A stretch of DNA of 64,000 nucleotides from Perna viridis (taxonomy: Eukaryota). The stretch covers positions 50,137,195-50,201,194 of the forward strand of contig CM074513.1 of NCBI GenBank assembly GCA_037379345.1, written 5' to 3'. This document shows positions 1 through 64,000 of this stretch, one piece after another (the stretch's first letter is position 1; every line of letters begins with the position of its first letter). Made by a program: the position numbers and the translations under genes. Under the pieces are notes generated by a model, which made no database searches, had not been told where the DNA came from, and saw nothing but the letters and a program-made list of their open reading frames with translations.

Positions 1-1893
1 ATCGTGTACAAATACACATGCTTTGGTTTCACAATAACTTAATTATGTTCAATGTATTATGATAACATGTTTGAAATGGAAATGAAAATACCACTAAAAA
101 ATTTGTTTTTATTTTATTAAGATTGGATTAACCTCATGTTGACCTTTTTATCGTAGTTGCACATTTAAATACGGAAAAAATATCAAATATCAACTATTTT
201 ATTCCTTACATTTTCAGATTTATATATTTTCACAAAATGCTTTGTTGCTGCTTGAAAAAATAACGTGTTTTGAATGAACTTTATTAAGACTAAGAACATT
301 TTCAAACTAGTTTCTCTATAGAAACGTATTTTGAGGATGTTTCCTGTAATTTTCAATGCAGATATGAAACGATCGGTCACATCAGGGTACTCGCAATTGA
401 AAAAAGTCTAAACTTTCACATTCAGTCAGTAGCAAGACTAAAATGTAATTTTTACATATATTTCTACAAATTCCTTTCAATTATGGTCTTAGCGAAAAAG
501 GGAAAGACGAAAATGACCCTTTTGATAAAAACACATTATCAGTAAAGGTTGTTTTAATTTAATAATGGTTTTGCAGTGTTCCCATTCGTAGCATGCAAGA
601 AAGTCGAAAAAAGTATTTCAAGAACTTGCTTTATGAAAATAGTTTTATTCTATTGTATTTTTTTTCATTGGTTGTCCCTGTAACTTTGCTAAAATAGATA
701 TTTGAAATCACCTTCGCTTTTTAGTGAGCCAACAGTGATTTGATAAGAAGACATGCCTAAACTTGTATCACATTTGTTCTTTATTCTTACTCAATCATTC
801 ATAAAGGAAATCCACTATGTAAGATCTGAAATGAAGTTTGATAGACCCATATGTAGTAACAAAGATGATATTGCGATTCATACTAGAAGCATTTCTGAAG
901 ATGATTCACTTGTTTCAATGATATCTCCAACATACCCTTTACATAGTTAATACACATCATTGTGTCTAAGGACTAGATCTTAAGAGCAGTTTTTAATACT
1001 TCTAATATGCGTTAAACTTTGTGTTAATAGTACCAAATGAGTACTTTCGTATAATTAAAAGTTCATCACCTAAATATTGTTCTACATTCCGAAGAAGAAG
1101 TTGCCTACAACAATGTTTTAGTTAATAACATACAGAACTTGGAACGGTGTACACGGTGTTATAATTAACAATTTTGTGTATTTGGATTCCGACTTTTGTT
1201 TTTAGATAAAAACGTCCATGGTCGATTATATGTTGTATATAGAAATAGAAATGTTTTTACCTTATTACAATGTAGTTAATAAAAAGATGGTTAATCATTG
1301 GAAAACACAACAGTACAACGTAACAATCACCAATAGAGTACAGGAAAAACACAAAATTAAAAACAAAAACGTTTGAAAAGACGACTTAAGGTAGATCATA
1401 CTTATTACACGGAGCACTCTGTTTTGACATATATAATTTCTATCAACTACCAGTGTTTGAAATTATGTAAAAATAATGTATTCAAATTATTTCAAATATT
1501 TTTTGACATGAAAGTTAGAATGGTAAAGTTATAAAGAAATTTTTAATATTGCAAGAAAACGAGTTCGGTGTGTCATCTTTGAAAAAAACTTTGAAAAAAA
1601 TTATCTACTAGAAATATTAGGTAGGATCTACCATAAATCTATGGGCTTCTTATCTTTGTCAAAGTAGTTTTTTGTGTAAGTTGTTGAGTTTTATTTATAA
1701 GGAAAACAGTGATATAATATACGAATACCATTTATCTTGAATAATTAAATACTTTGATTTCATGTTAGTTATAATTATCAATATAAAAATAACATTATTT
1801 GTTTATGACATTAATCTGGTCTGAATAACAAAAGCATATAAAACTTCGTTATTTTGTACGCACTTTATTTAATAAGCTTTATGCATTTTACAG

Positions 1894-4800
1894 CAAGAGA
1901 AAAAAATTCAATTACCCCATCTGTAAGTATTTTACTTAACTGACTGAACGTAACACTAAATTATGTACACTTACCTTTAACTTGTGGCTGTAAAAACAAG
2001 GTATGGAGAATTATTTCGACTGTCTTTATATTTCTAGTGGGAAAGTAAATTAATTTAACTACTTAAAGTATTTTAACTTACCCAAGGCCAACTAAAAGCT
2101 CTTGTGATAAAATATTTTTTTTTAAATGTTTGAATGCTAGAAAATCAAATGACATAATTTTAAAACGCATAGCAAACAATATTTATCATTTTTGTTCAAA
2201 AATGTCCATGAAGGTCAATGTCTTTCTTTATATTTTAAAGGAAAGAATTTCACAAAAAGATACTAAAAGTAAGTAAACTTTACAAAACTTCGTTATGTAT
2301 ATGTATGTGAATATTTTTAGTCCTGGTATGTTTAATTCGTCCTGAGAGCAGATCGGACACACTGTTGTCTTGTAAGACTGTGGTGTCCCCAGATGGGAAT
2401 CTTAGCACGCTCACATCTGGTATGGATAGTGCCCCGACTATTAAAAAAAAGTACCCAATCACACGTTCAGTCTGCAGACCATCTATTCCAGTACAAACAT
2501 TCAGACTATTTCAAAATAACCAAACCATGTTCCAAATGATATATTTGAAACTACAGCAATGATGAACCATATTGTACTTTATCAAAATGTGGTATTAAAA
2601 ATTGCAAATTCCTTCTCTAGTTCCCTTACAACAAAACCTTCCATACACGAAGTCACGATGACTTTAGTTGCAAATCAAAAGTTAATATATGGATTAGAAG
2701 GCAACTTATGCGGTCTAATATATGTCGATGAAACACAGAACGATTAAACAAAAGAATGTGCGGTCATCATTTGGGAATAAATACCACCGAATTCCCCACA
2801 ATTTATCAACATTTTAATCAACAAGATCATTCAAACCTATCTATGAAAGTTCGTATTTTAGAAAAAATTACCATCCTACGAACAGTACCGTTCTAAGTAA
2901 AAATTATCGTAGGGAAAAAGAGGAGTACTGGATACGCAGACTAGGTACTGCAATACCTTACGGATGCAATGACAACATCAAAATAATAGGAAACCTTTCA
3001 AGCCAATATAGCATAAATGTGATGAATTTATTTGACAAAACTCCAAGACGGGAAAGGAGTCATGGCCATCGCCGTTATACGTCACATAAGTTACATGATA
3101 TCTCAATAGATGATCTCCTTCCTTTCATACAAAATCCTCTTAGACTTCATCACATTAGAACCAAACTCTATTCTATACCTCTCACTCTTCTACACTCCCT
3201 TTACAAAACAAGTCTTGACAATCCTGTTTCTAACCCCACCTCATCATTATACAGACTTGTTGCCATCATTTTAGATTTTGGTTTCCACAGACTCTTTAAA
3301 CCAGTTTGTGTGAAAAGTCAAGATGAAGAAAACGATCATTTCTTCCACTACTGTTTGTCAACAAATGTATAGATGCAATTAATTTATCCAACATTCTCCA
3401 TCACAAAAACGTTACTAACAAAATTCCCCCATATTTCAAAGACAAACCCATACCATTTATTTCATATTCCTATACTTCACCCATTGCATCCAAAATTTTC
3501 AATTATAAAAGGCTATTGCAGAACCTCGACATTGAGGACTTCAAGGCTAAACCACCTGACTGTTCTTGCAAAACTCTCCATTCAAATTCGGTCCTTCGAT
3601 CACGTCGTTACGGAAAGGAATATTTGTCCATCATCGAAAACGAATCTCTGTGTAATATCCTTTCTAAAGGTCCCAAGTACCGTGAACCGCGCTCCATAAA
3701 TTGGAATTATAACTTTAAAGTTTTTATGGATGCCGTGGAGGACTACTCAAGACAAATGGATAAAACGAGAACAAGAAGACATTGATTCTCTGACAGGGTG
3801 GTTAAAGGCCGTGAGGTTTTTAATTTTGAAACGAATGAAAGTTTTAAGTTGGTCAATAAGTGTCAATGCAAAACGTTTTACACCCAATGTTTATTATCAG
3901 AGGTAGACGTAGGAAATAATATCAGTGATAAGACCTGTACTGCTACTACATTCTTCAAAGAGGAAATTGTGGAAAACCATAACTCTACCCTATCTTTTTT
4001 TGGTCTCTCTACCAAGGACGATGACTGATTTACCGTCTATGCACTGGATTCCTAAACTCCATAAGAATTCATCCAAACAACGTTACATAGCTGGATCTGC
4101 GAAATCCACCACAAAACCTCTTTCAAAGCTTTTAACTTCTATACTCACAACTGTCAAAGAGGGTTGCAGTCCTACCACAACACTTGTTACTCCCGTAGTG
4201 GTATTAATTCAATGCGGATCCTGAAAAATTCGAAAGATCTTTTGGAGACAATCAGTTCAAGACTATTATCAGAATATAATAGCATTAAAATTTATGATTT
4301 TTCAACACTGTATACTTCTATTCCACATACTCAGTTAAAATCCTTACTTAACAACATTATACATCGTTGTTTTTCAAAAAAAGATGGTACACATAGATAC
4401 AAATATATAGTTCTTGGTAGAGATTCCTCATACTTTGTAAGAAATAATTCCAAATCATCTTCCAAATATACAGACGAAGATGCTTACAATATGCTTTTAA
4501 TCGACAACATATTTGTCCAGTGTGGTTGACGTGTTTTTCAACAAACGGTCGGCATTCCAATGAGAACAAATTGTGCTCGTCTACTTGCTGACCTATTCCA
4601 TCACTCTTATGAGGCTGACTTTATAGCTGATCTGATCCGGAAAATAGAATATCGTTTAGCTAGATCCTTTAATCTCAGTTTCCGCTGTATAGATGACGTA
4701 TTATCTTTAAACAATCCTAATTTTAGGGATTTTATACATCGCATCTTCCCCAAAGAACTTAAGATAAAGGATACTACAGACACTGTGAATTCAGCTTCAT

Positions 4801-7800
4801 ATTTTGACCTACTCTTAGAAATCGATGGTAAAGGAAAGCTATTGACCAAACTTTACGACAAATGTGATGACTTTTCATTCAGAATTGTCAGCTTTCCTTT
4901 CATCTGTGGCAACATCCCTTCAGCACCCGCGCATGGAGTGTTCATATCACAACTCATACGTCATGCCAGAGCTTGCCTAGACAACGCAGACTTTTTGTAT
5001 CGTGCTAGAATTCTATAAAAAAAAAAATGGCTTCTGGAGCAGGGTTATGTTGCTACAAGATTGAACTCATCACTACAAAAGTTTTATGGTCGTCATCATG
5101 AACTCGTGGATCGTTGCGGTGTATCCACCTGCGCCATGAAAACTGAATTGTTCTATGTGTCATAGTTTTTTCCTTCCTCTTTAGTCTATCCCGGACTTTT
5201 TATAAGCAATTCGGTGGGTGTTTCTAGAAAAACACAGGACGCTTACCCTACCGGTGCACTTAGTTTTTAGCGCAAACCGAGTTGCCCCGTGCAGGTCCGG
5301 GTGTTAAAAGAATTGGCCTGCAGCAGCGCTAAGCTTGTCGTATAAGGCGACTAAATAGTGCTCAGAAACTTAGCCGGGGGGCTAGGCGCTCTGCCCACAG
5401 AGCAACTGGGATGTGTGCCCCAGGTGGTGGAATGGGGTACCCCTGGCGTGTTACATGCTGGGGTTGTCAGGCTATAATACGGAAAACCTGACCGCAAACC
5501 ATAGTGGTGCACAGTGTTGGGAAAGATACCACGTTCCTCGCACGTTAAAGAACCCTGCTGTGGTATTCGATAGGAGTAGGAACCGTTGCGCTCCGCCACA
5601 GGAGGCTAAATTGCCCGATCTTACCCATCGCCCCTTTTTCCAGTGGCAATCAAAATTTGTCGACCCTATTATCCTTGTGACCTATCCTTTTTTTTTCATT
5701 TCATGTTCATTATATCATCCATTTCATGTTCATTGTCTGAATATAGCTGAAATATTGCTGCTCGGACGTTAAACCCCAACAAACAAACAAGCAAACCAAG
5801 TTGTTCATTTGGTTTTGTTACTTTGTATGTATGATTTTAGTTACTTTATGTTCTTTGTTGTGTATGTCGGTTTTCCCTGTCTGGACTTTGTCTTTGATTA
5901 CCCTATAACCTTGGTTCCCTTGGTCACTTTTTATATTAAATAAAAGAAAATCTTTACTGGTTACTTAGAATACACACAAATGTTCAGGAGAGGTACTTGG
6001 AACGTTGCGGTTGTTGTTTTGTTCTTTGCCAGAGTTTCTTGTTTGTTATTTTTTCTGGCCATCTAATATTCAGTATATTTCTTAGGCACTTGTTAACAAA
6101 GACTTGTATAGATTTCATGGTGTTTTCTGTTTCTCTCCAGGTCTCGCAACCATATAACAGGACAGACTTAACATTGCTGTTGAAAATTTTGATCTTAGTA
6201 GTCGTTCTCAGTGTTCTACTTTTCCATACTGGTTTTAGAATGGAAAAAGCCTGTAATGCTTTCATCTTTCTGGCTTGTAAATCTTCGTCAGTGCCTCCAG
6301 TTGTACTCATGACACTTCCAAGGTACGTAAATTTATCTACATTCTCTATCTGTTGATTATTTACCAATATTGGATCCATCTGGTTTTGTTGGATTCTCAT
6401 GGCTTTGGTTTTGGCTGTGTTGATATACAATCCTGTTCTTTTAGCTGTTTCTTCGAGATGGTTGACCTGGTGTTGGGAATCTTGAAGACGATGCGATAGT
6501 GTGCATATGTCGACTGCAAATTCGAGGTCTTCTAGACGAGATGTTAGTGTCCATTGTATACCATGAGGGTCGTTGTAAGCTGTTCTTGCTATCCAGTCGA
6601 TGACTATGAGAAAGAGAAGGGGAGAGAGAATGCATCCTTGCCTTACGCCAGTTGTTACAGGGAAAGGATCCGTCAAAGTACCAGCATGTATGACCTATGT
6701 TCGAACATAGGAATGCCTATATTTATAAATTCACTGGACTTTGCTTATTGATTATTTTAAAAGTTTCAATTGTTATAGATCTTAAGCGTCTGACTTAAGT
6801 GATCGAAATTTAGATTTTTCTAATAACTATTCAGAAGACAGATCATAATCTACATAGAAAAGTTTCAGATATCTTTCCTGAATCTTTTCTATTTTCTTTG
6901 TATTTTTGCACTACAAAAATGCAATATTATAGGATCCCAATTAAAATTTGATAATTTAAAAGAATATTGCAAGGTAAAACGACCTACTTTATTCAGATAA
7001 CTACCTATTCATTTCAATATATTCAGTTGCCTTGATGCCTTTATACACATTTCTGTTTATTAACTTTAATTCATAGTCTATAGTAATATCAAGTAATATT
7101 ACATCTTTTATTGCCTATTACCAAAACTTTTTTCCCAATTGCTAGCAGTTTTAAATTATCACCCTCTAAATTTTTGCCACCAAATCTAAACAATTATTGA
7201 CATAAAATAGAGTGTTGTCACCTGGTTAGTTATACACAGTACTGAAATCTACAATATGCAAAATATCGTTTATAGAAATGTTGAATAATACAGGGCCCAG
7301 TATTTAACCTTCTGGAACACCTTTGTGCATTGTTTCAAAGGGACTGCATGTACTATTTACTAAAACACATTGTTTCCTGTTTGTAAGATAACTTGATAAA
7401 AGATTGATTAATTCTTCTGACAACCCATGTGCTTCAATTTTAAAAAAAAATCAAATCATGAGATAAACAATCAAAGCTTTCGACAAATCCATTAGTATAA
7501 CAGATAAATATTTGTTCAAATGTTTTTTTCCATCATTTTTTATCCAGGCAGTTTGACACCCAAAACCTTTTCTTAATCCTGACAACAGTGGATTGAATTT
7601 AATATCGAAAAAATTCTGAAAGTTGATCAAAATTGTCTGTTTCAAATGGTTTAGAAATACTAAGAAGTACACTGACAGGACATTAATTATAGGTTTTACA
7701 ATAACAGTTTGTAACAAATTCTTTAGACACTGATTTAAATACAAGTTGATTTACATGTGTTTTATTATCATTTATCATACGTATGTAAGGATGGTTTTTG

Positions 7801-10800
7801 TCTACAACTGCAGAACTATCTCCAATATCTTTAGCTACACTGATGAAAAATTATTAAATTTAGATGGATCATTTACCACTCCAACACTTTTAAAAAGTGA
7901 AATGTTTTAATTTGTTTTGACACCTTTTGTGGGATATTAATGGTTCTATTGTAGGCCATATATGTTAATTTTGGTCATTCGATGTGTCTCTTTAAAATTG
8001 ATTTTTGCCCCGTGCAGGTCCGGATGTTAAAAGAATAGGCCTGCAGCAGCGCTAAGCTTGTCGTAAAAGGCGACTAAATAGTGCTCAGAACCCTAGCCGG
8101 GGGCTAGGGTGCTCTGCCCACAGAGCAACTGGGATCTGTGCCCTAGGTTGTGGAATGGGGTACCCCTGGCGTGTTACATGCTGGGGTTGTCAGGCTATAA
8201 TACGGAAAACTTTCAGCTTATTAATTTTGTTGGACTGCCCGTTCCGTGGTTACAGACTACCCATAAATGACAAAACTTGAATCCAAAGAATGATAATGAA
8301 AATACCCAGTATGAAGTCAAACACGTTCGAAATGACCTATTGCTGCTTGTTTTTGTGAATATTTATCAATGTTATGTGACGCTTCTAATTGTTTTGTTTT
8401 ATTTTTTGTTTTTGTGTTTTGTCTTTCTCGGCTTACTAATGCTTAAAGAAATTGTTCACAAATATCTATAGACTACATAACAGTCTTTGTTTTCTATTGT
8501 TGTGTGCTTTTGAGATAAAATTTATATAGATTGTACATGAGATTGGCACTTTGCAAGAGATTGGGATGCATTTTGGGAGATTGAAGTGCAATTTTCTCAA
8601 AATTACAGATCTAAATACAGAAAGGACTATTGTCATATAAACATATAGCATATGTAGACAGAAAAAGCATTGTTTGAACCGTGGGTTTTCCTACAGCATG
8701 AATCACCTTACCATAGGCAGTGTCTGAATTTTATATGGACTGGTACTTAACATCTTTAATACATTATCACTATTACTTATTATAGTGTTGCTGAAATTAA
8801 ATAGACTTTTTTTCAGTCTACACTCCTTATTTTTTGGAATGTATATTGTGATCCTAGATCCTATATCAACAGGTTTCCTAATCCCTGTATTTTTATCTAA
8901 GTAAAAGTAAATATTTTTTGCAATTAAATTTAAAAAATCTAAATTTTAATTCTCAATACATGAGCATGCCAATACATAAAGTATTAAAATATTAAAAAGG
9001 TAACATTTAAAATAACTATCATATAATTGACCTTGGAAGAGAAATTATTTACTTCTTGAAATTGAATTTTGATGATGATGGAAGCTCTTTATTAGAATAT
9101 CAGTTATAGTTAAAATAACAGCCAGAATGAAAAAGGTGCTTTATTGGAGAGCGTATGTGATAGCAGTTCTTTCTAAGCATAATGTCAGTGCTAATTGTTG
9201 TCAACCGCCGAAAAACTGTGCAAAAAGGCAAAAATTGGAAGGGCGTGCCAGACTTTAGATACGGTCATTTCAAAGACCTGACATTTATTATTTTCTTTTA
9301 AATAATTATTTACTTTCATAACAGGTAGTAAAACAACTTTTCATCTTTTGTTCCATACATTTGAGCAGATAGGAAAAAATAGTGGAACAAAAATAATGTT
9401 TTAAATGCAAAACAAATTAAAGAACTAAATAAGAGTAACAACAAAATCACCGAACACCATTCCGATTTATTCTCAAACCAAGTCCAAAAATAAATCTGGC
9501 GAAATAGATATTATACTACCGGAGCAGCTGTTATTGCAATGGTTTTGACTTGGTACAGGCACTTAAGGCGAAATGGTGGGTTAAATTTAGGTTTTACAAC
9601 GCGCTTAACCTCCCTCATCCATTGCGGCGTGACTATACCAGTGGTGATTAAAAAGCATTTGCATGCTATTGTCATAATCGGTAAATCAGAGATCACATCA
9701 GCACAAGGAATATTTTACAAAAAAAAACAATCATTACTTATCGTTTTAAAAGAAACTGAGTATTATTTTAACTAAGGACTGATATCTAAAAAAAGATTTG
9801 TGTAAGAGACCTTCTAAGACGCATTTCCTCATACCCCTGATTTGGGAGTCTAGTACTCAAATATTTATGGCGTTCAAGAAAATCAGAGTAGTTAGTACTT
9901 GCTCTAGCGTAGCGAATCAATTGTAAAACACCATATACAGGAGACGAAGGGATATTGCTACACAGGTAAGGAAAATTCCAGGTGTAGGTCAAAAAAGGAT
10001 GCAGAACAGGCTGTTTCTGTAGTCTCCTTTAACTCGAGCTCTGGTGGATATATTGACGGTAACCATTTACCAAAAGGAGGGTGTTGATCGACAATACATC
10101 ATCAATTTATCTGTATGTAAAGTTAAAGGATTTAGCATCTATTAATTTTTTGTATTCTTTACGGGGTTATGAAGAAATTCAGTCTCGTTTAAATAAGAGA
10201 TATGTTTTCAATTTTATTAAAAAAAAAAGATTTATTTAATATTTGTTTAAAAGATAGTAATGATAATCGAAATGGAAAACATTCAGTGAGAGAAAAAGTT
10301 CATACAGATGAAGATCAATTAAAAGGAAGTACCAAGACTAAAGAAAAGACGAAGAAAAAGAAAAAGAAGACGAAAAAAGGTAGACAAAACCGAAATAATC
10401 CCTTTTTGCAACATAATGGGCATACCACTCTTGTTCTTATAAACCTGGCAATCAATATTTTTAATACATTAGCACTAGTAATTTTCAATATAATTCCTCT
10501 GGTCAACACTCCCTATTTTAGAATTTATAGGCCGATCCTAGACCTTATATGAACTTGATTCCTATTCCTTTTTCAGCTATGTTCTCATAATTTAAATTTT
10601 AATTTACGAATTACAAAGAAAAATGACCAACGAAACATTAAAAGTTACTATTCTATTATTAGTTGTGTAAAGACAGTATTTATTCCATGAATATTAACAG
10701 ATTTCTTGGTATTGAAACAGATTTTGATAACGGTGAAGGTCATTCTATATCTAAATATCATTTATATAAATAAAACAGCCAGAATTAAAAGGGTGTTTTA

Positions 10801-12828
10801 ATTAACAGCGTGTGCGATACAATTCTTTCTGAGCATTATTTCAGTGTTAATGATTGTCATCCACAAGAAAACTTACACGGGGAATGCGTGCCAGATATTG
10901 GATATGGTCATTTTGAAGGGCTGACATTTATTATTCTTTTCTTGCAATTATTTGTTCTCATTTTTATTCAAATAGCAGATAGGAAGGAAAAAATGGAACA
11001 AAAATAATTTTAAAGATTTACCAATTTGCAGAAAAAGGAAAAGATCTAATAATAGTATATCATAGAACTCATTTAAAACTATAACTTCGAACTTTTGTAG
11101 TACACAGTGAGTAACTAAATAATAATGATTTATGTTATATTTTTTATGTAAGAAAAAAAGGTTTTTTATTATTTATATAATAGAGAGCAACGAAGATCAA
11201 AATGGACAACATTCCGAAATAGAACAAGTTTCTAAAGAGTTGACCAATGGTCAACAATTCCCACCAATAGTATGTATCACGACTAATGAAAATAAGAAGA
11301 AAAAGAAGAAAAAAGGTAGGCAACACCAAAATAATCCTTTTTTGCACATAGCAGACATGCCACTCTTGTTCTTATAAACTCGACTTTAATTCTAATGTAT
11401 CCTTGTTGCCACCATACATTTGTAATAAATAAAATTTTATAAAGTATATATATAGTATAGTGCGGGTCCGGGTGTCAAAACAATAGTCCCACAGCAGCGC
11501 TAAGCTTGTCGTAAGAGGCGACTAGATAGTGATCAGAACCCTTGCCGGGGGCTAGGGCGCTCCTCCCATAGAACAACTGGGTTGTGTGCCCCAGGTGGTG
11601 GAATGGGTTACCCCTGGCATGCTGAATAAAGCTTATATATTGCTGCTTGGGCGTTAAACCCTAACGATCGATCAATCGATCAATAAAGTATATATCATTT
11701 TTAGCCATCTAGATTACCTCATTGGATCTAATTAGTCGCAAAAAATAAACCAAGCATTTGTATTTTTTTTATTGCCACTTTTTATACTGTTTTCTTTTAG
11801 ACATCAACTTTCTAAAGAACGACGAAAGTACATCATTAGACAACCTAATCAGTTGTCTAATGGTATCAAACACATATGTCAATAATGCAAGAGCCCCACT
11901 ATGATGAAAAATGTCAAGTCTAATTAGGGGGGTCACACCTAACTTTAGATCAAACATGCCGATTTTAGCATATAAAACATCATAAAAAGACATTTTGTGC
12001 ACTTTCATTTGAGATACAAGAATAAGCAATGATAAGGGCTATAGTAGCTTATGATATAAATATATATTTCAGATATTCTTCCATTTGACTTGTAGTTGGA
12101 AGTTTTATTTCAAGTATAGTACTTCAAACAAACTTTTATACGGTCAAAAATGTTTACACGGCACCAAAGCTTTCAAATGAGCTAGAATAATGAATAATTG
12201 AACTCTACTCATGGTCAAGGTTCAAATTGAATGGAGTGTCCTTCAAAGCATGCAAAAATGCTACCGAAAATGAATTGAAGGGGAATTAAAAAACTGAAAT
12301 GTCATCTCCTTTTGTTTCTGACTTAAATAAGTATCAAGTAAAAAACATGCTAATTTGTTACACACATACTTGTTTTCTCATCTTTAACAGATAATCAGAG
12401 TAAAGAATTTTATGCTTGTTATGACAATGAAAGTCATGAAAAGGAAAATTGCAATGAAGGTTGGTAGATGTAAAAAGATATTTGAATGTTAATATGTATC
12501 AATATTTGCAATAATTAGACCTTATCAGAATAATATACATGATACTTGATATGAGAGAGATATTCCAAAATTATGTATACAGGCAATGCGTTTCATTTTT
12601 ATAAATTCGATGATTTTGTGCAAATTATTTTCTCAACATAATATATTGCTATTGTTTCAAGTTATTTTCATTTTGCATTTGTTTGATGATATCACATTGA
12701 TTAAATCCTTGTATTCATGACAATGGTTATCATTATATCGGTTCATTGAACGATTTCTAGTGATGTTTTTCTATCTATTAAGTTTCGTCAATGATTGTCT
12801 CCCTTATTTTTCAGTTGCAAAGTTTTAA
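1894..12828 (+). CDS. Probable 3' exons of an unidentified gene with Lys-rich duplicated exons (partial model)
   Basis: AG/GT-bounded open segments: 1894-1922, 2241-2268, 10254-10379 (126 nt, phase 1-1, DSNDNRNG...TKKKKKKTKK), 11184-11315 (132 nt, phase 1-1, ESNEDQNG...KKKKKKK), 12391-12459 (69 nt, phase 1-1), terminal 12815-12828 (VAKF-stop). The last four join in frame; the link to the first two is uncertain. No family recognised. Confidence 0.45.
2575..3010 (+). pseudogene. GIY-YIG endonuclease domain of the Penelope-like element (frameshifted)
   Basis: LIYG..C..CGLIYV.ET motif, downstream RM.GH segment and E.YWIRRLGT..PYGCN segment (2915-2970) typical of GIY-YIG C-terminal motifs. Confidence 0.75.
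3925..5165 (+). pseudogene. Penelope-type reverse transcriptase (multiple frameshifts and stops)
   Basis: ORFs 3925-4224, 4164-4529, 4560-5018 carry consecutive PLE RT motifs; YIDD is CIDD here. Confidence 0.85.
5284..5790 (+). mobile_element. SINE-like retroposon, copy 1 (complete, inserted in the PLE 3' UTR)
   Basis: 13-bp TSD gcaaacc(g/a)agttg at 5272-5284 and 5791-5803; (caaa)n tail; internal gcacgttaaagaaccc motif (5540-5555) resembling the Nin/Deu SINE domain; three more copies in window. Confidence 0.85.
5990..6690 (-). mobile_element. RTE-clade LINE reverse transcriptase fragment
   Basis: ORF 5984-6676: GVRQGCILSPLLF, LEDLEFAVDIC (FADD mutated), INTAKTKAM, FTYLGS, LLYGCETW, CLRNILNIRWPEKI. 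Confidence 0.85.
7150..7960 (-). mobile_element. Highly decayed CR1/L2-like LINE RT fragment
   Basis: Minus-strand remnants GLRKGFGCQTA, ILMDLSKA, KGVPEG..LGP.LF and SYL.NRKQ.V. Confidence 0.65.
8007..8211 (+). mobile_element. SINE-like retroposon, copy 2 (3'-truncated)
   Basis: Aligns closely with 5284-5489 and starts at the same nucleotide (gccccgtgcaggtcc). Confidence 0.85.
8790..11390 (+). repeat. Old tandem segmental duplication (intron plus exon unit, ~0.9 kb)
   Basis: 9110-9400 aligns with 10770-11010; 10200-10445 aligns with 11150-11380; first copy interrupted by a PLE fragment. Confidence 0.7.
9510..10200 (-). mobile_element. Penelope-like RT 3' fragment of a second subfamily
   Basis: FPYLCSNIPSSPVYGV..QLIRYARAS (ORF 9786-9992) and upstream YR..DDVLSI remnant; different 3' tail from the 2.3-5.9 kb family. 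Confidence 0.7.
11460..11682 (+). mobile_element. SINE-like retroposon, copy 3 (internally deleted)
   Basis: 5' domain and 3' tail of copy 1 joined directly; flanked by ataaagtatatat direct repeats. Confidence 0.8.
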
Positions 12829-13759
12829 TGATCCTTGAAATCATATTTTCATGACCTGAATATATGGTAGGTTGGATCGGATAGTTCTACTGGTGCGATA
12901 TATGACGAAAATACTGTAGTGAATGAAAAAACCCATCATAACCATAAACACTGACTTATAATTGATCAATTAAATGTACTGTAGCTAAATGTCTAATTAT
13001 TGTCACCTTTAGTAAATCATTTTATTCAACATATATAGTACTTCATGTGATCAAACCTAATATCAAGTCACATGGATTAAAGTGTGTGTCTTCCCGATCT
13101 CCAAACTCCAGATTGTACAGAGTTAAACATGAAAAAAAAACGATGTTACAAATAAATGATAAATTTCATTGCTTCACTAATTAAAAAAAACAGTCCTTTA
13201 ACCAATGAAACGCACACAAATCGATGAATAGTAAATTCTAAAATATAGGTTGATAACAAAATTATCGAACTGATAAGCTCTAGGTAATGGTCAAAACAAA
13301 AAAGAAGGAAAGTCCATATAACAAGTGACAATAGTAAGTGTAAAAATAACCAAAATAACATATACAAAGTAAAACAAGAGGCTTCCAAAAGCCTGAATCG
13401 CTCACCTGATTAAAGGGGTAGGCTCACTAAGTACCAAATTTGGCCCAAGCTCAATTTTGACAAAAGCTTAATCGATGGATAGGTATTGATGAAATATATA
13501 TATATAAAAAATTCAAATGCCTGAATATCAATTATGCGTTTCCATGGCAACCGATTGAAGCATTCATAAGAAATTCACATTTTCTTTCATTAAAATGACA
13601 TAGTTGGCCAATTTATTCATCTTTGGTATTGACTTACCTTATAACTTTGTAGAAGACTTTGTATAATGAATAAAAATCACAATAAAAACTAATGTTTCTT
13701 TCATGTTTCCTTGGAAACCCATCATTTTTTAACAACATCACCGTTTCTTACTTCTAAAC

Positions 13760-14820
13760 CAGCACAATGACGACTTCACTTGGCGTCCGTCGTCGTCGTC
13801 GTTGTCGTTACCAATTATTTAAAACTTCTCCTCTGAAACTACTAGATAGATTTGCATGCAACTTATAATGACTGTTTCTTAGAGTATCCTTAACAAATTG
13901 ATTATTTGGATTTTTGATAGGTTAAAAAACATGGCTGCCGTTACTAAAAATAGAACATAGGGGTCAGACAGCAGCTTTTTGCATATATCTCCAAAATCTT
14001 TAGGGTTAGAAAAATTCTGACTAGGTAAAAGTATTCAGCATGATAAGATCTATCTGTGGTCAAATTTCGGTGAAAATCTGTTGACCCATGTTGGAGTTAT
14101 TACCCTTTTTGGACATTTTTTGCTGTTTTTGATGATATTACTTTCAAAAATCTTCTTCTCAAAAACTACTATGCATAATTCAATGAAAGTTTGTACTTTT
14201 ATTCTGTAAGGTATCCGTAACAAAATGACCGTTTGGATGTATGATCGGTTAAAAAAACATGGCCGTCATTACTTAAAATAGAACATAAGGGTCGTACAGT
14301 AGTTTTTTTTTTTTTTTTTTTGCATATATCTCTTAAACCGTTAGGTTTGTCCAATATATTGTCATTGCTGAAATATCCTTATTATAAGGCCTACAAAAGT
14401 CTGCTGGGATCAAAGTTGTCAGACAACTCCTTGTAAGGGTTATTGCCCTTGAGAGGTGAAAAATGACTTTTTACAGTTTTCAGCCTATATCTTGAAAAAT
14501 ATGATAGATAAAATGAAACTTCAATTGCAGAAACGATTCTTATCATAAGGCCTAATAAAAGTCTCCAGGGATCAAAGTTGTCACACGACTCCATAGAAGA
14601 GTCATTGCCCTTGAAAGGCAAAAAATTACGTTTTTTTGCAGTTTTCAGTCAATATCTTGAAAATTATTATAGATAGAATGAAACTTTTGATTGATGATAT
14701 GATCCTCATGATAAGTCCTACCAAAGTCTTCATGAAGTCAAAATTGTCGGACAATTTCTTGCTATAGTTGCTTCCTTGAAAAGCAAAAATTTCACAAGAT
14801 GAGCGATTCAGCCTCTTGTT
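13760..14820. mobile_element. Helentron/HINE-like non-autonomous repeat with (cgt)n microsatellite and internal subrepeats
   Basis: (cgt)n at 13785-13808, duplicated blocks 13820-14000/14150-14340 and three ~170-bp blocks 14370-14790, terminus gatgagcgattcagcctcttgtt; an oppositely oriented terminus lies at 13373-13409. Confidence 0.6.
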
Positions 14821-15239
14821 TAGTATGTTGTCCTTAAATTGTTTCAATATTAATTACTTTCAGAGAAGCTTTATAGTAGTGAACATTTTCTCAAATTTAT
14901 TAGAACGAGTTGCAAACTTGCCGGTGTGATTTATGAGCAGGGATAATGTTAGACGCTATGAAGTGTCAAAAAATCAAATTAACTACAGTGAAATTCTACC
15001 AATTCATTATTTTTTTTTTTTTAAATATTTGTTTCATTAAAAATCTTTTTTTCATCTGGTTTAACTGGTTTTATTCATAATACCTGAGGAATAATTCAGA
15101 TAAAACAATATTTTACAAATGAACCTAAAGTGATGTTAATAACAAGAATTTAAAACAATAACAATTTCAAAGTTTTTGTAAGTATGAAGAAGGCTTTCTT
15201 AAATACATAAATTATGAACAATAGACTACCACAATTAAC

Positions 15240-15785
15240 TTTTCACTCCTCAATCACACTAGCTACACTTTCAGTCTCAGATTCCGATGAATCAATAGCT
15301 GGTGGCAAATCACTTGCATCAGACAAATAAACACTTCAATCACGTACACCAAATGCTTGTCTTGTTTCTCTTGCACCACTCAAATACCATACAACAGCAG
15401 CTACATGCGCACAGACACCAACTACACGACATCCAGTACGACATGTGAAGTACCAAGACTGCACATCATTAACAGAAAATCTTATCTAAACTGAATATTT
15501 TTTGGCAGAAATATGTCTACTTTAAATTCTGACTGATCAAGTTTTTTTTTATAAATATGGAAGACTCCCCATCAATGAGAGAGTTTAAGTTGGTATACCT
15601 CAAGGGGTTAACTTCGAAGCTCATTTAGTTGAGGAATGCAATGTCACTCTCCTCAATTTCAACCCAATTGGCTGACCTTTTCTCCAAATGGTTTGTGTTC
15701 ACATATTCCTTTAAGGTATTGACCTACAACAAAAGATTAATAATCTGAATTTTGGTAAACAAAATTGTGGGAGGGGAATTGTGAC

Positions 15786-15817
<32 letters not shown>

Positions 15818-16401
15818 AAAGGTAACGCAGATTTCTTTTTGCATATTTTTAAATAAATGTATTAAGTAAATACAAATCAGCATTTGTTAATTTTATGCTG
15901 GTCAGGAATTGACTTGTGTGTTTATGTTTGTAAATGATTCAAGGGTAAGCAATTTGTGGCTATCTAAATGCAAGCCACAACATCTTGCTCCAGCTGGTAT
16001 GATCATGTTACCATCAATAAAAGCTTTGAATCGAGCATCTTGTGAGAGAACATACATCTTTGACCCTTGCCTTTTACATTCAAAACATCTTGCTTGGTAT
16101 ATGCAATAAAACAGAGGGTGGACTTGCAATGGGGCTTGAAATTCTTGGCTTTTTCGATGGCACATAATCAAGACCGGAATCATATGGTTGAACTGTAGTT
16201 TTTCTGACTAATTCTAGTATGTTGTTTTCAGACTTTTAATACATGTGTAAACATTTATTGCAAAGCTTGTCATCCTGTGAAATTTCTGATATTAAAAAAA
16301 AACTTTCTCTTTAGATAGTTCTTTACAACAGGGTTGATATTCTTTTTATTTTAAGGTTTTATTCTGGCGTTACACAAAATACAGTTGTAGTGCTTCACCA
16401 T
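15240..16401 (-). pseudogene. DNA-transposon protein relic: N-terminal Cys-rich fingers and C-terminal SWIM finger, catalytic core apparently deleted
   Basis: MVKHYNCILCNARI (ATG 16401), KLCNKCLH, RCFECK...ARCCGLHL (ORF 15902-16183), QSWYFTCRTGCRVVGVCAHVAAVVWYL (~15380-15465); stops and frameshifts. Superfamily (Kolobok/ISL2EU-like) not resolved. Confidence 0.65.
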
Positions 16402-16690
16402 GATTCTGAAGAAAAAATATAAAGAAAATATATTTTTTGCTTACTAACATACTGGTATATTCCATATACTATTTAATTATTAGCTTTTACAATAAATTGG
16501 TTCGAAACCTTAACCTGAACTTACTTTACTCTATGTACATTTAATGACAGTATTCTATTTTTTTATTCTTATATTTATTCCAATTTGTAGCTATCTTATA
16601 TAATTTAATATATACCTTCTATTCTTTTATAAGTAACAATATCTTATATACTATATAAGATATATTATATACTCTATGAGATATCTTAAC

Positions 16691-17277
16691 ATTTACGACA
16701 AACGTGATGACTTTTCATTCAGAATTGTCGAATTTCCGTTCATCTGTGGCAACATCCCTTCAGCACCTGCGTATGGTGAGTTCATCTCACAATTCATACA
16801 TTATGCCAGAGTTTGCCGCAGACTTTTTGTATCGCGTTAGACTTATTACGAGTAGGCTTCTGAAACAGGGTTATGTTGCTACAAGATTGAAGTCATCACT
16901 ACAGAAGTTTTATGGTCGTCATGAACTCGTGGATCGTTATGGTGTATCCATCAGCACCATGAAAACTGATTTATTCAACGGGTCATAGTTTTCCTTTCCT
17001 CGTTTGTCTACCCCGGATTTGACATTTTATGAGCAACTCGGCGGGTGTTTCTAGAAAAGCAGAGGACGCATTCCCTACCGATGCACCTGGTCAATGCTCC
17101 CAGTTTTTTTAATCCGAGTTGCTTATTTGCTTTTGTTACCAAGTATATACTTTGTATGTATTATTTTAGTTGCTTTATGTTCTTTCTTGTTTCTTTGTCT
17201 GTTTTCATGTCTGGTCTTTGTCCCTGGATTACATTCTTTTAATTTCCGCGAGAACCTTGGTTCCCTTGATTACTCTC
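16691..17277 (+). mobile_element. 5'-truncated Penelope-like element copy
   Basis: High identity to 4850-5930, including the 3' UTR hairpin and tail. Confidence 0.85.
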
Positions 17278-19779
17278 TCAAAAAGGCTTTAAGAAATCTT
17301 TTAAGTTTCATAAGATATCTTATAGGTTTCATAACATAACTTGCACAGTATATAAGACATCTTATGAAAAATATAAGTTATATCATAAAATACATAAAAT
17401 ATCTTATAAACTTGAAAGAAATCTTATATATAAATAAAGATATCTGATATACAAAATTATATAAGATGTCTTATTTCTGTCATCAAATACATAATATCTG
17501 ATATATTTTATATGATATCTTATAAAAAAAAAATAGATGTTTGCTATATAATATATCTACAAATTTGAATAAATATAAATAAGGCATGCCATGTTAAATT
17601 GCAAAGAAAATATGACGCTGTTCTTTATTTGTTCATGTATCCTTACTCCTCTGAAAAATACCTTCAAAAGCATTTTTTTGAAATGTGAAAACCCCCAGAG
17701 TATAATGCTGCAGTAAAAAATTGCTTATTTTTTTAAATTTCAATTTAGTGCTGTCAAAATTGATACTTTTGACCAATTTACAGTGATTGTCATTATAATG
17801 AAAATAAGAATGTGTAAACTGCACTACATACTTAAATGAACAAATTATAGCTACATGGGCCATTAATTTTTCAAAGGGGGTTATTTCAGAAGAAAATTAG
17901 TCCCTGATTATTGGAAGACATCATTTGGCTCACATGACAATCCAATGACCCCCTTCTAGAAAATTGGTCTATGACCTAATGTTACCAAATACAGTTTTTC
18001 TTTTTTTAAACTGCCATATTCTTCATGTAAATGCAAAATAAAAATTTATGTCCGTCAAGTTAAAAAAGTTGTCCCCACCCTATCCCTCCACTCCCCCCCC
18101 CACCCCCAAGAAAAAACTATGTAGTCAAACTGCTCTTCATTATACTTTGCTCAAGAATTAAAATTTCAGTTAACCAAGGAAACAGCGGTTTAGTTTCAAA
18201 GTCCTGCACTATAATATCATATTTTTGTTGGTATACCAATCTTGGAAATAGAAACTGTTTAGGGTGTTATCATTAGTCACCCACTTATCTTTGATTTTAG
18301 TGTGTAGAATAACATATGATATGCAGTAATTGGCTTATTAAGACAACGTGATTAGTGTATATAAGTGGGTGCCGTTAGGACCTGGGTAAGAATGAAACAG
18401 GAACATACGAGGTACGTTAAATGTTTTCGTTTGAATTGTTTTTATTGTTGTTGGTTTTGAATACCTTAATGTACAAGCTTCACAATACACTGAATAACTC
18501 TTTATAAAATACTTACGGTTCTGCGCGGTATCGCCATTACGATAAATGGGCGCAGTTTGGACACTCGAGGATATATGGACGATATTTATTTGCCTAAATG
18601 ATATCTTTACCCTTTTTCGATTTTTTTTTTCGATTTTTGATATGATCTTTATAAATATGCATAAAAAGATATATCGCAAATTTTGTTTCTGTTGCATTTT
18701 TTTAGGTCAAACAGTAGAATGGCTGGATTAATTTGTAATGCAAGGTTTCGCATGTTTTAAATATTTGAGAAGAATTTTTATATCACAAACTTCATACAAC
18801 CATAGTATACGCTTATTTGGATGAGAAATCTTTGAGAATAAACGTTTAGACGACGTTTGAGCAACAGCTATACTATGTTCACATGAGTCAACGGTAAAGG
18901 TAATACAATGCCATAGTAAACAATATACATGAATTCATCTCTATCAAATAATGAAATAACAGCAGCACAATGCCATTACAAGATTGTCTTTGACAAAAAT
19001 GGATAACAGAGACAACAAGATGTGGTTGATCGCAATGTCTTGGATTAAATAATGGCGTTTACACTTTTGAAACCATCGATTATAGTTTTCTGAAAGTTTA
19101 TTAGGATTGAGGACGAGTTGTGGAATCAAAGTAGATATACCCTTTACCCTATCCAACCTTGTTATGCTTATGCGAATCGCATAAAAAATTTAATCAAGAA
19201 TAGCGGAAGCTCAGTAAAATGCTTTACAATTTTATCAAAACTGTGTAAATGGGTTGGCGATACCAAAGTGCAACAGGCAAAATTAAAAATTGGAGGATTG
19301 GAATTCATCATCACTATATACACTTAAAGCAAAGTATAATACAATTCATCATTCGGATTGGTATTGTGAATGTTCGACAGAGTATAAGCTTCTGATAAGA
19401 AAGAAAGAGGCCAATACCTTTAATTTCGACGAAGGAAAAAAATCTTTCTTGCTGGCATTGTGTTTGTCCCTATAAACTGATAGCTATTCAAATCCACAAA
19501 AACATTTCTTTTAATGGTATGAACATACAATTTCCTGTCGTTGTGGGGCATGTTATTTTTTTTTAAATCACACTTCTACTCAAATTACTGTCCACAGATC
19601 TGGATTTATTTGTCCATAACTCCTCAAAACCACAAGTCCAAACCCATAGAAACCATTACCAAACTTTTCCTGAGGTATGACACATTGTGGTACAACTTCA
19701 TAGGGATCCATACACTCTCACTCACGCTATCGCCCGAAAACTAAGCAAAATTTGTTTGTTACCTGTTCCGTTTTGTCCA

Positions 19780-20385
19780 AAGGAAAGAGCATCATTTATC
19801 CAGATCCTTTGATCTCAGTTTCTGCTATATAGATCATATATTATCGTTAAACGAACCTAGTTTCGGGGTTTTAGACATTGCATCTACCCCAAAAAACTTC
19901 AGATAAAGGATACTACAGACACTTGGAAGTCAGCCTCATATCTTGACCTACACTTACAGATCGATGGCTAAGAAAACCTATTAACTATTACGCTAGACTT
20001 CTTACAGTCAAGCTTCTGGAACAGGGTTATGTTGCTACAAGACAGAAGTCATCACTACTGAAGTTTCATTGCCGTCATCATGAACTCGTGGATGGTTATG
20101 GTGTATCCACCTGCAGCATAAGAATCGATTTGTTCAATGTGTCAATAGTTTTTCTTTCCGTTTTCGTCAATTCCAGACTGACTCTTTAAGAGCAAGTCGG
20201 CGGGTATTGGACGCATACCCTACCGGTACATCTGGTCCATACTCCAGTTTTAGTGGAATCCGAGTTGCTAATTTACTTGTTATTTTGGTTAGTTAATTAT
20301 CTTTGTTGTGTGTGTCTGTTTTCCCTGTCTGGTCTTTGTCTCTATATCAGATTCTTTTGAATCTTGATTCCCTTGATTTATCTTT
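19780..20385 (+). mobile_element. Decayed 5'-truncated Penelope-like element copy
   Basis: Aligns with 4640-5930 with an internal deletion. Confidence 0.75.
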
Positions 20386-22241
20386 AATGTTATCAATTTC
20401 ACTCACTACAAAACTTTAAACATGTACTTCAATCGCGTATTTTAAGATCTCAAAATTGGTGAATATCTGACTGCTCCTGTCACAATAATATTGCCTGTCA
20501 TTACACAATTCTCCATTTCGATAATCTCGCCGGTCTCGTCCGTCGGTTATAACGGGTGATTTGAATATAATAAACAAATGGTTTCCGTAATATCAAAAAT
20601 GAATTTTTATACCGTCAGCCAACACAAATCAATTATAATTTCAGTTTTCGAAATTCAACGGACACACTTAAGGACAATCCATTCAAATATATTAAGCGGG
20701 GAAAGGAGAATAATGTTGACACCCTTTCTGAGGAATTGAAAGTACTCAGAACTTCCGTTCGAAAACAAAGCAATGATCTGAAGTAGTGCAAATGTATCAA
20801 AAAGCAATAACGATTGATGTTCAAAGATCCTGAGGTTACAAAATCACTTCCAACGACAAAATATTACGTTGATTCACAAATTAAGCATCAAATCATATCG
20901 TGTTCATCCATTATAGTCATTACAGTGTTAGTAGAATAGTAGTATAAGACTTCATAAGGCAAAATGACATAATTACACAATTACAACGATTTCGGAAGGA
21001 GGACGACATCATAGATCACAAGTAGGTCATGTCGTCCTTCGGTGTTTCTACTTAAAACGAAGATTGAGATGTCCGTTCTTTATAATAAATCTACAGACAC
21101 CATACATATCCATACACAATAGCTGTGGATCTATCAACTGCACATTTAAATCCGTTCTAAATTACTTACATCACAACTGTGATAACTGGATATGAAGCAG
21201 TATGTGTGTATCCCATACAAAACTAACTGGAATGTAACAGATAGAAAAGTGTTGTCTCTCAAACCCGCGAATGGATTACAGTTTAATAGAAAACGGGATG
21301 GTAGTGATTTTTTTCGACATATGCATCGGGGGACACAAAATTTCGCGATAGTAAATAGTCTGTGAGCGAGCTGAAGTTCATTTGTAAGAGAGAATGCAGT
21401 ACTTTACCCAAACGATTACCTGCATAATTGAAATACAAAATTATTTCTTTGGATTTTTTACATGTATTTTTAAACGTTCTTTGTTTTTCGTTACGGACAA
21501 AATCCAAAGCTTTAATGTTGAAAACAAAAAACAATATGTGCATGGCAGTGATCTGCGAGTGTTATGATTATGCTGACCGGCAACTAGTTTGGCAATAAAT
21601 TCTGTTCATTAAACATAAAAAGAAGAGCTGCGTTATCAATACATAAACACTCGTTCCCTTTCAGTTCGTTGTATCCATAATAGAAATATTTTAAGAGCAC
21701 TGCTTTTTTAGAATGTCCCAACAGCAACCCCCAAAAACCATAAATACAAAATAAACATCCTGCATTAGATGCACCGATCCAAATACGTTATACGCATGGA
21801 TATAGGAGTATGAAATTGACATGATAGATATGACAGATATGAAGATTTTATTAATTATATCCAATAGCTCGAAAATGTTAATTTTGAAATTGAAAAATTG
21901 AAAGATCTTACGTCAAAAGAAATAAGCAAATCACCTTATTTGGTGGAAACTGCAGGAAACGTTTTGCAGTAAACCGAACGTCGTCCATTTTGCTCAAGAA
22001 TAAAGTCCAATAACTTGAAACAAAAGGAGAATTTATGAAAATCGTAACGAAACTCACGTTGCCAGAAAAAAACAATTCACCAAAGCGTATATAAATTGTT
22101 GTAGAGTTTCGAATTTATGTGTGAAGGGTGACGGACGTACGGTATTACAGACGTAAAAATAATAAAAATAAAATTTCAGTACATATATAGAAATAATGTT
22201 AATTTCTTCGTACAAAAACTGAATAAAAATGATTATTTACA

Positions 22242-25200
22242 CTAAAAATGTATGGATCCTTTATACGATGTGTACACTGTGAAACTTTTTGGAAAATACC
22301 TACAACAAACAATATTTCATAAGTATGTAAATATAACATAATGCATAATAAAGTTGAATTTGTTTACTAGCTTATCTTCATGAACTCTTTAACAACGATC
22401 TTCATAATTCTGAAAATGAATTATCGCAATATGTCTTTATTGAATTCTTTTGATTACCACTATAACCTTGTTTCCCTTGGTTACTCTTTTAAAAATGTAT
22501 CCACAAAAATGTATGTTCTTCCTTTGAAATTCAAGTTACTTCTTTTTATGTTGCTCATTTTATCAGTCAAGAAGTGTTGTCATTATTTAATCAAGTATAT
22601 TTGGGTTTTTTAATATTCATAAATATTTCACTTCAATAAACATTGTGACTCAAAGCACTTATTTCTAATAAGAATTAAACTGTTTAAATAGGAACAGATT
22701 GTCTATTTCGTTATAGCTTCGTTTTATTCATATAATACACCCATGCTGATTTCTTTCAATTCGTTCACACATTACCTGATATAAACCTCTGGAGTATCCA
22801 TCATATGTGTTTCACCGTCTATGTTGAATCTAAGGTTTAGATCTCTGGCGTCTGGGGGATTGTCCTCCGTCACTCGAATTCGCAGAGATTTTATATAGGT
22901 GGGCGTCACAAAATGCTTCACAGATTCAAACTGAAACCAGAACCGAGCTGATTTTATTTCATATGAAAACTGTTATCTCAGAATCTCAGAATACAACTTT
23001 ATTTAAAAAGACAAAGATTTGTAACAGGAAAAAAAACATTTATATTAAAGCCACTAAATGATAGTAAATTGACAATATGATAAATAAGTCGTGATCAACT
23101 TACTGACTTTACATACAATTTCGTCACTTTTTAAACGACAAACAATGATTAAAATTCAATTTTATTTGTTAACATAACTCACATATTCGAGGGATAGTCG
23201 ACTTAAGTTAGCAAAGAATTTCAGTAATTCCACTCTGCCACATCTATTAAATTCCATACAACTGAATTGGTCTTTAGTTTCAGGTTTTTTGACATACTGT
23301 CTATCTTCAAATTCCATATCATACGTGCATCCTATCAAGTTAATAATTTTTTTTCTTCGAGTCGCTATTTTAAAGAAAAAAGATCACAACTGACTTAAAA
23401 AGATAAAAAATATATATAGATATCTTTATCTATCTTAAATTGAGTGAATTATAGATCAAACGCTTTATATAGAATTACAACTTTTGAACAAAAATCTATA
23501 TTGAAAGCAACGCCTTTTATCTTAATTTTAAATTCTATGTTTATTTTTGTTGGGGGTCTTTGACTTTTGAAAAAATACTTAAACGGCAGGTTGCAATAAT
23601 TTCTAGCCTTGAGATCACTATGTAGAAGGTCAGGTTGCAATAATTTCTAGCCTTGAGATCACTATGTAGAAGGTCAAACTTAAATGTTTGCTCTACAATT
23701 GAAGAATATTTTTCCTGTTAGACATAGAATATAATGACTAGATGGGAGATCAAAGCAACGAGTCTTCTCGTAACAGGATTTTGCTCTCCGCGACAATCAA
23801 AGACCAGGTTAATATAACGATAATAAAGAGTTATCAAGTAAAAAGCAATGTTCTTATATAGAATGTTCAGTTTGCACACTGGGTTAAATGTAAAGTTCAT
23901 GAAGGTCTTCTTTAAAATAATGAAGATATGCAGCACTACCATTCATGTATCAGTGGTCAAAGAACAAAATCAGGTTTTATCCGTATATCAGCCTGCCTGT
24001 TATCAACACTCGACCGATATCGTCCCGCGGCCCGGTGGCCCTTGGGGTGAAATAGGAGCCTCCGGACGATACCGCATGTAATACAGATTTTTACATGTAA
24101 TATTCAGTATATTTCTGATACGAAATTCCTATGTCAGCCAGCTTTTTGGTAGGAGACAATACATGTCTGATGTAATGGTTAATTGTTATAAATATACATG
24201 AAAACTATTTTGAAATACCTTTCATAGCTGCCTTTTCACTCTTTGATATGCCATCTTGTTCATTCCCATCTCTGAAAATGATGATGAAAGGCTATACATG
24301 TCTCATATAAAAATGAATGATTTCTCTTATAACAATTCTTCCTAGTAGTTAAGTATTTTATATACAACACTGGTGTGCCTCCTACAAACTGTGGTTAAAA
24401 ATTAACAAATGACAAATAAAGAATTTACTTTGAAAGGTCAACTTATGGTTACTATTATACTACACATTTACACGCTGAAAGAACTAGTTTATAATAGGGG
24501 CACATTCAGATAATACGTACTATTTACAAATAAGCAATATATATTGTATAAAAGTTATTACATCTATACAAAGTATCTTACATCATTCCTTCCATTGATA
24601 CTTACAAATATTCGTAAGTTACCTCTAAGTCTACTTCACGTTGCGTCTTTATTAGAATATGCCACAAAGATATAACTATAAAAGAAATGAGTAGTTCGAA
24701 AGTTCTTCTATAAACTGCATAAATTCATTCAGTGTACAATATATGTTTTATTTCATTTTTACATGGTATCTCCTCTTATTGAAAGGAATCAATTCACATT
24801 TGTGTTTATTTAAGTTTCGTTTTAATATTATCTTATTATTATTATTACTATTACTATTTTTATTATTGTTTGTTAGTTTTTTGTTTGTTTTCTTTTTTTA
24901 ATGAATCTACTGAAATCATATTTGCATTACTTTCTAAGTAACAATGGTCATGACATTACAATATAATATACTAACATAGGTATCGTATTGTTCCTAGCCA
25001 TCTAAAATAAACATCTGTATCGTACATAAGGTCTGCATATCCAACATATCCAAAACATATATAACCATATCCAAGAAGTGTGTTGTTGTTAAAACCTCCT
25101 ATAGCATTATATTGATCTTTCTTTCCTGTTGGTTGTAACGTAGTCTTTTTAGAAATATTTAAATCAGGAGGGTTACATGTCAACAAATTGAGTGAGTACA

Positions 25201-28200
25201 GAAACTAATGAAATGAACGTGTCATCATGGTAAGCATGTAAATTACGCATTGGTCATGTAAAAGACAATCTTCAAATACAACTTGCAATGATTGAAAACA
25301 AATCTATTTCAACCTGTTAAAACAAAATATAAAATCCTAAATCTCTTGACCTCATGCACTAATTTGGTTTACTATTCACTATATTTTATATGGTCGTGTT
25401 CAGCAAGTCTGACCACTGATATCGTTATTTATCCGGGAAAAGCATGAAACAAAAACATTGCATTTTTATGTTGAACATCTTATTTTAATCATGGCGGAGC
25501 AGGACACTTCCCGACCACCTAGTGTCGGAATTTTTATAGGAGTTCATATTGGAAGTGTTTAGTTTTTTTTGTGAGCTGCCTTGTTTNNNNNNNNNNNNNN
25601 NNNNNNNNNNNNNNNNNNNNNNNNNNNNNNNNNNNNNNNNNNNNNNNNNNNNNNNNNNNNNNNNNNNNNNNNNNNNNNNNNNNNNNNNNNNNNNNNNNNN
25701 NNNNNNNNNNNNNNNNNNNTGTAAATCGTCTCTTTTTCCTGATTTTACGTTTATGCGATCTCTAAACTGTCCTATTTTTTGCGTTTTATTAATTTTGATC
25801 ACATTCGATAATTTCATAATTATCGGAATCAGAAATGCGAGTTAAAAACCGTGAAAAACCGGCTTCTTAATCAAATGTTGATATAAGTTACTTCAAAATA
25901 AATGAAGTTACCTTTGATTATATGTAATGTTGAGGTTAACACATCGCCTACACCATGAACAACCTTTACGATTCCACATTGCGATCCTAAAACAAGGAAA
26001 ATGCAAGAATACATTCAGTACAGCAAACCCGAATCTAGATGGGCATTTTAAGCGTGTTTGCGTTGTTTAGGATATAACGTCACTACCTCTGACTTTGGGT
26101 GTTGTAATGGTCATAACGGACTACCACTTCAAGTAAAAGCAATCGCTTGACTATGTGCATTAAATTGATACAGTCAAGGGAAATGAAATAAAAAGACCTT
26201 GCATTGCAACATAAATTTGAAATACAAATGCAGTATGACTTAAATGTATTTCGTGTCTTCATTTCATTGAATTTTATGAGAAAAAGACGTTAAAAATCTT
26301 CAACCATCACATTTTACAAATCAGGCTTAAAATTTTCCTGCCTTAAACCAGTTGATTGCTTTAGTGAAGGTGTCAAAGTAAATGACCTTAGAAATCCAGT
26401 TCAACTGTTCTTATTCATTACGATTTTACTCAGCAAAATAAATAGAAAAGAGAAGGCTGTGCGTAAAAGAGCAACCCCTCCCCCAACCACAGAAACAATA
26501 TGGTCAAAATAAAAACAAAGTCGTCAGACAGGAAGTTCATGTCACTTTTAAAGTACATGTACCTCTTCCTTAAGACCAGACAGGAGCCTAAGATTAATGA
26601 AAATCTTAACGTATTAAATGGGGTACGCTCTACTACAGATAAGGACGGGAAAATTTGCCGATAGAATTTTTACACTATAACCAGTCAAAAAATATTTCAT
26701 GATTTATAGCAGATCCGAGGTATTGAACATAGGAAGAGTTGTTTCTAGGATGTAACAAATGCATTTGAACAGTTTCATAAATTACCTTGAGATATGATGA
26801 ATCACCCCTGTATGGTTTTCAGACAGAGCCATACTTAAGTCTGAAATCGCATCTCACGATTTGACATTCACGGAATAAACTTCTCTCAAATATCAAGTGG
26901 CTGTGATATGTAGTTGCAGAGAAAACTGTTACAAAAAAGTTGACGGATGAACACTATGTACCTCAATATTAGTCAAATAAATACTTAAAATTGCTCAGGT
27001 TAAATTAAGTCAAATTTCAGTCAGTATATCAGATTCCCAGTTCTGATAAGTGACTACAATGTGTGCAACATTCTTTGATCTGATGATACAGTAGACACTA
27101 TAAAGTTTCAAGATTTTATAATTATTAAGAAATCTAGATCATGTGGTATCCTGAATCTGACCTGTAGGAATAACTCCAATAGGAAACTCTGTTGTTTTAA
27201 TTTCTCTGTTACTGTCATTAAAATCTATACCAACTTTCGTCTGTGTCTCTCTCATAAGCACATTCATGATCTCTGATACAGTACCATCTCCACCCATAAT
27301 CACCAATCTATCGGGTATTAAGTATAAATTATGTACTATCATATATGGGTCCGAACATGAAACACTACCTTGAAGTAGTAAATGGAAGTTCTTTGAATTT
27401 CTGAGGGATACTGAATGTCCTGTAAAACAATCAAATTCCGACAGTTTCAAAAAAAAATAATTCATATTGGCGTATGTTTAATTGATATCCAATACTGTCG
27501 ATTTCGGATATTTGTCAACTATTTCCAAGTCATCTATCACGTTTACAAGAAGACCATTTGTATTTAAAAAAAATGAATGATTTTGCCCTAATGATAAAAG
27601 TGTTTGACACGTGTCTGTGTCGCAGAACTGCATTATTGTTGCTAGATTAAAACCAGATTATACTCACTTGCAATATGACGGGTGCCGCTGGCGGAGCAGG
27701 ACATGCTTACCCTTCCAGAGCACCTTATGTCACTTATTTGACTTATTTGAATCATCCGACTACTAACGCTTCGGTATTTTTATGCCGATATTTATGAAAT
27801 ATAGGATAGTGAGCAATTAGATAAAAATAAATTTAAATTGTTTTTTTTTTTTTTTAATATATATACATTATGATATCGTGAGCATTAAGCTTAATCATTT
27901 AGTAAAAGAAGTTTGCTTTTAGAAATTGCTGCGTTTAACGCTGAGATTTTAATGAAACTACAATTAGAATGGTTTAAATAATTCGTTTCATAAGTGTATA
28001 GACGAACAAAACTATTCATTAAGAATTACAAAGTGTATTGTTGTGGTGCAATCTCCAGAATAGACTGAGATTGACCATGTAGACGTTTATAAACAGCACG
28101 GGCATCACTGTCTGTGATATAGTGAGTGGGGATTTCGATACTTCTTTATTACACCCATATACTTACCCATCAACATTTTTGAAGTCATAACTTTTAGTTA

Positions 28201-30279
28201 CATCTTTGAAATGACCAGCTCTTTCGGACACTATATAAATAAATTATGTTTCTTTAATGAATGTGTAACATAGACAGTAGTATGGCGTGAAGTAGCAAAA
28301 GATACGTATATAAGTGTCTTTAAATTTTTGGTAATAACACGACGACAATACAGCTAGGCAATAAGGTTAAAAAAGATCAGCTCAAGCATTTTTGTTGGTC
28401 AAATATCGTAAAATCACTTTATACTGAAATTAATAAAGATTGTAAAATTCTGGTCCTCTTTACATATATCAGTAAGTGTTTCTCAAGAGACTAATCTGCA
28501 TGTTTGATTTTTAAAAACAAAAACTGTTTTGAAATATTTATAATTCATAGATATCTTACCAACCACATCAGTTTGTATCCCAGCTAAGTTCAGGAGAGGA
28601 ACAACTTCTTGGTCACATATTTTCTTTCCTTTCCACTTACCACTGATCGGATTTACAAAGACGGCCAGTTTCCGGGGCCGTTCAGTTTCTGTAATATTTG
28701 GGTATATATCTTAATTTTGCTAATAATATATTCGGTTGTGTAATTTGAACATTCAGGTGTTATTGTGAATGGTAGGGGTTTAAGTGTAAAATCGAGAATT
28801 ATGCATTCATAGTATTTGTTCTGGTGACTATTCAATAATAGCTCTCATTTCATTCCGCTTTCATGTCAGTGATCCACGAGATTTAACAGAATATTAATTT
28901 TCCTCTTTTTCCTAAACTGAGGAGAATGTTTTAGATATTTCATAATAGGATATATCTCCTATCACATTTATTGTACAATGTATCATTGTTACTACACTAC
29001 AGTAATCTAGTTACTTTTCTGTATTCTATCTTTGACTTCAGTCTGGATATCTGAGAATGTCTTCTTGTCGGTGTTGAAGGATAGAACCTCTTTGGTCAGT
29101 TTATGGTTAGGGAATGGATGGTCTTTAATATAGTGTAAAATACAGTCTGTTCTGTTGGATGCATCTTCCAATCCAATGACATCTTCAATTGCGATCAACT
29201 CTGAATCAAGAGTAATTTCAACATTCCTTGAAAAATTCAGTGTTTCACTTAAGCTTGTAGTAGACATATACAGTAATAGTATTAATGCTCCTTCAGGGTA
29301 TTTTATCTGCAAGTATGATTAGTAAAATTGTGATGACACTGCATATTTTATAAGTAAATAATGTCACCATTTTTATTGATGAGTGAATTGAAATAAGATA
29401 TATAAGCAGATTATTGAAACAGGCCAAATCAGAGCATATAAGTGTGTGAATGTATAGAATTGTGTTAATGATGTTTATGTTTGTTTGTTCGTTTGTTGGG
29501 GTTTAACGTCCGAGCAGCAATATTTCAGCTATATTCAGACGATGAACATGAAATTGATGATAAAATGAACATGAAATGATGATGAACATGAAATTGATGA
29601 TAAAATGAACATGAAATGATGGTGAAATGAAAAAGGGATGGGACACGAGGACAATGGGGTCGACAAATTTTGATTGCCACTGGAAATAGGGAGAGATGGG
29701 TAGGGTGGGGCAATTTAGCCTCCTGTGACGGAGCCCTATGGTTCCTACTCCGGGAGAATACCACAGTATGATTCTTTAATGTGCGAGGAACGTGGCATCT
29801 TTCCCAACACGGTGCACCACTATGGTTTGCGGTCAGGTTTTCCGTATTATAGCCTGACAACCCCAGCATGAAACACGCCAGGGGTACCCCATTCAACCAC
29901 CTGGGGCACACATTCCAATGTCAATGATGTTTATGTACCTGAGTGCATGATCCTCTATATTATTGATATTTAGATGATGTTTCTGAATTGATATTGTTCA
30001 GATTACTTCAATGAACAACATGTTATAACCATGTAACTATCATTAATAACTGAAATTTGCATTTATTCACTATATAAACATTCATAATTATTATTTATAT
30101 ATTTTTGTAGTGTCATCATCGGTCTAAGTAACCACTTATTGTTGAATGAGTTAGTGTATCATTGTACTTACAGAATGTAGAATAGACTTGCCTTTTTCGT
30201 TATCTTTAGACACCACAACTTCGGTTTCCGTTATTGCTATAGCAGTGTCAATTCCATTAACTCTTACTATAAAATTCAT
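22242..30279 (-). CDS. Ceramide kinase / sphingosine kinase-like lipid kinase (DAGK catalytic family), 12 exons, ~451 aa
   Basis: Exons 30279-30192, 29200-29015, 28688-28560, 28230-28167, 27307-27162, 25986-25912, 25125-24976, 24675-24606, 24271-24219, 23364-23183, 22930-22776, 22299-22242 sum to 1356 nt in one frame. Motifs RPRKLAVFVNPISG, ERAGH, GGDGTVSE, GVIPTGS, RWLGTIRY, NIDGE. Exon 1 and last exon less certain. Confidence 0.85.
23587..23676. repeat. Perfect 44-bp tandem duplication
   Basis: caggttgcaataatttctagccttgagatcactatgtagaaggt occurs twice (23587, 23631). Confidence 0.95.
25587..25719. other. Assembly gap (133 N)
   Basis: Run of N inside a kinase intron; flanking exons are phase compatible, so no exon needs to be missing. 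Confidence 0.99.
29481..29915 (-). mobile_element. SINE-like retroposon, copy 4 (5'-truncated)
   Basis: Reverse complement of 5410-5790; 14-bp TSD aatgatgtttatgt (29467-29480, 29923-29936). Confidence 0.85.
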
Positions 30280-30435
30280 GTTATGTGTATGTTGTTTACG
30301 TTTTATAGAAAGGGAGAGAAATCTTGTTTGTCCTCACGTGTAATTAAAAATAGAATGCTTCGCGAGGCGTAGCTAAATACGTCTAAAGAGGACGAATCCT
30401 GAATAGTTGGGGCAAATATAGACACAATAGTCGAC

Positions 30436-31000
30436 CTTATGGCAAGCCAAAGTGAACAAAAATAAGTGTTTTCTAATATTAAAAAATGATTTTTAATATT
30501 ACAAATTCATTTTTAATATAACAAATTTGATTTCTAATACCACAAAACTTTTTTTAATATTAAAACAAATCATTTTTTGATATTAAAAATTCAATCGAAT
30601 TTCTAATATTAGAAAATGGATTTGTTGTATTCAATTACGATTTTATTTTTAATATTAGAATATCATTTTGTAATATAAAAAAATGTTACTGATTTTGCAA
30701 TGGAGAAAAGTGATTTTTTTAATATTACAAATCCATTTTCTAATATTACAAATTCATTTTGCAATATTTCAATTTGTAATATTACTAAATGTGTGATATT
30801 TTGTAATATTACTAAATCAGGAATTTGTAATATTAGAAAATGAATGTTTAATATTACAAAGTGAATTTCTAATATTAAAAAATCTTTTCTAATATTTAAA
30901 AAATATGTTCTAATATTTAAAAAAAATGATTTGTTATATTAAAAAATTATTTTCTAATATTACAAGATATTGATTTTTGTTCACTTTGGCTTGCCATACG
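30436..31000. mobile_element. Foldback-like MITE with ~26-bp TIRs and ~21-bp AT-rich internal subrepeats
   Basis: tatggcaagccaaagtgaacaaaaat at 30438 and its reverse complement ending 30998; many ttttctaatattacaaa-like units inside. Confidence 0.8.
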
Positions 31001-32272
31001 ACCTATTATAGATCTGAATTTTGTTTGACACAAGATGAAATTTATTAATTTGACCAGAGTTGGTGTGCATGGTCAAATAACTTATATAATATTTAAATAT
31101 AAAACTCAGGGGTGGGGGGGGGGGCACCCCAATACTACATTTTAAAGGGTGCCACTGAAATTCTGTAACCCTATCCATTCATATATTTTCTTTTTTAACA
31201 AATGGAGACCTGTCCACATAATTAGTTACGGGGAAAAAGCATAACCCCATATAAGGATTTTCTTTGATTTAATATGATACACTAGGACATATTCATATGT
31301 ATCACGCGTTTATTCTACAAATACGTTCGTTTGTGACTGTCTTTAATCTGACAGTAGTTGGACAATTAACATACTGTTTTATCAACTCTCCCATCAGCAG
31401 CTGTTAAATGTTAAGATATATCCATATTATTTGTAATGTAAACTTTGTAATATATTGACTTATCGATCATGTTTCTTTTCCCCTACCAAATTATCACATA
31501 TTTGCAAAATTTACAAGCGAGAAAACTCCAGCGGCTCGTCCTATATCCTTATTTAGGACGTGCCCTCCCCCTTTTCCCAAGATGTAAAAGGTAGGTATGA
31601 ACAGACAAATATAGAGGGATGGACAGGAGGTTACTTCTCCTATCTCCCGCCACTTTTTCCTTTCTTCCACCCCCTTTCTTTTGTCTCCCACCCTTTTTTA
31701 CTACTAGTATTCTCATATGAAAAACCAATGTATAGAAACATGTTTTGATAAAATAAAAAAAAATCGATGTCTTTGTTTTTTAGCTCGTCCCCATTCTGTT
31801 CCTCAAACAGCGTTGAGAAAAGTATCTCATGATATTTTTCAAAGTACAGCAAAATTAGGGCTTTCTTCATGGTGGATATCATATCTGATATTTTGTACAT
31901 CTAGATTGAAAATATGTTGCCGAATAAATGAGCCCTTATGTTGGCGGTCATACAGCTTATAAGGAGAGTATCTACTATTCTTGTTTTGATAAAAAAATTA
32001 CTTGTTAATTTCATTTCTTAAATGATGTAAAAAGATTAATTAAGTGATATTCTTTCATATTCTAAAAAGGAAATTGGGAGGCACTGGGCTTATTTTCTTG
32101 TTATATACAAAAAAGAACTTAAATCCCCGTTACCTTAATTTCTATAGAACATCTGCATTTTTTTGTAATACAGTTATATATATATATATAACGTCTCAGA
32201 ATGTGACGACTCTATTCGCTACACTGCTCCATAGGATCAAATTGATACAGGGAAGATAACGTAAACGTATAG

Positions 32273-32435
32273 AAGGGTCTGAAAAATTCCCAACGATGTT
32301 AGAACTGTCAAATTTAGCAACCTAATGTTGCCATAGATGTCACAGCGGTACGAGTTCGAGTCCCGCGGAAGGAACGACCAAAAATATGCTTCGCAAATTT
32401 GAGTTCTAACATCGTTGGGAATTTTTCAAACCCTT
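32273..32435. repeat. 34-bp inverted repeat enclosing a tRNA-like B box
   Basis: aagggtctgaaaaattcccaacgatgttagaact / agttctaacatcgttgggaatttttcaaaccctt; gagttcgagtccc at 32352-32364. Confidence 0.7.
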
Positions 32436-32627
32436 GCAAGACGGTCGGAAAAAATGGTCTGTAATAGATATGATCAATTTAAAAAAAAATTATCTCATTA
32501 CTGACACATATATTCATGTTTACGTGTGGTATAAAAATGTATTGTTGTTTCTATAAAATCTATATTTAGATGTTTAATATTGTCCAGTAGCGTTAATATC
32601 AGTAATGCACACAAATATATTAACTAT

Positions 32628-33031
32628 TTAAAGAGTAATCATGGGAACCAAAGTTATAGCGATAATCAAAAGAATGTACTCCAGGGACAAAGACCAGACA
32701 TGGAAAACAGACACACAAAACAAAGAACATGAAGTGACTAAAATCATACATACAAAGTAACAATAGCAAATGAGCAACTCGGACTCCACTAAAAACTGGG
32801 AGCATGGACCAGGTGCACCGGTAGGGTAAGCGCCCTCTGCTTTCCTAGAAACACCCGCTGAGTTGCTTATAAAAAGTCAAGTCCGGGGTAGACAAACGAG
32901 GAAAGGAAAACTATGACCCGTTGAATAAATCAGTTTTCATGGTGCAGATGGATACATCCTAACGATCCACGAGTTCATGATGACGACCATAAAACTTCTG
33001 TAGTGATGACTTCACTCACGTAGCAACATAA
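32628..33031 (-). mobile_element. 5'-truncated Penelope-like element copy
   Basis: Reverse complement of the RT C-terminus, 3' UTR and tail of the 2.3-5.9 kb family. Confidence 0.85.
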
Positions 33032-34472
33032 CATCAAAGGAAATGAACAATTCACAATTACATGACATATAAAGGAAGCGTACGTAGCCACATGTAGTTC
33101 CATAACTCAAAATGAATCATCCGAAATATATAGAAAAAAATAAATCAAGAGAGGTTACATTAATAGAAGCCAACTGCGTATTGAAGTTTTATGAAAATTG
33201 CTAGAAGCGGCGTTTTCAATTAAGTTATTGCGCAAATATGGGAAATCCATCTCGTCCAATGACTAAAAGGGAGCTTACATAAATAGATATAAACTATATA
33301 CCAAAAATTTCATGAAAATGGACGCACACAATTTTCCCTTTTTATGCATGAACAAAGTCGATCCCACAACTCAAAATTGTTTAATTTGAAATGACTAAAA
33401 ATCGGAAGAGAGATTAGAACGATATAAATAAATAAATAATTCATCTACGGTTTATAGACATTACAGCAAGTATCCGAAAAGTTCCATAATTCAATTTAAG
33501 CAAAATATCGGAAAGTTTTACAAAGCGAAAGAGAGCTCATGTCAATAGAATTAAACAACCTCCAAATTTTCAAACAAAATTGATGAAACACTTTTGAGTT
33601 ACTGTGAGAAGTGTGAAAGACGGACGGACGGACACTGTTATACTGTAGTACGTCCCGCACTTTCAGTAAGACTGGCGTATATAAACCTTATTTTTTTGTA
33701 TATTGCATTGCCCACTGACACGACTACTTATGGATTTTTGCGGTTTCAAAACGCTTTATTATATATGAACGAAATATTTTTAAAGCATCATCCGGTGGCG
33801 GATCCAGAGATTTACAAAAAAAGGGAGGTTTAACCCGGGGTTCCAATTTTTTCCTCGTTATCATTCACTGGTGTTGATAATACATATACAATCATCAATA
33901 ATGAATTTGATTATTCATTGTTTTCAAAAACAGAAAAAAACTTTCTGAAAAATATTGAACTTAGTGAGGAGCCGCCATCCAACCAATCCCCGTTTTGGGT
34001 CCGCATATGGTATCAGATATAACATATTCATCATTGCTACCATATTTGCCAGCTTTCCTAGCATATCACTATTCAAATTTATAAGAGCTTTCGGTACAAG
34101 TAAGTTGTTTTATGTTGAGCTTCAGACCGTATAGCTATTGACATAAAAGTAAAGTGTTTACTAATTTGAATAATTTCGTCTTATAAAAAAAAGATAACTA
34201 CGTGTATAACATATCCGTTCGGTCATCTATGTATAAATACAACCATTTACAAATACATGTTATTAAATGCAAACGATTTGTATATAGATATCGGCAATAT
34301 CTACAGAATTTGCACTGCACAATTCAAGTCTAGCTAATAATAAACAAATTTCTACGGCAGAAAATATTGTCGACCATATGCACAAGACTGGGATTTCATT
34401 CAGAAAATTTTTTTGCTTTTTTCTTTGCCTTTTTAAATATAATTATATATGCCCCATCCATCATGTTGAAAG

Positions 34473-37400
34473 TTAGACTTCGCTTGGCACGGCAGTATCC
34501 ATGACATCTTGACCAACTGAAGGCGATATCGTGTCAGCACTCTTCGATGGCTTATGCACTCTTAAAAGAGTACTCCCTTCATCTGCCTTATCAAAAAACA
34601 TTGTTAGAGAACAACAGGCTATCCCAGTGAGTGGCTGGTCAATATCACTTATCTTTGACCATATCATGGTATCTAAATCTAGACACTCGACAGAAGTAAG
34701 CCTTTCAGCACTGTTCCAGTCATATCCACCAACAACATAGACAATATCATTCAGAAGTGCGCAGCCAAATTCAGCGCGTGGGGTTAGCATATTGCAGACG
34801 AAAGACCACGTGTCAGCAGTAGGGGAATACTTCTCCACCGCTTCTACACAGGAGATAGAACCTTCTTGGTCAATAGTAGCTCCTCCAAATATAAGTAGAG
34901 AGCCCTTCACTTGTACTAGCTGAGAAAAGAACCTTGGTACTGTCAAAGGCTTCCTCTGTTGCCATTTATTCTCTGCAGGATGGTAACGTTCTACTCGACT
35001 GGAAACCATCTTGTTACCTTTTGAAGCGATAAAAAGAACTAATATTTTTTTTCAATACAATCTAGACACAAACGATACAGATGAGATCAGTTCTAACCTC
35101 TCAGTCAAACTGTCATAAGGGCCGGCACTACGAGAACTGTTCTACCACTGTCATCATTTTTATCGGACAAGGGGGAATATTTGAATTCTTAACACCTTTG
35201 ATGACATCGAGCATTTTACTTTCCTACTAAAACCTCAAAATTGGATGAAAACTATAAAATGAATGCATTTAGACCTACTTTGTTAGTTTATGCTGGTGCG
35301 ATCACTCTAACATTGTTTGAAAATTTCAAATATGAGAACAAAAAGGTAAATTTGAAGTTTGTTTTTTCTACGAGAACAGATCTCCTACTAGAACCAATTC
35401 TACAAGAGCCGGCTCTGATAGAACTGTCAGAAAAGCTAGCTCTAGAACTGTAATAAAACTGTTCTAAATATTATTGTTCTTCTGACAGTTCTAGGGTAGT
35501 TAGTTGAGAGGTTAGAACTGATTTCATCTGTAGTAGTGTATATTTGTGATTTAATGAAGATAGAAGACACGACTAAGCAATTTGCAAAAGCGTTGGTTTT
35601 TTTGGGTTTTTTTTTTTCGTATAATTCAAGTAACCTTCGTGCCGCTTTTAATGCAGACCATCCTGAAATAAACGACAAGACCCGTAGTCGATTTGATAGA
35701 AATAGTTACATTACCAATATATATGCATATTTTTGAAAACACAGTGGTTTGTCGACCTTCTGCACCCCGTTTGATGGGCAATAAATAACTCATACTACCT
35801 TGAGGTCGACCGATCGATATATTACCTGATCCACCGACGACATATATTCTCCCATTTAGTACAGCCGCTGCCAAACATCTTTTAGGACTACTTAAAGGTG
35901 CCATTTCTTTCCATGTGTCAGTGTTAGGATTGTATCGTTCTACTACATCAAGAGATTCATTTTTATCCATTCTGCCACCTAGTATGAAATTAAAAAATCG
36001 GTAATTATAGAAGCCTTACCAGTAAAATGTTTGTTTACGTATTTTTTCTTCAATACAGAGGACTCAAATATGGAAAACCCGTTTTGTTTCTGTATCATGT
36101 GTATTTTAACTCGTTACATCTCTCTTACTAAATTACTCCGTGTAAACACCGATGCTGTACATACCTATTGCATACAACATCCCATTCAGTGCTAAAAGCT
36201 GAAAACTTTGACGGTTATATAGCATGGAGGCTACCTGATGCCAGGCGTTTGTTCGAGGGTCATATCTTTGTACAATATTTTCCGGAGATCGGTGCTCATT
36301 TCGTCTTTCCCCACCAGCAACATACAGAAACCCTCCGAGCACAGCAACTACAAAAATACAACAATGCCAAAGCACATACACAAACCATCCGAACACACAA
36401 ATAACAAAAATACAACATACACAAACCGAACATAGCAATTACAAAAATACAACAATGTCAAATCACATAAAGACACCCCTCCGATCACAGCAATTACAGA
36501 CAATGTCAAATCACATAGAGGAACCCTCCTAGCACAGCAACTACAAAAATACAACAATGTCAAATCACATAAAGTACTGTTTTTTTTTCTAATTATATAT
36601 TACTCTACCATCAGTCGTCTTCCATAAATGTATCTATCTAGTTTTCGTATATGCATGCATGCATGGTATGAGTCATTGCATGTCGATTTCCATTTACATT
36701 AATTAATATATGGACAGCTATAGGGTAAACATGGGGAAATTCGGACGTTTTACAGATTCGTCACTTGTGCATGCAAATTTTATTATTCGGAAGGCGTCGG
36801 GTGATGACGAATCATTCCATGCGAAAGATGAGGATCTTCCGCGCATAAAATATCTATTTTCATGTACCTGCTTATGATTAGCTAGAGAATCAAGAACCAT
36901 TTGTAAAATATATCAGCTATTCGCAAATTCGGACATAGATGGGGAAATCCGGACAAACATATGGGGAAAAACGGACACCCTGCACGAATAAACGAAGCAT
37001 ACAATACCTTGTTTAATGAGTGCATTTTTTTTCTATTGTTTCACGTCTTTCGACCCTTGGTTTTGGTACTGTATTGATTGAAAAATACACACAAAACTAA
37101 ATTATTCTAGATATATAACACATGTATGTAGTTATAGATATTTTGAAATAATCGTAGTCTAGATCTATAAATATCATAGATCGGGGCGAAGAGGCGGATC
37201 CAGACACTTTGAAAAGGATGGGTGCCAGCCGCGGTTCCTCAGGGGATGCTAGAACATTATTCGCTATTTTTATGTCAATTTTACACATGGAAATAAGAAA
37301 TCCTCCAATAAAAAGGGGTGCCCTCGAGTGGATACTGAATTTTTTTAAAGTCTATTTCTGTTCATCCGTTATGTTGTTGTCTCATTGCACCTCCATTTTT

Positions 37401-37599
37401 TTCCGATTTTAGTAAAACTTAGGTGAATGAATAGTAGCAATAAAGGTTAAATGTGATTGTTTTCTACATTAAATGGTTTAAGAAGATTGCTTGTTTGTTT
37501 GTTTGTTTATTGTTCTTATTTTTTTGGAAGGGTATAGAGAATTGATTTTTGAAAAGAGTAAATGTGGGCACGTGAGGTAATTTGACCATTCTCACTAAC

Positions 37600-37632
<33 letters not shown>

Positions 37633-40600
37633 CTTTTGGTCAACGTTGGTCACCTTATTCTTACTCGCCAAGAGAAGGAAGACCCATTACATGAATATTA
37701 CGCCATATTGTTTTTTGTATATGGTTTATGAGTTCAAAGTTTAAGGACGAAATATTGAACACAAAAAAAAACATATACAAAACAAAATAGATCTACACTA
37801 GGTATTCGAATTTTAAAGCACCTTATGGTCCTCCTTGAGATATAAACAGTTTCTATATCTATATAGCCTAAATGTAGAGTTTATTTATTGTTCTACATTA
37901 TCCTTAGTTTGAAGTATACATGTTGTTGGTGTTACGGTGAATCCAATCTGTAATGTTGACCCAATTATGCTTTGATCCCACTTGAGTCGAAAAATGAGAG
38001 GCATTATGTAATAAAACTGTAAGGATATCAAATTCACAAGAAATCGTTGATGGAAATTTATTTTTATTATACGTTTGATTTGAATATAACGAAGTTTAAC
38101 GAATCAGGTTGCACCAAGTCAAAGTTTTATTCAAGATTTACCAATCATTAGTTTCAAATGAATATCCGTATTGGGATAAAACATTTATAGCTTTTTCGAG
38201 TTCAGGGCTTGATGTCTTGCAAACAATGGAGCATCTTTGTTGTGATCCTGTTCTTCTATTCTTTACGATGGGTTCGTCCTTCGGTTTTAACAACCATTGA
38301 CGCGACAGACCCATATCTATAATTTTCGATATAACATAGGCATCATCCCTTCTTAAGTATGCTCTAATATTGATTCCATCCAAAATACAGACAGCATTTG
38401 GATCCTTGGAATTTTTTATTTCTCTGATAAGTTTGTAACCTGCACCCACAACTAATTTCCGTGACCTCCAGTGGTGCATTCCAACACACCAGAAATTATG
38501 AACTATGAGTAACTTCATCTAAAATGACGTTTAAACTTATATGGTAACAATAATCAGAGATTTTCAACATGCCACTCAGTTCACAAAAACAGAATCATTT
38601 CAGCAAACGTTAGTTTATCTTGTTTTTTTAAATAACAATTATCTTGCTTTTCTACAGGGACAACAAAACAAAATTTCCGTTACGCACTAATATTTTTTTT
38701 CTGTATGTTTGAAAGACTCGGAAGTGCAATGGGGACGCCGAAGTGCGATGGTCGCGCTGATCTGCGATGGTCAACGCTGAAGTAAGCGTTTGATGTTTAA
38801 CGCAAATGCTCGGAAGTGCGTTGGTAGTGGCCAACCATTTCTGCGTTGCTATTGGCAGTCAACAATCATGTCTAACCATCGCAGTTCAGCATGATCATAA
38901 ACGTACTTAGGCGTACTACCATCGCACCTCCGCACAACCATCGTACCTCCGCGTCCCATCGCGGTTCCGAGTCTTTCATATCTAAGCTTTCTGTTTTATC
39001 TTTGTCACTTTTCTTGTGTCCATTGTCGTAAAAACAATTGAGAAGACGAGCTTGATTCCCCAAAAACAATACATCAATTAACTAAAAGAGGCTCACAAAA
39101 AGTCGAAAGGAAAACGGCAATTAGATAAAGGTAAAATGAGGATGTGTCAGGTGACGTGATAGAATTAGTTGCTCATAAGATGTCAAATTCTGGTTAAAAC
39201 GAATGAGAGAAACTACAAACCATATAATTTAACCCTTTCTTATAACATTCTTAAATTTCGAGAAAAAAACGTAAGGCTCTGTCTCTGAATCTTTTAACGG
39301 ATTCTAAATCCAGAGATGCTGAATTTTGCTTCCAGATTTTAGTGGAGTCCGTCAAGTTGCTCAATTACTTTTGTTCTTTGTATGTATTGTACTGGTTTTT
39401 CAGTTTTCTTTTATGTGTATGTCTGTTTTCCATGACTGGTCTTTATTCCTGGATTACTTTCGACTTCCGCTAGAATCTTGGTGCTCATGTTTACTCTTTT
39501 ATATGGTCGATCAATATTTATACCTTTGAGAACGGATGTAAAAATTGAAAGATGAAAAAACCGTCAATAGTCATGCATTGAGCTTAGATTCCTTCATTTG
39601 ATGGAAGGCCTATTTGCAGACATAGTGGGTGAGATTCCGTGAAATCAAACATATTTATAAATGCGAAAACGACCAGAAATTTGCCTGTTTCACAAACCAG
39701 CGTATTTCATTCAGAGCGCTCCTTTAAACACCGGTCTTGTATAATATCCAATTGGAACAGATGAATGCTTACAATCACGTGGTTATTTTTTTTGCAAATC
39801 CACTAAGTTTATACCCAGATTTTTTATTCTAAGAAATATTTTAGCGTAAGTACGATGAGTGCGGATTTCCCCAATCTTTTTTTTTTTCAATGGAAATCAG
39901 GACAAATAAAAATACATCAAAACGATCTATACTTTTAAAAGATTTAAGACTACGTTGCTTTTTTTTCAAGAACATTAAGATGTATTCTTAAACAATTTAT
40001 CCAATTTACTTATCAGGTTTCATATATAGCAGTTATCATACCTAGTGTGTAAATTGTCGTTGTTTATAATTCCCGCCTCGGCAACTTCTAATTTTCAATG
40101 TCAACGGAAGAATTCGGCCTTGAGTCGGAAATGTCACGTGATATTTTCTTGTTTACGCGTTTGACGCGGATGGCGACAGAAGAAATATTTTTAAAGGATG
40201 CCAAGAAAATCATTTCGTTTTGAAATTATTATTTATTTTATATTTGTTTTTTTTTTTTAAACTTTCGCAAAATATTTTGTCCGTATTTCCCAATTGTCCG
40301 GATTTCCCCATGTTTACCCTACCAGTCGCCTTGTATTCGTAATGGAAGAGAATTTATAGTACCTTTATTTTGATTATGTAAATCCTATAAGATGTAGTTC
40401 TTATGATATATGGAATAAAGTTAATTATTTTAAAACGGGAAAACAACAACAGTGATCTCCGAAACTCGGATGTCAATGGACAAAGGCGGATTGTATAAAG
40501 CACTGAAAAGAAGTACAGTATTAGGTGAAAGAGAAAATCGTGTATAATAGCATTGAAAAACAAAACAAAGTAAACAAGGTTATAAAGCATTTATACTGTC

Positions 40601-42856
40601 GTTTACCAGCTTCAAAATTAAATTAAAAAAAATACTAAAATATGGGGAAAAAACATTCAATCAGAATTTAAATTTGAGCGTGCTTATACTGTCTGTTAAA
40701 AAAATCATCTCAATACCTGAAGGTACTCGAAAAAGAGACAAGTTCGGAAAGATGTTATATTTTGTTGCAATTTATTTTAAGTCTAAGGTCTGTAGTTTTG
40801 TCGAATATCATAGGTCAAAGTGGAACCAAACGTTATTAAAAACACTCAAATCCAATTCAAAATATTTTTTTTAAATCAGTATAGATCATATAAATAACAT
40901 ACCTGCATGATGGTGTCGTTCGTCAGGAATTGATGAGACAGATTCCCAAGTATCACTCACAGTATTGTACCTCGATACATGGTTGCTGACCGTTTCTCGT
41001 AATAACCTTGGTGCTCCACCAGATATCAACAAGCATGGCAGATGAAGTGGTTTCCTTGGTAACGTTCTTGGTGACTGAAGCATAAATCAAAGTACAAGTA
41101 AATTAAAAATACATGTACCAGTAATATCAGATCTGTGTAAGCGGGTTCGTTATGTATTTGCTCACCACATTATAATATTGTGGCTGGAAAGGTTGTCAAA
41201 AAGTCGCATCTCTCTATTTTAACTATCGTTTTACTTTCAAATTTGTGACGCGATGTACATTTCTTGACGACAATATGTTTATGCTTCTGTAAACGTGTCG
41301 TGGTTCTGCAAGATATTGAACATATCAGGCGCTGATCCGTGGAAAGGCGTACCGGGCGTACACCCTCTCCCATAAAACTGAAGATTTTTTTTATTAAATG
41401 AAGTCTTGATTTTTCGCAAATTCTAACCCAAGAAATGGTATTGCCTTGCTTCGCTTGGTCTTTATTCTACTTACGACCCCCTAACCTGAACTGAAATTCT
41501 AGATCCGCCCTTGCTTATATATACCTGAAGAACACTTTGTCTTGCCGGCATACAATGGTAGTGAAGGGCTTCCTTGACAAGGTCTTGGCATTCTGGAATA
41601 TTCATCAGATACTCAACAGATTCTACAGAATCAACAATGACAGAGGCGGGGAGCAATGGTAGGCGTATTTTGGTCATTAACTCTCGTGCGTGTTGTATTC
41701 TTTCTTCACGGTCGTGGTTAATCCATAGTAGCATACACTGAAAAACATCAAGCTCGTTGTCCACGGCAAGGTCATCTCTCTACATTGGAAAAAAGTGTTT
41801 TAAACAAACAAATGAAACAGGTTTTATATGTATATACCTGAAGGGATACTGTCGACTAGTTTTATTAAAAAAAGGGATTGAATTTAATTAAAATTTCAAA
41901 GACAAATATAAAGTACATGTCATAAAATCATGGAAACATTAAAATTGCAAGAAAGACGAACGTCTTTACATGGTACGAACCCATTGAATCCATTCGCTAC
42001 ATCCACATTTTCATCTTATCTTCTTGAAATCAATTTTAAATGTTTGCAGGTACATACAGTTACTAAGTCAGAAAATGACTTACTACCAATTTGTTGTTGA
42101 TTATATTGAATGTTGGTTTGTTTTCTTTTCAAAAGTTTTTTTAAATATTGATGCATATTCCACTAAAATCGACATTTAATGAATAGGAATTGATAATTAA
42201 CTTCGGCAGATAAAACTTACTTTAAGCAACGCCACAATTTGATCAAATGGTAGTTCTTTGTATCTTGAACGTCTTGTGATGATTTTAAAACTTTTTGCTG
42301 CTAACTCGAGGCTAGTTTCTCCAAGGCGATTGAGATTAAATTTGAACGACATATCAAGCATCCTTAAGCAGTTCTTTAGAAGTACTGTTGTAACCAGAAA
42401 GTCTTCACATACATCTTTGACGATGAAAAATCCTAGTTTTGTTGCTGCTGATAAGATGCTTTCAGTGTTTCCATCTGTGAGGCGAACTTTGCCCGAATAC
42501 ATGCATTCTAGAATTCCCTCTAAGACATCGGGTGGGATATCAGAAAAATCTATCTCTTTGGGAGTATACTTCTTGTCAACAAATAATTCATAAAAATAGT
42601 CAGAACACGTGACTAATAAGATTTTGTGAACATTGAAAGCTTTTGTTTGTGAAGTAAGTACTAAATCACACATAAGCTTTTGTCGCCACAAGACCTCAAA
42701 TCCATTTAAGACCGTATCTGATAAGTTACAAACTGACCTAGTGCTGGAGCGACCGGTTTCTGGTCTGACACTCAACCTTTTCTGAATGAGGCGATCTAGG
42801 TAGCCAGGGTTCCGTTTGGAAGAGGGATAATTCTTATCTGTTCCCCCAGTTGCCAT
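34473..42856 (-). CDS. Kelch-like protein (BTB-BACK-Kelch, KLHL family), 6 exons, ~647 aa
   Basis: Exons 42856-42221, 41779-41525, 41074-40903, 36347-36165, 35978-35826, 35017-34473 sum to 1944 nt in frame. BTB (CDLVL...HKILLVTCSDYF), BACK (ELDVF..MLLWINHD, IRLPLL), six GG-Y-W Kelch repeats. Confidence 0.92.
35078..35530. mobile_element. TA-flanked MITE (Tc1/mariner-like) in last Kelch intron
   Basis: TA|cagatgagatcagttctaacctctca ... tgagaggttagaactgatttcatctg|TA. Confidence 0.75.
36320..36575 (-). repeat. Degenerate ~45-57-bp tandem repeat made from the Kelch exon-4 acceptor region
   Basis: About five copies of acagcaa(c/t)tacaaaaatacaacaatgtcaaatcacata-like units overlapping the intron/exon junction at 36347. 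Confidence 0.8.
38138..38518 (-). CDS. Stand-alone HIRAN-domain protein (126 aa, intronless)
   Basis: VGMHHW...L..G....LIRE..NSKDPNAVCI......RAYLRRDDA..IS matches the HIRAN pattern (L.REP.N..D.NA..V....GY.P...A); uninterrupted ORF; AATAAA ~70 nt after the stop on the minus strand. Confidence 0.7.
   Translation of the reverse strand: MKLLIVHNFWCVGMHHWRSRKLVVGAGYKLIREIKNSKDPNAVCILDGINIRAYLRRDDAYVISKIIDMGLSRQWLLKPKDEPIVKNRRTGSQQRCSIVCKTSSPELEKAINVLSQYGYSFETNDW
38710..38978. mobile_element. GC-rich MITE with inverted ends and gaagtgcgatgg subrepeats
   Basis: tgaaagactcggaa ... ttccgagtctttca; internal repeats switch orientation at the centre. Confidence 0.7.
39325..39500 (+). mobile_element. 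Penelope-like element 3' tail only
   Basis: Matches the tail ttttagtggagtccg...gctagaatcttgg of the main family. Confidence 0.65.
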
Positions 42857-42930
42857 CCCCGGCCTACAACATCAACTCATGGCGTCAAGATTAGTTCCCT
42901 CCATACCACAGGCTGTCAAGGATCATTTTG

Positions 42931-42938
42931 TGACGTCA
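42931..42938. promoter_or_regulatory. Perfect CRE palindrome upstream of Kelch gene
   Basis: TGACGTCA 75 bp upstream of the ATG at 42856. Confidence 0.4.
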
Positions 42939-43199
42939 GTTCAAATCATCGGTAACCTGACGTATATACATTCAGTCAACTGTTGATTTTTTCACACGGT
43001 AATTTTTCGAACGTAACAGATAAAATTTAGAAACTAAAATGGTAAACAAAAAAAATGCCTTGACAGGTAAATCAGTGGCGGATCCAGAGTGGAAAAGTGG
43101 TTGGCACCCCTCTTTATTGGAAAATTAGTCATTTGCATGCGTAAAATTGACAAAAAAGGCAAATAATGGCCTACCCCCCCCCCTTTGCCGAGGAACTTT

Positions 43200-43842
43200 G
43201 AAGTTTTGATCGACAACATATTTGTCCAGTGTGGTGGACGCGTTTTTAAACAAATGGTCGGAATTCCAATGGGAATAAATTGTGTATCTCTATTTGCTGA
43301 CCTATTCCTTCATTCTTATGAGGCTGACTTTATAGCTGATCTGATCCGAAAGAACACCGTTTAGCTAGATCCTTTGATCTCATTTTCCGCTATATTAATG
43401 ACGTATTATCGTTAAACAATCCTAGTTTCGGGGATTTGATACATCGCATCTAACCAAAAGAACTTGGGATAAAGGATACAACAGACACTGTGAAGTCAGC
43501 CTCATATCTTGACCTACACTTAGAGATCGATGGTAAAGGAAAACTTTTGATCAAACTTTACGACAAACATAATGACTTTTCATTCATAATTACCAACTTT
43601 CCTTTCATCTATAGCAACATCCCTTCAGCACCGGCGTATGGAGTTTTCATATCTCAACCCATACGTTATGTCAGAACAACGTAGACTTTTTGAATCGCGC
43701 TAGACTTGTTATAACGGGTTGCTCATTTACTTTTGTTACTTTGTATTATTTCAGCTACTAAATGGTTTTCCATGTCTGGTCTTTGTCCCTGGATTACATT
43801 CTTTTGATTTCCGCTAGAATCTTGGTTCCCTTGATTACTTTT
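43200..43842 (+). mobile_element. 5'-truncated Penelope-like element copy (RT core, decayed)
   Basis: Aligns with 4495-5010 (GIPMG, FRYINDVL, NIPSAPAYGVFISQ) then jumps to the tail. Confidence 0.85.
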
Positions 43843-44470
43843 AAAAAGTGAAAGAAAATACTTTCAGCTTATCGAACCTCGCGGTACTGTTTTATAAGGA
43901 TCCATATATCTATTGGCTACAGACCTCTAATGCCACTTTCAATAGACTCCAATGCTAATTTCATTTAGTTTAACCATGAAGAAGACAAATGCTGCTTGTT
44001 TAAACTAATAATAGCTATGAAAATTTTAGAGGTAGAGGAGTACATTAAAATTTGTGTAGGAATAATTTTGCTTAACTTGTCTATGTAGATGACGACTGCA
44101 TCATTTACCTTACGCAATTGCTTGTGGTGGTATAGAGAGAAGACGTTTTGGGTTTTTTCCTCGACATCCAATTACAAAGATGTCTGTTGTTGCTATTTAT
44201 AAGATGTATTTAAAGAACTGATTTACCTCTTGCACACCTCGGTGTCAGAGGAGAAATAAAGTGTTTGGTGTTTGTTTGGTGTTTTAATAAATTTTGACCC
44301 AAAAAAAAAAAAAAACAGTACAATTTATAGCGTTTATATTCAGACATTTTTAACCGTCAATGAAACAATATCGGAAAGTAAATGTTTTGAATTCAAGGAA
44401 TGACAAGACTAAGGTGGTCGGTAACTAGAAATAATGTGAGAAAACTAAGAATACCCCGCCTCAAATGCAG

Positions 44471-44617
44471 TTAAGATTCATCATTACCTTTCGACAAATA
44501 TGGCCTAAATTTCATCACTAAATTCCGTTTGACTGCAGACAAACCTTTATATCTTTTAAAGCATAGTATCCCCTACATATGAGGCCATATTTGTCGAAAG
44601 GTAATGGTGAACCTTAA
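44471..44617. mobile_element. TTAA-flanked mini-MITE (36-bp TIRs) nested in a Helentron-like repeat (44423-44990)
   Basis: ttaagattcatcattacctttcgacaaatatggcct ... aggccatatttgtcgaaaggtaatggtgaaccttaa. Confidence 0.75.
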
Positions 44618-47600
44618 TGTATAACAATAAGTTCAATTATCTCCCTCTGGAGTCTTATGACTGCAACTTTAGTCTTTCATGCACATCTACATATGATGTC
44701 CAACCTTCTTATAAAATTCCATCAAAATACCTTGAGCGTTTTAAGAGGAACTGTGCTTGCGAGATTAACATATAAAACCCTCAAATTGGATCATTTACCT
44801 TTGAAATCCTCCAACAGTTACTACATTCCTTCCTCCACGTATGATGCCTAACATTCCTACACTATTTCATCAAAATCCCTTGAGCGGTTTAGGGAGAGAT
44901 ACGCTTACAAGAAAAGTGAACATGTACAGGGATGGACAGACAGACGGAGTGATTCCTATGTACCCCCTTTTTATAGCGAGGGGTATACATAGACAAGGGC
45001 AACACAAAGCATTTCACAGCAGCGTGTAAAGAAGGACTAAGTATGTGCCAAAGTTTGTCAGATCTACTGAGGTTAAGTGAGGTATGTTGAGGTGATGTAG
45101 CATGCACATGATTAGACACTAACATTACTTGGTAGGTGAGGGATAACAAACTAGGCACCATATACTAATAGTATGGTAAATGCACATAAATCGAAAATAG
45201 ATAATAGTATATATGACTTCTACAGATAGGATGATTTCTATATGCTAGTATTTGTGACCTGGTTTAAGTAGGAATTTAAGAGACGTATTCCGGAACACGA
45301 CTATAGTTGATCAAAATAAAATGCATTGTTAGAAACATTTGTCAACTTACGAGTCCAGTTTTTAAAATTACCCACATAATCTATATAAATCTACATTTAA
45401 GAAAAATATTGTGAAGCTGTCCTATCATCAATCTCCATCAACAGAAAGATAAAAAAAAACAAAAGTTTATGTCTATTTGGGTTGAATTTATTAAGATTAC
45501 TTTGAAAACTCCATAGTAAAAATGACGTTCAAATTTACATGCTTTTCTAGGTAAATTGGGACTCCATAATTTTTCTTCTTGTTTAATCACTGGTACTTTG
45601 TAACTTGGCAATAAAAACTTAAAACCCTAATAATGGTTTATTGTCTAGATATTTCTCTTTCACAACATGAAAAAGTATATAAAATTGATTCACTATTGTT
45701 TATTGAAAAAAGTAATTCTGTATAGATTTTAAGGAGGAAATAAAAAAATGGGACTCACTTTTTGCAGGGTGCTGAACATACATGTATTTATATAGTAGAT
45801 AAGTGAATTGAATAATATTGGAGATAATTGAGTGCATACATGTATGTACTAGTACCTCACAACATATCATCAACAGTTTCCTTTCCATCAAGGATTTATG
45901 ATACATGACTAGTGACTTATTATACTGTGGCAGCAAACCATTTCCAACCCAGTATAACTACAGGAATCCTCATCTAGACTGGTATAAACCTATTCACTGT
46001 TGATTCATCATCCTCTGAATCAAGTAATTGGCATATCAGACGTGAAAACGATCTAACGATGAAAGATTTTACAAAATTTATTGACATTTTCAAACATGGC
46101 AATGAGGAAAGAAAAAGAGCAATAACAAAAGTCATGTATATACATAACAACAGAGTTTGTCCATGTATTGAAAAGATATATAAATTTTACAAAACCTGGC
46201 CAGTAAACTATGATACTCAATTATTAATCATGGTTTTGTTAAAAAATTTAACCAAATTGATATCTGAATGATTCAATTACTTGAAGGGAAATAAAATTCA
46301 GGTTACAAATATGGGAATCTTGCTAGTCTAAAAAAAAACAAAAAACTACTGGTAGCATCTGGTTGCAACTTACGGGATTCCCTGAAGTGAAGGGAATAGG
46401 AAAGTATCAGTTGTTTTTGTCTTTGTACAATAAAGTAAAGCATCATGTAAAAAAAGAGAATGCCATTCCATGTAGAAGTGTTTCATCAAACTCAATGAGC
46501 CCTGAGTCTCATTAAAATCCCAACGGTGCAGTCTGAATTACATTTTTGGGATTATTTCCCTTTACAAGTATTCCACACATCATTCTGTTTCATGAAGCCA
46601 AAACTTGAAACATGTATAAAGTTTTCTCAAAATCTTTTGATTGGATCTAAGGAAGTTGGGCTTAAATACAATCTTTAGAACAAGTTTACCCCATTTTAGG
46701 AACAGGAGTTTGATCATCTCCCTTTGCAATATACATATACATAATGTATAAAAATTGAAATGCATAAAATGTTCAAGGAGGGACAGACATAGTGATTCCT
46801 ATATACACCCCTACACAAAAAAAATTGTTTGATCATGATGGGACTTAATAATAAAAATAATAAAGAACTACATGTACATGTATGACCTACATGTCAGAGT
46901 ATAGCTAATGAACAAATCATTCATAGTACAAACTTATTCTTACACTTTACCACATACATGTAAAAAGACTAAATAAAAAATTGAATACATGTAGTACAAA
47001 CATGAATGGAAATGGTGGTGCAGTTACATGTAAAACATAATAGACAAATAGAAGTAATGTGGTTATACATGTATGTAACATAATTCATAGTCTGTGTAAA
47101 AATAATGTAAAAAAACAAAGCACTTAGATGAATGGAATAACATTCTAACATAAAATTAACATGTACAATTTATCACCAAAGGAAAGTAATGTACATGTAT
47201 AATCTCCCTCTTTAATCTTTCTATAACATTGCATGGTAAGAAAATCAGGGCAATCTGTCATTAAAAAATAACAACCTGGAGTACATGAAGTAAACCTAGA
47301 CAAGTAAACTTTGTTTATGTAATGAAAATTCTACATTTTCATGAAATACAGGCTGCCATGATTTTATCCTGATAAGCCTCAATACTAGTGAACTGGTTTG
47401 TGTGGTGAGTCACTGTTTTGATATTTAATGAATACAATATGACCAGTTTACAGTGGAAAAGGCATAATTTTTAATCTACATGTACATGTATTGTGAAATG
47501 CTGTTTTTTTTTCTAAATTAGATAATTACATTTCAAACATGTGGAATGATGAACTGTGAACTAGAAAAAGTCTTCTAAAATGAACATTGTATAACATCAC

Positions 47601-47944
47601 AGTAGAATTTTAACCAGATTTTATATACAAATGTATATGGTAACATTACTTGATTATTATAATAACATAGGCATAAATCTACAAAATGGTTTTTACATGT
47701 ACAAAAGTTTACTTAATTGTGTCAGCACTGAGGAAAGTAGAAAAGTGCAACATAATTTTTCACAAAACATGATCCCTTGATAAGTTGTGTAGTACCTCGT
47801 AATTTTAACCTCCTGAAAGAACATGGTAAATGCACGTCCCAAAAAGTGTCCTTTCACAGTCAGATATGATACACACAACAGCATGACTAAGTCACTGTTA
47901 TGAAATCTGTAGATTCTTTGGTGTCAATCACTGTCATTTTTCTG

Positions 47945-50900
47945 TTAGTTTGGTGCAATGGGTCTTCGGAACAATAGTATGTGAGGTTCTACAAAATAAA
48001 TCAAAATCATAACTAAATAATTAATTGTCATCTGAATATGAAGACAAATAAACAATTCTTTCATTGAAGATCCAGATCGGAACAGTTCAAAATCTCAGAA
48101 TAGGAATTTAATTTATCAAATGTAAATAGTTCTATCTTACATGACAGAACATAAAGCAAAAAATGTTTCTATGTAATCTTCAATCAAACAGAAGTGGTAT
48201 GTCTCGTGGATATCACAGTCCAGTCTTCATACACGTACAGTATTCATAGACATATACTTATACATTTGTAAGTTTCTGATTAACCGTTTAACATTTCTGA
48301 CAGTGTTTTATCATTATCTTATCGAAGTGGTTTAAATTGATACAACTGTAAGTATATATTCATTGGTAAACAAAAACTTGAAATATTTTCACTCTCAACA
48401 GCTTTCAGTTGTTAAATTCATGCAACAAAAGCAGAAGCCCTACTTATTTCAACCACTCGATCTATGAATTAAGAACCAATTTATCTTTAATTATACATTT
48501 TTAATGTATACCTGTACATTAGATGTAATGATCAAATAAACCAAAAATTGAAAAAAAAATATGTTTTTGTGTCACGTCTCCTATCAACATGATTTCTTCA
48601 AATTCTACATTGAGAGCTAAACTTAAATACTGTTTAAAGGGGCTTTTAACAGTTTCTTGTCCTTTGTGCCTTCACATTGATTTTACTTGATACCATGAAG
48701 ATTCAACTTCTTCACTACTTTTCAGCAGTTTTAGATGAAATAAGGTAAATACAAATGTAGTTCAATTACAATGCTTGATAAGAGCAAGTCTGATTGAAGC
48801 CTCTTTTTTTTTACAAAACCCATAAAATCACTTTTTGGAGCCTACTCAGAATAGTTCCAAGTAAGAGGGCTACATGTACCTTTAAAGCTACATATTGTGC
48901 ATGTATGGAGACCATCTTGTTTGTCCAAGCAGAGTTGAAGAGAGGACTGTTTATATAAGATGAAAACAGAGTTAAGAAATAAAGACTGTAAAAGATTACC
49001 AGGTTCATGTCTCATGTAGTGTATCCAACCAACACTTTGTTGTACACCTAAACCTCTCCATTCAGCTTCAGACATCAAATGGGTCTTTGGTACCAATTTT
49101 GCTATCTCTTTTGGCAACATTACATGTCTGTTAATGTACAAGTAATACATAAAGTATTAGTATACTATATACAACAATAATACTACTATAGTACATTAAT
49201 GATTGCATTTTGTAACATGTACTCAACATAAAATTGTCTTATTTGTATCAATGTATAATATACCAATGCTTTGTCAATGTTTAATTTTTTAGAGGGAACT
49301 GTTTTATGGCAATACATGCATGTGTACAACCAATGTGTGTATATTAGTCCATTTGAAATTCTTTAGTATAATGAAAAAACTTCTTTAAAGAAATCAGATT
49401 TTTGACAAAACTTAATTGGAAAAAAAAACACATTACCCATAATGCAAAATTTTTAATTAATACATTTTGTATTAGGACTAGTGGAAAACTTTTTTTATAG
49501 TATATGACAGTTTTTTTTTTTGGACAATAGTTTCAGTATTTATATGATAATAGAAATGTGTAAACATGCCAAAAAAATTCAAATATTCCAACAAAAATCT
49601 TACTTTTGATTTTTTTTTTTATATACTATAGAAGTGAAAAATACATGCATACATGTATGTGTATAATGTAGTCAATGATTTTCCTACTGTTTTATACATG
49701 ATTGTAAGGATGTTAATATACAAATGTAGCCTCCAATTAATACCCTTGATTTGGAACATTACAGTTTCTACAATACAGTAGAGTGGACAGAGAATTTTGA
49801 ACATCCTACCAATCTACATTTTAATCATGTACATTTGTTAATTTTCTTGGATATTTGTAGAAACAGCAATACATGTAGTTTCAACTTGGGGCAACACTGT
49901 TGTAAATGTGATTCTTAGTCCTAATCATGTCGATCATCTGTCTTCCAATGCCGTGTTGGAACTTAACATTCATGTACATCTACATGTAGTTCAAATTTTA
50001 ATTTGTTACAGCTGGTATAGAGCTAGTATTTTCATATCTGTACGAATAACTGCTTATATACACTAAGGATAAATGTACATGAACTAGTAAATATTTTAAT
50101 TTTGTGAAATTCTAAATAGTTCAGCATCACCTGGGTTAATGCGATATTGTTAACATGGTACATATCGTTAACATGTTTGAAAACAAAACCAAAAATGTTG
50201 TCAGAAAATGGTAAGTTTCTGCTATTTATTCATCACTTTTCACGATAATTAATACGACTCTGAACTCGCATAGGAATGCTTATTTGACTGTTCCATGTAG
50301 CAATGGGATCGATTCAGTAACTTGTGAAAAACGATGTGTCAAACTAGGTACACCCCAAAAAAGACATATTTTTTTCGTATATTTCCATCGAGTGTGGAAT
50401 GGGAGAGGAAGGTTATGACAAATCAACACCTTGAATATCTTTAACAACCATTTTACAACATTTCTTTAAAATGTCAGCATCCAGATTTCACAGATAAGGA
50501 CAGTAATGGTACTCTTTTGAAATGTGGTGTAATGAAAACATGTGGTTTTTAACACGGTAGATGTTTTAGCGCAATCCAGTTGTCATTACAAAAATGTTAT
50601 CGCTAACACGTTATGACAATATTATTTCTGGACAATAAATCTGTAGACTGTTACCGGTCATGTTGTTTAACATTTAAAATGTTACACATAAATACAATTG
50701 GAATAAAGCTGTATGATAATGTAAATCATATTTTTGTCGTTTGTATTTACAGTGACTGTTCATATTATAAAATCAGATACAGACATAAAAACAGGGTTTT
50801 CATTTTATATGGGTCTTTTTATTTTGATGGTGAAGTGATGCCTATAAAAGAAGAGAGTACAAAGGGGGAAACAAGCCTTTTTCAAATATTTAGAACTTTC

Positions 50901-53114
50901 TAATAATAAACCATATAGGTCCATTTGATCAAGATTTTAGTAAGAGGGTTTTTTTTATTTACATTAATGACATCAAAACTTATTGATTTGAAAACAGTTG
51001 TCGTTTTTGTAACACAATTTATGTTTAGCACTTTAACAATATATTGTGATTTTATTTTTGTTTCCAGAAATTTGTCAAGGCATGGTTATTGAACTGTTCT
51101 GAGGGCACTCAACTATTACAAAAGGTCAGTCTGGGGCTCCCCGCCTTGATATGGGGCAGTTTATTTTCTTATACCTCCAAAGAACAGCCTTCACCTTTGT
51201 GTGATGTTGTAAAATGTCATACATTGTAAGTGTGCCAACACAACCGATGCAATGTTTATATGCCAATCAGTTAAAATATAATAAATTTATTAAGTTAATA
51301 AGTTAAGCCAGTAAATGTAAATTAGCACCATCAGATCTACATTTATGACTCCATTCAAATACAAGTTGACTTTTGGATCAGAACACAGGTACCCGTTTCA
51401 GACTGAGCTTTTCCCCTTAATACAACCACACAGATAGGAGTATACCGTTAGAATATAATTAAAAACTTTTTTTACAAATGTACACCACAGCTCAGTCAGG
51501 GTAGGAAACTGACTCAAATTCTAGCCATTCCTGAACAGAATTTTCAAAATATTTATTATATGGCTATATAGATTTTTGCTAAAATTAGCCAGCCCTGCCA
51601 AAAAAATAGCCAGTCTCAGACTGGCGGGCAGGCTACTATTTCTAACTCTGGCTCAGTAATGAAATCATAAAAGGCAATAATCTTGAACAGAATAATAATG
51701 GGTTGAATGTAGCTGATATGCTGTATTATTATGTCGTCTTGGGAGGCTAATTTTTCTTTTGCTTGGTCGCCTCAGATTTTAGAGAATGCCTCGGCGAATG
51801 TCATGGTTAGCTGGACTAGGTCAACCATACTTACATGTAGCTTAAAACCGCATCAATAAATGTTATACTAGCTCCTTCAGATCTAGAGGACCCATATTAG
51901 GTAGGGTCTAAAATGTGTAACCTGTAAACGTTCCCCTACCAACTTTTCCCTGTACCCAAATAATGTTTTGCTAAAATATTCATTATTAGGGTAAGGTTAA
52001 GAACTGAAAATTGTACGAGATGTGCTTAAGTCCATTTCAATTTATTTCTAGTCAAGAAAATGATGTATATTTCTAATATTTTTTGTTTGATCAGTTTTCT
52101 GATTTCAAAAGGTATAAAATGAGTCACCAGAAGTTACCGTACCATACTAATATTTGACTATTACTCAATTTCCTGTCCTAATTTTACGCTTTTCTGAAAA
52201 CACTGCCAGGTTAAAATTTCACGTAAGACTTTGGATGAAGTTTTGAAAGATTTCATATTAATTTAAAAAAGAAGTGATTGGGTTTGAATTCTGTACTGCA
52301 CCTAGCGTCAATCCCCACACAAGCAAATTTCTAAAGAGTGGAGACAATCTTATCCAGGACGAAAAAGAAAGCCTCACGGAGTCCTACGCAATTTTAATTG
52401 ATCGTCAATGAATATTATTTTGACAATATTATGCAGTTCTAATCATACTAATGTCAAATATGCATCAAAATTGTACAGATAACAAAACTACTTTGATTTG
52501 GATACAGGAAATTTTGGATAACACATTTTCGACTTTTTGAAAGTAGAAAATCAAGTTTTTCAAAAAATATTTTAAAAATAATTAATTCCAGCATAGCCAT
52601 CATGTCAGTTGCTACATGTGTACCAACTTTCAGCTTGGCATAATACTACTACTAGGAGTAGACTAGGGAATAGTTAGTTGGTACGATCACCGTTACACAT
52701 TTTAGATCCTACCCCCCTTATTACATACAGAGGCTTAATTCTATCTATTTGATTGTCAACCCCCTTTTCATAGACGAGTGTTTCTCAACATTATAGAAAC
52801 AAGCGCCTCTCGCTTCGAGAAATGTATTTTTAATAAACTATATGCTCGCTAGGCAATGGGATTCTCGGAAAAAAGCAAGCCCCTGTGCTCTTAATCCCTA
52901 TTGGGATTCAGTGTCCGGAACTGTTTTCTGATTTGGCCGCCAGACACTGAATCCCAAAAGGGATTACTGTGCTCTAAGACTAAATTCCTGCAGTCATCAA
53001 GAATATGGTTCCTCGAAAATACAATAAACGAAGTTTCTATTTTGACACAAACCTATACTCATATTGGTCGTCCTTATATTTGTCTGAATAAAATATGTCT
53101 TTTGTATGTGCCAT
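47945..53114 (-). CDS. CKS1: Cyclin-dependent kinases regulatory subunit (CKS), 3 exons, 77 aa
   Basis: Exons 53114-53053, 49127-49000, 47988-47945 give [77 protein letters not shown], the canonical CKS sequence. Confidence 0.97.
51900..52713. mobile_element. MITE with 22-bp TIRs and probable 9-bp TSD (Mutator-like) in CKS intron 1
   Basis: ggtagggtctaaaatgtgtaac ... gttacacattttagatcctacc; flanks cccatatta / cccttatta. Confidence 0.65.
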
Positions 53115-53189
53115 GACCAAATGGTTATAACTGATAATTAAATTCGATTTTTTTAAAGAAAATCCAAAATGACATGTGTTGACAACTTC

Positions 53190-53240
53190 AATTTGAATAC
53201 ACAGCTTTGATTGGCTTAGCTTGGCTAAGTCACGTGGGTT
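53190..53240 (-). promoter_or_regulatory. Putative CKS proximal promoter: CHR-like TTTGAA, CCAAT box, E-box
   Basis: tttgaa 53192-53197, attgg 53210-53214, cacgtg 53231-53236, all within 125 bp of the ATG. Confidence 0.45.
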
Positions 53241-53515
53241 AGGTTGTTCATATCGCCCCACTTTTATTCGTCCATTTGACCACTGACATCGTCAAAAAAT
53301 AATCTGTACGTTTGTTTTATTTTCGATCGATGTCAAGGTCTTTCCATCAATAGAAGGGAAAAGTATTGAAAATTACTTACCCTTAGAAATTCCATTCTCT
53401 CCTCCTAGTATATCACCAATCTTTTGAATACATGCTTTTTTAAGTATTTTCAATTTTAAACAATGCAAAATACTCAGAGTCAAGTAAATATTCGGCACAA
53501 TTGAATATTATGACC

Positions 53516-53723
53516 AAGGGCGGATTCAGGTGTGGCCCTCCCAAAAAAGTATGGATTGTCAGGGTAGATTTAGGCGGTTTTAGGTTGAAACTTTAATTTC
53601 TCTCTAATTTTACCACAAAAGATATCTACATTGCACACACTCTTAGAAGAATATTTCAAAAAATGAACATAAAAAAAATGTTTCGCCTTTTTTCGCCCAT
53701 CTAAAATCCTGGATCCGCCCCTG
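53516..53723. mobile_element. Short MITE of the CAGGGGCGGATCCAG-ended family (related copies ~33795, 37193, 41327, 43073, 54959)
   Basis: caagggcggattcagg ... cctggatccgcccctg; the same terminal motif recurs at the listed positions. Confidence 0.7.
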
Positions 53724-53865
53724 ATGACTTGTTTGTTTACTTGTATATTTCCTGACGGAAAAAAATCACAGGCACTGATTTGACCCCTTTTTTTCTCGAG
53801 AGCTTTTATTTCTTTCAATTCGTTAATTTGATTAAAATTCGTATTTTCGCCAGGCCCATTGATTG

Positions 53866-54516
53866 AAAAAGTAATCAAGGGAACCAAGATTCTAGCGGAA
53901 ACCAAAAGAATGTAATCCAAGAACAACGACCAGACATGGAAAACAGAAAATAACAACAAAGAACATAAAGTAACTAAAATAATAAAAAGTAACAGAAGTA
54001 AACGAGCAAGTTGGACTCCACTAAAAACTGGAAGCATGGATCTTGTGCACCAGCAAGTTAAGCGTCATCTGCTGTTCTAGAAACAACCGCGGAGTTGCTC
54101 ATAAAAAGTCCGAGATAGATGAAAGAGAAAAGGAAAACTATGACACGTAGAACAAATCAGTTTTCATGGTGAAGACGGATACACCGTAACGATCCACGAG
54201 TTCATGATGACGACCATAAAAATTATGTAATGGTGACTTTAATCTTGTAGCAACATAACCCTGTTCTGGCGCGATACAAAAAGTCTGCTTAGTAATGACA
54301 AGCTCTGGCATAACTTATGAGTTGTGATATGAAAACTCCATACGCATATGCAGGTGCTCAAGGGATGTTGTCACAGATGAAAGGAAAGTTGACAATTCTG
54401 AATGAAAAGTCATCATGCTGGTTGTATAGTTTGGTCGTTTTCCTTTCCCGTAGGTCAAGATATGAGGTTGAATTCACAGTGTCTGTAATATCCTTTATCT
54501 CAAGTTCTTTGGGGTA
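53866..54516 (-). mobile_element. 5'-truncated Penelope-like element copy
   Basis: Reverse complement of 4745-5930 with deletions. Confidence 0.8.
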
Positions 54517-55488
54517 GTAATTTTCAATACTTTACTCCCTCTATTGATCTAAATTGAGATCAATTGAATATAAAACAAACTTGAAAATATCACAAAAGAA
54601 TGCATAATATCACCATCTTATAAAAAAGATTAAAGTTTACTATAAGACCTACCCGATTTGATTTTTTTATAAGATGGTGGAATTATGGGCATTGTTTTTT
54701 TTTAATATTTTTCCGTATAAGACCAGGAAATATCAGGGGAAAAAACAGAAAAGTTGGAAAAGTTGGAAACCACCGAATTGGTCCCGACTTCGTATGGGCA
54801 TTTTAAAATGAAAAGTGTGTACGTTTAACGACCAGGTTATATAGCGCACTCCCACACTTCCACTACGGTTCAACAGATAAATAGGCAGTCATGATAAAAC
54901 TGCCACTAGCCAAAATAGGTAAAATCAATAGTCAAAACAGCACAGATGGTATGAACAACAAGGGCGGATCCAGCCACTTTTAAAAAGGATGTGACAGACG
55001 GGGTTCCTTAGAAAAGCGGGCGCTAGAACACTATTTGCCATTTTTGTGTCAATTTTACATGTGAAAATGACAAATTTTCCAATAAGAAGGAGGACTGCCA
55101 ACCCCTGCACCTAAATTCCCCCGGCCCTTGATCCGTCATTGAATTATTAATGAATAGGCTCGTTAAATTAAGTCTATCGTGGGTTTGTATGATACAAGGG
55201 ATATTGACCAACATATATTTTCCTTTTTGAATGGTAAACAAGGGAGTATATTAAGTCCCTGTGTCAAAATAATTTTAGTAGAAGTGTTCTCATTATAAAC
55301 TTCATTCATAGTTAAAAAAAAAAAGCCTCCTGCACCACGTGATTCACATTGTTCGGGGGTCCTAGACCGTCACAACCTTGGTACGAATTATCTATTTGTT
55401 GACGTTTATTTCCTTCGGAATTTTGTACTTTCGTTTTCGAAATCCCTTTTTGGTTCGGATTTCACTTTATATTTCAAGTCCAGTAAAG

Positions 55489-55725
55489 ATGGCAGGGAGT
55501 AATGGTGCATTTGCGAATTTTAAGAAAGACAAAACAAAACTTACAACTTTAATAGTGTTCGTTACAGATGTTGTTATCTTAGTCGCTGTTCTTATTATAT
55601 TATGGGTCATGCCAGAGCCAAGAACACCCGGAGAAGAATGTGGATTTATGTGTCTTCCTGAGAATGGAAACGGAAAAATCAACTGTGGTTGTAGGGATAA
55701 ACTGTTCAATGATTACTTGCAGAAG
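55489..55725 (+). CDS. First coding exon of an unidentified type II membrane protein
   Basis: ATG in aaagATGg context, 79 codons MAGSNG...LIVFVTDVVILVAVLIILWVM (one TM helix)...CGFMC...CGC...YLQK, then AAG|GTATGA donor; E-box at ~55336. Confidence 0.65.
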
Positions 55726-56180
55726 GTATGATTTCTTCATGGCGTACGATTTTGTATCTAACCAGGGTTGATTTGATAATTCAACTCATCACTCAGTAAA
55801 ATGTACATGTATCATTTACTATGTATAAATTAATAGGTATTAAGCATTTAAATATGAGACAGGCACTACCTGGAATGCTTCTTTAGGCTTTCTTTGAAGT
55901 ATTGTTGATGTCAGAAACTGTCGTTTAGGTTTCCACTCCCTGCTGAATTGGCAAAGTCATAAATAATTTATGTGCAGGGAACCTTGAGGAAACTTTTGGG
56001 GGCTTAGTACATGGGATCTGTAACTTTCATTCACCATTATTGAACTTCTTAACCAATAAGCTTCCTTTGGGATTTTATATACTTATATTTAAAAAGTGCA
56101 GGTTTTATAGGACTGCAAAAAATTTGTGGTCGTATAAAGTTATAGCACAGTTGTTTGCATCGGCATTGTCATCTGGGGAC

Positions 56181-56358
56181 CAGGCCTTTCATTAAGAGGC
56201 GGTACCAGGTACTTTTACCCTCCTAAGCTACTGAAAGGTACCTCCTGAATTTTTAAATTTCGTACATTTTACAAGAAAATGATGAAAAGTACCTCCCACA
56301 AAACCAAAGGTACAAAATGTACATGTACCTGCATTGCAAAAAGTTAATGAAACCCCTG
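56181..56358. mobile_element. Short MITE
   Basis: caggcctttcattaa ... ttaatgaaacccctg, flanked by ggggac on both sides. Confidence 0.6.
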
Positions 56359-57489
56359 GGGGACACTTCGTTAAGGTGCAATAACTTAAGTTGTTGTTGA
56401 CTGATTTTTCAGAAATTTTGATATGATTTTACTAACCACTAAAAGAAGGTTCCTATTCATGTTACACACTACCAATGAGCATTTGGAATGTACACCAAAA
56501 TAGTTCTAGGCAGAAATTACCTCCTGTTCCTCACAGCACTGTGAAAGAAGTTTATATTTTATTTCAAAATTTAAAACTGTTTCTGAAAGGAAAATCATTT
56601 CTGCATATTTTTAATAATTTTTATAAGTGCAATTTTCTTCTTGTGCTGTAAAGCCTAATCTCCATAATGATTTCTAAATATACCCCTATCTTGTGAAAGC
56701 ATTACGATTTCCCTTGCTGTTTATAGACCCTTCATTTCCGGTGACCAGTGCTGTATTGCTAGTCTGCTAACCACATTTGCCATTCTGAAGATTGAGAGCT
56801 GACACATGTAGAATCATGTTGGTATTAGTCTTCTGTAGGTTGAAGTGAATATATAAGCCAGCAATGAAGCCTATGGGAAGTGGAATTAGTGGTTTCTAGC
56901 CTTTAATATTGATTTTATGGCTTCTACCATTTTAGAAAAAGGGGCCAATATGGTGAAAGTAGGTGTTTTATTAAAATCTATGTATAATGTTTGTTTTTTT
57001 TTTTTTTATTTTAATAAATCTCTTTTCTATTGTGTTCCTTAGGGGTCAAAGCTGGGCAATGTCAATAAAATTCAACTTTTTAAAAATTTTTGGTTCGATT
57101 TTAAAAAAACATTTTTTTTAATTGGATTACTCATAAAAATCCCTGAATTTTTCAATCAGATGTCAGATATCTTTGCAGTTTTCCAGTTATAAGGAGTCAA
57201 AGGAACCACACCAAAAAAAAATTAACTTTTTTTTTTTTTTGGTCCAATTTCGAAAAATATTTCAGTTATTGAATTCTTCTTAAAAATCCCTGCCTACATT
57301 TTTCAATCTGATTTCAGATATCTCTGAATTGTTTCGAGTAATAAGGGGTTAAAGGGGCCACACCTAAAAAATCAATATTTTAATACTTGGTTCGATTTTC
57401 CAAATAAAACTTTGTTATTGATTTCTCATAAAAATCTCTGCCTTTTTTATTAACTGAGTTGCAACAACCTTGAACTCAGCTATTGGTTT

Positions 57490-58340
57490 GATGATGGCGG
57501 CGGGAATCAACATTGTTTTCTGGAAGATAACTGGAAAAGTTTATATCCGATTCAAATGAAACTTTGTGATATTTTTATAGACCAGGTTAGTGAGATCCTT
57601 ATTGATGTGAGGTAAATTTCGTGAAAGGTCAAGGTCACAGCAACCAAAAAATTTAACTTTTTCCATAAAATTGAGGTTTCAGATGATAACTCAAAAAAGT
57701 CTACATCTGATTCAAACCAAACTTTGGGATATTGTTACATACCAGGTGAGATCCCTATTGGTTTATGGAGAATTTGTTTAAGATCAAGGTCAGTTGTCAA
57801 AACACTTCCTCAGGAAAAATATGAGGTTTCTGGATGATAACTCTAATAGTTTATCTCTGGTTCAAATCAAACATTAGGATATTGTTACATACATTTGTAC
57901 CAGAAAACAGTGATCAAATTTTAAGGAAAATTCTTGCTAAATGCAAGTTGAAATTCAATTTTGCTAGTAGAAATTATTTCCTCTTGCTAAAATTCTCTAG
58001 TGAAATTCTGAAGGTCATACAGGCAAGTTCCAGAAATAACCAAAAACACTTAAATTTAGTAAGTATAAATTTTCAGTATTTGCTAAATTAATCTAGTTGA
58101 AAAAATTCTGAAATCCAATCCCTGTTTATTGTGAGATACCTATTGATTTGGATAAAAATTTGGTCACGGTCAGTTATGCTGAAAAATTTACATTTTTGTA
58201 GAAAAATTAGGATTCTAGACAATAATTTAAAAAGTGTACATCTGAACTATCGGATATTGTTTCATAACTGATCATGAATGAAAACACAATTGATTTTGGT
58301 GCAATTTTGTTTCCAGTTAATGTCACAGCTGTCAAAAAAC
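57490..58340 (+). repeat. Helentron-like element with ~150-bp degenerate tandem subrepeats (resumes at 63290-63390)
   Basis: Recurring gatgataactc...tgattcaaa...ctttgggatattgttacatacc...gagatccctattg units at ~57525, 57682, 57833, 58218 and 63306. Confidence 0.7.
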
Positions 58341-58499
58341 ATTTCTTAATGTAGAATTTTTGTAAATTCATGTTTACGGATCTTTGTCATGTCCGCTCTG
58401 TGTTGTTTTTATGATTAGTATTTACATTATGGCCACGGCCAGGCCTTCTGCTTAGCTTTTGCAAAAATCCCTTAAAAAGCATGATTTTGTGACTCATAA

Positions 58500-59595
58500 G
58501 TGTAGAAAATGACACAGGAACTTCACCCAAACGTGGGCAATAGGTACGCCGATGTACTGAGGGCATTAAAAGGGGACTATGGCGACTCAAACTTGAACCC
58601 TTTCATGTTATGCGGTCAACAACCAGAGCATGCAGATGATAGCAAGGACCTCAACGTAGTTGAGAACAGTGTTGGGCATTAACGCCTTCAATTCCAATCC
58701 CCAAGTCATGCCCAAACCCAGTGAGACCTAAGAGTTCATCCAAAGTTAGATATGATACGCCATTAAGGCCAAAAACAGCCCAAAACCAACTTGAAGCTGA
58801 AATTCTCTCACTGAAGGCCGAGTGTAACAATCATGAACTTCAATTGACTAAAGCAAAGCTGGATAAACACCAGGCAGACCTGGCTAGTGCCCTAGCAGTG
58901 GAACTTCAGGACCCACTTCTGTCCAGCAGAACACATTAACTAATCAAAATAATGCCATAACTAATACAGAAGCAAAAAACATTGTCGATTTTTTGTTCCT
59001 AAATTCTGTTGATGCCATAGACGATGAGGGATACATGGTAGACATCGGTCACAGGGCTAAATTAAAATTCAATAAAAAGAAGACTCCATTAAGCCAAGTG
59101 ACAATGGAACAGTGGGGGTATGCTAGTTTAGGAATTATGAAAGACCTAGATTTGGACCCCCAAAACATTGAAGGTTACATCGTAGATACACAGAGTATCT
59201 TCCGCTTAGCATCAGTTCACGTTTGGCACATCATCTTGTAATATGAGAAGGAGTATTGTGATTCACAGGCGAGAGAGGGCTTTAAGTGGGGCAAACCCCA
59301 GGAAGATCTTCGTGATTTTCACCTAGTACTAAAACTGAATAGCCTCACGATGCGTACGTTGAATTCTATGTCTAAGTTCCCAAACAAGGAAAGTTCGTCT
59401 GCTAAACAACAGAATAAAAGGCGTGGCCCATTCGTGCCAGATGGTCGTGAAATATGCCGCAAATTCAACTTAGGAGCATGTGGTTTTACACATTGTAGGA
59501 TGGCTCATCATTGCGCAATTTGCTACTCAAGGGATCATAAGGCGATAGAGCATTCAAAAAGGGAGAACCCCATCATGCAAAATTCAACCAAATAG
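58500..59595 (+). pseudogene. gag-like ORF of the YR retrotransposon (broken)
   Basis: Fragments 58721-58939, 58993-59241, 59350-59595; VTMEQWGYAS, W..I..YEKEY...QA..GFKWG and C-terminal Cys/His finger. Confidence 0.7.
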
Positions 59596-59599
59596 CATT

Positions 59600-60790
59600 T
59601 GTTAAAGCAATTCAACCCAAGCCAACCTACTGTCTTAATTTACAAGCTTGGGAATTGTTGTTACCGTGTGACGATCCTGAATTTCAATTTATCATAGATG
59701 GTGTCAAAAATGTGTTTTCTATGGTTGATCAATTCCCGGATTCAGAAGATATAGTTTTTTGGGAAAATTATCGTTCAGCAATTTCAAACAAAATGTTAGT
59801 TGAAACAGCAATAAAATCTGAGATTGTGAATGGCAATTATGTTGTTACAAAAGTGAAACTGCAGATTACAAATGCATTAGGCAGTGTCCCAAAGGGGAAT
59901 AATTCGATTCACAGACCTTCATTGGAAATTCAAGGGAGATTCAGAATCTACTTATTTTTTCGATAAAAACTATCTTTTGGGGCCGCCAAATCTCCGAGCA
60001 TATTTCAGTCTTTATCTAGCACTGTTTGTAGAATTATGAAATTACAAAATTTTACTGTGATAGCATATTTGGATGATTTTCTTATCATTGAGAGTTCTTA
60101 TGAAAAATGGTAAAAGTGCACTTGATAAATTATTGGGTGTATTAAGATTGTTAGGCTTTCATATTAATTACAGTAAAAGTGATGGACCAGCACAAAAAAT
60201 TGTATTTCACAAGTTATTCAAAGGATGACGACCATTCCTTAGGCACATCATTGATTTAAAAAACTCTCTAACGGCACATTCGGACAAGATCTTATCGATT
60301 GACAATTTTTTTGTTGATCTGAAATGGTGGTTGATTTTCATGAAACAATTTAATGGCAAGAAAAAAATCCTGGATGATAAGCCCATTACAAACATTCAGT
60401 GTGACGCTTGTACAGAAGGGGTGGTGCTTATTTTTCTTGAGACTATTTGTACATCAATTGGAATATTGATATGCCAGATATTTACCCCCTGCATATTAAA
60501 TGTAAAGAAATTATTGTTATGGTGTTGACAATTTCTAGATGGTCAATTACATTGCAAAATAAAAGGATAATAATGTACACTGACAACATGACAGCTAAAA
60601 GCACAATCAGTAAGATGTCAAGTAAAAATTCAATTGTTATGACATATCTGAGACTTCTATTCTTCATTCAAGCATATTTCTATTACTGCCATTTTTATTT
60701 CGGGTAAGAGGAACGTCCTGGCGGACAGCATTTGAAAGCACCACCAGGAACACAAACTTAGTAAAGTCTATGAGTTATTACCTATGAGTT
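59600..60790 (+). pseudogene. RT-RNaseH of the YR retrotransposon (frameshifts, internal deletions)
   Basis: DPEFQFIIDGV, NALGSVPK, then a jump to HWKF...FGAAKSP (motif A region missing), YLDD, DLKWWLIF, CDAC, TDN. Confidence 0.8.
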
Positions 60791-60869
60791 TACAATGTGT
60801 TAGTGATAGCTTTTGTATTTTTGATTTGTTATTTCATATGTCATACATGTATAAATTTGTACATTTTAG

Positions 60870-63028
60870 ATGGTGGTCTAGGTCCACACACCCTCGAAAA
60901 GACTGTGGATAAGTTCAGAAGGCAAGGATGGGCAGAGAGTACACAACTCGTTTATAAGTCACAGTTTAAGTGTTATAATTCTTATATGGCTTTTTGTAAA
61001 CAGAATGCATTGGCTCCGTTACCTATGTCCCATAACGGCATCTCTAGATACATTGGCTCCGTTACCTATGTCCCATAACGGCATCTCTAGATACATTGGC
61101 TCCGTTACCTATGTCGGCATCTCTAGATACATTGGCTCCGTTACCTATGTCCCATAACGGCATCTCTAGATACATTGGCTCCGTTACCTATGTCCCATAA
61201 CGGCATCTCTAGATACATTGGCTCCGTTACCTATGTCCCATAACGGCATCTCTAGATACATTGGCTCCGTTACCTATGTCCCATAACGGCATCTCTAGAT
61301 ACATTGGCTCCGTTACCTATGTCCCATAACGGCATCTCTAGATACATTGGCTCCGTTACCTATGTCCCATAACGGCATCTCTAGATACATTGGCTCCGTT
61401 ACCTATGTCCCATAACGGCATCTCTAGATACATTGGCTCCGTTACCTATGTCCCATAACGGCATCTCTAGATACATTGGCTCCGTTACCTATGTCCCATA
61501 ACGGCATCTCTAGATACATTGGCTCCGTTACCTATGTCCCATAACGGCATCTCTAGATACATTGGCTCCGTTACCTATGTCCCATAACGGCATCTCTAGA
61601 TACATTGGCTCCGTTACCTATGTCGGCATCTCTAGATACATTGGCTCCGTTACCTATGTCCCATAACGGCATCTCTAGATACATTGGCTCCATTACCTAT
61701 GTCCCATAACGGCATCTCTAGATACATTGGCTCCGTTACCTATGTCCCATAACGGCATCTCTAGATACATTGGCTCCGTTACCTATGTCGGCATCTCTAG
61801 ATACATTGGCTCCGTTACCTATGTCCCATAACGGCATCTCTAGATACATTGGCTCCGTTACCTATGTCGGCATCTCTAGATACATTGGCTCCGTTACCTA
61901 TGTCCCATAACGGCATCTCTAGATACATTGGCTCCGTTACCTATGTCCCATAACGGCATCTCTAGATACATTGGCTCCGTTACCTATGTCGGCATCTCTA
62001 GATACATTGGCTCCGTTACCTATGTCCCATAACGGCATCTCTAGATACATTGGCTCCGTTACCTATGTCGGCATCTCTAGATACATTGGCTCCGTTACCT
62101 ATGTCCCATAACGGCATCTCTAGATACATTGGCTCCGTTACCTATGTCCCATAACGGCATCTCTAGATACATTGGCTCCGTTACCTATGTCGGCATCTCT
62201 AGATACATTGGCTCCGTTACCTATGTCGGCATCTCTAGATACATTGCTTTTCTTGCCAATGTTAAAGGTTTTGCTTATAGGACTATTGAAAATTATTTAG
62301 TTATCGTTAAGCATTTACACAAACCATGCGGTATGGCAGATCCAGTGAAGGACCAATGGCACGTTCAGCATGTACTACAGGGAGTAAAACGCGCCTTGGG
62401 AGATGCACAAACTAGTGCTACTTTATTGACTCCTGATATGGCACTTGATATTAAGAAACAGTTAAATCTTTTTAGACTCTTTGATCTATCAGTTTGGTGC
62501 GCTTGTTTGATAGGCTTTTATGGTATGTTAAGACCTGGAAATTTTCTTATTCACGACCCAAATGTTCTGGTTTTGCGTATTTGTCAAAATATGTCTCATG
62601 ATATGGACTACATTATCATGTTTGACTACACAAAGACCATCCAGTTTCGTGTTGTAATGCCATTGATTCAAGGACACCCTCTCTGCCCAGCCTCAGCCAT
62701 TTTCCATTTACTTTGCTTACATGTTATGTTAGGTTCTAATGGACAATCACCCTTATTATGTGGAAGTGTTGTGAAAACATTATCTTACAACAAATTTCTT
62801 GATCATGTGAATTCTATTTTATTGAAGTCAGGAAATAAGTCTCTGTTGACAGGACATTCTTTTTGTAGAGGAGGTGCTACATGGGCGTTCCAGGCTGGTT
62901 TGCCTGGTGAAGCGATTCAGGACATCAGTATGTGGAAAAGCGAGGCTTACCTTAGATACATTGAACCCTCCTTGAACATTAAAATTGGTATCATGCGTAA
63001 GTTTGGGCAGAAGCTCCCTAGCAATTAG
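60870..63028 (+). pseudogene. Tyrosine recombinase interrupted by a tandem array
   Basis: N-terminal AESTQLVYKSQ..Y.AFC before the array; after it FYGMLRPGN, TKT, CPASAI, GHSFCRGGAT (HxxR Arg changed to Cys), WKSEAYLRY. Confidence 0.88.
61009..62242 (+). repeat. Minisatellite array: 30 units (22 x 43 bp, 8 x 36 bp)
   Basis: Unit attggctccgttacctatgtc[ccataac]ggcatctctagatac; only one substitution seen (61692 g>a). Confidence 0.97.
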
Positions 63029-63908
63029 TTTTGTATTACTGTACAACTGTATGTGCATAGAAGAGCTATTGAGTCTTTCACTATTGGTCTCATCATTAGC
63101 AACTTTGAAATGTACATTTTTATTATCATTATTTTTTTTTACTTTATATCCACATCGCTCCTTGGGTCTGGGGTGTTCATACTTTATTAGTCTAAGCCTG
63201 CCTATAATGCTATGTTTATGTATTGTGTTAATCATGTGTTCTTGCAATAAATAATTGCACCCAGTACCATGTTAATTATTGAGACAAGAAGTAAATATAC
63301 TTTCCTGATGATAACTCAAAATGCATCCAATTCAAATGGAACTTTGGGACATTGTTACATACTAGGTAAGTGAGAACCCTATTGATTTAATTTATCTGAA
63401 ATATTTCTTTCTCTAAAATGGAGATGCAACTATCCATTGGTGCATTTCAATTTTTTTTTTGAAAATTTTTAATTGAATTTCAAATTATGTGCAATATAGT
63501 GTCCAAACCATTTGTTTTGTCCATAATAAATTGTTAGTCTCTATGCTTAAGAGTGTCAAAAACTAATATTGTGTCCGCAATTGCCCCAACTGTTTGACCA
63601 CTGTGTTTATATCATACTGCCCTCAACGAAGCTTTTTATTGTTATCGACTATATACACATGTATACTGCTTAGAAGAGTAAAATCAACTCGATAATATGA
63701 TGATAACAGTTGTTAAACATAAATGAAACTTCATTAGACAACATACTTTTGTAAACTGCATTGGAAGCTATTTAATTACATGTTTCAGTCTCTAAGACAG
63801 AGATTTTTGTATGGAATTTGTATGCCTATACTTTATTGTAATTGTTATTATTTCAGGAGAAGACCATAAGTATGATATTTTACTCATGTCTAATCCATTT
63901 TGTTTATT

Positions 63909-64000
63909 GTCCCCTTTCAGCAAATGCCGAAGGGGACTTAAGTTTGCACTCCATCCATCCATCTGTCCGTCAGTTTGTCAGTCAGTCTGTCAGTCTGTCA
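63909..64000 (+). mobile_element. Start of a Helentron/HINE-like repeat
   Basis: gtcccct...aggggac hairpin followed by (ccat)n/(gtca)n/(gtct)n microsatellite. Confidence 0.5.

What the first reader, a model, noticed from the sequence alone, without database searches (positions are those of the whole stretch)
61009..62242. Near-perfect 30-unit two-letter array amplified from inside a retrotransposon tyrosine recombinase gene
Seen: 43 bp of YR coding sequence (LAPLPMSHNGISRY) bounded by a cattg microhomology has been amplified to 30 units. Two unit types occur, L (43 bp) and S (36 bp, lacking ccataac), in the order LL S L11 S LLL S [LSLLS][LSLLS] S, so there is a 201-bp higher-order repeat and S units are enriched at the 3' end. 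Only one point substitution is visible in 1234 bp, although the host element is full of stops and frameshifts, so the array is far younger than its host or is being homogenised. The L unit folds (ccgtta/taacgg stem, plus atct/agat); the S deletion removes one stem arm. Inference: birth of a satellite from recombinase coding DNA by slippage or rolling-circle amplification. A link to the circular intermediate of YR elements is speculative.
Basis: partly seen in the sequence, partly recalled or inferred. Interest (0 to 1): 0.78.

Follow-up and report, generated by a model that had tools for sequence, protein, structure and literature searches.

The report
Private minisatellite inside a dead retrotransposon gene
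A 43-base piece of a broken jumping-gene recombinase in a mussel genome has been copied head-to-tail about 30 times at this one spot; it is a clean but ordinary case of a short tandem repeat born from transposon coding DNA.

Summary
Window 61008-62241 is a head-to-tail array of 30 units: 22 of 43 bp (L; one carries G>A at 61692) and 8 of 36 bp (S, lacking 7 bp).

The unit comes from coding sequence of the N-terminal core-binding domain of a tyrosine recombinase (YR). The YR belongs to a degraded three-ORF gag/RT/YR retroelement at 58351-63297. A paralogue on another chromosome and protein homologues from other bivalves carry this segment once. Neither unit type occurs anywhere else in the 723-Mb genome.

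The flanks of this copy carry 3.3% private substitutions, so about 41 changes would be expected in the array; one is seen. The array is therefore much younger than its host copy, or is kept uniform by turnover.

- The 201-bp higher-order repeat is matched or exceeded in 60% of shuffles.
- The hairpin is weak (-3.8 kcal/mol, z -1.4).
- The 3' bias of S units is marginal (p 0.045).

This is a single-locus minisatellite of 1.2 kb, not a satellite. No link to circular intermediates is supported. Contigs from independent runs show the L-unit cycle at roughly 4-13 times the depth of the flank contigs. Exact copy number still needs spanning long reads.

The parts
58351..63297 (+). Degraded YR retroelement copy (gag-like, RT/RNase H, YR). 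This is the extent shared with three paralogues in the same genome.
   Evidence: blastn against paralogues on C1, C5 and C3. Collinear tblastn hits of the three ORFs of the intact relative L033. No terminal repeats were found.
58530..59562 (+). gag-like remnant, split over three reading frames
   Evidence: tblastn of the 364-aa ORF1 of L033: 43-60% identity, frames 3, 2 and 1.
59625..60909 (+). RT/RNase H remnant, frameshifted. It lacks about 181 bp at 59910/59911 and about 149 bp at 60207/60208 relative to the paralogues.
   Evidence: tblastn of the 543-aa RVT_1 ORF of L033. Breakpoints from blastn against the paralogues. Weak RVT_1 hit on the C1 paralogue.
60866..61007 (+). YR N-terminal (core-binding domain) coding sequence upstream of the array, open in frame
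   Evidence: ORF 60797-61078; alignment A1 with bivalve YR proteins.
61008..62241 (+). The array: 22 L units (43 bp) and 8 S units (36 bp). S units start at 61094, 61603, 61768, 61847, 61969, 62048, 62170 and 62206.
   Evidence: Both unit types are unique to this locus in the genome.
61692..61692 (+). The only point substitution in the array (G>A, unit 17)
62242..62246 (+). CATTG: the first 5 bases of a would-be 31st unit, i.e. the direct repeat (microhomology) at the array border
   Evidence: Paralogues read CGTTG or TGTTG at the 5' border and CATTG (C1) or CTTG (C5, beside an 18-bp deletion) at the 3' border.
62243..63028 (+). Rest of the YR reading frame (261 codons plus stop). It is open, but has Cys in place of the catalytic Arg of the HxxR motif and lacks 5 residues after TKTIQFR.
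   Evidence: ORF list; 60 homologues down to E 7e-114; alignment A1; weak PF00589 hit, E 0.068.

Best explanation
This is a locus-private minisatellite that arose inside an already decaying copy of a tyrosine-recombinase retroelement (DIRS order, Ngaro-like three-ORF layout) in a mussel genome.

Proposed sequence of events:
1. A 43-bp stretch of the YR core-binding-domain coding sequence, bordered by a short direct repeat (now CATTG...CATTG), was duplicated once. The likely cause was replication slippage or microhomology-mediated repair.
2. Once two units existed, out-of-register pairing expanded the array to about 30 units. This could be slippage, unequal sister-chromatid exchange, or repair by strand annealing and synthesis.
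3. A single 7-bp deletion in one unit created the S type. Block duplications within the array then spread it to 8 units, mainly in the 3' half.
4. The array is young relative to its host copy and still turning over, which keeps it nearly uniform.

It has no coding capacity: L units shift the frame and carry stop codons. It most likely has no function.

Shown: the anatomy, the single-unit ancestral state, uniqueness in the genome, and the contrast in divergence. Inferred: the slippage and unequal-exchange mechanism, the single origin of S, and the young age.
For: - Anatomy and order of units.
- Single-unit state between the same flanks in the C1 paralogue, which differs at 5 of 43 positions, and in protein P0017.
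- The segment aligns to the conserved '...PVPxSxxGISLYIAYLA' stretch of bivalve YR proteins that carry PF13495 or PF00589.
- L and S units, allowing up to 3 mismatches, occur only here in 723 Mb.
- The host is collinear with an intact gag/RT/YR contig and is broken by frameshifts and two deletions.
- Private substitutions in the flanks of this copy are 74 in 2252 sites, or 3.3%. That predicts about 41 changes in 1234 bp; 1 is seen (Poisson P about 1e-16).
- Every unit shares bases that are derived in this copy: unit position 2 (A here, G in C1 and C5) and position 12 (T here, G in both). Position 27 is inferred only from protein homologues, because C5 lacks that base. So amplification came after part of the copy's decay.
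- The edge units are as clean as the inner ones. Old arrays usually have degenerate edges (established knowledge), so this favours a young array.
- All 8 S units are identical.
- In Logan contigs of four runs from four studies, the 73-nt cyclic contig of the L unit has depth 50.6 against 4.1 for the flank contig in X11, and 72.7 against 5.4-6.5 in X3. In X4 it is 67.8 against about 7-17.
- A 543-nt X11 contig spans the last S unit into the 3' flank.
- Origin of tandem repeats from TE ORFs is a documented process (review PMC9659126).
Against: - No raw long reads could be laid, so the exact number and order of units rest on the assembly alone. Contig depth is only a rough guide, and the tool itself warns that it is not a copy number.
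- Youth and continuous homogenisation of an older array cannot be fully separated.
- The 5-bp border repeat may be partly a product of the process rather than its cause. If the founding event used only the ancestral TTG, internal junctions would read CATTG anyway, and the first unit could have been converted later.
- X4 and X3 show no contigs over 62160-62263. This may be filtering, or a different 3' end of the array in those animals.
Confidence: 0.8

Rival explanations
1. The array is old, formed soon after this copy inserted, and looks young only because concerted evolution (unequal exchange and conversion) keeps erasing differences.
For: Minisatellites are known to homogenise quickly (established knowledge). 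The 3.3% against 0.08% contrast does not by itself date the founding event.
Against: The first and last units are as clean as the inner ones. Every unit carries bases derived in this copy's lineage. Only two variant types exist in 30 units.
Confidence: 0.2
2. The copy number or order is an assembly artefact: a real but much shorter array was inflated or mis-ordered by the assembler.
For: Near-perfect arrays are hard to assemble. No spanning raw reads were available; all 24 runs offered are held as contigs.
Against: Contigs of the L-unit cycle are roughly 4-13 times as deep as flank contigs in three independent runs. The unit exists at no other locus, so that depth must come from here. The interspersed S units give the array internal landmarks. 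The S-to-flank junction is seen in an independent run (X11).
Confidence: 0.1
3. Rolling-circle amplification of an excised circle (eccDNA) followed by reinsertion, possibly connected with the circular intermediate of YR elements.
For: Only the general idea that satellites can expand through circles. An exact block LSLLS occurs twice.
Against: The block duplication is no better than chance. Two unit types interspersed irregularly need several events. A 43-bp double-stranded circle is physically implausible (inference). The array sits exactly at the ancestral position of the unit, more than 1 kb from either end of the element. This copy is broken in gag and RT and has a Cys at the YR catalytic Arg position. 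For DIRS-1 the extrachromosomal cDNA is mostly linear (PMC7192593).
Confidence: 0.04
4. An independent satellite or minisatellite was inserted into, or captured by, the YR gene.
For: None beyond the presence of an array inside a gene.
Against: The unit is the YR's own sequence. It is present once in the C1 paralogue, in P0017 and in homologous proteins of other bivalves, and absent elsewhere in the genome.
Confidence: 0.01

Closest known systems
Tandem repeats and satellite DNAs derived from transposable-element sequence, including ORF-derived cases (CR1 ORF2/HinfI in chicken, L1 ORF2/PROsat, gag-derived E3900 in rye, CACTA transposase-derived satDNA; review PMC9659126)
   Same: A stretch of a TE, here coding sequence, becomes the monomer of a head-to-tail array. 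Slippage, microhomology and unequal exchange are the proposed mechanisms.
   Different: Here the array is a single 1.2-kb locus with a 43-bp unit, not an abundant or dispersed satellite. The source is a tyrosine-recombinase gene of a DIRS-order element, which that review does not list (0 occurrences of 'DIRS'). My paper searches found no such case.
Classical minisatellites (VNTRs) with interspersed variant repeats
   Same: Unit of 10-100 bp, tens of copies, one locus, two variant unit types interspersed, near-identity of units, and a possible polarity of variants towards one end.
   Different: Length polymorphism between individuals, the operational hallmark, could not be measured here. The ancestral single-copy state is preserved in paralogues, which is unusually informative.
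Retrotransposon-internal tandem repeats that seed plant satellites (Ogre 3' UTR repeats; Vondrak et al., PMC7004042)
   Same: Short arrays arise inside retroelements and can be the raw material for satellites.
   Different: In those cases the repeats lie in non-coding regions of active families and are spread by transposition. Here the array is in the coding region of one dead copy and is not shared by the other copies.

Membership tests
Minisatellite (VNTR) | Head-to-tail repeats with a unit of about 10-100 bp and an array of about 0.5-30 kb | tested here: met
   Units of 43 and 36 bp, 30 units, 1234 bp.
Minisatellite (VNTR) | Confined to one locus or a few loci | tested here: met
   L and S units with up to 3 mismatches are found only at this locus in 723 Mb.
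Minisatellite (VNTR) | Copy-number variation between alleles or individuals | not testable with these tools
   Only contigs, not raw long reads, were available. The depth ratios of the L-cycle contig to the flank contigs differ between runs, but they are not copy numbers.
Satellite DNA | Long arrays (tens of kb or more) and/or many loci, making a measurable share of the genome | tested here: not met
   One array of 1.2 kb in the whole assembly.
TE-derived tandem repeat | The monomer is homologous to a segment of a transposable element that exists unamplified in other copies | tested here: met
   The C1 paralogue has one unit between the same flanks. P0017 and bivalve YR proteins have the segment once.
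DIRS-order (YR) retrotransposon, as host element | Reverse transcriptase/RNase H ORF next to a tyrosine-recombinase ORF, with a gag-like ORF upstream | tested here: met
   The window region is collinear with the gag (364 aa), RVT_1 (543 aa) and YR (281 aa) ORFs of L033. YR homologues carry PF13495 or PF00589.
DIRS-order (YR) retrotransposon, as host element | Characteristic termini: inverted repeats plus an internal complementary region (DIRS), or split direct repeats (Ngaro/PAT) | tested here: not met
   No terminal direct or inverted repeats were found in 57800-63600 apart from one 32-nt, 84% match lying outside the family-shared sequence. The copy may be truncated, so the superfamily (Ngaro-like or DIRS-like) is left open.
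DIRS-order (YR) retrotransposon, as host element | Catalytic R..K..HxxR..[H/W]..Y residues of the recombinase | tested here: not met
   The window copy and the C5 paralogue read HSFCRGG, where all aligned homologues read HSFRRGG. The other motifs (LRPGNF, TKTIQ, W, Y) are present. The copy is a pseudogene.

The most novel reading that the evidence does not exclude
The locus is a satellite seed caught at the single-locus stage, whose founding was enabled by point mutations in a decaying gene. One CpG-to-CpA change lengthened a 3-bp direct repeat to 5 bp (CATTG...CATTG). Two or three further lineage-specific changes created a 6-bp hairpin within the unit. It would also be the first described tandem array derived from the recombinase gene of a DIRS-order retroelement.
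Probability: 0.2. Interest if true: 0.35.

Novelty: new member of a known kind. Interest (0 to 1): 0.22.

Why it matters
It is a tidy, fully traceable example of how a tandem repeat starts. The ancestral single-copy state, the border microhomology, the first variant unit and the age contrast with the host copy are all readable in one genome. That makes it a reasonable teaching case, and a candidate polymorphic marker for this mussel. It does not reveal a new mechanism or a new kind of element, because origin of tandem repeats from TE sequence, ORFs included, is already documented.

Tried and rejected
- Pfam on nine ORF pieces of the window element gave nothing at E <= 0.01. Only a weak PF00589 hit at E 0.068 appeared for the YR.
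- PDB sequence search gave nothing meaningful.
- The host element was therefore identified through homologues and an intact relative instead.
Following the tool's own advice, only the 3' part (62030-62800) was laid.
- All runs were contigs, so copy number, RNA status, starts and ends could not be read. Whether X3 and X11 are RNA is only the tool's guess, so I make no claim of transcription.
- The joint and loose ends turned out to be the C5 and C3 paralogues and the 5' flank, not a single-unit allele.
- The higher-order repeat, the L11 run and the hairpin were tested against shuffles and are not beyond chance.
- Terminal repeats of the host element were sought and not found.
- Earlier scan notes held nothing on this array.
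- To avoid building a mended gene, the upstream flank with the first unit and the last unit with the downstream flank were always aligned as separate references. No collapsed or joined version was made.

Full report
**Observation.** The region was read directly and split at every CATTG.
- Window 61008-62241 consists of 30 head-to-tail units.
- 21 are identical 43-bp units (L). One L carries a G>A at 61692. Eight are identical 36-bp units (S) that lack 7 bp (CCATAAC or, equally, CCCATAA).
- TRF gives period 43, 29.5 copies, score 2090. No other array in the 64-kb window comes close.
- The array is followed by a further CATTG (62242-62246). The amplified 43 bp is therefore bordered by a 5-bp direct repeat.

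**What the unit is.**
- In the frame of the ORF that enters the array (60797-61078), the unit reads (A)LAPLPMSHNGISRY(I).
- After the array the same frame continues open for 261 codons to a stop at 63028.
- That protein has 60 homologues, down to E 7e-114. They include Mytilus and Saccostrea proteins named Tyr-recombinase or core-binding-domain proteins, and several carry PF13495 or PF00589.
- The window protein alone gives only a weak PF00589 hit (E 0.068).
- In alignment A1 the unit corresponds to the conserved stretch '...PVPxSxxGISLYIAYLA' of the N-terminal core-binding domain. Every homologue has it once.

**The host element.**
- A 61%-identical YR (P0005) lies on 3.8-kb contigs directly behind a 543-aa RVT_1 ORF and a 364-aa ORF.
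- tblastn of these three ORFs on the window gives collinear hits: gag-like 58530-59562 in three frames, RT 59625-60909 in at least two frames, and YR up to 63019.
- The host is therefore a YR retroelement of the DIRS order with a compact, Ngaro-like three-ORF layout.
- Three paralogues in the same genome (C1 ~9.648 Mb, C5 ~24.272 Mb, C3 ~38.519 Mb) share window 58351-63297. BLAST identity is 88-95%, about 6-10% substitutions.
- Relative to these paralogues the window copy lacks about 181 bp at 59910/59911 and about 149 bp at 60207/60208.
- The window YR and the C5 copy read HSFCRGG where all homologues read HSFRRGG, i.e. Cys at the catalytic Arg of HxxR. The window YR also lacks five residues after TKTIQFR.
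The YR frame itself is open apart from the array.
- No terminal repeats were found, so I leave the superfamily open.

**Ancestral state and uniqueness.**
- The C1 paralogue has exactly 43 bp between the same flanks, differing from the L unit at 5 positions.
- The C5 paralogue has the unit with an 18-bp deletion. The C3 copy lacks the region.
- Protein P0017, 92% identical, also has the segment once.
- Pattern searches of the whole 723-Mb assembly, allowing 3 mismatches, find the L unit 22 times and the S unit 8 times, all in this array. The reversed control pattern gave 0 hits.
- The array was therefore amplified in place from the recombinase's own coding sequence. It is not an independent satellite.

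**Age.**
- In three-way alignments of the flanks with C1 and C5, the window copy has 74 private substitutions in 2252 sites, or 3.3%.
- At that rate 1234 bp should carry about 41 changes. One is seen (P about 1e-16).
- All units share bases derived in this copy: unit position 2 (A here, G in C1 and C5) and position 12 (T here, G in both; Leu for the conserved Val).
- Position 27 is probably also derived (Asn, where P0001, P0017 and C1 have Asp).
- The expansion therefore came after part of the copy's decay.
- The first and last units are as clean as the inner ones. Old arrays usually have degenerate edges (established knowledge), so I favour a young array over an old homogenised one. The two cannot be fully separated.

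**Mechanism.**
- The 5' border reads CGTTG or TGTTG in the paralogues and CATTG here. A CpG-to-CpA type change may thus have lengthened the border repeat from TTG to CATTG and favoured the founding slippage or microhomology-mediated duplication.
- That step is inferred. It has an alternative: a founding event on TTG alone would also give CATTG at the internal junctions, with later conversion of the first unit.
- After the first duplication, out-of-register pairing explains growth.
- One 7-bp deletion explains S. Its spread to 8 identical copies, mostly in the 3' half, needs block duplications within the array.

**Claims that fail against shuffles.**
- The [LSLLS]x2 'higher-order repeat' is matched or exceeded in 60% of random orderings.
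- The L11 run is matched or exceeded in 12%.
- The 3' bias of S has p = 0.045.
- The CCGTTA/TAACGG stem is real and is lost in S. It is worth only -3.8 kcal/mol with z = -1.38. It may help slippage but is not evidence of anything.
- A rolling-circle origin or a link to a circular YR intermediate has no support. The array is internal, the copy is dead, and two irregularly interspersed unit types need several events. For DIRS-1 the extrachromosomal cDNA is mostly linear (PMC7192593).

**Is it an assembly artefact?**
- Twenty public runs from eight studies hold at least part of the stretch, eleven of them half of its sampled words or more. All are kept as contigs.
- In each of X3, X4 and X11 a 73-nt contig appears. 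That length (43 + 30) is what a perfect 43-bp tandem repeat gives in a 31-mer graph.
- Its depth is 72.7, 67.8 and 50.6, against 5.4-6.5, about 7-17 and 4.1 for flank contigs.
- Because the unit exists nowhere else in the genome, this points to roughly ten or more L units in independent animals.
- A 543-nt X11 contig runs from the last S unit into the 3' flank.
- No single-unit allele was seen. The one joint and the loose ends are the C5 and C3 paralogues and the 5' flank.
- Contigs cannot give a copy number, so the figure of 30 and the exact L/S order still rest on the assembly.

**Comparison with what is known.**
- Tandem repeats and satellites born from TE sequence are well documented, including from ORFs: CR1 ORF2, L1 ORF2, gag and a CACTA transposase (PMC9659126; PMC7004042).
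- I found no report of one derived from a DIRS-order recombinase gene.
- By size and distribution this is a minisatellite, not a satellite.

**Verdict.** This is a real, nicely traceable but ordinary feature: a new member of a known kind.

Noticed in passing
window 23587-23676: A perfect two-copy tandem duplication of 44 bp (100% match), followed by CA, which repeats the first two bases of the unit. It looks like a very young founding step of the same kind of process.
   Followed up: partly
window 62900-62925 (HSFCRGG) and L028:6933-7466: The window copy and the C5 paralogue both have Cys in place of the catalytic Arg of the recombinase HxxR motif, while all ten aligned homologues have Arg. 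The change may already have been in their common source copy.
   Followed up: partly
L033 and L034 (Logan contigs, 3.8 kb): These contigs look like an intact compact YR retroelement with three open ORFs (364 aa, 543 aa RVT_1, 281 aa YR). The YR is 61% identical to the window's. The RT ORF end overlaps the start of the YR frame, as it does in the window copy.
   Followed up: partly
   Followed up: no
window 57861-57892 and 63331-63362: A 32-nt direct repeat (84% identity) lies about 5.5 kb apart, just outside the sequence shared with the paralogues. It is probably chance, but it could be a remnant of the element's termini.
   Followed up: partly
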